From an uncultured Acidimicrobiaceae bacterium (GTDB lineage Bacteria; Actinomycetota; Acidimicrobiia; Acidimicrobiales; Ilumatobacteraceae): DNA of 46,707 bases. The translations under genes were made by a program, and so were the position numbers. Shown here one piece after another: positions 1 to 46,707 of the stretch. The stretch's first letter is position 1, and every line of letters starts with the position of its first letter. Under the pieces are notes generated by a model. It had not been told where the DNA came from, searched no databases, and saw nothing but the letters and a program-made list of their open reading frames with translations. The stretch is from assembly GCA_903904615.1 (NCBI GenBank), contig CAIVDG010000242.1:1-46707 (forward strand). Direction: 5' to 3'.

Positions 1-771
1 GAACTCACGCCACGCAATCTCTGAGCGGAATACATCAGACCCCGCCGAACCATCCAAACGTTGCAGCAGTTGACGCGGGTGAATAATTCCGAATTTCAAA
101 TACGGCGACATCATTGACGTGCCGTCAACTCCGGGCATGTTTCGCGCTTCTTTGTACTCACCCATCGCGCGCTGCGACCATTCGTCAAAACGCTCCCAAG
201 CAGCCTCTTCACTGGGGTTTGCCGAGTACATCGTCCATCCAGTGTGCATACGCGAGCCCACGGAGAGGTCATGGAAGTCAGCAAATTGCACCTTGTGCTC
301 TGGCGCCGAGGTCCATTGATGCGTGAGCCACCGCTTGTAGAAGGGAGTGAAGACTTTGACAGGCGTTCCATCGTCCTTGCGAACTGTTCCGGGCGCGATG
401 ACATAGGGAGTATCAGCCCGCACTAAACGCCGCCCATCTGCCTCCAAAGCCTTTTCCACTTCAGCATCACGTCGGCGACCATATGGCGCAAAATCTTCTG
501 CGATGTGCACCGTGTCGGCTCCGACTAGACGACAGAACTCAACAACAGCTTTTGCTGCTGGACCATCTCGATAGACCAGTGCTTTATCTAGCGAGATGTC
601 AAGAGCGTTGAGTGCACGACACATGAATTCACGTCGGTGACCAGATGTATTCATCAGCACGTCATCCCATACAAACAACGGCACAACTGTTCCTGCTGCT
701 GCCGCAGATTGAAGGGCCTTGTTGTCGGTACGTCGCAAGTCGCGGCGGATCCACCAAATTGCAGTGCTCAT
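1..771 (-). CDS. phr: Deoxyribodipyrimidine photolyase / cryptochrome family protein, N-terminal ~257 aa (3' end runs off the window)
   Basis: Absent from the ORF track because it is open to the window edge. My translation from ATG 771-769 reads MSTAIWWIRRDLRRTDNKAL...FTPFYKRW...GTSMMSPYLKFGIIHPRQLL...SEIAWREF. This matches the photolyase N-terminal alpha/beta domain and the start of the FAD-binding domain. The ATG overlaps the MFS stop codon (ATGA at 768-771). Confidence 0.85.
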   Translation of the reverse strand, partial: MSTAIWWIRRDLRRTDNKALQSAAAAGTVVPLFVWDDVLMNTSGHRREFMCRALNALDISLDKALVYRDGPAAKAVVEFCRLVGADTVHIAEDFAPYGRRRDAEVEKALEADGRRLVRADTPYVIAPGTVRKDDGTPVKVFTPFYKRWLTHQWTSAPEHKVQFADFHDLSVGSRMHTGWTMYSANPSEEAAWERFDEWSQRAMGEYKEARNMPGVDGTSMMSPYLKFGIIHPRQLLQRLDGSAGSDVFRSEIAWREF

Positions 772-1970
772 TTCGCCCTCCGAAGTAACGGCAATACTGC
801 CAAGCTAAGGAAACCGCCGTACGCGAGCGACCATTGAATACTGATGTGGTCGCCGATCCAGCCAGTGATTGGTCCACCGATTGGCGTTGAACCCAAGAAC
901 GCCACCGACTGCAACGCCAACAATCTGCTTCGCATCTCTGGAGATGTCTTCTGCTGACTGATGCCGGTCATTGATGCGACAAGGCCGGTTCCGCCGAAGC
1001 CAAGCGGCAATGCAACCAAGCACGCCACCCAGAAGTTCGGTGCGAAGCCAAGCGCAATACATGACAACGCATTAATGGTGACCAACGTGCCGTACCAACG
1101 AATGCCCACCACACGAAAACGCGCGGTACCAAGTGCGCCGCCGATACTGCCGATGCTGACAATTGTGAGAAGGATGGGATACCCATTCTCCTGACCCCAT
1201 TGCACGTCGCTCAACTTCGGAAGTACCACGCTGTAGTTGAAAGCGAACGTACTGACGATGGCAAACACAATGAACGAGTACCGCAGAAATGGATCGCCCC
1301 ATACAAATGCCATTGCCTCGCGCACAGGCTTGCCCGTACGAGGTGCGGGCGGCGAAGGAATCATTTCGGAACGTCGAAGCGCCAACAACGACCACAGCAC
1401 TGCCACATAGGACAACGCATTCATTCCAAACAACCACGCAGTACCAAGTGGACCAATGAGAACCGCAGCTAGTGCCGGACCAAAGATGCGAGAGCCAGTC
1501 ATGACCGTGGTATTCAGAGACATCGCATTCGAAATCTCTGCAGGCTCAACAAGTTCGGTCACCAAGCCGCGTCGCGACGGGTTATCGATGGCATTCGCTA
1601 CGCCCAACACAAGCGACAATGAATAAATGACTGGAAGCGACACAAAGCCACCGAAGTCTGCAATGGCCAACATGACCGCCTGCAAGAGCAACGCCGACTG
1701 GGTCCAGATGGTGACCGTGCGACGATCGTGTCTGTCGGCAAAACCCCCAGCCCATGCCCCCAGCAACAACATGGGCAAGAACTGGAACAACGTGTTCAAG
1801 CCAGCATCGGTGGCGCGCTCGTTGATGCGATAGATGAGAATTGATGTTGCAGTGAACTGCAACCATGTACCCACATTGGAGAGCAATAGCCCAATGAAAT
1901 ACACCCGCACATTGCGGTGTTGAAGCGAGCGAAACGGGCTCGCCTTGCCGGCCGTTTCACTCGTGGACAT
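768..1970 (-). CDS. MFS transporter (about 12 TM helices, MFS_3 / enterobactin-exporter-like)
   Basis: 400-aa ORF, hydrophobic throughout with a multi-helix pattern. The N-terminal segment RNVRVYFIGLLLSNVGTWLQ is typical of actinobacterial MFS_3 transporters. The ATG shares 1 nt with the lepA stop (TAATG on the minus strand, 1968-1972). Confidence 0.8.
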   Translation of the reverse strand: MSTSETAGKASPFRSLQHRNVRVYFIGLLLSNVGTWLQFTATSILIYRINERATDAGLNTLFQFLPMLLLGAWAGGFADRHDRRTVTIWTQSALLLQAVMLAIADFGGFVSLPVIYSLSLVLGVANAIDNPSRRGLVTELVEPAEISNAMSLNTTVMTGSRIFGPALAAVLIGPLGTAWLFGMNALSYVAVLWSLLALRRSEMIPSPPAPRTGKPVREAMAFVWGDPFLRYSFIVFAIVSTFAFNYSVVLPKLSDVQWGQENGYPILLTIVSIGSIGGALGTARFRVVGIRWYGTLVTINALSCIALGFAPNFWVACLVALPLGFGGTGLVASMTGISQQKTSPEMRSRLLALQSVAFLGSTPIGGPITGWIGDHISIQWSLAYGGFLSLAVLPLLRRAK

Positions 1971-3754
1971 TAATCGTCCAACTTCAAGGCACTAATGAAA
2001 ACGTCGCCAGGTACTTCTACCCGACCAATTGCTTTCATTTTCTTCTTGCCTTCCTTCTGCTTCTCCAGAAGTTTGCGCTTACGCGTGATGTCTCCGCCGT
2101 AACACTTTGCCAACACGTCTTTACGTTTAGCTTTCACTGTTTCGCGCGCGATGACTTTGCCACCAATTGCAGCCTGAATTGGAACATCAAACATTTGACG
2201 CGGAATAAGTTCGCGCAACTTTTCACACATGCGGCGTCCGTAGTCGAACGCTTTGTCGCGGTGAACGATAGTGCTGAACGCATCAGCAGCAAGACCATTC
2301 AGAAGAATGTCAACCAGCACAAGATTGCTAGGGCGATACCCCTCAAGTTCGTAGTCCAAACTTGCGTACCCCTGTGTACGGCTCTTCATTTGGTCGAAGA
2401 AGTCAACGACAACTTCCGCCAATGGGATGAGATAGTGCAACTCCACGCGTTCGGGTGACAGATACTCCAGTTTCACCATTTCACCGCGCCGTGTTTGACA
2501 CAGATCCATGAGAGCGCCGGTGTAGTCCTTTGGAGTAATGATGCTGACCTTGAAGAACGGCTCTTCGATGTAGTTGATGTTCTGCGTTGGTGGAAGATCG
2601 GCAGGGTTTTCCACCACCATTACTTCACCATCGGTCTTTGTCACCCGATACGCAACAGATGGTGCTGTAGCGATAAGTGCCAAGTTGAATTCACGCTCAA
2701 GACGTTCTTTCACAATTTCCATGTGAAGAAGACCAAGGAATCCGCAACGGAATCCGAAACCGAGCGCACCCGACGACTCTGGTTCGTAGGTAATTGATGC
2801 GTCGTTCAGTTTCAGTTTTTCCAAACTCTCGCGCAAATTCTCGAAGTCGTCACCGTCGATGGGATACAAACCACAGAACACCATTGCCTTCGGGTCGCGA
2901 TAGCCAGGGAGCGGTTCGGTTGCGCCGCCGTTCACAGTGGTGACAGTTTCACCGCTTCGTGCTTCTGCAACATCTTTAATTCCGGCGATGAGATAACCCA
3001 CTTCGCCAGGTCCGAGTTCTGGCATTGGTGTGGTTCCGGGGCGACGGGCACCAATTTCAATTGCCTCGTGTGTTGCGCGGGCCTGCATGAACTGCAACTT
3101 GCTTCCCGTGTTGAGACGACCATGCATGACGCGAACGCTGGAGACCACGCCGCGATATTGGTCGAACTGCGAGTCGAAGATGAGAGCCTGCAGTGGTGCA
3201 TTGGCATCGCCCGCTGGCGCAGGGATGCGTTCAATGACGGCATCCAGCAAGTCGGGAACACCTTCGCCAGTTTTTGCAGAGATGCGAAGAATGTCTTCGG
3301 CGGGGATACCCAAGATGTTCTCAATCTCTTGCGCGTATCGGTCGGGGTCTGCTGCAGGCAAGTCAATCTTGTTCAGCACCGCAACAATTTCGAGATCGTT
3401 CTCTAGTGCCAAGTAACAGTTGGCCAGGGTTTGAGCTTCAATACCCTGCGCAGCGTCCACCACCAACACCACGCCTTCACACGCGGCCAGTGAGCGGCTG
3501 ACTTCGTACCCAAAGTCCACGTGGCCCGGTGTATCGATGAGGTGAAACGTGTGGCCCTTCCATTCGACGCGAACGTTCTGCGCCTTAATGGTGATGCCAC
3601 GCTCACGCTCGAGGTCCATGGAGTCGAGGTACTGGGCCTTCATGTCGCGGGCCTCCACCGCCCCCGTCATTTCCAGGATGCGGTCAGAGAGGGTCGACTT
3701 GCCATGGTCAATGTGGGCAATGATGGAGAAATTGCGGATTTTTGAGATGTCCAT
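1970..3754 (-). CDS. lepA: Elongation factor 4 (LepA)
   Basis: [22 protein letters not shown] (G1), DTPGHVDF (G3), NKIDL (G4) and the LepA-specific C-terminal domain ([22 protein letters not shown]). The track ORF runs up to 4009, but that extension overlaps rpsT and is not EF4-like. Start set at ATG 3754-3752 (594 aa). Confidence 0.95.
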
Positions 3755-3818
3755 GGGCAGTTTGGAGCCTACCTGTGGCGGTTGGTGACGGGGGCATACG
3801 CCGATAGCCTTGAAACTC

Positions 3819-4073
3819 GTGGCAAACATCAAGAGCCAAAAGAAGCGCATTCTTACCAACGCAAAAGCAGCCGATCGCAACAAGGCTGTCAAGAGCGAAC
3901 TGAAGACCCGTGTACGCAATGCTGTCGCAGCTGCCGGTACCCCCGAAGCTGACGAAAACGCACGTGCCGCCGTGAAGCGCATCGACAAGGCCGCCTCGAA
4001 GGGCATCATTCACCCGAATGCAGCAGCCCGTCGCAAGAGCCGCTTGATGAAGCGTCTCAACGCCGCCAAGTAA
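3819..4073 (+). CDS. rpsT: 30S ribosomal protein S20
   Basis: (V)[33 protein letters not shown]... is a classic S20 N-terminus. The track uses TTG 3810. I prefer GTG 3819, which gives the canonical ANIKS start and lies 8 nt after a TAGCCT -10-like hexamer (3805-3810). Confidence 0.9.
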
Positions 4074-4118
4074 TTCTCGGCTACCTGTTCGCGTCGTTCC
4101 GACGCATTTCTACTTCTT

Positions 4119-5108
4119 CTAGCGCTTGCTGGCGCGCGCCCGTGGTGCAGTGGAAACACCACCCAAGCGGGCAAGACGAGCCACAAGAACTTCCATGACG
4201 AGTTCTGGTTCCCAATCTTTTCCACCACGTAAGTCGAGATCTGCCGTGGCGATGAGAGAGATGGCGCGAGAAATTCCGGCGCTTCCCAATCGTTGATACT
4301 GCTCAAGCACTTTCTTCGCAGTGAACTCTTTGCCGCCAAGAATTTCCACGGCGTCTGCAGCAGTGCGCACTCCCCGTCCGTCAATCTTCATCATTTGTGC
4401 GTAGCGATTTGCCAAGAGCGCAAGAATTTGCATGGGATGAGAATCGGCGAGCATGCGATGAAGCATGACTAATGCGGTGTTTGCGTCGCCTTTATCGATG
4501 GCATCGGTGAGGTCCCACGGTGCAATGCTTCCCGCTTCACCCAAGAAAATTTCAATGTCGGAACGCGAAAGTTTCGCACCTTCGCCGTATGTAGAGACAA
4601 GAGTGGCAATGAGGCCGGCAACACGGGCTTGGTCTCCGCCGAACCAGCTAGAGATGAGACGGGCAGCATCGGCCGAATAGGTAAAGCCAGCCTCTACCAG
4701 TTTTGATTCCACCCACTTAATGCGCTCGCCTTGGTTGCTAATGACAACGGCGCCAATTGTTTCGGCTTTCACGCGTTTGAGTGCATCGTTAATGGACTTC
4801 AGCACTTTGCCTGTAGAAGTAATGACAAGGTCTGTCTCTTCGATACACGCATCGATAGCTGCCACGAAGTTGTCGACATGTTCAGTAGGCAGATCTTGCA
4901 GATGTCGCACTAACACCACTTTGCGTTCTAAGAACAATGACATGGTGGTTAACGCATCGATAACTGGCGCGATGGAGAACATAGATTCGGAACAATCAAA
5001 GTCGTCCACCATCATTGAACGGTCGTGGTCACCGACTAATCGATCGACGAGCGACGTAAGTTCAAGACTGATGAGAGTCTCGTCGCCAGAAATGAGGTAC
5101 GTTGCCAC
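4119..5108 (-). CDS. holA: DNA polymerase III subunit delta
   Basis: 329-aa ORF. N-terminus YLISGDETLISLEL..., overall length, and position directly downstream of comEC and beside rpsT/lepA match the conserved actinobacterial holA locus. Confidence 0.8.
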   Translation of the reverse strand: MATYLISGDETLISLELTSLVDRLVGDHDRSMMVDDFDCSESMFSIAPVIDALTTMSLFLERKVVLVRHLQDLPTEHVDNFVAAIDACIEETDLVITSTGKVLKSINDALKRVKAETIGAVVISNQGERIKWVESKLVEAGFTYSADAARLISSWFGGDQARVAGLIATLVSTYGEGAKLSRSDIEIFLGEAGSIAPWDLTDAIDKGDANTALVMLHRMLADSHPMQILALLANRYAQMMKIDGRGVRTAADAVEILGGKEFTAKKVLEQYQRLGSAGISRAISLIATADLDLRGGKDWEPELVMEVLVARLARLGGVSTAPRARASKR

Positions 5109-5112
5109 GCCT

Positions 5113-6426
5113 CTACCCTGCCACAGAGGTGAGCCGACGGACCCGATTCCACCGAGCTGCTACCCACACGACCACCACCATCCACAGCGCCACATTTAGT
5201 GCGCCATCGGGCGACAGCACAGACGCCACGCGTGCCACCGTGTCCACCCACCCAACCAAGAGCGACAAACCCCACGACACTGGTCCTTTCACCGCGGGAA
5301 CAGCCGAAGCCAGCAATGACAGTGGCAACCCCACGGTCATGACTGCGCCTGCCACCGGCAAGGCCAGCGGATTCGCCACCAGCGAGACGGCGGGTACAGA
5401 CCCGAAGACCGCAAGTGAAACAGGCATCGTTCCCATTTGAGCGGCGAGTGTGGATGCCAATACGCCGCGACCACCCACCATGCGCCCCAATGGAGCCGAT
5501 AGCCAGGCAAGACCTGCTGTTGCGCCCACCGAGAGCGCAAAACCGATGCTCCACGCAAGCATTGGGTCGATCAGTAACAAACAGACAACGGACAACGACA
5601 ACACTGTTCGAGCATTCATGGGGCTGCGGCGCAACGAGTTGGTTGCCACTGCCGCCGCCATCCACCCTGCACGCAAGACAGATGGCTCTCCGCGCGTCAA
5701 CACCACAAACCAACCGATGATGCACAACGTGATGACCCAACGCATGCGTGGAGACCGTCTTTTCAACACAGGTGATGCAAGCGCTAGTAGATACGCGACG
5801 TTCTGACCCGATGCGGCACACAGGTGAGACAATCCACTATTACGAAACCGTTGCACCATGTCACGTGGTTGTAGTCGGTCATCACCCACGACCAATCCCA
5901 TAAAGAGTGACTGCGTGTCATGACTCATCGGTGCCACACCATCATTCATTGAATTGCGCATGCGATTTGCTGCACGCAACACTGCATTGCCTTCTCCGAA
6001 ACTTTCAGAGACAAAATCCACGGACAGCCGACCAACAATGTGTCGCACCCGATCTGCTCGAACAAAGTTTCCCTGAAGTGGCGAGCAGGTGCCACGAAGA
6101 ACGACAGACTCGCCAGCCGAACGTTGCGCTAAGCGCCGGCCCGCCGTGCCATACGACTGCGCGATATATCTGCGACCATCTAGTTCAAGTACTGCACGTA
6201 TCCCAGAAAATTGTGGCTGAGGGTCGGTGCGCAACACGGCCACACCGGCGCACTCGGCTGTGGCGCGTGCAATAGGAACATTCCACGCAGACGCACCACC
6301 TGCAATTCCTGCGAGTGCACATGCACCCGCTAGCAAAAAGACGTGTACTCGACACAACAGAGCGAACACCAGAACAAGTACGGCTAACAACCGCAGACGC
6401 GCAAGAGAGGGAAACGACTCCCCCAT
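5113..6426 (-). CDS. comEC: ComEC/Rec2 family competence membrane protein (no metallo-beta-lactamase domain)
   Basis: From MGESFPSLARLRLLAVLVLVFALLC: N-terminal TM helices, then an OB-like DUF4131 segment (VAVLRTDPQP...AVLELDGRRY), then the polytopic competence domain (SGLSHLCAASGQNVAYLL...). The track ORF extends to 6951, but those 175 extra residues are Pro/Thr/Ala/Arg-rich, have no TM helix, and lie antisense to a 4-TM ORF. Start is uncertain. Confidence 0.75.
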   Translation of the reverse strand: MGESFPSLARLRLLAVLVLVFALLCRVHVFLLAGACALAGIAGGASAWNVPIARATAECAGVAVLRTDPQPQFSGIRAVLELDGRRYIAQSYGTAGRRLAQRSAGESVVLRGTCSPLQGNFVRADRVRHIVGRLSVDFVSESFGEGNAVLRAANRMRNSMNDGVAPMSHDTQSLFMGLVVGDDRLQPRDMVQRFRNSGLSHLCAASGQNVAYLLALASPVLKRRSPRMRWVITLCIIGWFVVLTRGEPSVLRAGWMAAAVATNSLRRSPMNARTVLSLSVVCLLLIDPMLAWSIGFALSVGATAGLAWLSAPLGRMVGGRGVLASTLAAQMGTMPVSLAVFGSVPAVSLVANPLALPVAGAVMTVGLPLSLLASAVPAVKGPVSWGLSLLVGWVDTVARVASVLSPDGALNVALWMVVVVWVAARWNRVRRLTSVAG

Positions 6427-6502
6427 TAACGAGCAGAGCCATACACAACAGGCAAGTACTGCAGCCCGAGATGACGAGAAAGCGAAGTGCCCCTTTTGAC
6501 TG

Positions 6503-6970
6503 TTGCGTGCAACGTACGATGAAGAAGTGAGTTCTCGCGCGCCTTCGTCGTCGTCGCGCTTTGTTGTTCCTGGTGGAGTAGCTGCCACTCGACGTTCTAT
6601 TCGCCGCACAGGTGGCCTCATGGCGCTTGGCGTCGCCGCCACATTCTGGTTGGGCGGAATCATTGTCTCGTGGGTATTGCCCGGCCCCGTTGGCGGTGCG
6701 GCATCGTTTGTGGGCCTTGTACTTGCAGTTCCTGCATTGCCAATCTTCGGAGTGCCCTCATCTGGTGGGTCTGCACGCATTTTGCTCGCTGTTCTCGTGA
6801 GCGCTGTGGTGTGGTGGTTTGTTGGCCAGGTATCAGCGGCTCGCGTTGCGCAACGACCCGTGGTGGGGCGTCGCGAATGGTTCGGCGCATTTGTCTCACT
6901 CGCGATGGGAATTTGGATAGGCGCCCTTGGTGGACTCGCTCTCGGTGCCATTGCGCTCGGCGCACTCTAA
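6503..6970 (+). CDS. Hypothetical small integral membrane protein (about 4 TM helices); start could be TTG 6503, GTG 6527 or ATG 6620
   Basis: The product has a basic N-terminus (RRSIRR) followed by four ~20-aa hydrophobic segments with interfacial Trp residues (TFWLGGIIVSWVL, FVGLVLAVPALPIF, ILLAVLVSAVVWWFV, WFGAFVSLAMGIWIGALGGLALGAIALGAL). ATG 6620 is preceded by AGGTGG. Its stop TAA overlaps the comEA stop (CTAA at 6967-6970). It competes with the long comEC ORF on the opposite strand. Confidence 0.45.
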   Translation: MRATYDEEVSSRAPSSSSRFVVPGGVAATRRSIRRTGGLMALGVAATFWLGGIIVSWVLPGPVGGAASFVGLVLAVPALPIFGVPSSGGSARILLAVLVSAVVWWFVGQVSAARVAQRPVVGRREWFGAFVSLAMGIWIGALGGLALGAIALGAL

Positions 6971-7683
6971 GACACACTGATTTCGTTTCGCATTCCCGAC
7001 AACTTTGCGGGACCAATACCGGGAACATTCAAAAGGTCTTCCACTTTTGAGAACGGACCTTTGCTTGTGCGATACGCAACGATGGCGCGTGCGGTTGCAG
7101 GTCCAACACCAGTGAGCGATTCCAATTCAGCACTCGTCGCTGTATTGATGTTCACCGTGCGTGAAGTGGGCGACGAACCGCTTGGGACACTCGGTGCCGT
7201 GGTCCTGGGTGTTGGCCGAAGGCGGGGCGCAACGGTGACTCGCGGACGAGACATTGAACGACGCGGAATGAAGACTTGTTCAGCGTCAACGATTGTTTGC
7301 GCCAGGTTGATTCCTTCAAGATCTGCTGAAGCCAGCGAACCACCCGCAGCCTTCAGCGCATCTATGACGCGCGATGTTCCAGGAATTTCATACACGCCAG
7401 GACGTTGCACCGCACCGGCAACATGCACACGCACGGTGGACGACGGCGACCGGTCTGTCGCACTACTTGTGGTGACAACCGGAAGCACAGCCTCGACAGG
7501 TGTGGGAGATGGTGACAACACGAACCACCCAACGCCAACCACGAAAGCGGCGGTTCCGACACCAGCAACTATTCGCCGAATGCCAACAAAAGCGATCCAT
7601 TGCAGAACCAACTCGCGAATCTTCTGAACATCTCCTGACAACACATCGCCATGTGCACGCACGACCGCGCACAGAGGAAGCAA
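6967..7683 (-). CDS. comEA: ComEA family DNA-binding competence protein (TM anchor + SLBB + helix-hairpin-helix)
   Basis: TM segment GVGTAAFVVGVGWFVL; SLBB-like VHVAGAVQRPGVYEIPGTSRVIDALKAAGG; C-terminal HhH pair NINTATSAELESLTGVGPATARAIVAYR...LLNVPGIGPAKL. The track start is TTG 7683. The true start is uncertain (alternative GTG codons lie downstream). Confidence 0.85.
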   Translation of the reverse strand: MLPLCAVVRAHGDVLSGDVQKIRELVLQWIAFVGIRRIVAGVGTAAFVVGVGWFVLSPSPTPVEAVLPVVTTSSATDRSPSSTVRVHVAGAVQRPGVYEIPGTSRVIDALKAAGGSLASADLEGINLAQTIVDAEQVFIPRRSMSRPRVTVAPRLRPTPRTTAPSVPSGSSPTSRTVNINTATSAELESLTGVGPATARAIVAYRTSKGPFSKVEDLLNVPGIGPAKLSGMRNEISVS

Positions 7684-8388
7684 CTAGAACAGTCGTGCGG
7701 TGAGTTGTTTGCGATACTTCGCAGTGCGTGGGTCGTCGGGGCCCATGGATTCAAGAATGTCCAAGAACTCTTGGCGTGCCACTTCGTCCGTTTTCACTCT
7801 TTCGAGTAGTGCAACTAGCTCATCATCGAAATTATCGACAGGGTTCATGGAGAGTCGCGCTTGCGCCGCAATCTTGCGCACACGTTCGGTCTCGGGGAGT
7901 CGCGCCAGCAATGTCAGCGCCTCATCGGCATTTCCGACGCGTACCAAATGTTCTGCGAGTGAACACACAGCATCTTCATTGCCAGGAGCAAGTGCGACCG
8001 CGTCACGCAGGGACTCTTCGGTGCCCTGTTGCAGAAGATCACGAACACGCAGTTGTGTGGGATCGGGCAATAGCGACGCCACCATTTTTTCAATGGCGTG
8101 CTCTGGCTGACCACCCACAAAACCGTCGACCGGCTGACCGTCTTTGTAAATGATGACGGTAGGGATGGATTTGATACCGAATGCCTGCATGAGGCCTGGA
8201 TTTGCATCGGCGTCGATCTTTGCCAGAACTACTTGACCTTGCGTTGCATCGGTGGCTTTCTCCAAAATGGGTGTGAGCGTTTTGCACGGACCACACCATT
8301 CCGCCCAGAAATCCACAATGACGGGAGTAGTGAGCGACCGCTCAACGACATCGACTTGAAAAGAAGCATCGGTGACAGTGAGGGCCAT
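7684..8388 (-). CDS. Thioredoxin-domain protein with C-terminal TPR-like domain (YbbN/CnoX-like, intact WCGPC)
   Basis: IVDFWAEWCGPCKTLTPILEKA thioredoxin motif, followed by a ~120-aa helical C-terminal half. ATG 8388. Its stop TAG directly abuts the comEA start call. Confidence 0.85.
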   Translation of the reverse strand: MALTVTDASFQVDVVERSLTTPVIVDFWAEWCGPCKTLTPILEKATDATQGQVVLAKIDADANPGLMQAFGIKSIPTVIIYKDGQPVDGFVGGQPEHAIEKMVASLLPDPTQLRVRDLLQQGTEESLRDAVALAPGNEDAVCSLAEHLVRVGNADEALTLLARLPETERVRKIAAQARLSMNPVDNFDDELVALLERVKTDEVARQEFLDILESMGPDDPRTAKYRKQLTARLF

Positions 8389-8394
8389 ACGGGC

Positions 8395-8410
8395 ACGATA
8401 CAGGTAGTTT
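8395..8410. promoter_or_regulatory. Back-to-back -10-like hexamers for a divergent, apparently leaderless gene pair
   Basis: Only 29 nt separate the two start codons. On the + strand, TAGTTT (8405-8410) lies 7 nt before GTG 8418. On the - strand, TATCGT (complement of 8395-8400) lies 6 nt before ATG 8388. Both fit the actinobacterial TANNNT -10 consensus at leaderless spacing. Confidence 0.4.
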
Positions 8411-8417
8411 TTGTGTC

Positions 8418-9449
8418 GTGACTCTTCCCAATGGCATCAGCGAGAACGTAGAGAGTTGGCTTGTGGCCAACATTCCCGGAGCAGTTGCGCCGTTTCGGTA
8501 CACACAAATTGCAGGTGGGCACTCGAACCTCACTTTCAAGGTAGACGATGCCGCCGGACATTCATATGTACTCCGTCGACCACCGCTTGGCCATCGTTTA
8601 GCAAGTGCACACGACATGGGTCGCGAACATCGCATTATTGCGGGTCTTGCTCATTCTGCAGTTCCCGTTGCACCCGCGCTTGGTTTGTGCACAGATGAAA
8701 ATGTGAATGAATTGCCGTTCTATGTAATGGCGTTTGTAGATGGACATGTTGTTCGCGAAAAGGCAGTTGCGGAATCACTTCTGGGAGAGAGCGGTTGCCG
8801 ACGCGCAAGTGAATCCATTGTGGACACCATGGCCGCAATTCACGGAGTTGATCTTGTTGCGGCTGGCCTAAACGACCTAGGTAAGCACGAGGGATACATT
8901 GCTCGCCAGTTGAAGCGTTGGCACGGAAACATTCTGGAACAGCGCACGCGCGATCTTCCCCTCGTCGACAGCGTGTACGAAGAACTGATGAAGCGCATCC
9001 CGGAACAAGGTGCCGCAACATTGGTGCACGGTGATTACCGCCTCGACAACTGCATGGTGGATGCACAGGGAAACGTCATTGCAGTTCTCGACTGGGAAAT
9101 CTGCACATTGGGAGATCCCATGGCAGACCTGGGATTACTCATGGTGTACTGGACAGGCCCCACCGATGACGCCAGTGCTTGGTCGAACCCCGTGAACACT
9201 GCCGCCGGGTTCATGAACAGAGCAGAGCTGGCTGAGCGTTATGCGCGTGTGTCGGGACGAGACATTTCGCATCTCAGCTTCTACGAAGCATTCGCGTTCT
9301 GGAAGTTGGCCTGCATTATTGAAGGCGTGTACGCGCGATATTTGGGTGGTGCTCTTGGGCAGAAAGACCCAGCCGAACTTGAACCCTTCCGACTGCAAGT
9401 AGAAGGCGCTTCACAACGCGCCGCAAGCATTCTCGAGAAACTTTCATGA
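8418..9449 (+). CDS. Phosphotransferase (APH / choline-kinase-like) family protein
   Basis: Catalytic loop HGDYRLDNCMV and metal-binding VLDWEICTLGDPMADLG; 343 aa. Resembles the APH domains associated with acyl-CoA dehydrogenases in actinobacteria. Confidence 0.8.
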   Translation: MTLPNGISENVESWLVANIPGAVAPFRYTQIAGGHSNLTFKVDDAAGHSYVLRRPPLGHRLASAHDMGREHRIIAGLAHSAVPVAPALGLCTDENVNELPFYVMAFVDGHVVREKAVAESLLGESGCRRASESIVDTMAAIHGVDLVAAGLNDLGKHEGYIARQLKRWHGNILEQRTRDLPLVDSVYEELMKRIPEQGAATLVHGDYRLDNCMVDAQGNVIAVLDWEICTLGDPMADLGLLMVYWTGPTDDASAWSNPVNTAAGFMNRAELAERYARVSGRDISHLSFYEAFAFWKLACIIEGVYARYLGGALGQKDPAELEPFRLQVEGASQRAASILEKLS

Positions 9450-10339
9450 ACGCTGCGGGCGGTCTCCCCTTCACCGTCGAGGGTCAACTTCCCACGCTCA
9501 CGTCTCCCGTTCTTGTTGTTCAGTTCAGTGGCTGGATAGATGCAAGCGGTGCTGCGGCATCAGCCATGGAGCTTCTGGTTTCGGAATCGCAGTCCACTCG
9601 CCTCATCACATTCGATGCAGACACTTTTATTGATTATCGAGCACGTCGACCTGTGATGGAACTTCGCGACGGCGTCAACACGAACATCGATTTTTCACTT
9701 CCCGAAATTCGTGTGGGTGTCGATGCCAATGGTCGAGACGTGTTGTTACTCACGGGCCCCGAACCAGACATGGCCTGGAACTTCTTTGCAAAAACTGTTG
9801 GCGAACTTGCCCAACAATTGAATGTGACCAAAATGGTGGGCCTCGGTGCGTACCCATTTGGCGCGCCACACACCCGACCTGTGGGCATTACCGCTACCTC
9901 TGCTGACCCTGCAATCATCACGCGACTAGATCTTTCTAAGAGCACACTTGATGCGCCTGCTGGTGTGCAATCACTTCTTGAACACACTCTGTTCCAGCGA
10001 AACATTCAAGCGGTCAGTTTGTGGGCGCAAGTTCCCCACTATGTGGCATCAATGGCGTATCCACTGGCCAGCGCAGCTCTGTTGCAAGCAGTGTGTGCAG
10101 ACACTGGTCTTTCGTTTGATTCATCTCGATTCCGGCGCGAATCTGCTGTGCAGCGTGAACGCCTCGACCAGTTGGTTGCCAACAATGCAGAACACGCCAG
10201 CATGTTGGGTCAATTGGAAGCCGCATACGACGACGTGCACGGTGCCCCAATAGAAGACGACGAAGCCGACATCCCTACAGTGGATGAATTAGCAGCCGAA
10301 GTCGAGCAATTCTTGCGCGACCAACAACCCGGAGGATGA
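9446..10339 (+). CDS. PAC2 (proteasome assembly chaperone 2-like) family protein
   Basis: 297 aa. N-terminal LVVQFSGWIDASGAAASAMELL and overall length are typical of actinobacterial PAC2-family proteins. ATGA overlap with the upstream kinase-like gene. Confidence 0.7.
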   Translation: MNAAGGLPFTVEGQLPTLTSPVLVVQFSGWIDASGAAASAMELLVSESQSTRLITFDADTFIDYRARRPVMELRDGVNTNIDFSLPEIRVGVDANGRDVLLLTGPEPDMAWNFFAKTVGELAQQLNVTKMVGLGAYPFGAPHTRPVGITATSADPAIITRLDLSKSTLDAPAGVQSLLEHTLFQRNIQAVSLWAQVPHYVASMAYPLASAALLQAVCADTGLSFDSSRFRRESAVQRERLDQLVANNAEHASMLGQLEAAYDDVHGAPIEDDEADIPTVDELAAEVEQFLRDQQPGG

Positions 10340-10340
10340 C

Positions 10341-11360
10341 ATGAAGGTAGACGGAGGACTCGGTTCCGATCTCACAAAAGTTCCACAGGCAGCAAAAGAA
10401 CTTGAAGCGGCCGGTTATGCCGGTGCGTGGACTGCAGAAACTGCGCACGACCCGTTCTTCCCTCTCCTCTTGGGCGCAGAACACACCTCCACCCTTGAAG
10501 TCGGAACGTCAATTGCTGTTGCATTTGCGCGCAACCCAATGACGTTGGCAAACATCGGTTGGGACCTACAGGCGTACTCACAGGGTCGCTTCATGTTGGG
10601 CTTGGGTAGCCAAATCAAGCCACACATCACAAAGCGCTTCTCAATGGAGTGGAGCCACCCCGCAGCACGTATGCGCGAAATGATTCTTGCCATGCGCGCA
10701 ATTTGGGACTGCTGGCAGAACGGAACTCAATTGAACTTCCGTGGTGATTTCTATACACACACATTGATGACACCGTTCTTCACACCCGATGCAAAAGAGC
10801 TCTCCCCTTTCGGTCCACCAAAGATTTATTTGGCTGGTGTTGGCGAATTAATGACTGAAGTTGCTGGCGAAGTGTGTGACGGTTTCTTGTGCCACGGTTT
10901 CACCACCGAGAAGTACCTGCGTGAAGTCACCATTCCCGCCCTTGCACGCGGTCGTGCAAAAGCCGGCAAAACAATGGATGGCTTCGAGATAGTTGGGCCG
11001 TCGTTTGTTGTGACCGGAACCACCGAAGAACAGATGAATGCAGCAGCAACCGGCACGCGCCAGCAAATTGCGTTCTACGGATCAACTCCTGCGTACCGCG
11101 GCGTACTGGAAGCCCACGGCTGGGGCGGTTTGCAAGACGAACTGAACACATTGTCGAAGGGCGGCAAGTGGCAGGAGATGGGCAATCTCATCACCGATGA
11201 AATCTTGAACACCTTCGCCGTTGTTGGCGAACCAAGCACAGTGGCACCAGAGTTGAGTCGTCGATACAGCGACGTTATTAGCCGCATCAGTTTCTACGCG
11301 CCGTACAAGGCAGACCCTGAAACCTGGATGCCTGTCATTGACGCGCTGAAGAAGGCGTAA
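10341..11360 (+). CDS. LLM-class (luciferase-like) F420-dependent oxidoreductase
   Basis: AKELEAAGYAGAWTAETAHDPFFPLLLGAEHT...GLGSQIKPHITKRFSMEW is the TIM-barrel LLM pattern of the MSMEG_2256-type F420 oxidoreductases. GGAGG lies 5 nt upstream of the ATG. Confidence 0.8.
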   Translation: MKVDGGLGSDLTKVPQAAKELEAAGYAGAWTAETAHDPFFPLLLGAEHTSTLEVGTSIAVAFARNPMTLANIGWDLQAYSQGRFMLGLGSQIKPHITKRFSMEWSHPAARMREMILAMRAIWDCWQNGTQLNFRGDFYTHTLMTPFFTPDAKELSPFGPPKIYLAGVGELMTEVAGEVCDGFLCHGFTTEKYLREVTIPALARGRAKAGKTMDGFEIVGPSFVVTGTTEEQMNAAATGTRQQIAFYGSTPAYRGVLEAHGWGGLQDELNTLSKGGKWQEMGNLITDEILNTFAVVGEPSTVAPELSRRYSDVISRISFYAPYKADPETWMPVIDALKKA

Positions 11361-11364
11361 CGAA

Positions 11365-12006
11365 TTAGTTAAAGTTGGGGCGAGCGCGAAGCGAGCGCTT
11401 CAGCTCTGCCATACCCGACGTTGTCGCCAACGTCTCGACGGCATCCCATAGTTTCAATGCTTCATCTCCACGCGGAATCGCAGAGATGACGGGACCAAAG
11501 AACGAGCCTTCAGTTGTTGCACCCGGACGGAACGTGAGAATTGGCGTGCCCACGTCTTTGCCGGTGCGCTCTAACGCCAATTCGGTTTCTGTACGAATAA
11601 GAGCGTCAAAAGAATCGTCATTGACCGACTGAGCCCACTCACGAGGAAGGCCGGCTGCTTCTAAGAGCCCGCCAATGTGACCCACAGTGTCGGCCACAAA
11701 CAACGCACGTTCTTCGCGATTGTGCAGGCTTGTTCCCAACGCCGTATACACCGTTCCCACTGCTTCATTGCCCTGTTCGGCACGCGCACGAGCAGCAACG
11801 CGGAGTCCGCTTGTGCCGGCAGCATGAACTTCCTTATAGCCCTCTGGCATTTTGGAATAGTCCATCTTGTCTTCGTTGAGAAACTTCAGAGAGATGAACT
11901 TCCACTGCACGTCGTACGAACGCAGTTGCTGAACTTCAGACACCCACCGCGACGTGATCCACGCCCACGGACACACCGGATCGAAGAAGAAGTCGAGGTC
12001 GGACAT
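11365..12006 (-). CDS. DsbA-like thioredoxin-fold protein, homologue of M. tuberculosis Rv2466c (mycoredoxin-2) with CPWA instead of CPWC
   Basis: FFFDPVCPWAWITSRWVSEV...GKDVGTPILTF...FFGPVISAIPRGDEALKLWDAV aligns along its length with my recollection of Rv2466c ([20 protein letters not shown]...GEDVGTPTIHV...FFGPVLSKIPRGEEAGKLWDA). The ATG lies 2 nt after the infB stop. Confidence 0.8.
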   Translation of the reverse strand: MSDLDFFFDPVCPWAWITSRWVSEVQQLRSYDVQWKFISLKFLNEDKMDYSKMPEGYKEVHAAGTSGLRVAARARAEQGNEAVGTVYTALGTSLHNREERALFVADTVGHIGGLLEAAGLPREWAQSVNDDSFDALIRTETELALERTGKDVGTPILTFRPGATTEGSFFGPVISAIPRGDEALKLWDAVETLATTSGMAELKRSLRARPNFN

Positions 12007-12008
12007 GA

Positions 12009-14936
12009 TTATGTGCGGGCGACTTCGCGCTCTTCGAAGGTTTCAATGAGGTCGCCAGGCTTCAAGTCTTGGAAGTCGGACAAGCCGATACCGCACTCGA
12101 AACCTTCGCGCACTTCACGGACATCGTCCTTGAAGCGACGAAGCGACTGGATAGAGCCCTTCCAAATGATGGTTCCGTCGCGAAGGAAGCGCACCTTTGT
12201 TCCACGAGTGATGACACCTGTGCGAATGAAACAACCCGCAATGGCACCAATCTTTGGAACACGGAAGATTTCGCGTACTTCTGCTTCGCCTGTGACCACT
12301 TCTTCGAACTCTGGTGCAAGCAAACCAAGCATTGCTCGTTCCATATCTTCAAGAAGCTTGTAGATGATTTCGTAAGTACGAATCTCTACCTTTTCAGCTT
12401 CTGCCAAGTCGCGAGACTTGCGATCGGGACGAACATTGAAACCGATGAGTGTTGCGTTTGTCGCAGCGGCCAATGTGATGTCGTTTTCGGTAATACCGCC
12501 AACGCCGCGGTGCACGAATGCAACCTTCACTTCGTCGCGCTCGAGTTTGCGCAAGCTCTCGGTAACAGCTTCCAACGAGCCTTGAACGTCGGCCTTGATC
12601 ACCAAGTTCAATGTGGCCACTTCGCCAGCCTGAATTTGACTGAAGATGTCTTCCAACTTCACGCCGCTTTGTACGCGTGCGTCTCCACGTTGGTTCAACA
12701 CGCGACGTGTTTGACCGCGAGAGTCACCCACAAGTCGTGCGGTCTTTTCGTCTGGAGCGGCGCGGAATTCATCGCCAGCCTGCGGAACGCTAGACAAACC
12801 GAGCACCTGTACTGGCGTGGACGGACCGGCTTCTTTCACCTGTTCGCCACGTTCGTTAATGAGCGCACGCACCTTGCCCCACGCAGCACCAGCAACAATT
12901 GGGTCGCCCACCTTGAGGGTTCCCTTGTCGACAAGCACGGTTGCGACAGGGCCGCGACCAATGTCGAGGTTTGCTTCGAGAACAACACCCTTCGCGCGAC
13001 CTTGTGGGTTTGCGGTGAGTTCTTCCAATTCAGCAACAACATTCAACTGTTCGAGAAGATCGTCGATGCCCAAGTTCTGCTGTGCAGACATTTCAACAAC
13101 GATGGTGTCGCCACCCCATGCTTCGGGAACAAGTTCATATTCCGCCAACTGCGTGAGAACACGCTGTGGGTCGGCATTTTCCTTGTCGATCTTGTTCACA
13201 GCCACAACGACGGGAACATCGGCTGCTTTCGCATGGTTCAATGCTTCGATTGTCTGAGGCATGACACCGTCATCGGCAGCAACCACAAGAACAACAATGT
13301 CGGTGACTTGTGCACCGCGCATACGCATCTTGGAGAACGCAGCGTGACCTGGTGTGTCGATGAATGTGATCTTCTTGCCGTCTTTTTCCACCTGGTATGC
13401 ACCAATGTGCTGAGTGATACCGCCAGCTTCACCAGCAACAACATTTGCTGAACGAATTCGGTCGAGCAATGTTGTCTTACCGTGGTCAACGTGACCCATC
13501 ACCGTAATAACGGCCGGACGCGACTGCTGAAGAGTTTCATCGTCATCGTCTGAGTCGTCGAAGAGTGCCTGGAGTTCGGTTTCTTGTTGCTGGCCTGGAT
13601 CGACCAACAGAATTTCTGCGCCCACTTCAAGAGCGAACAACTCCATTTGGTCGTCACTGAGACTCATGGTTGCAGTGATCATTTCGCCATGCTCGAGCAT
13701 GTAACGAACAATGTCTGCAGCGGTTCGGTTCAGTTTTGGAGCAAACTCCTGTGCTGACCAACCACGCTCAATAATGATTGTTCCCTCGGGAACTGGCGCA
13801 TTGCTATTCGAGTACTGAGTGAACTGCGGCTGCAATTCATCGAACTCGCGCCGACGACGTGCACGTGACTTCTTGCGAGGTGCGCGTCGCTGACCATTTC
13901 GAGGGCCACCAGGACCACCAGGCCCACCGCCGGGGCGAGGACCGCCACCAGGGCCGCCTGCGCCAGGTGCACCAGCACCAGGGCCGCCAGGACGTGGACC
14001 GAATCCGGGGCGAGCGCCACCTGGACCACCAGGACGTGGACCGCCTGGACCGCCGGGGCGAGGACCACCAGGGCCACCCGTACGAGGGCCGCCAGGGCCA
14101 CCGGGACGAGGACCACCAGGGCCAGGACGGGTGCCTGGACCTGGACGGGAACCTGGACCTGGACGGAAACCAGATGGGCCACTCGGGCGTGCACCAGGAG
14201 CCACGCGCTGACCAGGAGGTGGCGGAATGGGTCGACCGGAGGGAGACATGGGACCAGGTGGTGGCGGAATAGGTGGACGACCACCAGGACGTGCGCCTGG
14301 TGGCATTCCGGGAGGCGTACCGCCGGGGCGACCTTGCGGAGGTGCAGGTCGCGGAGTTGGCTGCTGGTTGATGGGAGGACGAGGTGTTCCCGTGGTGGGG
14401 CTTGGGCGCCCACTTGAGATAACGCGACCTTCGCTCGATGCAGCCGGACGAGGCGCTTCGGGAGCTTTTGGTGCTTCAACGGGTGCAGGCGCTTCTACTG
14501 GAGCAGGAGGTGCGACTACTTCAACAACAGGCGCAGCAGGTGTTTCCACCACTACTTCTGGAGTTGGTTCAACGACAACTGCATCGTCTTTCTTTGCAGC
14601 AGCCTTCTTCGCGACAGCTTTCTTGGCTGGTGCCTTCTTCGCTGGAGTGTCGTCGCCATCTGCGCTTGGTACATCGGCAGGCTTTGCAGCAGCTTTCTTC
14701 GCTGGTGCCTTCTTTGCCGCTGCTTTCTTCGCAGGCTTTTCTTCTTCTGGCTGGACGTCACGCTTTAGGCCGTCGCGTTCGGCCTTACGGCGAACACGGT
14801 CGGCTTGAGCATCTTCCATTGTCGACGAGATCGCCTTGACGGGAACACCCATCGAGACGGACAAATCGAGAGCCTCTTTGTTTGAGAGGCCCAACTCTTT
14901 TGCGAGTTCGGAAACGCGAATTTTCTTTGCTGCCAA
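12009..14936 (-). CDS. infB: Translation initiation factor IF-2
   Basis: 975 aa. N-terminal IRVSELAKELG, Lys/Ala-rich and Pro/Gly-rich linkers, G domain (VTVMGHVDHGKTTLLD, DTPGHAAF, NKID), C-terminal domains. TTG start at 14936 with GGAGG 8 nt upstream, inside the last nusA codons. Confidence 0.95.
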   Translation of the reverse strand: MAAKKIRVSELAKELGLSNKEALDLSVSMGVPVKAISSTMEDAQADRVRRKAERDGLKRDVQPEEEKPAKKAAAKKAPAKKAAAKPADVPSADGDDTPAKKAPAKKAVAKKAAAKKDDAVVVEPTPEVVVETPAAPVVEVVAPPAPVEAPAPVEAPKAPEAPRPAASSEGRVISSGRPSPTTGTPRPPINQQPTPRPAPPQGRPGGTPPGMPPGARPGGRPPIPPPPGPMSPSGRPIPPPPGQRVAPGARPSGPSGFRPGPGSRPGPGTRPGPGGPRPGGPGGPRTGGPGGPRPGGPGGPRPGGPGGARPGFGPRPGGPGAGAPGAGGPGGGPRPGGGPGGPGGPRNGQRRAPRKKSRARRRREFDELQPQFTQYSNSNAPVPEGTIIIERGWSAQEFAPKLNRTAADIVRYMLEHGEMITATMSLSDDQMELFALEVGAEILLVDPGQQQETELQALFDDSDDDDETLQQSRPAVITVMGHVDHGKTTLLDRIRSANVVAGEAGGITQHIGAYQVEKDGKKITFIDTPGHAAFSKMRMRGAQVTDIVVLVVAADDGVMPQTIEALNHAKAADVPVVVAVNKIDKENADPQRVLTQLAEYELVPEAWGGDTIVVEMSAQQNLGIDDLLEQLNVVAELEELTANPQGRAKGVVLEANLDIGRGPVATVLVDKGTLKVGDPIVAGAAWGKVRALINERGEQVKEAGPSTPVQVLGLSSVPQAGDEFRAAPDEKTARLVGDSRGQTRRVLNQRGDARVQSGVKLEDIFSQIQAGEVATLNLVIKADVQGSLEAVTESLRKLERDEVKVAFVHRGVGGITENDITLAAATNATLIGFNVRPDRKSRDLAEAEKVEIRTYEIIYKLLEDMERAMLGLLAPEFEEVVTGEAEVREIFRVPKIGAIAGCFIRTGVITRGTKVRFLRDGTIIWKGSIQSLRRFKDDVREVREGFECGIGLSDFQDLKPGDLIETFEEREVART
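13896..14411 (-). repeat. Low-complexity Pro/Gly-rich coding repeats inside infB
   Basis: IF-2 residues ~176-347 include ...RPGPGSRPGPGTRPGPGGPRPGGPGGPRTGGPGGPRPGGPGGPRPGGPGGARPG.... The DNA is a degenerate short-period CCN/GGN repeat that produces long spurious ORFs in several other frames. Confidence 0.85.
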
Positions 14937-14939
14937 GGG

Positions 14940-16094
14940 TTAGGCCTCCGTGGTATCGGACTCGTTGGATGGCGCGTCTGCCCATTCCTTTTGGGTGACG
15001 ACAGAACCATCTGCTGCATGGAACTGCAACTCGCCGGTTTCATCATTGGTACGCCATTCACCTTCGGCGTATTCGGTTCCACGTGGTGCACGTGGTTCAA
15101 AAATTCCTTGCGCTTCGTTTGCTGCTTGCGTCTCTGACTTGATGTCGATACGAACACCAGTGAGGCGTGCAGCAAGACGAGCGTTCTGACCTTCCTTACC
15201 AATTGCCAATGACAACTGGAAGTCGGGAACGATGACGTCTGCTTGTGTTCCGTCTTCGCTGAGGCGAACTTCGGTGACCTTTGCAGGAGACAATGCCTTC
15301 GACACGAAGTCGTGCATGTCTTCGGAGTACGACACGATGTCGATCTTTTCTCCGCGAAGCTCATTCACCACCATGCGAACGCGACCACCGCGTGCACCAA
15401 CACATGCACCAACGGGGTCAACATTGACGTCGTTTGAGGCAACTGCGATCTTGGTGCGGTGACCTGGTTCACGAGCACATGACTTGATTTCTACGATGCC
15501 GTCGGCAATTTCGGGAACTTCAAGTTCGAACAAACGCTTGATAAGGCCTGGGTGCGTACGGCTGACCACAATCTGTGGACCCTTTGCTGTTTTGCGCACT
15601 TCAACGATGTATGCCTTCACGCGATCGCCTGTAACGGGGCGCTCGTACGGAACCTGCTCGGCTTGTGGCAACAGTGCTTCCACTTTTCCAAGGTCGAGCA
15701 ATGCGTAGCGGCCATCTGACTGCTGGATGATTCCGGTGACCAAGTCGCCTTCGCGGTTTGCGTATTCCTCAAACTTGCGATCGCGCTCTACTTCGCGGAT
15801 GCGTTGGCTCATGACCTGCTTGAACGTTGCGGCCGCGATACGACCAAGTTCGTTCTTGCTTGGCGTGTCGTCGCGCTCGTTGACCCAGTTGCCGTCGTCG
15901 TCTACGTCGTACGCAGTGAACTTCATGTCGAGGTTCTCTGGGTTGACTTCGACGATGACTTCGTCGGCGGCGCCTGGGCGCTTCTTATATGCAGTCGCAA
16001 GTGCTTCTACAAGAACTTGCAACAGTGAATCCACGCTGATGCCGTGATGATCGGCGAGCATGCGTACTGCTTCGGACATATCGAGGTTGCTCAT
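14940..16094 (-). CDS. nusA: Transcription termination/antitermination factor NusA
   Basis: MSNLDMSEAVRMLADHHGISVDSLLQVLVEALATAYKK (N-terminal domain), S1 domain (GDLVTGIIQQSDGRYALLDLGKVEALL), two KH domains (IKSCAREPGHRTKIAV..., NARLAARLTGVRIDIKSE). Start set at ATG 16094, which overlaps the rimP stop (ATGA). The track extension to 16190 overlaps rimP. Confidence 0.95.
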   Translation of the reverse strand: MSNLDMSEAVRMLADHHGISVDSLLQVLVEALATAYKKRPGAADEVIVEVNPENLDMKFTAYDVDDDGNWVNERDDTPSKNELGRIAAATFKQVMSQRIREVERDRKFEEYANREGDLVTGIIQQSDGRYALLDLGKVEALLPQAEQVPYERPVTGDRVKAYIVEVRKTAKGPQIVVSRTHPGLIKRLFELEVPEIADGIVEIKSCAREPGHRTKIAVASNDVNVDPVGACVGARGGRVRMVVNELRGEKIDIVSYSEDMHDFVSKALSPAKVTEVRLSEDGTQADVIVPDFQLSLAIGKEGQNARLAARLTGVRIDIKSETQAANEAQGIFEPRAPRGTEYAEGEWRTNDETGELQFHAADGSVVTQKEWADAPSNESDTTEA

Positions 16095-16651
16095 TGTGCG
16101 TTGGCCTCCTGTTGATGTGTGGACGTGTTCTTCTGAGAAGCACGCTTGTCGCGCGCTTCCTTCGAATTCGGCTTCGGTTGGGTTTCCCAAACGAAAACGG
16201 TCTTTGCCTTGTCGACAAGCGACAAAGGAACTTCAATGGTTTCTCCTGAGTCGGAGAGACGAACTGATGCGGTGCTGTCTGTGGCGCCAACCAAAAGCCC
16301 AGCGACACGACGGCGACCGTTGAGATCTGTTGACAAGCGAATGGACACCTCTTTGCCCACTTCACGAGCGAAGTGGTACGGGGTGCGAAGAGTGCGTTCG
16401 AGTCCGGGGCTAGTGACTTCAAGGGTGAAGCGACCAGGAACAGCATTTTCGTTGTGATCGAGTTCGCGACCAAGAAGGCGCGTGATTAACGAGATTTGGT
16501 CGATGTCGACGCCTGCTGGACCACCTGCAGGGGTGTCGACCGTGATGCGAAGAATGCCACCAGCAAACTCAAGGTCGTATAACTCAAGGGAAAGATCGGC
16601 AAGGATGGGAGCCACCATGGAGGTGACCGTGTCGACGACATTGCTGGACAT
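16091..16651 (-). CDS. rimP: Ribosome maturation factor RimP
   Basis: VAPILADLSLELYDLEF...LRITVD...LEVTSPGLERTLRTPYHFAREVGKEV is the RimP signature. The track start is GTG 16660. ATG 16651 has GGGAGG 8 nt upstream, so I prefer it. Confidence 0.9.
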   Translation of the reverse strand: MSSNVVDTVTSMVAPILADLSLELYDLEFAGGILRITVDTPAGGPAGVDIDQISLITRLLGRELDHNENAVPGRFTLEVTSPGLERTLRTPYHFAREVGKEVSIRLSTDLNGRRRVAGLLVGATDSTASVRLSDSGETIEVPLSLVDKAKTVFVWETQPKPNSKEARDKRASQKNTSTHQQEANAQ

Positions 16652-16680
16652 ATGGCTCACCTCCCGCCAAAACTGGCTCT

Positions 16681-16713
16681 AACAGAACAAAAGGCACGGG
16701 GGTCACCCGTGCC
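16681..16713 (-). terminator. Intrinsic-terminator-like hairpin plus U-tract inside the rimP-nusA-infB leader (candidate attenuator)
   Basis: The minus strand reads GGCACGGG-UGACC-CCCGUGCC (8-bp GC-rich stem, 5-nt loop; 16713-16693) followed by UUUUGUUCUGUU (16692-16681). It lies 29 nt upstream of the rimP ATG. No minus-strand gene lies upstream (proS diverges), so it must sit in the operon leader. Confidence 0.5.
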
Positions 16714-16777
16714 TCCGGTTCACCGAACTTCAAAGGACGGCTCCAATGATAGCCGTCAGAACTAAGGTTTCGCTCCG

Positions 16778-18538
16778 ATGCTTCGTCTCTCCCACCTCTT
16801 CGTTCGTACCCTTCGCGATGACCCCTCCGACGCTGAGGTTCCCTCCCATCGTCTCCTTGTCCGTGCGGGCTACATCCGCCGTGCCGCCCCAGGCGGGTAC
16901 ACCTGGCTTCCACTCGGATGGCGAGTGTTGCGCAAGGTGGAAAACATTGTTCGCGAAGAGATGGACGCCATCGGAGCACAAGAAGTTCACTTCCCTGCCC
17001 TGCTCCCTAGAGACGTCTACGAAACCACAGGACGCTGGTCCGAATACGGAGACAACCTCTTTCGCCTAGTGGACCGCAAAGGCGCCGATTACTTACTTGG
17101 GCCGACGCACGAAGAGATGTTCACGCTTCTGGTGAAAGACCTGTACTCCAGCTACAAGGACCTCCCCGTATCGCTGTACCAAATTCAAACGAAGTATCGC
17201 GACGAAGCGCGACCCCGCGCAGGTCTATTGCGCGGACGCGAGTTCTTAATGAAAGACAGCTACTCGTTCGACATTGACGAAGCCGGTCTTGCGAAGAGTT
17301 ACAACGATCACCGCGATGCATACGAGCGCATCTTCACCCGACTCGGTTTGCCGTACGTCATTGTGAAAGCAATGAGCGGCGCTATGGGCGGCTCTATGAG
17401 CGAAGAGTTCTTAGCACCCATTGAAGTTGGTGAAGACACATTTGTTCGTTGCACATCGTGTGACTACGCAGCAAACACGGAAGCTGTCACCACAGGTGCA
17501 CTCGCAGCAGATTCATCTGAACACCCCGCAACGTCAACGGTGTCTACACCAAACTGTCCCACCATTGCATCACTCGTTGAGTATCTGAATACCAATGTTC
17601 CGCGTACCGATCGCACATGGAGCGCATCAGACACACTGAAGAACGTGGTGCTCACACTTCGCAACCCCGATGGCACGACATCGCCTCTCGTTGTTGGCGT
17701 GCCCGGAGACCGCGAAGTGGACATTAAGCGCATTGAAGCACAAGTATCACCAGCCGAAGTTGAACCAATGGACGACGCAACGTTCGCAAAGCACCCTGGC
17801 CTTGTGCGCGGATACATCGGACCACAGGTCCTTGGCGCAGAGAGCACCACAGGAATTCGCTACATGCTCGACCCATCTGTTGTTCCTGGCAGTGCATGGG
17901 TTACTGGCGCCAACCAAAAAGATACGCACGTTCTTCACTTGGTGAACGGGCGCGACTTCACTGCTGACGGAACCATTGAAGCTGTTGAAGTTGCCGCTGG
18001 AGACCCGTGCCCGAACTGTGGCAAGTCTTTAGAAATTGCACGTGGAATTGAGATTGGACACGTGTTCCAGTTAGGTCGCAAGTACGCCGACAAACTTGGT
18101 CTTACTGTGCTTGATCAGAATGGCAAGCAAGTTGTTGTCACCATGGGTTCGTACGGAGTCGGCGTGTCGCGCGCCGTTGCCTCTATCGCCGAAGCTTTCC
18201 ACGATGACATTGGCCTGAAGTGGCCACGCGCCATCTCGCCTGTAGACGTTCACATTGTTGTCACCGGCAAGAATGGCGACGACATCACAGTTGCTGGTGA
18301 GCAATTGGCGAAAGATCTTGAAGCTCAGGGGCTCGACGTCATTCTGGACGACCGCAACGGCGTATCGCCTGGCGTGAAGTTCAAAGACGCTGAACTGATG
18401 GGCATCCCCACCATCGTTGTTGTGGGTAAATCACTGGCAGACGGAAACGTTGAAGTGCGTGATCGTCATGCCGGAACAAACGAGGCAATTCCTGTTGCAT
18501 CTGCAGTGCAACATGTTGTCTCATTGGTGCGGAGCTAG
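16778..18538 (+). CDS. proS: Proline--tRNA ligase (bacterial type with INS editing domain)
   Basis: [35 protein letters not shown]..., class II motifs ([35 protein letters not shown]) and a C-terminal anticodon-binding domain; 586 aa. TAAGGT (16763-16768) lies 9 nt before the ATG. Confidence 0.95.
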
Positions 18539-18541
18539 CCC

Positions 18542-19564
18542 ATGACACCTCGGCGCATCGTTGGTGTCGAGAAGAACTACGACTGGGGTGACGAGATCAC
18601 CATTCGCCACCATCTCGGTGCGCCGTCTACTCCTGGTACCAAAGTTGCAGAATTGTGGTTCGGCACGCATCCGCAAGGGTCGTCTCGAGTGGGACCTCAA
18701 TTGGGAATACCCCTCAGCGATGTCACAGGCGAGATGACCATGCTGGTGAAACTCATTGCCTGCGCGCAACCGCTGTCTCTCCAAACTCATCCCACAAAGG
18801 AACAAGCACGCGAGGGTTTTGCTCATGAAGAAGCCGCGGGAATTCCCCGCGATGCACCACACCGCATGTACCGCGATGAATCCGACAAGCCAGAGATGAT
18901 CGTTGCAATTTCTAAATTCGAAGCTCTCTGTGGTTTTGCATCAATTGATCATTCTGTTGAGTTACTGAAGTCAATGGGTTGGACCACCGAAGCCGACACG
19001 TTGTCAGCAGAAGGCATTGCCTCGTACTTGGCATGGTCATTTGGACAAGTCGACATTCCGTCCATGTCACATGCCCCCGAATGGTTGCGCCGTATCGCAC
19101 ATCTCTACCCCACCGACCGTGCACTTCGAATCGCACCGTTGTTGAATCATGTTGTGCTTGAGCCAGGCCAGGCATTGTCGCTTCCCGCTGGCAATTTGCA
19201 CGCGTATTTGCACGGCTTTGGATTGGAAGTTATGAACTCATCAGACAATGTCATTCGTGCAGGATTCACAACAAAGCACGTAGACGTCAACGAGTTCCTC
19301 AGAATTGTAGACACCCACCAGTTATCGAATCCCGTCGTTGAAGTAACGATGGACGGAACATACCCATCTCCCTCCCCCAGTTTCACAGTGGGAAATACTG
19401 AGACCATCAATCGACATCCCGACTGTCACCGAGTTGTGTATGGAGAGCTGGGCGATTGGGATCACTCTGGATTCAGTATTCGCCACCCTGAAGTGGTGCT
19501 TGTTGAAGCCGGTACGCACGCAGAGTTTTCCAGCGCGTCACTCATTGTGTGCACACAGCACTAG
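18542..19564 (+). CDS. manA: Mannose-6-phosphate isomerase, class I
   Basis: KNYDWGD, LWFGTHPQGSS, LSLQTHPTKEQA, PEMIVAISKFEALCGF and GNLHAYLHGFGLEVMNSSDNVIRAGFT are the PMI type I motifs. Confidence 0.85.
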   Translation: MTPRRIVGVEKNYDWGDEITIRHHLGAPSTPGTKVAELWFGTHPQGSSRVGPQLGIPLSDVTGEMTMLVKLIACAQPLSLQTHPTKEQAREGFAHEEAAGIPRDAPHRMYRDESDKPEMIVAISKFEALCGFASIDHSVELLKSMGWTTEADTLSAEGIASYLAWSFGQVDIPSMSHAPEWLRRIAHLYPTDRALRIAPLLNHVVLEPGQALSLPAGNLHAYLHGFGLEVMNSSDNVIRAGFTTKHVDVNEFLRIVDTHQLSNPVVEVTMDGTYPSPSPSFTVGNTETINRHPDCHRVVYGELGDWDHSGFSIRHPEVVLVEAGTHAEFSSASLIVCTQH

Positions 19565-20772
19565 TCCGAAACGGTCTTGCGAATCTCCAAAATTTTTGAG
19601 CCTGCGTCATTCGCATCGGCTCCCTTTTCGTCTAACAACTGCGAACGATCTCGCGCTGCTTCACGTTCGGCCAGTTTGGTGTCAGCTCGGGCAATAGCGG
19701 CATCGGTTCCGTGTTCGTGGATGAACTCGGCCCACTCAACAAGCGCTTCCACCATTTCGCTCTCAGGAACAACTGCAACGTTGCGGCCCTTCACAAACAA
19801 ATGACCACGCTTGTTACCCGCGGCGATTCCTAGGTCTGCTTCGCGCGCTTCACCTGGTCCGTTCACCACGCAACCCATGACCGCAATTTGCAACGGAAGT
19901 TTCTTGTCTTCAAAAGCTTTCATTGCGCGATTAGCAACGTCGATGACATCGATTTCCGCACGGCCACAACTTGGGCACGCAATGAGGTCAACGTTCTTTC
20001 GTTCGCGAAGACCAAGCGCCTCCAACAACTGACGACCCGCCCGTGCTTCTTCCACGGGGTCGGCAGTGAGGCTGTAGCGAATGGTGTCGCCAATGCCTTC
20101 TAACAACAACGTAGAAATGCCTGCAGTTGCCTTCACCAAACCTGCGGGTGGCGGACCAGCTTCTGTAACGCCGAGGTGAAGCGGATACTTCACAGCGTCT
20201 GCCAACAAGCGATACGCATCAACCATAAGTGGCACGTTGCTGGCTTTCACAGAAATCTTGATGAGATCAAAATCGACTTCATTGAAATATGCAATTTCCT
20301 GTAGCGCAGACTCCACCATTGCGGCCGCCGTGAGACCACCGTGCTTTTCATACAACGAAGGGTCGAGCGAACCGCCATTCACTCCGATTCGAATGGGCAA
20401 ACCACGATCGCGGGCTTCAGATGCCACGGCCTTGATGTGCTCGGGCTTACGAATGTTGCCGGGGTTGAGACGAAGTCCGTGCACGCCGGCTTCCATTGCT
20501 GCCAATGCCATCTTGTACTGATGATGAATGTCGGCGATGATGGGAATTGGCGAGCGCGGAACAATTTGCGCAAGCCCTTCTGCTGCCTCTTGTTCGTTGC
20601 ATGTACACCGCACAATGTCGCAACCCGCTGCAGCAAGCGCGTAGATCTGCTGAAGAGTGCCTTCAACGTCTGCAGTTTTGGTGGTGGTCATGGACTGAAC
20701 AGTGATGGGCGACCCACCACCAACGGGAACCTTGCCTACCGAGATCTGCTGAGTGTGACGACGTTCGTACAT
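19561..20772 (-). CDS. ispG: 4-hydroxy-3-methylbut-2-en-1-yl diphosphate synthase (flavodoxin)
   Basis: RRHTQQISVGKVPVGGGSPITVQSMTTTKT..., the [4Fe-4S] cysteines (ACPSCGR...GCVVNGPGE) and an actinobacterial C-terminal tail. Confidence 0.95.
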   Translation of the reverse strand: MYERRHTQQISVGKVPVGGGSPITVQSMTTTKTADVEGTLQQIYALAAAGCDIVRCTCNEQEAAEGLAQIVPRSPIPIIADIHHQYKMALAAMEAGVHGLRLNPGNIRKPEHIKAVASEARDRGLPIRIGVNGGSLDPSLYEKHGGLTAAAMVESALQEIAYFNEVDFDLIKISVKASNVPLMVDAYRLLADAVKYPLHLGVTEAGPPPAGLVKATAGISTLLLEGIGDTIRYSLTADPVEEARAGRQLLEALGLRERKNVDLIACPSCGRAEIDVIDVANRAMKAFEDKKLPLQIAVMGCVVNGPGEAREADLGIAAGNKRGHLFVKGRNVAVVPESEMVEALVEWAEFIHEHGTDAAIARADTKLAEREAARDRSQLLDEKGADANDAGSKILEIRKTVSD

Positions 20773-20803
20773 TGGTTATCAGTGTGTCACTTTTTCGCCC
20801 GGT

Positions 20804-22051
20804 TCACCCGAGTGGCTGTGTGATGTCCAACCACAGGCCCGTGATGAGAAGCAGCCCCAGAAGCCCCACCACCACAGTGGCCACGGGCACCATCTTGTTG
20901 ATGTCGGCGTGATATTTCACGCCCTTCCGTGAACGGATGCGTTCGTATGTAGCAATGGCTGCATGTCCACCGTCAAATGGAAGCAACGGAAACATGTTGA
21001 AGATGCCCACAAAGACATTCACGCTGGCCAGGAGCAGCAAGATGCCCTTCAGGCCATCTGACTCGCCGATGGTGCCACCCACTTGGCTGACACCCACAAC
21101 AGTGGTGGGGCGAGTCTCAAGCGACTCATCTTCACCTGTGAGATGACGAATGGAGTTCATGGGATTCATTGCAGTGACCACTCCGCGAACAGAACCAGCA
21201 ACCGTGTCTCCGATATCGGCAACTGCGCGTCCTGCCGCCGCTATGGGATTGAGCTGTTTCCATCCCCAATCGTCAGCCCACACACCGAGATATGCGCGGT
21301 CGGCTTCTGCCGGATGTTGACCCAACGTGATTCTGGCCGTTTCAATTGGCTGTTCATCGCGCTGGTACGTGACAACCACTTCATCGCCGGGTGCATGTGA
21401 CGTGATGGCGACGACGACACTGTCGTAGTCAGTCACTTTCTGATCATCGATAGCCAAAACTTTGTCGCCAATACGCAAACCTGCAATTGCTGCTGGCCCC
21501 ACTTCAGTATCGAGGCCACGAATTGATGCGGTTCCCGTGGGCTGTTCTCGACCTGCGGTTGCGTACACACCAAAGAAGAGAACAAACGCAATGATCATGT
21601 GCATCAGCGAACCAGCCGTGATGACCAACATTCGTTTCGGATACGACTGCGAGCGATATGCGCGCGGTTCATCTTCGGGTTCAACCTCGTCGATGTTGTT
21701 CATTCCGACAATTCGAACAAAAGCACCAAGTGGAAGTGCGCGCACTCCGTACTCCACTTCACCTTTTGTACGACTCCACACGCGCGGACCAAAGCCCATA
21801 AAGAATTGTGTTGCCTTCATGCCGGTCCAGCGGGCCGTGGAGAAATGTCCGACTTCGTGAAGAAATACAGAGACAAGCAATCCAACAACGAAAACGAAAG
21901 TCCAGATGTTGGAGAACGCCAACCACACCAGTAGCCCCAGCATGACGAGCCCGGTTAATGCACCAGAACGCGTCGCTTGTGGATCTTCCGTTTCTTCAAC
22001 GGCTCCACCGGCAGCCATTTCTGCTCGGAAGCGATGATAAAAGTTGCTCAT
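20804..22051 (-). CDS. rseP: Site-2 (RIP) zinc metalloprotease, M50 family with PDZ domain (RseP/Rip1)
   Basis: HEVGHF zinc motif, central PDZ (AAIAGLRIGDKVLAIDDQKV), C-terminal NMFPLLPFDGGH. The ATG overlaps the dxr stop (ATGA). Confidence 0.9.
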   Translation of the reverse strand: MSNFYHRFRAEMAAGGAVEETEDPQATRSGALTGLVMLGLLVWLAFSNIWTFVFVVGLLVSVFLHEVGHFSTARWTGMKATQFFMGFGPRVWSRTKGEVEYGVRALPLGAFVRIVGMNNIDEVEPEDEPRAYRSQSYPKRMLVITAGSLMHMIIAFVLFFGVYATAGREQPTGTASIRGLDTEVGPAAIAGLRIGDKVLAIDDQKVTDYDSVVVAITSHAPGDEVVVTYQRDEQPIETARITLGQHPAEADRAYLGVWADDWGWKQLNPIAAAGRAVADIGDTVAGSVRGVVTAMNPMNSIRHLTGEDESLETRPTTVVGVSQVGGTIGESDGLKGILLLLASVNVFVGIFNMFPLLPFDGGHAAIATYERIRSRKGVKYHADINKMVPVATVVVGLLGLLLITGLWLDITQPLG

Positions 22052-23190
22052 CGTGATAGTTCCTCCTGGGCCAATGCACGCCCTTCACTGTCGGCAGCCA
22101 ACACATCGTCAACTGACGTTGGTGTAGTGGCGATAAATGTGTTCAACACGTTTTCGAGATACTGCGCGATAGCAGACCACTTCATGCGACCTGCAAGAAA
22201 CGCTTCGACGATGACTTCATTGGCGGCAGAGAGAGCCGCAGGTGCTGTGCCACCGAGACGGCCTGCTGCATACGCAAGGTCGAGGCAGCGAAATGTGTCC
22301 CGGTCTGGTGCTTCAAAATCGAGTCGCGACAACGTGTTCCAGTCGATTCGACCAAACGGAGTAGAGATGCGTTGGGGGTAACCCAGTGCGTATCCGATGG
22401 GGAGACGCATGTCTGGCATAGACAACTGCGCAATGGTGGAGCCATCGGTGAATTCGACCATTGAGTGCACAACCGATTGTGGATGCACCACAACATCGAT
22501 GTTGTCGTAGGAGGTCCCGTACAGTTCGTGTGCCTCAATAACTTCAAGACCCTTGTTCATGAGAGTTGATGAGTCGATAGTGATCTTGGGACCCATTTTC
22601 CATGTGGGGTGATTCAAGGCTTCGTCAACCGTGACTGACTGCAACGACTCGGCCGAACGACCACGAAAAGGGCCGCCACTTGCGGTGAGGACAAGACGAG
22701 CCACTTCCGTGCCCGTGTTATACGACGAACGAAGACACTGATGCAATGCGCAATGCTCGCTGTCGACGGGGACGAGCTGTGCACCCGGAGTTACTCGCAA
22801 AGGCTGCACGAGTGGACCCGCTGCAATAAGACTTTCTTTGTTAGCGAGCCCGAGTGTTTTGCCTGCGCGAAGAGTTTCGAGCGTGACTGCCAACCCCGCG
22901 AATCCGACAACACCATTGATGACAACATCGGCGACATCGACAACGTCGGACAACGCGCCGGTCACGGTGATTCCGGGCAACGCATCGGCAACTTTGGCGC
23001 GACATTTGTCGTCGGCCACTACGACTAGTTCTGGTCGAAGTTTGCGTGCTTGTTCAATAACAACATCTGCCGACGACCCCACTGCAAGGGCGGATACGAC
23101 GTACTTTTCTGGCTCCGCCAAGACCACATCGATTGTTTGCACACCAATAGACCCTGAAGATCCGGCAATGGCAACACGCTTCTGAGTCAC
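22048..23190 (-). CDS. dxr: 1-deoxy-D-xylulose 5-phosphate reductoisomerase
   Basis: VAIAGSSGSIGVQTIDV NADPH-binding site, LANKESLIAAG, PVDSEHCALHQC, NKGLEVIEAHELY. GTG start at 23190. Confidence 0.95.
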   Translation of the reverse strand: MTQKRVAIAGSSGSIGVQTIDVVLAEPEKYVVSALAVGSSADVVIEQARKLRPELVVVADDKCRAKVADALPGITVTGALSDVVDVADVVINGVVGFAGLAVTLETLRAGKTLGLANKESLIAAGPLVQPLRVTPGAQLVPVDSEHCALHQCLRSSYNTGTEVARLVLTASGGPFRGRSAESLQSVTVDEALNHPTWKMGPKITIDSSTLMNKGLEVIEAHELYGTSYDNIDVVVHPQSVVHSMVEFTDGSTIAQLSMPDMRLPIGYALGYPQRISTPFGRIDWNTLSRLDFEAPDRDTFRCLDLAYAAGRLGGTAPAALSAANEVIVEAFLAGRMKWSAIAQYLENVLNTFIATTPTSVDDVLAADSEGRALAQEELSR

Positions 23191-23242
23191 GGCGTCAGTC
23201 TGTCAGTGTTATGTGTCAAAGGGGCGTCGTAACGCCTGTGAC

Positions 23243-24499
23243 CTAGACCCAGGGCTGAAGAACCAGCATGAGGTAGTAGGTGGCAGGCAGTGCAAACAAG
23301 AAACCGTCGAAGCGATCAAGCACTCCACCATGTCCGGCCACGATGGTGCCGAAGTCTTTTACGTCCAAGTTGCGCTTGAACATTGATTCCACCAAGTCAC
23401 CAAGAGGTGCCATCACAGCAACAACAAGGCCGAGTGCAATCCACTCACCCATTGAGTTCCATGTGCCGTTCTGCGAACCAAAGATGACGAGCGCGATGAT
23501 GCTCGCGAGTCCGCCACCAATTGCGCCTTCCACAGTCTTGTTAGGGCTGACCCATTCACGAAGCGGGGTGCGACCAACTGATGCACCAACAAAGAGTGCA
23601 CCGATGTCGTTTGCGATGACTGCAACAACAACCATGAACAGTGTGTCTGTGCCCACATGCGCACCGACTCCGTTCACTGAGTAACGAAGCATGAGAGCTG
23701 CAAATGAACCCATGAGGCCAATCCAGATCATTGCCATTGTGGTGATGGCCACGTTTGGCATTGGACCGCTTTGCACACTTGATGCGCCAAGGAATCCAAT
23801 AGAAATTGCGAGGAATCCGAATGCAAACACCAGCGGCAATGCTTCGTCACCAATCCAGTACGCAGCAAGTGGTGCGGCCACACATGTAATGAGACCAGCA
23901 AATGTTGCAGGGCGATAACCCTTTTCGGTGACCTTGCTGAAGAACTCGACAGCGGCGAGTCCGACAACTGCGAGAACAATGAGCATGACTGCAGCAGGTC
24001 GCCACATGATGGCGCCGATGAATGCTGCAAGAAGTATGAGTGCCGTGGTGACAGCAGTTGGCATGTCTCGGCCAATGCCGCCGGTGCGTGGTCCGCGTGG
24101 TCCCACTCGACGAACAGGTTGTGGTCGGCCACCGCGAGGAACGCCACCCGTGATGTCACGCGATGGGTCGCGGTCGTAACCACCTGTGATGTCACGCGAT
24201 GGACGAGGACGATCACCGGTTGGGTCGGTACCGATGGTGAGACGTTCGGGGCGACGTGATGATTCGCTTGGCTCAGAGAATGCACCCCACACATCGTCTT
24301 CATCTTCAAGCGCAGGAATTTCACCTGTTGCTGGTTCGGTCCAATGCGGCAGATTGCCTGTGTCGCCACCACCAAAGCTGAGCGCTGGCTCTGCTGTTGG
24401 ATCGTCAGCGAACTGAACGGTTCCGAAGTCGGAACCAAAGTCAGTGCCGTACGAGTCGTCGTTGGTGTCGTCTTTGCGGCGCCAAATGTCGTCACTCAT
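23243..24499 (-). CDS. cdsA: Phosphatidate cytidylyltransferase with ~150-aa disordered N-terminal extension
   Basis: C-terminal signature SMFKRNLDVKDFGTIVAGHGGVLDRFDGFLFALP and 8 or so TM helices. N-terminal acidic/Arg-rich region with LPHWTEPATGEIP. Start set to ATG 24499, preceded by AAGGGGAG. The track TTG 24529 lies 10 codons upstream. Confidence 0.85.
   Translation of the reverse strand: MSDDIWRRKDDTNDDSYGTDFGSDFGTVQFADDPTAEPALSFGGGDTGNLPHWTEPATGEIPALEDEDDVWGAFSEPSESSRRPERLTIGTDPTGDRPRPSRDITGGYDRDPSRDITGGVPRGGRPQPVRRVGPRGPRTGGIGRDMPTAVTTALILLAAFIGAIMWRPAAVMLIVLAVVGLAAVEFFSKVTEKGYRPATFAGLITCVAAPLAAYWIGDEALPLVFAFGFLAISIGFLGASSVQSGPMPNVAITTMAMIWIGLMGSFAALMLRYSVNGVGAHVGTDTLFMVVVAVIANDIGALFVGASVGRTPLREWVSPNKTVEGAIGGGLASIIALVIFGSQNGTWNSMGEWIALGLVVAVMAPLGDLVESMFKRNLDVKDFGTIVAGHGGVLDRFDGFLFALPATYYLMLVLQPWV
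24150..24202 (-). repeat. Perfect 17-nt direct repeat, 36-nt period, inside the cdsA N-terminal extension
   Basis: gtgatgtcacgcgatgg occurs at 24150-24166 and again at 24186-24202. It encodes the duplicated peptide PSRDITGG (PSRDITGGYDRD / PSRDITGGVPRG). Confidence 0.85.
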
Positions 24500-24547
24500 G
24501 TTTCTCCCCTTTCGGGTGTCCTGGGACAACCGTAGTTGCCCAAGTTC

Positions 24548-25105
24548 CTATACCTCGAGCAGCTCTTGTTCCTTACGGGCAAAAGCTTTATCGATCTGTT
24601 CAATATGGTCCTGTGTGAACTTGTCGAGGTCTTTCTCGGCGCGTTCTAGGTCGTCTTTTGAGAACTCAGAGTTTTTCTCTGCGGTTTCCAATTGCTTACG
24701 AACATCACGGCGAATATTGCGCACAGCAACACGACCATCTTCGGACATGTTCTTCACAACCTTCACGTATTCCTTACGACGTTCCTCGGTAAGAACAGGA
24801 AAGGACAAACGGATGACCACACCGTCGTTTGATGGCTGAAGGCCAAGGTCGCTCTCGCGAATGGACTTTTCAATGGCGGCCATTGCGCCACGGTCGTGCG
24901 GTTTCACCACCAATGTGCGCGCTTCGGGAACCTGAAAACCCGCGAGCTGCTGAAGAGGCACCGTTGACCCGTAGTACTCCACGGGAAGCTTCTCTACGAG
25001 GGCCGGATTTGCTCGACCAGTTCGCACCGATGAGAACTGCGCCTGGACGTGGGCCACCGCCCGCTCCATCTTGTCGACGGCCTCAAGAAGGGTGTCTTCG
25101 ATCAC
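24548..25105 (-). CDS. frr: Ribosome recycling factor
   Basis: [40 protein letters not shown]..., 185 aa, typical RRF. The GTG start overlaps the pyrH stop (GTGA). Confidence 0.95.
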
Positions 25106-25827
25106 CCGACCAGCGTACCTACTGGCTCACCCCTGAGAATGGACTTCACGTTGCCCTGTGCCAGCAGATCGAACACCACGATGGGCAACTTCTTGTCCAT
25201 ACAGAAGGTAATTGCGGTTGCATCCATGACCTTCAGGCCTTTAGTGATGACATCCATGTGGCTGATTTGTTCGTACCGCGTGGCGTTCTTGTCCAACTTC
25301 GGGTCGGCGGTGTACACACCGTCGACACCCGAGTGCGTGCCTTTCAAGATGGCTTGCGCCTCTATCTCGGCGGCACGCAAGGCTGCTGCAGTGTCGGTGG
25401 TGAAGAACGGGTTGCCGGTTCCGCCAGCAAGAATGACCACGCGACCTTTTTCCATGTGGCGTTCTGCACGGCGACGAATGTACGGCTCGGCCACCTTCGG
25501 CATTTCAATTGCAGACATGACGCGCGACTGTTGACCAACACGCTCAAGAGCGTCTTGCAACGCCAATCCGTTCATGACGGTGGCAAGCATTCCCATGAAG
25601 TCAGCTTGTGCTTGGTCCATACCTTGGCCAGCACCTTTGAGGCCTCGCCAGAAGTTGCCACCACCAACAACGATTGCAATATCGGTGCCGAGTTCTTCAC
25701 GCGCTTCGCGAACTTCCGTTGCGACTTGCGTTAGAACATTGTTGTCAAGACCAAAACCGCTGGGTTCTGCAAGTGCCTCACCCGAAAGTTTCAGCACTAC
25801 TCGCGACCAGCGGGGTCTTGTTGACAT
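25102..25827 (-). CDS. pyrH: UMP kinase
   Basis: [43 protein letters not shown], and a [15 protein letters not shown]-type motif. Confidence 0.95.
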
Positions 25828-25828
25828 A

Positions 25829-26617
25829 TCAGCCGATTTCTACCTGTGCGAAGCGAATGATTTTCGCATCGCCAATGAGTTGCTTGATGGAGACCTTGTC
25901 GTCCTTGGCATAGGGCTGCTCGAGGAGACACACGTCTTTGAAGAAACCACCGATGCGGCCATCAACAATTTTTGCAACGGCTTGCTCGGGCTTGCCTTCG
26001 TTGCGTGTAATTGTCTCGAGGGTTTCGCGTTCCTTTGCAACAACATCTGCAGGTACTTCATCTTGAGTGAGGTACTTCGGACGGGCAAACGCGATGTGAA
26101 CAGCAATGTCGTGTGCAAGCTCGGCAGATGCTCCGCTCATTTCAACAATGACACCATTGACTCCGCGACCACCTTGAATGTGCGCATAGGACTCGATGAT
26201 GCTGCCGGCGGCAGCTTCAAAACGAATGGTTTCGCCAACTTCAATCTTCTCCTTCAGAAGAATCTTGAGGTCGTCAATTTGAGTAGTGCGATCGGCAAGA
26301 CCGGCTTCGCCCTTTTCAAGAACAGCCGCTGCCAATGCATCGGCTTCAGCCTTGAAGCTGTCGGAAGATGCAACGAAGTCTGTTTCACACTTCAACTTCA
26401 CAATGGATGCACGTGCGCCGTCGATGATGATGGACACCACTCCTTGCGCGTTGTCGCGATCATCGCGCTTTGCACTTGCGGCAAGGCCCTTTTCACGCAA
26501 CCACTGCTTGGCTGCTTCGATGTCGCCGCCACTTTCTTCAAGTGCCTTCTTGCAATCCATCATTCCGGCACCAGTTGACTGGCGCAGGCTGGATACGTCC
26601 TTAGCTGTGTATGACAT
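25829..26617 (-). CDS. tsf: Elongation factor Ts
   Basis: [40 protein letters not shown]-like N-terminus; 262 aa; lies between rpsB and pyrH. Confidence 0.95.
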
Positions 26618-26622
26618 GAGAA

Positions 26623-27486
26623 TTACTCCGCTGCGGGGGCTTCAGTGGACTTCTGAGCAGCAAGACGAGCTTCGCGCTCGGCCTGAGCAGCAGCGGCTTG
26701 TGCGCGTGCTGCTGATTGCTGTTCAGCAAAAGCTGCTTCTTCTTCTGGAGTGCGAACTGCTGGAGCAGCAGCGGCGGCTGCACCTGCTGGGTTGCGCTTT
26801 TGGTTGATGAAGCGACCTTCGATGACGGCCTCTGCGATAACGCGAGTGAGCAAGTCGTTCGCACGAATTGCGTCGTCATTTCCAGGAATTGGGAACTGAA
26901 TGAGGTCGGGGTCAACGTTTGAGTCAACAACTGCAATGACTGGAATCTTCAGCTTGTTGGCTTCTGTTACCGCAATGTGCTCTTTCATTGTGTCGAGCAC
27001 AAAGATGGCGTCTGGACGACGGCTGAGGTGAGCCATACCCGACAGGTTCTTCTGAAGTTTTTCAAGCTCACGAGTAAGAAGAAGAGCTTCCTTCTTTGGC
27101 ATGGCGTCGAATTCACCCGATGCCTTCATGCGCTCGTATTCCTGCATTTTGCCAACGCGCTTTGAAATGGTTTCAAAGTTGGTGAGCATGCCACCGAGCC
27201 AACGCTCGTTCACGTAGTGCATGCCACACTTTTCTGCGTAGCTACGAATGGGGTCTTGTGCCTGCTTCTTAGTGCCGACGAACAAGATGGTGCCGCCATT
27301 GGCGACAAGGTCACGCACGAATGCGTAAGCAACTTCCACACGCTCGATTGTTTGATCGAGGTTGATGATGTGGATTCCGTTGCGCTCTCCAAAGATGAAC
27401 TGCTTCATCTTTGGGTTCCAACGACGGGTCTGGTGTCCGAAGTGAACTCCAGCCTCGAGCATTTGTCGCATAGAGACGACAGCCAT
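26623..27486 (-). CDS. rpsB: 30S ribosomal protein S2 (with Ala/Glu-rich C-terminal tail)
   Basis: [43 protein letters not shown]. Start ATG 27486 is preceded by AAGGAG. The track extension to 27636 is not S2-like. Confidence 0.95.
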
Positions 27487-27607
27487 GATTTTTCTCCTTC
27501 TGCGGTTGTCCACACACCGGTCCGACGCCGAAGCGACCGCAGGTGGCCGGTGTGCATGATGTGTTGTGGCCACACGAAGCGAAGTGCTTCGAAGGGCCTC
27601 GGAAACT
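27487..27607 (-). promoter_or_regulatory. Structured rpsB 5' leader (candidate S2 autoregulatory element)
   Basis: An 8-bp stem pairs 27513-27520 (cacaccgg) with 27547-27554 (ccggtgtg). Its 26-nt loop contains ccgcag (27537-27542), complementary to ctgcgg (27500-27505), which lies directly beside the SD (27493-27498). There is also a 10-bp palindrome TGTGGCCACA (27565-27574) and a GAAGC/GCTTC hairpin (27576-27590). Confidence 0.35.
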
Positions 27608-28066
27608 CTATCGGGAGAAGGGTTCTGGCCCCACAATTGCCGTCCCCACTCCCCCTGGGCCTACGAGCCGAGGCCGGCCGAGCCCCAATGCCCGCAGTGG
27701 CTCAACATGGGTTTCTCCCACACGAACACTAATGTAGGTGGTGTCTGCAGCCTGGCCGATGGGATCGCCCGCCACCAGCTCGTGACCTCCCTGCATCTCG
27801 GCCGGCAGTCCCGCTAGGCCTCCATACGTGACACGTACCGACGGCGCAACCCTTTGCACCACATACAACGTGTTGCCCACCTGACCCGCGAACTCCACCA
27901 CGCCCGACGCGGTGGCCACCACCGTGCGTCCTACCGCCGACTGAAGAGTGACCCCGCGATGACCCGCGCATCTCTCACACGCAGGAGCTTCGAACGACCG
28001 AAGAACTACCCCTGGTACCGGAACGATGCACGCCAAGCCAACTGCTCCGGCACACAGAAACTTCAT
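27608..28066 (-). CDS. Secreted M23 (LytM-domain) peptidase
   Basis: Signal-like [19 protein letters not shown], then HRGVTLQS...[11 protein letters not shown]...VRVTYGGL...GDPIG...[14 protein letters not shown], the M23 beta-barrel pattern. Position upstream of rpsB is conserved in actinobacteria. Confidence 0.8.
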
Positions 28067-28099
28067 GACGCAATGTGTGCGCGAAAACGAGATGAGCGG

Positions 28100-28852
28100 T
28101 TACGCCATACCCGCAGCTGCCAAACGGGAGCGCAACTGCAACACAGCCTTGGTGTGAATTTGCGATACACGACTTTCGGTCACGCCTAATGCATCGCCAA
28201 TTTCTGCCAAGGTCAAACCGTCTTCGTAATACAAAATAAGAATTGCTTGCTCACGTTCTGGCAGTCGAGAAATTTCTGCGCGCATTGCGTCGCGTAGTTC
28301 GCCTTCCTCCATGGCACGACCAGGCTGCAGATGTGCATCTGCTTCTGCCGGCGCATTGTCCATTGCAACGTGATCAAGCGGACCCACTGCACCAGCGGCA
28401 ATATCTGCCAACCACTTCTCTAGTTCTTCAACCGAGATCTGCAACTCCGATGCAATTTCCTCATCTGTTGGCGTGCGACCTAATTCATGTTCTAACTGAG
28501 CGATGGCATCTTGAACCGAACGAGAACGAGAACGAACTGAACGCGGCACCCAGTCGAGCGCTCGCAGCCCATCCAAAATCGCGCCACGAATTCGCGGCAC
28601 TGCGTATGTCTCAAATTTGAAACCTTGAGACGGGTCGAATTTGTCGATTGCGTTCATGAGCCCGAAGACGCCGGCACTCACCAAGTCTCCCGTGTCCACT
28701 GTTTTCGGTAGACCTGCCGCAAGACGGCCGGCAACAAACTTCACCAACGATGCGTAGTGAACAACAAGCCACTCGCGTGCGGTGACCTCTTGCGATTTAT
28801 GCCACGCTTCCCACGCAGAATCGATGGTGTATCGAATAGGACGAGCATTCAT
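28100..28852 (-). CDS. Sigma-70 family factor of the FliA/WhiG (sigma-28) type
   Basis: Region 2 (DLVSAGVFGLMNAIDKFDPSQGFKFETYAVPRIRGAILDGLR), region 3 and region 4 HTH (LTLAEIGDALGVTESRVSQIHTKAVLQLR). The ATG overlaps the xerC stop (ATGA at 28849-28852). Confidence 0.85.
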   Translation of the reverse strand: MNARPIRYTIDSAWEAWHKSQEVTAREWLVVHYASLVKFVAGRLAAGLPKTVDTGDLVSAGVFGLMNAIDKFDPSQGFKFETYAVPRIRGAILDGLRALDWVPRSVRSRSRSVQDAIAQLEHELGRTPTDEEIASELQISVEELEKWLADIAAGAVGPLDHVAMDNAPAEADAHLQPGRAMEEGELRDAMRAEISRLPEREQAILILYYEDGLTLAEIGDALGVTESRVSQIHTKAVLQLRSRLAAAGMA

Positions 28853-30165
28853 GCGCGCGGATGCGTTTCTGTATAAGCAAGTCGCAAACGTTCTTTACTG
28901 ACATGCGTGTATCGCTGTGTTGTTGCAGCATCGCTGTGACCTAAAAGTTCCTGAATAGAACGCGTATCTGCTCCGTTGTCCATGAGGTGAGTTGCAAACG
29001 AATGTCGCAAGGCGTGCGGATGTGTACCGCCGGCAATTCCTACGCGTTCGCATGCTTCATCTAAAAGACGCGCAACATCACGACGACCAACGGCGTGTCC
29101 ACGAGCGCTGAGGAAAAGCGCATTACCCGATGCCTCATCAACCACTTCATGACGAACCTGAAGCCACTGCTGAATGGCGTGAGTAGCAGGAACACTGAGT
29201 GGCACAATTCGTTCTTTCGAACCTTTACCAATGACTCGCAAAGTAGAACCATCGGACGAGACGCTTTGCAGATGCAGTGAGCACACTTCAGAAACGCGCA
29301 GTCCACTTCCATAGAGAATTTCCAAGACTGCGTGGTCGCGAGCGCGTCGCCATTCGGGCGCATTGGGATCTTCGCTTGTGACCAGTGCGAACACCGTTGC
29401 TTCATCGAGTGGGCGCGGAAGACGGCCTTTGGTCTTCGGCGTATGTACTGCTTCGGTGGGGTCAATTGTGCACAGCCCTTTACGAATAGCCCACAAGAAG
29501 TACCGACGTAACGCCGCAATTCGACGTGCCACGGTCCGTGACGTTGCCCCGCACTCATGAAGATGTGCAAGGTATGCACGTACATGATCTTTTGCGATGT
29601 CTTTTGGTGCGGCGGAGCTTTCTGAATCCAGCAACCATTCTGCAAAAAGCTCGACATCGCGTCGATACGCCGAACGCGTATTTGCTGCAGACGCCGTGAG
29701 CGATTGTTCAAACGATGCTGGCTGCCATTGCGAGAGACGGCTATCGCGAACCGGGCACTCACCTTTCAACGTGGTGGCGCTTGGCGAACTACACGCAGAA
29801 CACGAGGCGCTGTGAGATGCAATTACTCCTTTAGCGGGCGACACAAGAACCGTCTCGCCACGAGCCGGTTTGTGCGTGCGAACGAACCACGAAAAAAATG
29901 AAGCGACGGTGGCCAAGCGTTGCTCCACGGTCTCCACCGAGTATTCACGTTGTTCCAAACTGTGGATGTATTTCTCCACCATGTCCCGTGAAACGTGGGG
30001 CGCACCCGATGCACCCAACGCAATGAAATCAAGAAGTGCCCGAGACAGATCGGACCGACGAGTTTCGCGAAGTACATCGCCACAACTCAGTGAGCGAATG
30101 TGTTTGTCAAGTTCAAAGACAGAAAGATCGGCGCGCTTGTCACGTGTTGTGGCTCCGCCGCTCAT
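28849..30165 (-). CDS. xerC: Tyrosine recombinase XerC-like, with ~130-aa N-terminal extension
   Basis: Canonical core-binding domain (NTRSAYRRDVELFAEWL...TVARRIAALRRYFLWAIRKG) and catalytic domain (LYGSGLRVSEVCSL, HALRHSFATHL, LLGHSDAATTQRYTHV). Start set to ATG 30165 (438 aa), because the track start 30234 would overlap dprA by 46 nt. Confidence 0.85.
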   Translation of the reverse strand: MSGGATTRDKRADLSVFELDKHIRSLSCGDVLRETRRSDLSRALLDFIALGASGAPHVSRDMVEKYIHSLEQREYSVETVEQRLATVASFFSWFVRTHKPARGETVLVSPAKGVIASHSASCSACSSPSATTLKGECPVRDSRLSQWQPASFEQSLTASAANTRSAYRRDVELFAEWLLDSESSAAPKDIAKDHVRAYLAHLHECGATSRTVARRIAALRRYFLWAIRKGLCTIDPTEAVHTPKTKGRLPRPLDEATVFALVTSEDPNAPEWRRARDHAVLEILYGSGLRVSEVCSLHLQSVSSDGSTLRVIGKGSKERIVPLSVPATHAIQQWLQVRHEVVDEASGNALFLSARGHAVGRRDVARLLDEACERVGIAGGTHPHALRHSFATHLMDNGADTRSIQELLGHSDAATTQRYTHVSKERLRLAYTETHPRA

Positions 30166-30188
30166 GGCTCCACGGTAGTTCTCAGGAA

Positions 30189-31283
30189 CTACCGAGTGAG
30201 TGCCTCCCACCAACCATCGCTCTGCGCCACCCACCCCTGAGCTTCCAGTGAGCCCAGAGAAACTGCGACATCCACAACGGACATGCCAGCCAGAAGCGCA
30301 ACTTCATCCACAGTTCGAGGCAGATTCTCCATGACATCGAGAATGCGCAAACCAACCGCACTTGGAGGCGTTCGCCCGTCGTGGCCTTTGACGACACGCC
30401 GTGTATCTAGCCCGAGGGCGACCAACACATCGTCAACACACGTGACCGGCGCGCATCCGTCTCGCAACAGGTCGTTTGTTCCTTCACTTGGCTTGATGTG
30501 GGGCGAGCCCGGTACTGCCATCACCGTGATGTCGCGTTTCATTGCTTCGCGCACAGTTGTCATAGACCCACCTGTTGAGCGTGACTCGACAACGATGAGC
30601 ACTTCACTAAGCGCCGCCAAGATTCTGTTGCGTAATGGAAACTTGTATGGCTCTGGTGGAGCCCCTGGCGGAAACTCACTCAGAATGACGCCTCGTTCAA
30701 CAACGTTGCGCCATACCGATTCGTGTTCTCGCGGATACACAACATCGGGACCACCCGCCACCACCGCAATGGGAGGTGCACCACGTTCTGTTCGCAAAGA
30801 ACCCAGATGCGCTTCTACATCGATGCCGCGAGCCAAGCCCGACACCACACTCACATTCTCAGCGGTGAGTTGTTCGCCCAACACACGTGCAAAATGTCGA
30901 CCCGACTGAGTAGCAAGTCGTGTTCCAATAATGCCCACACGACGATGTGTAAACGGATGAAGTGTCCCTAGAGCGAACAACACCGCAGGTGCTCGGGGGT
31001 CTGAAATAAGCGGGTCGGGATACATGGCGTCCCCTCGAACGCACACATGAATGTTCTTGCTGCGACACAGGTCTTCCATTCGACGTGCGGCGTCTTGTTC
31101 CGTTGACCGCCACACGCTCATGACGTCAGCGCTCACTCCAGGCACAGGTGCCGACCTCTCTGTTATTGCATTCCACATCTCTTCTGGAGAGCCGAGAGAA
31201 AGAAGACGACGCAGCCGCGTGTGGGTCTGCAACGGCAGACCTGCCAACGCGGCGGCGTAGGCCCATTGAGGAACACCGGTCAT
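30189..31283 (-). CDS. dprA: DNA-processing protein DprA (Smf)
   Basis: Rossmann-like core RRVGIIGTRLATQSGRHFARVLGEQL...VVSGLARGIDVEAHLGSL...IAVVAGGPDVVYPREH and a C-terminal winged-helix region. Start set at ATG 31283, overlapping the yifB stop (ATGA). Confidence 0.9.
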   Translation of the reverse strand: MTGVPQWAYAAALAGLPLQTHTRLRRLLSLGSPEEMWNAITERSAPVPGVSADVMSVWRSTEQDAARRMEDLCRSKNIHVCVRGDAMYPDPLISDPRAPAVLFALGTLHPFTHRRVGIIGTRLATQSGRHFARVLGEQLTAENVSVVSGLARGIDVEAHLGSLRTERGAPPIAVVAGGPDVVYPREHESVWRNVVERGVILSEFPPGAPPEPYKFPLRNRILAALSEVLIVVESRSTGGSMTTVREAMKRDITVMAVPGSPHIKPSEGTNDLLRDGCAPVTCVDDVLVALGLDTRRVVKGHDGRTPPSAVGLRILDVMENLPRTVDEVALLAGMSVVDVAVSLGSLEAQGWVAQSDGWWEALTR

Positions 31284-32788
31284 GAGTGATGCACCACACC
31301 GGTTTCGAGTCGAGCACGGAGATGCAATGCCACACTGACCCATTGTTGCGAGATGACACCCGCATCGCCGTTCAGATCGGCCAATGTTCTCGCAACACGG
31401 CGCACGCGGTGATACCCGCGGCCGGTCAATGTTCCGTTGTCTAGATGATGACGCAAGAACATCAGAGCCTCATCGTCCAACGGAGCAACATCGTCCAGCA
31501 TGTCGCCAGTAATTGCGGAATTCACACAGCCTTGACGAGTGCGCGCAATGTTGTGCACACCAGCAACTCTCTCGGCCACCGCTTCACTGCATTCTCCTTT
31601 CGTCTCTCCCGTCAAGTCATTTGTGGATGGTCGGCTGAGATGAACACGTAAGTCGAACCTGTCGAGTAGCGGTCCACTGAATCTTCGCAAGTACCGCTGA
31701 CGGGCAACGGGAGCGCACTCGCAATTTGCGCGAATTGCCACACCACAGGGACACGGATTGGTTGCTGCTACCAATAGGCATTCAGCTGGCATCTCCACTC
31801 GGGAGTGAGCACGAGAGATATGCACGGTTCGTTCTTCCAACGGTTGCCGCAATGCATCGAGAACGCTAGGCGCAAATTCACCCATCTCGTCTAAGAACAA
31901 AACCCCGTGCGATGCCAGTGTGATCTCTCCGGGACGTATGTGTGCGGTTCCCCCACCCACCATTCCCACCATGGAAATACTGTGATGCGGCGCGCGGTAT
32001 GGAGGCGACGTTGCAAGTTCGGTCTGCACTGTCATCCCGGCAGCACTGCGAATCATGGCAACCTGAAATGCTTCCTCGTGAGTGAGACGTGGCAACAGAC
32101 CCGGTAATCGTTTTGCCAACATTGACTTGCCAGCACCTGGTGGACCGATCATCAACATGTGATGAAGCCCCGCAGCAGCAACTTCTAATGCCAACCTCGC
32201 TACTGGTTGTCCACGCACATCGGACAAATTTGGAACGTCGTCAATGACGACTCTTGGACTTTCTGCATCTACATCTGGCCACGGAGCTTCTGCACACAGT
32301 GCGGAGACAAGTTCGCACAACGAGCTCACTGCACGCACACGTGAAGGACGCGCAATGAGAGCTTCGTTCACTGCTGCTGCCGACACCACCACATCGTGGT
32401 CGGCAACCGAAGCAACCAATGGCGCAATACCTGGTGTGGTGCGCAATGACCCATCAAGACCCAGTTCGGCGATGAACGCAACGTTGTGTACGGCCTCGGC
32501 CGGAATTACTCCCGTTGCAACCAACAACCCAACCGCAATGGCAACATCGAGGCCGGCCCCTCCGCGGCGTTCTCCCGCGCCAGCCAAATTGATGGTGATT
32601 CGCCGATTCGGCCATTCGAGACCGCTCGACAACATGGCAGCACGCACTCGGTCACGCGATTCCCGGCAACCTTCGTCGGGCAGGCCCACCACGGTAAACG
32701 CAGGTATGCCAGGTCCAACGTGTGATTCCACAACGATGCGCGACCCGGATGTGCCTGTGAGCGTTGCAGATGTAATTGCTGCGAACAT
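31280..32788 (-). CDS. yifB: YifB/ComM family Mg-chelatase-like AAA+ ATPase
   Basis: N-terminal Lon-protease-like ChlI domain ([25 protein letters not shown]), Walker A [16 protein letters not shown], Walker B [10 protein letters not shown], C-terminal Mg_chelatase_C ([19 protein letters not shown]). Confidence 0.9.
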   Translation of the reverse strand: [502 protein letters not shown]

Positions 32789-32829
32789 GTGCAGTCCCCC
32801 TTGGGCTCACTTCTGAGATAATCGAGGGA

Positions 32830-33276
32830 ATGTGTACGAAGAGAGCCGCTGTACTGACATCTGTTCTCTTCAGTGCTCTCGCATTGGTGTCGTGTGGCGG
32901 ATCCGAACGGACAGGGTCAGCGTTCTGCGCTCAATTAGGCAAAGAGATTCCGGCAATCGCCCAACAGCCCACCACCATTGACCAGATCAGCGCAATGGTT
33001 GACCGCTACGAGCGGCTGCTGGAAAAGGCGCCACTGTCAATTGAGAAAGACTTAGCAGTGCTGACAGAACTGTTGCGCACCGCAGAAGATGTTGACCCCA
33101 ACAAGCCCGACGAAGTACAGACACTTGCTGACGCAACGTATGCCGCGAATCAGTCGGCGCTCGCGGTTCGAGACTGGATAAAGAGCACATGCGCTGTCGA
33201 CATAAGCACGGGGCTCAACATTGACCCGCCACGCCTTCCTACAACCACAGTTGTCGGAACCACAGTGGCTCCGTAA
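32830..33276 (+). CDS. Hypothetical lipoprotein
   Basis: MCTKRAAVLTSVLFSALALVSCGG has a signal peptide plus lipobox (LVSC). GAGGGA lies immediately upstream of ATG 32830. I recognise no family. The track start 32776 would overlap yifB. Confidence 0.6.
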   Translation: MCTKRAAVLTSVLFSALALVSCGGSERTGSAFCAQLGKEIPAIAQQPTTIDQISAMVDRYERLLEKAPLSIEKDLAVLTELLRTAEDVDPNKPDEVQTLADATYAANQSALAVRDWIKSTCAVDISTGLNIDPPRLPTTTVVGTTVAP

Positions 33277-33282
33277 TTTCGT

Positions 33283-33885
33283 TTAGCGAATTTCTCCGCG
33301 TCGCACGATGACCTTGTCCACGAGGCCGTAGTCCTTTGCCTCTTCGGCGGTGAACCAACGGTCGCGCTCGCTGTCGGCCTGAATTTCTTCAAGTGCACGA
33401 CCCGAGTGATGCGAGATGAGTTCGGCCATGCGGCGCTTTGTGAAACGAAGTTGTTCGGCCTGAATTGCGATGTCGGCGGCTTGACCACGAAGACCCGCAA
33501 GAGGCTGATGCATCATGATGCGCGCGTTGGGAAGTGTGTAGCGCTTGCCGGCTGCGCCAGCGGTAAGAAGGAACTGGCCCATGGAAGCCGCGAGCCCCAT
33601 ACACACAGTTGCAACGTCGCAACTTACGAACTGCATGGTGTCGTAGATGGCCATACCAGCGGTGACTGATCCGCCTGGGCTGTTGATGTACAACCAGATG
33701 TCTGCATTCGGGTCTTCACCCTCGAGATACAGGAGCTGGGCGCACAGGCTGTTTGCAATGTCGTCGTTGACGTCGGTGCCCAACATGATGACGCGATTCT
33801 TCAGCAATCGAGTGAAAATGTCTGCACGCGGGTCGCCCGCAGAATCGAGTGCAACGGGGGAAACAGGAAGACCAGAGGTGCTCAT
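33283..33885 (-). CDS. clpP: ATP-dependent Clp protease proteolytic subunit
   Basis: [20 protein letters not shown], catalytic Ser (GLAASMG), His (IMMHQPL) and Asp (DSERDRW). It stands alone here, with no adjacent tig, clpX or second clpP. Confidence 0.9.
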
Positions 33886-33922
33886 ACCTTCTGAAGGCTA
33901 CCTGCTCGGGCAGACTGTAACC

Positions 33923-34441
33923 GTGCCAGTTCCTGCCGACTTCTCCCCCAATGCCGACGACTTACTTGTCAACAACGCCGAATTCGTCCGTACCTTTCCC
34001 GATGCTGGGCTGGCCCTCACCCCACAGCGACACCTCGCAATCGTTGCATGCATGGACAGCCGAATGGACATCTTCCAAATGCTGGGCCTCGCTCACGGTG
34101 ATGCTCACATCATCCGAAATGCAGGCGGAGTTGTTACCGACGATGTTGTGCGATCGCTCGTTGTCTCGCAGCGGTTGATGAAGACGCAAGAGATTGTTCT
34201 CATCCACCACACCAATTGCGGTTTGCAGTCAGTCACAGAAGATGGCTTCAAACGCGAGATTGAAAAAGATTGCGGAATCAAACCATGGTGGGCAATTGAA
34301 ACCTTCAATGACCCGTACGAAGATGTTCGTCAGTCAATGGCGCGACTCGCTCACAGCCCATTCATTGTTTACAAAGACCACATTCGTGGATTTGTCTACG
34401 ACGTAGAGACGGGCGCGCTTGTTGAAGTCAGTGCCAACTAG
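33923..34441 (+). CDS. Beta-class carbonic anhydrase (Rv1284/CanA-like)
   Basis: HLAIVACMDSRMD, HIIRNAGGVVTDDVVRSLVVSQRL and VLIHHTNCG give the Cys-Asp-Arg...His-x-x-Cys zinc site. The track ORF start (33647) overlaps clpP on the other strand. GTG 33923 gives 172 aa and matches the Rv1284 N-terminal length. Confidence 0.85.
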   Translation: MPVPADFSPNADDLLVNNAEFVRTFPDAGLALTPQRHLAIVACMDSRMDIFQMLGLAHGDAHIIRNAGGVVTDDVVRSLVVSQRLMKTQEIVLIHHTNCGLQSVTEDGFKREIEKDCGIKPWWAIETFNDPYEDVRQSMARLAHSPFIVYKDHIRGFVYDVETGALVEVSAN

Positions 34442-35724
34442 CGCTGAACACCACTGAACACCACTACGACGCGTTCGTCGTCTTCAATGTTCTCGCGCAT
34501 CTCAAGCACTCCAGCAAGTCCGGCGCTGCCAGTTGGGCTCACATGAACATTGGTGAGTTCATTCGCCATGCGATGCGATGCAACCACGGAAAGTTCAGAC
34601 GCCACCACCGGTGAGCCTCCGGTGTCAGCCATGCCATCAAGCACGCCAATCCAGTCGTAGGTCTCATCATCGAGAATGCCATCAGCTAGCGACTGTGGTT
34701 CTGATTCCCATGGCCACATGCAAGAACTCCAACGGGGCCCAGCATTGCGCGCACCACCACTTGCCTGTGCGTTCTCCCATGCGCGCGCAAGTGGTGCGCA
34801 CCCTTCCGTTTGAACAGCGTGCAGTTTCGGATGAACACCAACCGACTTCAAGCTGCTTGCAACACATGATGCAAATGCTCCGCCGCCAACTTGAATGAAC
34901 ACGCGGTCAACACGGTTGTTCATTTGCTCCATGATCTCCCACCCAATAGTGCGGCCACCATCAAGACACCATGCATTTTCTGTTCCCTGAACACCAAATG
35001 GAATTGCTCCAGAGCTCACCACTTCGCGAAAGCGATACACACACGGGTCGCCAGCAGGGTCGGTATCTACACGCGGACACACGCGAATATCTGCGTTCAG
35101 CGATTGAAGCGTGGACACCACTTCATGCGCTGCTGCAACTGGTACGTGCACAGCAATTGGCCACGAGACGGCAGCGGCAATTGTTGATGCTGCAATCGCT
35201 GCATTTCCACACGATGCAATTGCTAACGGCGGTCTCTGCGCCAGAGATGACCATGGCGCTCTTCCAGCCTCTTCTGCCATCAGCAGGTGAATCATCTCCG
35301 TCACGAGATGTCGCGCTTTATGTGAGCCAGCAACATTGTGAGTCTCATCTTTCACCCAGATACCACCGACTGCGGAAAATCCAAGCGAATCCGACAGCGC
35401 ATTAGCTCGTTGTAACGGCGTGCGATGAAAGCCAACACCGCCAACGCGCACAATTGCGGAGTTCAGGTCTGAGATAATTCGAATTCGCGCATCTTCAGCC
35501 AGTCCGATGCTCTCGCCAAATGCGTCAACAGCAAGCCACTGTCGGTATGCCAAGAACGGATTCTCATCCGCACCCGGACGAAACGGACGAACATCGGAAA
35601 CGAATCGCAACACATGATGTCTGTCGTTGGCCGACGCATTCGGACAACGCCACGAAAATGGTGTGGAGATACTGACGTGAGCACCACACACAGAACATTC
35701 AAGTCCTGTGACAACGCCCGACAT
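34438..35724 (-). CDS. Fold-type II PLP-dependent enzyme, threonine-synthase-like, with N-terminal Cys-rich (zinc-ribbon-like) segment; function unknown
   Basis: CSVCGAHVSISTPFSWRCPN at the N-terminus. Candidate PLP-lysine motif HNVAGSHKARHL, glycine loop FIQVGGGAFAS, C-terminal SPTGSAGLAG. 428 aa. Lies 6 nt downstream of the next PLP gene. Confidence 0.7.
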   Translation of the reverse strand: MSGVVTGLECSVCGAHVSISTPFSWRCPNASANDRHHVLRFVSDVRPFRPGADENPFLAYRQWLAVDAFGESIGLAEDARIRIISDLNSAIVRVGGVGFHRTPLQRANALSDSLGFSAVGGIWVKDETHNVAGSHKARHLVTEMIHLLMAEEAGRAPWSSLAQRPPLAIASCGNAAIAASTIAAAVSWPIAVHVPVAAAHEVVSTLQSLNADIRVCPRVDTDPAGDPCVYRFREVVSSGAIPFGVQGTENAWCLDGGRTIGWEIMEQMNNRVDRVFIQVGGGAFASCVASSLKSVGVHPKLHAVQTEGCAPLARAWENAQASGGARNAGPRWSSCMWPWESEPQSLADGILDDETYDWIGVLDGMADTGGSPVVASELSVVASHRMANELTNVHVSPTGSAGLAGVLEMRENIEDDERVVVVFSGVQR

Positions 35725-35730
35725 GATGAA

Positions 35731-37266
35731 CTACTTCGATACTTTTGCAACGCGTGCGTTGAACTCGTTAATGAGTTCGTCCCACACAGGCGCATAGGCA
35801 CGAACCGAACGCCAGAAAGATTGCGAACGACGGGCCTCGAACACTTCGAGCGGAGTGCCCTGCTGTTCTACCCAGGTGTAGTAACCGAGGTTGAAGATGC
35901 GATTGCGATCTTGCTCTGTGCACTCGATTGTTGCGTCGGTGCCTACAGAACCAAGGTGTTCGCTGAACACTTCAGCAGCATCAATCTGAGTGAAGTCGTT
36001 ATTGAAACGAGACGCCAAAGTCTTGACGCGCTCACTGGGGTACAGCGCACTGCCGTCAGTTGCGACCGTGACAATGGCATCGTTCGCACCGAATCCGAGA
36101 AGTTTCGCGGTTTTGATTGCTGCCAACACGTTGCAGATTGACGAGAACCCGAAGTGAGTGAGCGCTTCAATTAACTCTGGGCTTGCGCCATGGCGCGTTG
36201 CCAAATACTTCTGACCCTCTGGGGTGTTGAAGAGCACATCCAGTTCATCTGTTGCCTTGTCTGAAATTCCAACAACAACATCTGTATTCATCACATTGTG
36301 AATAAGCGGAATGTGCTTGTCGCCAATTCCCTGAATGTTGTGTTCACCAAAACCGTTCTCCAGCATTGTGGGACATTCAAGAGCTTCAACGGCAACAATC
36401 TTTGTTCCGTAAATGTCCTTCAAGCGGTCACCGGCAGAAATGGTGCCGGCCGAACCAGTGGCCGATGTAAAGGCAGCCAATCGAAGTTCGGAGTATCCGT
36501 TTGCCTTCACGTGCTCGAACGCATGAGCAAGTGCACGACCAGTTACTTCATAGTGGCCGACGGGGTTTCCGAATTCACAGAACTGGTTCAGAATGAAGTT
36601 GCCTGGGTCTTTTGCCATCTCATTACAGGCGTCGTAAATTTCTTTGACGTTGCTCTCGGTGCCAGGAGTACGAACAATGTCTGATGGGTCGGCAACCCAC
36701 TTGTCCAACCAGTCGAAACGCTCTTTCGACATTCCAGCGGGCAGCACAGCAACTCCGCGTGAACTCATGAGACGACTAATAGCGATTCCGCCACGTGCAT
36801 AGTTGCCCGTAGACGGCCACACGGCGCGATGACGCGTGGGGTCGAATTGGCCAGTGATGACGCGTGGTGCAAAACATGAATACGCAGCAAGAACTTTGTG
36901 CGCCGTGATCATGGGAAAGCGGTCGCCGAACACAACAATGATGGGTGAGTCGATACCAGTGATAGACGATGGCAACACCACATGGTTCGGAACATCTACG
37001 CGGTCACCATTCAGGTCGTTGTACCAATGCACACGGAACAAGTTGCGAGGATCGGCTGCGTTCTTGTCGACCCCCTTCGTAATGTCGGCTGGGATTCGGT
37101 GCGGCTCAGCCAATTCCATGAATGTGGGGAGAACAATCTTTTGTTCCGCGAATCGGCGAATGCTGTTTTCGAGCGATGCCTCGTCGATGACATGGTCGGC
37201 AAGGCCGAGTTGTTCCTGGAGAACGGTGGCGTCAAGGGTTGAGTTCAAGGCAGTGGATGCAGTCAC
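35731..37266 (-). CDS. Fold-type II PLP-dependent enzyme, distant CysK/CBS-like with long N- and C-terminal extensions; function unknown
   Basis: [13 protein letters not shown] (candidate PLP lysine), [27 protein letters not shown] (phosphate loop) and [14 protein letters not shown] (compare the CysK motif HKIQGIGAGFIP). 511 aa. GTG start at 37266. Confidence 0.7.
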
Positions 37267-37326
37267 CTGACTAGTTTGCCACCGAAGACACCATCACCGT
37301 GCCTACGCAGGTACCCTCACAGGGTC

Positions 37327-37400
37327 GCCGGTGTAGCCCAATTGGCAGAGGCAGCAGGTTTAGGTCCTGCGTGTTGGGGGTTCGAGTCCCTTCACCGGCA
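37327..37400 (+). tRNA. tRNA with anticodon UAG (Leu codons CUA/CUG) but class I geometry (5-nt variable loop); no encoded CCA
   Basis: Hand fold:
- Acceptor stem GCCGGTG / CACCGGC.
- U8.
- D stem GCC/GGC, with a loop containing GG.
- Anticodon stem GCAGG/CCTGC, loop TT-TAG-GT.
- Variable loop GTGTT.
- T stem GGGGG/CCCTT (two G-U pairs), T loop TTCGAGT.
- Discriminator A at 37400. Confidence 0.8.
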
Positions 37401-37402
37401 CA

Positions 37403-38419
37403 GTGCATATTTACGACTTACCCACGCCAGCTGTCGTTATCGACATTGCTGCTTTGCGCAAGAACATTGCCACCATGGCCGAGGTGCACCCAGGTCGTCG
37501 CTTGCGTCCACACATTAAGGCGCACAAATGCACAGGTCTTGCTGCCGAGCTAGAAGCCGTTGGTCACACCTCGTTCACATGTGCCACCCCGCGCGAAATT
37601 CTTGGAATGGTTGCCGCAGGCGTTGGCAACGATTTCTTGCTGGCAAATGAAGTAGTCGACCCTCGTCGCCTTGACGCACTGGCAGAAGCGCAAGAACATG
37701 CGTTAATCACCGTTGCTATTGATTCAGAAGAAACCTTGAAGGCAGCCGAGAAGGCCGGCATTCAACACGTGATGATCGATGTGAACGTTGGTCTCCCCCG
37801 TTGTGGATGTGACCCAAAGAATGCTGGCCGCCTGGCCGATGCCGCTCGCGTGCGTGGCATGACAGTTCGTGGAGTCATGGGTTACGAAGGGCATCTCATG
37901 ATGGTGACCGACCGTGACGAAAAGAAACGCAAAGTCCACGACGCAATGTCCATCCTTGCCACCGCGCACGACGACGTTGGTGGCGACATTGTGTCGGCTG
38001 GTGGAACCGGCACATACGACATGTTCGCGGGAACCACCGTGAACGAAGTGCAAGCAGGAAGTTATGCACTCATGGATACCCACTACGCACAACTTGGTTT
38101 GCCATTTGTCCAGGCAATGTGGGTGGTCGGCACGGTTGTTTCATCAAACGAATCGTGGTCAGTAGTAGACGTTGGTTTGAAATCTCTCGGAATGGACCAT
38201 GGCAGCCCCACTATCTCGGGTCATTCCGTGTGGTTCTGCTCCGACGAACACATCACCTTTTCACCACAAGACGAAACACCACGCCCCATTGTGGGCGACA
38301 GAGCATTTGTTACTCCTTCGCACATCGATCCCACCATGGCCATGCACGACACTGCGTATGTTGCTAATTCTTTCGGAGAGATTCTGGCCGAGTGGCCCAT
38401 TGATTTACGCGGGTGGTAA
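37403..38419 (+). CDS. DSD1-family PLP enzyme (D-threonine aldolase / D-serine dehydratase-like; alanine racemase N-terminal fold)
   Basis: LPTPAVVIDIAALRKNI...LRPHIKAHKC (PLP lysine), GVMGYEGH, VSAGGTGTY, VQAGSYALMD, C-terminal SHIDPT. The conserved N-terminus forces the start to GTG 37403, 2 nt after the tRNA. Confidence 0.8.
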   Translation: MHIYDLPTPAVVIDIAALRKNIATMAEVHPGRRLRPHIKAHKCTGLAAELEAVGHTSFTCATPREILGMVAAGVGNDFLLANEVVDPRRLDALAEAQEHALITVAIDSEETLKAAEKAGIQHVMIDVNVGLPRCGCDPKNAGRLADAARVRGMTVRGVMGYEGHLMMVTDRDEKKRKVHDAMSILATAHDDVGGDIVSAGGTGTYDMFAGTTVNEVQAGSYALMDTHYAQLGLPFVQAMWVVGTVVSSNESWSVVDVGLKSLGMDHGSPTISGHSVWFCSDEHITFSPQDETPRPIVGDRAFVTPSHIDPTMAMHDTAYVANSFGEILAEWPIDLRGW

Positions 38420-38998
38420 TCCCACAATGCGTGCCAGCAGGGCGGGTAGTTCACGCAACGCTCGCCCCCTGTGAGAGAGAGCATCTTTTTCTTCTGCCGT
38501 CATCTCGGCAAACGTTCGACCATCGCCATCGTTCGGAACAAAAAGGCTGTCGTAACCAAACCCATTATTTCCGCGCTCACTAGTGGCGATAGTTCCTTCA
38601 CATTCGCCCGCGACAAAATGCATTTCGCCCAACCTGTTCACTACAGCAAGAACAGTCCTGAATCGCGCCGACCGATGAGTGTTTCCCTCGAGAGTGCGTA
38701 GCAATAACTGCCGATTCTGCACATCAGTTGCATGGTCTCCGGCATAACGCGCGCTTCGCACGCCTGGCTCGCCACTTAACGCATCGACAAGTAACCCGGT
38801 GTCATCGGCGAGCGCCCATTCGTGTGCAAAGTTGGCTATCTCTACTGCTTTAATGGCGGCATTGCCTTCAAGCGTGGGTGCGTTCTCTTCAACATCGCCC
38901 ACTTCGTGTGGTCGTGGCAGAAGTTCCACCCATTCAGGCAACAATCGCGCAATTTCCGCGACCTTCTTCGGGTTCGCGCTCGCACACACGAGTCGCAT
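38405..38998 (-). CDS. rdgB: Non-canonical purine NTP pyrophosphatase (RdgB/HAM1)
   Basis: MRLVCASANPKKVAEI..., ADDTGLLVDALSGEPGVRSARYAG, NGFGYDSLFVP, SHRGRAL. Lies 5 nt downstream of rph (conserved pair). Its 3' end overlaps the convergent DSD1 gene by 15 nt. Confidence 0.9.
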   Translation of the reverse strand: MRLVCASANPKKVAEIARLLPEWVELLPRPHEVGDVEENAPTLEGNAAIKAVEIANFAHEWALADDTGLLVDALSGEPGVRSARYAGDHATDVQNRQLLLRTLEGNTHRSARFRTVLAVVNRLGEMHFVAGECEGTIATSERGNNGFGYDSLFVPNDGDGRTFAEMTAEEKDALSHRGRALRELPALLARIVGLPPA

Positions 38999-39003
38999 TG
39001 TTG

Positions 39004-39765
39004 TTATCGCTCGGGAAGTCGAGCAGGTGGCGCCTCGGACAACAAGCCTGATTGAAGATCAAAGATTCGACCAAGTCCGGTGTCGGCCAACATCAGCAAC
39101 TCATCTAGTTCGCCACGCGTGAACGCCATACCTTCGGCAGTTCCTTGCACTTCAACAAATCGTGACTCTCCGCCATTGACAGGTCGCAACATCACAACGT
39201 TCATGTCCACTTCGGCAGTTGAGTCTTCAACATAGGGAAGATCGAGCACCGGAACGCCGCCACACACGCCAACAGAAATTGCAGCGCAGAGCGAATGAAG
39301 TGGGTGCTGAGGAATTGAGCCATTTTGAACAAGCCGAGTCAGTGCATCGTGCAAAGCGAGATAGCCACCGCAAATGCTCGCAGTGCGAGTGCCACCATCT
39401 GCCTGCAATACATCGCAGTCCACCAATACTTGACGTTCACCCAAAGCGCGCATGTCGCATGTGGCGCGCAACGAACGGCCAATGAGTCGTTGAATTTCAA
39501 CGGTGCGACCACTTTGCTTGCCCTTTGCAGCTTCTCTGTCAACACGCTCGGGTGACGACCCAGGAAGCATTGAGTACTCCGCAGTGACCCATCCTTTGCC
39601 TGAGCCCTTCATCCAACGTGGAACATCTTCATCAACCGACGCGGTGCACAAAACACGTGTGCGCCCAAATGTGACCAGCACAGAACCAGCGGACATTTCT
39701 GTGAAGTCACGTTGAAATGACATTGGTCGTAGCTGATCTGGTGTGCGTCCGTCTGGGCGACTCAT
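39004..39765 (-). CDS. rph: Ribonuclease PH
   Basis: [44 protein letters not shown]...[20 protein letters not shown]...[16 protein letters not shown]. Start ATG 39765 with GGAGG 8 nt upstream. Confidence 0.95.
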
Positions 39766-39855
39766 GATGATTTCCTCCGCACCGCCGACATTCGACATAT
39801 GTGCGCTTCCCACAATACGCAGTGAGCGCCCCCAACAGGCGTAGCGTCAATCACC

Positions 39856-40680
39856 GTGCTCACCGCAACACTCCTCGCTCTCGCCGCTGCGGTGTTGCAC
39901 GCCTCGTGGAACCTATGGGTGAAACAAAGTGGCGACAGATGGATTGCGTTGTGGGGCCAGATGACCGCGGGCGGGTTCGTCTGCGCTGTCATCTTGATCT
40001 TCACCGGCTGGCCCAGCAACTTGGCATGGTGGCCGGTGCTCACCAGTGGCGTTATTCATGTGGTGTACATCGGTGCTCTTGCACGCGCGTACACCATTGG
40101 CGACTTCTCCGTTACCTACCCCATCGCTAGGGGCGCTGGCGCGTTGCTGGCTGCACTTGGTGGAGTTCTGTTTCTGAACGATCACTTCACTGCCCTGTCG
40201 GTTTTCGGAATTGTTATTGCAATCGCCGGAATTCTTCTGCTCGCGGGAAAGGCAGATGCATCCCATGTGAAGGCCGCGTTGTTGGTCTCGCTCACCATTG
40301 GTGCGTACTCAGTTGTTGACGGACATGGCTCTCGAGTGACGGGCGGAAACTTGTATCCACTTGTGCTGTTCGTTGCCACTGCTGTAAGCACAACAATTGC
40401 AGGTATAGCAATGGGTCGCACCCGCGACATGGTGACAGCTATGAGATCTCGCGCACATTTGTTTGCGCTTGCTGGAAGTGCTTCTGCATTGACCTATTGG
40501 ATGGTTCTCGTCGCAATGCAACAAGCACCCGTGGGCTACGTAACGGCACTTCGTGAATCGAGCGTGGTTATTGTTGCACTCATGGGGACGCGTTACTTGG
40601 GTGAATCCGACATGCGACGTCGTGTCGTTGCCGCACTCGTGGTTGTTGCGGGACTAGCAGTGCTCATCGCGGGCCGTTAG
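39856..40680 (+). CDS. EamA/DMT-superfamily transporter
   Basis: 274 aa, about 10 TM helices. The N-terminal LALAAAVLHASWNLWVKQ and the two-halves architecture are typical of EamA-domain permeases. GTG start. Confidence 0.75.
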   Translation: MLTATLLALAAAVLHASWNLWVKQSGDRWIALWGQMTAGGFVCAVILIFTGWPSNLAWWPVLTSGVIHVVYIGALARAYTIGDFSVTYPIARGAGALLAALGGVLFLNDHFTALSVFGIVIAIAGILLLAGKADASHVKAALLVSLTIGAYSVVDGHGSRVTGGNLYPLVLFVATAVSTTIAGIAMGRTRDMVTAMRSRAHLFALAGSASALTYWMVLVAMQQAPVGYVTALRESSVVIVALMGTRYLGESDMRRRVVAALVVVAGLAVLIAGR

Positions 40681-40695
40681 CGGCACGCCTCTCAT

Positions 40696-41682
40696 TTAGA
40701 AGTAAATGATCTTTTCGGCGTTTGCTTCGGCTTGATCGAGATCGTCTGTGTACGCACCGGTGGACAGATACTTCCAACCGCCGTCGCACACAATGAACAC
40801 GATGGTTCCCTCTTCAATTTCGCTTGCCACCTTCACGGCTCCGGCAAGTGATGCACCTGAAGAGATACCTGCGAAAATTCCGCACTCTTGCACGATGCGA
40901 CGAGTCCACTCGAGTGATTCGCGAGGACGAACAACGCGCTTGCGGTCGAGAAGTTCACGGCCGTGCCAGTTGTCGAACACGGGCGGGATGTAACCATCGT
41001 CCAAGTTGCGCAAACCTTCAACACGCTCACCAAGTGGTGGCTCTACAGCAATAATCTTGATGTTGGGATTCTGTTCTTTGAGGTACTTACCCGTGCCCAT
41101 AAGTGTTCCGCTTGTGCCGAGACCTGCAACGAAGTGCGTAATTTCTGGGCAATCACGATAAATCTCTGGGCCGGTGCCTTCGTAATGCGCACGTGGGTTT
41201 GCATCGTTGGCGTACTGGTACAAGAAACACCATTCAGGGTTTTGCGCTGCAAGTTCTTGCGCGCGTCGCACCGCGCCATTTGATCCTTCTTCACCGGGTG
41301 TGAGAATGATTTCAGCGCCGAAGACTTCGAGCATTTGACGACGCTCGATGCTGACCGAAGTAGGCATGAGGATGGTGATGGGATAACCCTTCATCTTCGC
41401 GATGGCAGCAAGTGCAATTCCGGTGTTGCCCGATGACGGCTCCACGATGCGCTGGCCAGGAACCAAGCGTCCGGTGCGCTCGGCATCTTCGATCATTGCT
41501 TTTGCAATGCGGTCCTTTACCGAGCCAAAGGGGTTTTGGCTTTCCAACTTCGCCACGATGCGAACATTGGGATTAGGCGACAAATTGGAGACGTCGACCA
41601 TGGGAGTGTTGCCAACGAGCTCGAGGGCGTTCTGAAGTACAAACACCGAGCCTCCGTTCCTTCTCACATCCGCAATCGACAT
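40696..41682 (-). CDS. cysM: Cysteine synthase B-type O-phosphoserine sulfhydrylase (M. tuberculosis CysM/Rv1336-like)
   Basis: LVGNTPMV..., NPFGSVKDRIA (PLP lysine), EPSSGNTGIALA, THFVAGLGTSGTLMGTG, GIFAGISSGA and C-terminal GGWKYLSTGAY all parallel Rv1336. Start ATG 41682 with AAGGAG upstream; the track extension to 41793 is rejected. Confidence 0.9.
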   Translation of the reverse strand: MSIADVRRNGGSVFVLQNALELVGNTPMVDVSNLSPNPNVRIVAKLESQNPFGSVKDRIAKAMIEDAERTGRLVPGQRIVEPSSGNTGIALAAIAKMKGYPITILMPTSVSIERRQMLEVFGAEIILTPGEEGSNGAVRRAQELAAQNPEWCFLYQYANDANPRAHYEGTGPEIYRDCPEITHFVAGLGTSGTLMGTGKYLKEQNPNIKIIAVEPPLGERVEGLRNLDDGYIPPVFDNWHGRELLDRKRVVRPRESLEWTRRIVQECGIFAGISSGASLAGAVKVASEIEEGTIVFIVCDGGWKYLSTGAYTDDLDQAEANAEKIIYF

Positions 41683-41807
41683 GGTTCTCCTTCGCGGCCT
41701 ACCAGACAGGCCTCTAGGTGAAACCTCTCCACCTTGAGTGCTATTCCCGATAAATCCAGTCGGAATTGTAACCATCGCCACAGCCATTGTCACCCCCTCT
41801 AGGGGAA

Positions 41808-42230
41808 TCAGGCGATGACGATGACTTCTTCGGTAATGGTTCCAGCCTCAATACGGAATGAGCGGGGCTTCGGCTCGCCGGTTTTCAGGCTGACAATGAT
41901 GTAGTGCCAGCCCGGATCGGGGGCCTGGTCAACGTCAGTTTTGCTGGGATAGGCCTCGGTGTGGGTGTGGCTGTGTGCGCACCCCAGCACTTCCAAGCCC
42001 TCCGCTTCGGCGGCAAGCTCGGCGCGAAGGTGCTCTTTCGGGTCAATGGTGTACACCAATGCACTGTGGGCAATGTTGGTGCATGGCACGAAACGCGTGA
42101 CCGTGGTTGACCCAGGTGCGCCAATGAGCAGACCACACATCTCTTCGGGATAACAGGCAATGGCATGCGCGGCCATGGCGCCTGCGGCCTCTTGCGGCAC
42201 CGTGAGTTGTTGCGTGACTGACTCGGACAT
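41808..42230 (-). CDS. mec: JAMM/MPN+ zinc metalloprotease (Mec, Rv1334-like)
   Basis: PEEMCGLLIG (catalytic Glu) and CAHSHTHTEAYPSKTD (the H-x-H-x(7)-S-x2-D JAMM motif). 140 aa. Confidence 0.85.
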   Translation of the reverse strand: MSESVTQQLTVPQEAAGAMAAHAIACYPEEMCGLLIGAPGSTTVTRFVPCTNIAHSALVYTIDPKEHLRAELAAEAEGLEVLGCAHSHTHTEAYPSKTDVDQAPDPGWHYIIVSLKTGEPKPRSFRIEAGTITEEVIVIA

Positions 42231-42265
42231 CCCTGCGCAGGCTAGCGGTACGCTCGATTACCCCT

Positions 42266-42742
42266 ATGGCAAAGTCACCAAACACCGTGCTGGCGAGTAA
42301 TCGCAAGGCTCGACACGATTACGAGATTCTCGACGTGTTCGAAGCCGGCATTGTGCTTGTTGGCAGCGAAGTGAAGAGCCTGCGTGCTGGCCAAGTTCAG
42401 TTAGTCGACGCCTACGCACGGATTCTCGACGGCGAGATGTGGCTAGACGGTGTCCATATTGCGCCGTATTCATTCGCTGTCGGGGTAGGCGCACACGATC
42501 CAGATCGCCCACGCAAGTTGCTGCTACATCGCGAAGAGATCAATCGTCTTCACGACCGCATTGCGCGCGAACGTTTGTCGCTGGTACCGCTGGCATTTAA
42601 GTTGGTGGACGGTCGAGTAAAGGTGGAACTCGCACTTGGTCGTGGTCGCAAGAAAGGCGACAAGCGCCAGTCAATTGCGGAAAAAGCTGTGCAGCGCGAA
42701 ATGCAACGATCGCTTGGGCGTCAACGCAAAGGTATGGAATAG
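42266..42742 (+). CDS. smpB: SsrA-binding protein
   Basis: LASNRKARHDYEILDVFEAGIVLVGSEVKSLR...LLLHREEINRL...GRGRKKGDKRQ is a canonical SmpB sequence. tmRNA lies 81 nt downstream. Confidence 0.95.
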   Translation: MAKSPNTVLASNRKARHDYEILDVFEAGIVLVGSEVKSLRAGQVQLVDAYARILDGEMWLDGVHIAPYSFAVGVGAHDPDRPRKLLLHREEINRLHDRIARERLSLVPLAFKLVDGRVKVELALGRGRKKGDKRQSIAEKAVQREMQRSLGRQRKGME

Positions 42743-42823
42743 CCATTCTTCGCATCTTTTGACAGATCTTGGAAAAAGTTGACACCACCTCGCCGTACAC
42801 TGACAACTACACAACCAATCAAT

Positions 42824-43201
42824 GGGGCTGACAGGTTTCGACAGCAGTTTCGTTGTTTGCACGTGCAACCCGAATTGCTCAGATTCGTTAAACGGGGCAA
42901 AAAACAGAATTGCCAACGAGCAGTTCGCTCTCGCCGCCTAATACTCGGTAGAGAGACATCGTGAGCAGCAATGCCGCACGGGGCCAGTCCATCGCAGCCC
43001 GGCAACAGAAGCGGAGGATGACGGCGAGAAAGACCGCTGACAATGGGAAAGACTTTTGACTTGTGGGAAAGACCACACGCGGCTTGGGTAACCAAGTAGT
43101 CGACCCGTCGACAGTGTTGCGTTAGCGCTACAACGGGAATGGTTGTAGCACTGGTAAATAGCGCCTGATGGACGGGGGTTCGATTCCCCCCAGCTCCACC
43201 A
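42824..43201 (+). ncRNA. ssrA: tmRNA (SsrA)
   Basis: The 5' GGGGCTGACAGGTTTCGACAG pairs with the 3' CAGCTCCACCA, including the G3:U70 alanine identity pair. The T-arm is GGGGGTTCGATTCCCCCC. The tag frame ends ...GAG CAG TTC GCT CTC GCC GCC TAA (stop 42939-42941). The likely resume codon is GCA 42897, giving AKNRIANEQFALAA; an alternative is GCC 42912, giving ANEQFALAA. Confidence 0.95.
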
Positions 43202-43216
43202 TTTAATGATGTGCTC

Positions 43217-43900
43217 ATGTGCACCTTGTACAGTCGCTGCGTGCTTCCTACTCAAGTTGCAACGAACGAAGGCGTGTTTCTACTTGTTGCCATCATCGGC
43301 ACAATTGCATTTGCCACGTCGGGAGTTCTTGCTGCAGCAGAAGCTGGACTTGACTGGCTTGGCGCCACAGTTCTCGCTGTAGTTGTTTCCATCGGCGGTG
43401 GAACGTTGCGAGACATTCTCATTGGCAATCTTCCCGTCACCTGGGTACGCGATGAATGGCCGGTAGTTGTTGCCCTTTGCACTGTCGTTGTGGGTCTCGT
43501 TGTTCTTCGACTTCCTGTTCACATAGATCCGCGAAACCAGTTGTGGTATCTCGCGAGCGATGCCATTGGTCTCGGAGCCTTCGTTGTGCTGGGAACATCC
43601 ATTGCGCTCGAGAGCGGCACATCGTCTTTCATTGCCATATTCATGGGTGTCATCACGGGTGTTGGAGGCGGTGTCATTCGCGATCTCTTCACTGGGCGCA
43701 CACCCATGGTGTTCGTCGGTCAGGTGTATGCGGTAGCCGGACTGCTCGGGGCAATCGTGTTCGTGGGCCTTCGAGAAACCAGTGCTTCAGAACCACTGCG
43801 TGTGTGGATTCCTGTTGCGGTCGTGGTCATCCTGCGCGCGTTGGCAATTCGATTCGACTTGCATTTACCGCGTACTGGTTCAACCCATCCACGCGACTAG
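43217..43900 (+). CDS. UPF0126 / trimeric intracellular cation channel (TRIC)-family membrane protein
   Basis: Two UPF0126 repeats (IGTIAFATSGVLAAAEAGLDWLGATVLAVVVSIGGGTLRDILIG and DAIGLGAFVVLGTSIAL...GVITGVGGGVIRDLFTG). Start uncertain (43211, 43217, 43241 or 43274). ATG 43217 lies 9 nt after TTTAAT (43202-43207). Confidence 0.75.
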   Translation: MCTLYSRCVLPTQVATNEGVFLLVAIIGTIAFATSGVLAAAEAGLDWLGATVLAVVVSIGGGTLRDILIGNLPVTWVRDEWPVVVALCTVVVGLVVLRLPVHIDPRNQLWYLASDAIGLGAFVVLGTSIALESGTSSFIAIFMGVITGVGGGVIRDLFTGRTPMVFVGQVYAVAGLLGAIVFVGLRETSASEPLRVWIPVAVVVILRALAIRFDLHLPRTGSTHPRD

Positions 43901-43910
43901 CGCGTCATCG

Positions 43911-45317
43911 CTAGGCCTTGCGGATAACACCGTCTTTGACGGCCGCTGCAGCAACAGCAGGAGCAACACGCTCCACAATTGAGCGGTCGAACACAGACGG
44001 AACAACGAAACCTGGTGACAATTGAGCGTCGGTGACCGACTCTGCAATTGCCACTGCGGCTGCCAACTTCATACCTTCGGTGATGTCAGTTGCTTGCGCA
44101 TCTAACGCACCGCGGAAGATTCCGGGGAACGCCAACACGTTGTTGATTTGGTTCGGGTAGTCGCTACGGCCGGTAGCCATTACTGCGGCAAGACCATCGC
44201 ATTGTTCTGGACGAATTTCAGGGTTGGGGTTGGCCATTGCGAACACAATGGGATCTTTTGCCATTGAACGAACGTCGGCAGCAGTGATGAGGTCTGGGCC
44301 ACTGACTCCCAAGAACACGTCTGCGCCCTTCATAACATCACTGATGGTTCCCATCTTGCGCGACTGGTTGGTGTGCTCTGCAAACCACACTTTGGCAGAG
44401 TTCATTTCTCCGCGGCCAGAGTAAATGGCCCCAACACGGTCGCATCCGATGACTTCACCAACGCCTGCGTTCAACAGAATCTTGCCAATGGCCACACCTG
44501 CAGCGCCAACGCCAGCGATGACGACCGACAGGTCTTCCATTTTCTTTCCTGTGATCTTCAATGAGTTCCATAATGCGGCGAGCGCAACGACGGCGGTTCC
44601 GTGCTGGTCGTCGTGGAACACAGGAATGTCCAAACTTGCACGAAGACGCTCTTCGATTTCGAAACATTCGGGAGCAGCGATGTCTTCCAAGTTGATGCCA
44701 CCAAAAGTTGGTGCAATGCGCTGCACAAAGTCGACTACTTCATCGACGGTGCGCGCATTAATGCAAATGGGGAATCCGTCAACTCCACCGAACTCTTTGA
44801 AGAGAAGTGCTTTGCCTTCCATTACGGGCATTGCGCCTTCAGGGCCGATGTCGCCAAGACCAAGCACAGCAGTTCCGTTACTCACAATCGCAACGGTGTT
44901 TTTACGAATGGTGTACTTGTGCGACAACGCTGGGTCATTCTGAATGGCTGTACACACGCGAGCAACGCCTGGGGTGTACGCCATAGACAAGTCGTCTTTG
45001 TCGTTCACCGGAGCCGTGGAGAGAACGTGAATCTTGCCAGCCTCGTGCATGCGGAAGGTGCGGTCCCACCAATCCATCAGGGTGATTCCAGGACAATTCT
45101 TCACGGCCTCTACAACCTGCAACTGATGAGCCTCGTCACGACAATGAACAATCAGGTTGCGTCGCAGCACTGGTCCGCGCACATCAAAACCGTCGAGTGC
45201 ACCGATATTGCCGCCTGCATCGCCGATGGCGGTGCAGAGGTGACCGAGTGCGCCAGGCACGTTGTCTAACTGACAATCGAGCGTGATGGAAAAGGCGGCG
45301 GTGGGCAGAGTTGGCAT
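43911..45317 (-). CDS. NAD(P)-dependent malic enzyme with N-terminal ACT-like domain
   Basis: The N-terminal ~75 aa look like an ACT fold (ITLDCQLDNVPGALGHLCTAIGDAGGNIGAL). These are followed by malic-enzyme motifs: DRTFRMHEAGKI, LSMAYTPGVARV, VSNGTAVLGLGDIG, PVMEGKALLFKEFGGVD, FGGINLEDI, the Rossmann GAGAAGVAI, and ANPNPEI. Confidence 0.9.
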   Translation of the reverse strand: MPTLPTAAFSITLDCQLDNVPGALGHLCTAIGDAGGNIGALDGFDVRGPVLRRNLIVHCRDEAHQLQVVEAVKNCPGITLMDWWDRTFRMHEAGKIHVLSTAPVNDKDDLSMAYTPGVARVCTAIQNDPALSHKYTIRKNTVAIVSNGTAVLGLGDIGPEGAMPVMEGKALLFKEFGGVDGFPICINARTVDEVVDFVQRIAPTFGGINLEDIAAPECFEIEERLRASLDIPVFHDDQHGTAVVALAALWNSLKITGKKMEDLSVVIAGVGAAGVAIGKILLNAGVGEVIGCDRVGAIYSGRGEMNSAKVWFAEHTNQSRKMGTISDVMKGADVFLGVSGPDLITAADVRSMAKDPIVFAMANPNPEIRPEQCDGLAAVMATGRSDYPNQINNVLAFPGIFRGALDAQATDITEGMKLAAAVAIAESVTDAQLSPGFVVPSVFDRSIVERVAPAVAAAAVKDGVIRKA

Positions 45318-45407
45318 AAGAATTCCAAGGTTATCCCCAACCCTTGGTCCGCCACCCCACCCTTTAACGCACTATCCGCCTAAGGTTTCCTGAAAAGGGA
45401 GGCCATC

Positions 45408-45842
45408 GTGATTGAGCAAGTAGTGCAGAAATGGCATTTGTATATGCGTGGACAACTAGAGGGTGGTCTAGACACTCTGCTGGCCGACGATTGCGTGTTC
45501 CACTCCCCCATCGTGTTCACCCCACAAGTGGGCAAGGAAATCACAAAGCTGTACCTTCAAGCCGCCAGCCAAACTCTGCCCGGCGACAAGCAAGCAGAGG
45601 AAAAGGACTCGTCACAGAAAGACGGCAAGTTTCGCTACATCAAAGAAGTGATGTCGGGAAACACCGCGGTGTTGGAGTTTGAGACAACCGTTGAAGGCAA
45701 ATACGCAAATGGCGTCGACATCATCACGTGCAACGACGCAGGGCAAATTGTTGAATTCAAAGTGATGTTCCGACCTCTACAGGCCATCAATGCGGTTCAT
45801 CGCCAAATGGGGGCAATGCTAGAGAAGATGTCGCCGAAGTAA
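45408..45842 (+). CDS. SnoaL-like / NTF2-fold protein, function unknown
   Basis: 144 aa. VVQKWHLYMRGQLEGGLDTLLADDCVFHSPIVFTPQVGKE fits the SnoaL-like polyketide-cyclase fold pattern. GTG start with GGGAGG 7 nt upstream. Confidence 0.55.
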   Translation: MIEQVVQKWHLYMRGQLEGGLDTLLADDCVFHSPIVFTPQVGKEITKLYLQAASQTLPGDKQAEEKDSSQKDGKFRYIKEVMSGNTAVLEFETTVEGKYANGVDIITCNDAGQIVEFKVMFRPLQAINAVHRQMGAMLEKMSPK

Positions 45843-45849
45843 CGGAGAC

Positions 45850-46707
45850 TTATTCTCCAATAAGTTCTTTACGAAGTTCGCGCTTCAGGAACTTGCCAGT
45901 GGCGTTACGCGGAATTGGTTCATCGCGGAACCAGATCTTCGAGGGAATTTTGTGCTTTGCCAAGTTTGGAGCAAGGAATGTCCGCAACTCGTCTTCACCC
46001 AAAGTGGTGCCAGGTCGCAAAACAAGTACCACGGCTACTTCTTCGCCCAAGCGCTCGTCGGGCACTCCGAACACTGCAGCTTCTGCAATGGACGGATGGT
46101 GGTAAATAGCTGCTTCCACTTCAGAGCAGTACACGTTCTCGCCACCGCGAATGACCATGTCTTTTGCACGGTCCACGATGTACACGAAACCGTCTGCATC
46201 AATTCGAGCAACGTCGCCGGTGTTCAACCATCCATCTTTGATGGTTTCAGCAGTGGCTTCTTCTCGGTTCAGGTACCCCGCAATAGTGACGGCTCCGCGC
46301 ACGCAGAGAATTCCCACCGTGTTGGGATCGCGCGGAAGATCGTTGCCTTCTTCGTCGACCAACTTGCCTTCAAGCGTAGGCACAAGCGGCCCACAACTCT
46401 CGGGGCGCTCGATGTACAAACGCGCAGAGTTGGCGGTGATGATTCCGCAAGTCTCGGTCATGCCATAACCGGTGCCCGGTTGTCCGCCTTTCAACGCACC
46501 GGCAATTTTGTGCACAAGATCTGGCTGCACTGCCGAACCGCCGCCACCCATCGATTGCAGAGACGACGTGTCGCGCTTTTCCCAGTCGGGATGCATGAGT
46601 AGTTCGCGACCCATGGTGGGAACACCAGAGAAGGTGGTGACTTTCTCGCGCTCGATGAGTTCAAGTGCACGACCTGCATCCCACTTGTACAGCATGACGA
46701 CTTTTGC
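45850..46707 (-). CDS. AMP-dependent synthetase/ligase (acyl-CoA synthetase family), C-terminal part; 5' end lies beyond the window
   Basis: GYGMTETCG, WLNTGDVARIDADGFVYIVDRAKDMVIRGGENVY, EVEAAIYHHP and HKIPSKIWFRDEPIPRNATGKFLKREL are adenylate-forming core motifs. The frame stays open through 46707 (AKVVMLYKW...), so the M in the track ORF is internal. Confidence 0.85.
   Translation of the reverse strand, partial: AKVVMLYKWDAGRALELIEREKVTTFSGVPTMGRELLMHPDWEKRDTSSLQSMGGGGSAVQPDLVHKIAGALKGGQPGTGYGMTETCGIITANSARLYIERPESCGPLVPTLEGKLVDEEGNDLPRDPNTVGILCVRGAVTIAGYLNREEATAETIKDGWLNTGDVARIDADGFVYIVDRAKDMVIRGGENVYCSEVEAAIYHHPSIAEAAVFGVPDERLGEEVAVVLVLRPGTTLGEDELRTFLAPNLAKHKIPSKIWFRDEPIPRNATGKFLKRELRKELIGE

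Follow-up and report, generated by a model that had tools for sequence, protein, structure and literature searches.

A likely functional tRNA-Leu(UAG) of class I shape beside rph-rdgB in Acidimicrobiia and other Actinomycetota

The window analyzed here, a 46,707-nucleotide stretch of DNA from an uncultured Acidimicrobiaceae bacterium, contains a 74-nt gene that is very probably the functional tRNA-Leu(UAG) of its lineage, built on a class I body with a short variable loop. The G+C content of the window is about 55%, and the nearest relatives of its proteins occur in MAGs of Ilumatobacteraceae and Acidimicrobiales. In view of the missing long arm, the preliminary description had proposed a leucine isoacceptor that lost the arm with every helix intact, a tRNA of altered identity reading CUA and CUG, or a tRNA used outside the ribosome, and had considered a pseudogene less likely. 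The evidence set out below favors the first of these options. We also weigh whether the gene is the only UAG isoacceptor of its genome or a spare copy.

The gene reads GCCGGTG-TA-GCC-CAATTGGCAGA-GGC-A-GCAGG-TTTAGGT-CCTGC-GTGTT-GGGGG-TTCGAGT-CCCTT-CACCGGC-A, and its parts are listed in Table 1. ARAGORN calls a tRNA-Leu(tag) at 37327-37401. Rfam RF00005 aligns along its whole length with a score of 54.8 bits (E = 3.6e-9; gathering score 29) and shows a class I variable region; the UAG anticodon and the short variable region on which the first reading depended are upheld. All details of the fold drawn by hand in the preliminary description are correct, namely the Watson-Crick acceptor stem, U8, G18G19, U33, G37, the TTCGAGT loop, A73, the D arm, and GTGTT. 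The only pairs in the molecule that are not Watson-Crick are two G-U wobbles in the T stem, G49-U65 and G50-U64. CCA is absent from the gene, and A73 is followed by CAG. The minimum-free-energy fold of the single sequence gives no clean cloverleaf (z = -2.16); we judged the structure by the covariance model and by covariation, not by that fold. Class I tRNA-Leu of Actinomycetota are cloverleaf tRNAs with a variable loop of 4 to 5 nt, a leucine anticodon, and a Leu-type D arm like that of recognized class I Leu tRNAs, and the window tRNA, with its loop of 5 nt, agrees with them on each point. A canonical class II tRNA-Leu, which needs a long variable arm (at least 10 nt, with a hairpin), was rejected as an assignment because GTGTT is all that the molecule has at this place.

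Table 1. Positions of the tRNA gene, its parts, neighboring features, and class II counterparts (window coordinates unless a locus is named)
Feature	Position	Strand	Basis or remark
GTACCCT block, candidate -10 element	37311..37317	+	9-10 nt upstream of mature 5' end
tRNA-Leu(UAG) gene, class I shape, 74 nt, CCA unencoded	37327..37400	+	ARAGORN, Rfam RF00005, synteny, covariation
Acceptor stem, 5' strand GCCGGTG	37327..37333	+	Partner CACCGGC at 37393-37399
D arm GCC-CAATTGGCAGA-GGC	37336..37352	+	3-bp stem, 11-nt loop; A14, A15, G18, G19, A20a
Anticodon arm GCAGG-TTTAGGT-CCTGC	37354..37370	+	Anticodon TAG at 37361-37363; U33, G37
Variable loop GTGTT, 5 nt	37371..37375	+	U48 at 37375 able to form A15-U48 Levitt pair
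T arm GGGGG-TTCGAGT-CCCTT	37376..37392	+	Two G-U wobbles; 3/5 pairs covary
Discriminator A73	37400	+	Invariant in 46/46 distinct sequences; outside search pattern
D-serine deaminase-like PLP enzyme ORF	37403..38419	+	ORF list; Pfam PF01168 and PF14031 on homologues
rdgB (38405-38998) and rph (39004-39813)	38405..39813	-	Pfam PF01725 and PF01138 on relatives; PDB RNase PH matches
Mycobacterium tuberculosis class II tRNA-Leu(UAG)	L254 15974-16058		4.5 kb downstream of rdgB, past mbt-2 genes
Mycolicibacterium grossiae class II tRNA-Leu(UAG)	L255 14247-14330		
Rhodococcus rhodnii class II tRNA-Leu(UAG)	L257 12297-12381	-	<1 kb from rdgB, convergent with rdgB as in window

We examined how this gene is conserved in other organisms in two ways. 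First, syntenic loci were gathered through homologues of the downstream protein, ranging from 94% to 70% identity. Every fetched relative whose locus includes the intergenic region has a 74-nt tRNA(UAG) at the same site, between a divergent 511-aa PALP-family gene and a D-serine-deaminase-like gene. Second, a single scan of GTDB species representatives, which required the window D arm, the UAG loop, and class I spacing, matched at least 120 genomes. Among the matches listed are Ilumatobacteraceae (including the cultured Ilumatobacter nonamiensis), Iamiaceae, and other Acidimicrobiales, together with Nakamurella, Jatrophihabitans, Catellatospora, and many Pseudonocardiaceae, namely Lentzea, Saccharopolyspora, Amycolatopsis, Kutzneria, Prauserella, Actinopolyspora, Kibdelosporangium, and Saccharomonospora. 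Every match listed is a 74-nt class I tRNA, and 44 distinct sequences occur among them. Because the pattern fixed the D arm and the anticodon loop, this distribution is a lower bound, and conservation of the D arm in the sample is not independent evidence; the remaining stems, the variable loop, and position 73 were left free.

Across 46 distinct sequences, 99.9% of the stem cells are paired, and compensatory changes affecting both partners occur in 14 of the 20 pairs. Covariation scores 0.564 in the alignment and 0.129 in shuffled versions, with none of 500 shuffles as high; sliding the partners by one to three columns lowers pairing to 35-55%. In the acceptor stem, six of seven pairs have changed on both sides, with 99.7% of cells paired, and all five pairs of the anticodon stem covary. 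The anticodon loop is invariant, but it was fixed by the search pattern. U54, U55, C56, and A58 of the T arm are also invariant. The variable loop is 5 nt long in all 46 members, and its sequence follows lineage: GTGTT or ATGTT in the clade of the window and mainly CCAGT or TCAGT elsewhere. The tRNA is well formed, goes well beyond what chance would produce, is under strong structural selection, and is widespread in Actinomycetota. The comparison of orthologous intergenic regions that the preliminary description had recommended finds intact helices with compensatory changes in relatives.

Some loci in this collection call for comment on their assembly. The contig CAZRHK010000020.1 (L212), labelled uncultured Bifidobacterium sp., encodes proteins 73-99% identical to those of the window, and JBBQJC010000026.1 (L160), labelled Gemmatimonadales, has rdgB-rph at Nakamurella-like identity. 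Both carry a window-type or Nakamurella-type tRNA and synteny, and they look like actinobacterial contigs mis-binned in their MAGs. In the Ilumatobacteraceae MAG JAHEKY01 (Ww598), the same tRNA stands at the ends of two contigs (L149 and L199). One contig continues with rdgB-rph and the other with the PALP genes, a pattern that suggests a break in the assembly at the tRNA rather than a duplicated gene.

The neighborhood of the gene links it to a class II tRNA of the same anticodon. In the window, the tRNA(+) is followed by the D-serine-deaminase-like gene(+), rdgB(-), and rph(-) and then by genes for an EamA protein, CysM, and a JAB/Mec protein. The distance from the class I tRNA to rdgB(-rph) is 0.2 to 5 kb in Acidimicrobiia, Nakamurella, Kutzneria sp. 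744, and Saccharomonospora. Mycobacterial homologues and their loci were retrieved with the M. tuberculosis RNase PH sequence from PDB 3b4t as the query. These mycobacterial-type loci keep the block JAB-ThiS-CysM-rhomboid-(MurI)-lactamase_B-rph-rdgB, and three of the four have a class II tRNA-Leu(UAG) of 84 to 85 nt downstream of rdgB (Table 1); the exception is the Nocardia locus, with no tRNA inside 10 kb. Class I and class II lineages do not have the same genes in the interval from rdgB to the tRNA. DUF3817 and a small hypothetical gene, which stand in this interval in Mycobacteriales, are missing from the class I loci, so the shared anchor is rph-rdgB(-murI) alone. Since the window tRNA stands beside rph-rdgB, the site of class II tRNA-Leu(UAG) elsewhere, it would be the positional orthologue of the class II gene, an assignment drawn from the neighborhood, with flanks that are not identical.

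Other features of the region may be recorded here. The mec(JAB)-cysM-...-rph-rdgB block is kept between Acidimicrobiia and Mycobacteriales (window positions 38405-42230 compared with L254-L257), and murI, found between rph and the EamA gene in most relatives, is missing from the window. A tmRNA gene at 42824-43201 (+), scoring 116.9 bits in Rfam, lies directly downstream of smpB at 42266-42742 (+); its tag peptide, ANEQFALAA, is the same in the relatives L001 to L004.

Two possibilities may be considered for the role of such a gene among the tRNAs of its genome. Given the positional counterpart of the class I gene and the mycobacterial tRNA tables, which list one gene apiece for the Leu anticodons (PMC11541572 supplement), the genomes that carry the class I gene probably have no other UAG isoacceptor, as judged from synteny. 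Alternatively, it could be a functional but redundant leucine tRNA, with a class II tRNA-Leu(UAG) elsewhere in the genome doing most of the CUA decoding. There are mycobacteria in which a cluster-encoded, short-loop tRNA-Leu(TAG) accompanies the long-loop one (PMC6582537), and acquisition of further copies is possible, since phage contigs often carry class I Leu-like tRNAs. Yet the gene resides in a conserved core locus by rph-rdgB and not in a tRNA array or mobile element, and this locus is the very site of the class II tRNA-Leu(UAG) in M. tuberculosis, Mycolicibacterium, and Rhodococcus. The mycobacterial tables have a single gene per Leu anticodon. Conservation and covariation over two classes of the phylum fit an indispensable gene better than a spare. 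We consider redundancy unlikely.

Whether the tRNA carries leucine can be approached from the molecule and from the codon that it would read. The bacterial leucine determinants comprise A73, the A15-U48 Levitt pair, G18G19, A20a, U8:A14, and D/T-loop pairs including U54:A58; in Escherichia coli, A73 is the main determinant and the long arm is dispensable (PMC9976931), while A73 is less critical for Streptomyces LeuRS (Fan et al., PMC6614811). The complete set is present in the window tRNA and invariant in the 46 sequences, including A73 and U48, which the search pattern left free. Over the segment from U8 to A26, the window tRNA matches the class I Leu(UAA) of M. tuberculosis at 20 of 20 positions and the class I Leu(CAA) at 17 of 20; the best non-leucine tRNA reaches 16 of 20. 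Compared over the whole molecule, the closest M. tuberculosis tRNAs are class II Leu(UAG) (56/74), Leu(CAG) (55/74), and His (54/74). The whole-molecule nearest neighbor does not discriminate well; the D arm and the identity positions do. The leuS gene is absent from the window.

The codon CTA is rare but used, accounting for 54 of the 14,616 codons in the ORFs of the window. In orthologues from five relatives, leucine stands opposite window CTA sites in 79 of 93 cells (85%), and the other five leucine codons align with leucine in 77-90%. The non-leucine residues at CTA sites are I, Q, V, M, A, and F, with none enriched. The CTA sites of rph and rdgB align with leucine in 13 of 15 cells in Mycobacteriales, which carry the class II tRNA-Leu(UAG), and both CTA codons of rph (residues 28 and 236) coincide with leucines that the RNase PH structures of Pseudomonas aeruginosa, Bacillus subtilis, and M. 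tuberculosis share. Judged by these alignments, an indirect line of evidence, CUA is leucine in the genome of the window, and the genetic code is unchanged. If CUA means leucine, any tRNA(UAG) active in translation must carry leucine.

These results bear directly on the proposal of altered identity, in which the tRNA would place another amino acid at CUA/CUG, like the tRNA-Thr(UAG) of yeast mitochondria or the tRNA-Ala(UAG) of Ashbya. Its class I shape is atypical among bacterial tRNA-Leu, it resembles M. tuberculosis tRNA-His fairly closely, and a descent from tRNA-His has been stated for the yeast mitochondrial tRNA-Thr(UAG) (PMC7609411). However, CTA aligns with leucine as often as the other leucine codons do, including at universally conserved leucines of RNase PH, and the full leucine identity set is invariant. 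The anticodon loop has the normal 7 nt, the third acceptor pair is C3-G70 and not G3:U70, and the marks of histidine are missing, since position -1 is C instead of G-1 and position 73 is A instead of C73. A reassigned CUN decoder, recognizable by an 8-nt anticodon loop or G3:U70 together with non-leucine CUN sites, was likewise considered and discarded, none of these features being found. Altered identity is thus very improbable, and that option of the preliminary description finds no support.

The suggestion that the tRNA is used off the ribosome, for example as an aminoacyl donor for cell wall, lipid, or natural-product enzymes, fares no better, and we regard it as highly unlikely. Some bacteria retain dedicated tRNA isoacceptors for non-ribosomal aminoacyl-transfer pathways, and the flanking genes here encode amino-acid-metabolizing PLP enzymes. 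Yet the Pfam families found at the syntenic loci are PALP, Pro_CA, ClpP, Ala_racemase_N/D-ser_dehydrat, Ham1p, RNase PH, EamA, JAB, and SmpB. No Fem-type, MprF-type, cyclodipeptide-synthase, or LanB-type gene, and no other Pfam family of tRNA-dependent transferases, occurs within about 20 kb of these loci, although lack of linkage does not exclude such a use. The tRNA stays in place while the genes around it change between lineages, and U33, G37, and the T loop, which ribosomal use requires, are invariant. Moreover, the CUA codons in use need some decoder. Finally, decay into a pseudogene is scarcely credible and was rejected, in line with the preliminary description: no support for it was found, and it is at odds with the near-complete pairing and frequent compensation in the 46 sequences, the invariant loops and tertiary positions, and the retention of the gene at one locus across two classes of the phylum.

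The functional tRNA-Leu(UAG) that we favor would need to be transcribed, processed, and charged, and the steps proposed here draw on sequence features and on the cited work on other tRNA-Leu species. A scan for sigma-70 consensus sequences found no promoter upstream of the tRNA. The GTACCCT block (Table 1) is nevertheless invariant in six relatives, in an intergenic region that has otherwise diverged, and TACCCT fits TANNNT; the alignment thus points to this box as a putative promoter. In the window and in the relatives L001, L002, L004, L008, and L010, the D-serine-deaminase-like ORF starts with GTG or ATG 2 nt past A73 (A73-C-N-RTG). This spacing suggests a tRNA-mRNA co-transcript, from which 3' processing of the tRNA would free a nearly leaderless mRNA. 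Another conserved block of the otherwise diverged intergenic region, AGTTTGCCACC, lies at 37273-37283. Read on the minus strand as GGTGGCAAACT, it is 7 to 17 nt upstream of the GTG start (37266) of the 511-aa PALP gene and so is probably the ribosome-binding region of that gene.

The tRNA would be transcribed from its own promoter, probably at the TACCCT box, possibly together with the downstream ORF. RNase P would cut its 5' end, and, because CCA is unencoded, the 3' end would have to be trimmed and CCA put on by the CCA-adding enzyme. The G36-G37 context predicts methylation by TrmD to m1G37. A single LeuRS may then leucylate the tRNA through A73 and the D/T-loop core (U8:A14, A15-U48, G18G19, A20a), for which the long arm would be unneeded. 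The charged tRNA would read CUA on the ribosome, and CUG by wobble.

Two routes to the class I body fit our results: loss of the arm in place, or copying or gene conversion from a class I leucine paralogue such as that for UAA or CAA. The D arm common to M. tuberculosis Leu(UAA) and to the class I UAG genes of two classes favors a shared class I body. Arm loss is compatible with the anticodon arm CCAGGTTTAGGTCCTGG, which the Rhodococcus class II gene and the L004 class I gene have in common, and with the GTGTT loop when set beside the UG-hairpin-GU context of class II. The isoacceptor that has the class I form varies: it is CAA in Streptomyces, CAA and UAA in Mycobacterium, and UAG in the lineage of the window. 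A bolder scenario, which we hold to be improbable, is that in a large part of Actinomycetota (Acidimicrobiia, Nakamurellales, and Pseudonocardiales) the class II gene was replaced at its own site by a class I tRNA-Leu on which all CUA decoding now depends, and that selection instead of neutral drift could lie behind repeated class switches of this kind. If true, the selected advantage might be, for example, escape from toxins or defense nucleases that recognize the long variable arm.

For annotation, the gene should be named tRNA-Leu(UAG), and a short variable loop is no reason to flag an actinobacterial tRNA-Leu as aberrant. The list of bacterial class I tRNA-Leu gains a third isoacceptor, UAG, as well as Acidimicrobiia and the Pseudonocardiales/Nakamurella group. 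The rph-rdgB synteny provides a clean case of class I and class II forms of one isoacceptor in the same neighborhood, and so the co-evolution of LeuRS with arm loss becomes testable in the culturable Lentzea, Saccharopolyspora, and Ilumatobacter nonamiensis.

Similar tRNAs also occur in viruses. IMG/VR viral contigs (L014-L133) gave at least 120 matches to a Leu-type D loop with an NAR anticodon and class I spacing, an example being IMGVR_UViG_3300025617_000018 (L020). Among the viral matches listed, the anticodons are TAG (50), CAA (33), TAA (25), AAG (4), GAA (4), GAG (3), and CAG (3), and nearly all are called tRNA-Leu by ARAGORN. Their D arms are of two types, GCCCAATTGGYAGAGGC, shared with the window, and GGCGNAATTGGYAGACGC, shared with class II Leu. 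Among GenBank phages, matches come from 37 Streptomyces and 33 Mycobacterium phage records and from Myxococcus phage Mx1, whose annotated tRNA-Leu of 72 nt shares 79% identity with the window tRNA.

Class I tRNA-Leu as a kind is already known. The preliminary description was right that such a molecule is unusual for bacteria generally; as applied to Actinobacteria, the anomaly was overstated (PMC6614811, PMC11541572 supplement), and the window tRNA is ordinary for Actinomycetota. In a full-text literature search, no account came up of a class I tRNA-Leu(UAG) encoded on the chromosome of Acidimicrobiia or Pseudonocardiales, and the combination of UAG with these lineages, together with the relation to the class II gene, appears to be undescribed.

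A close precedent comes from Streptomyces coelicolor, where a lone type I tRNA-Leu(CAA), with a variable loop of 5 nt, stands beside four type II isoacceptors, UAG among them, and both types are charged by the one LeuRS of the organism (Fan et al., NAR 2019, PMC6614811). Charging of the type I tRNA depends on the length and not the sequence of the loop and needs the leucine-specific domain of LeuRS, and not all actinobacterial LeuRS are capable of it, since that of Streptomyces purpurogeneiscleroticus fails on type I tRNA-Leu (PMC6614811). Like the window tRNA, the S. coelicolor tRNA-Leu(CAA) is an actinobacterial tRNA-Leu with a loop of 5 nt. In contrast, it reads UUG and has the loop ACAGC with C48, whereas the family described here has the UAG anticodon and U48, and the UAG isoacceptor of S. 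coelicolor belongs to class II.

In M. tuberculosis and Mycobacterium smegmatis, class I comprises the CAA and UAA isoacceptors, each of 74 nt, and class II those for CAG, GAG, and UAG (PMC11541572 supplement, tRNAscan); the main text of that study gives long loops for Leu-2, -3, and -5 only (PMC11541572). The mycobacterial Leu(UAA) and Leu(CAA) resemble the window tRNA in their 74 nt, 5-nt loops (CAAGT and CCAGT), and A73, and the U8-A26 segment of the M. tuberculosis Leu(UAA) gene, TAGCCCAATTGGCAGAGGCA, is exactly that of the window. They differ in reading UUR, and the mycobacterial UAG isoacceptor, 84 to 87 nt long and located at rph-rdgB, is class II. Both the anticodon and the missing arm recur in the tRNA-Leu(TAG) with a short variable loop reported from a mycobacterial tRNA cluster (Behra et al., BMC Evol Biol 2019, PMC6582537). 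That gene belongs to an accessory tRNA array and exists beside a long-armed isoacceptor, whereas the window gene is a lone tRNA in a conserved core locus.

Beyond bacteria, human mt-tRNA-Leu(UUR) is also class I and is recognized through A73 and A14 without a long arm (PMC9976931). Mitochondrial tRNA-Leu are, however, organellar molecules, often weakened in structure and served by a dedicated mitochondrial LeuRS, unlike the window tRNA with its fully canonical D/T-loop core. The class II tRNA-Leu(UAG) of M. tuberculosis and Rhodococcus rhodnii shares with the window tRNA the UUUAGGU loop, A73, the D arm of 3 bp and 11 nt, and the genomic neighborhood. It is set apart by a variable arm of 13 to 15 nt and by a D stem GCG/CGC with G9 and G26, where the window tRNA has GCC/GGC, A9, and A26.
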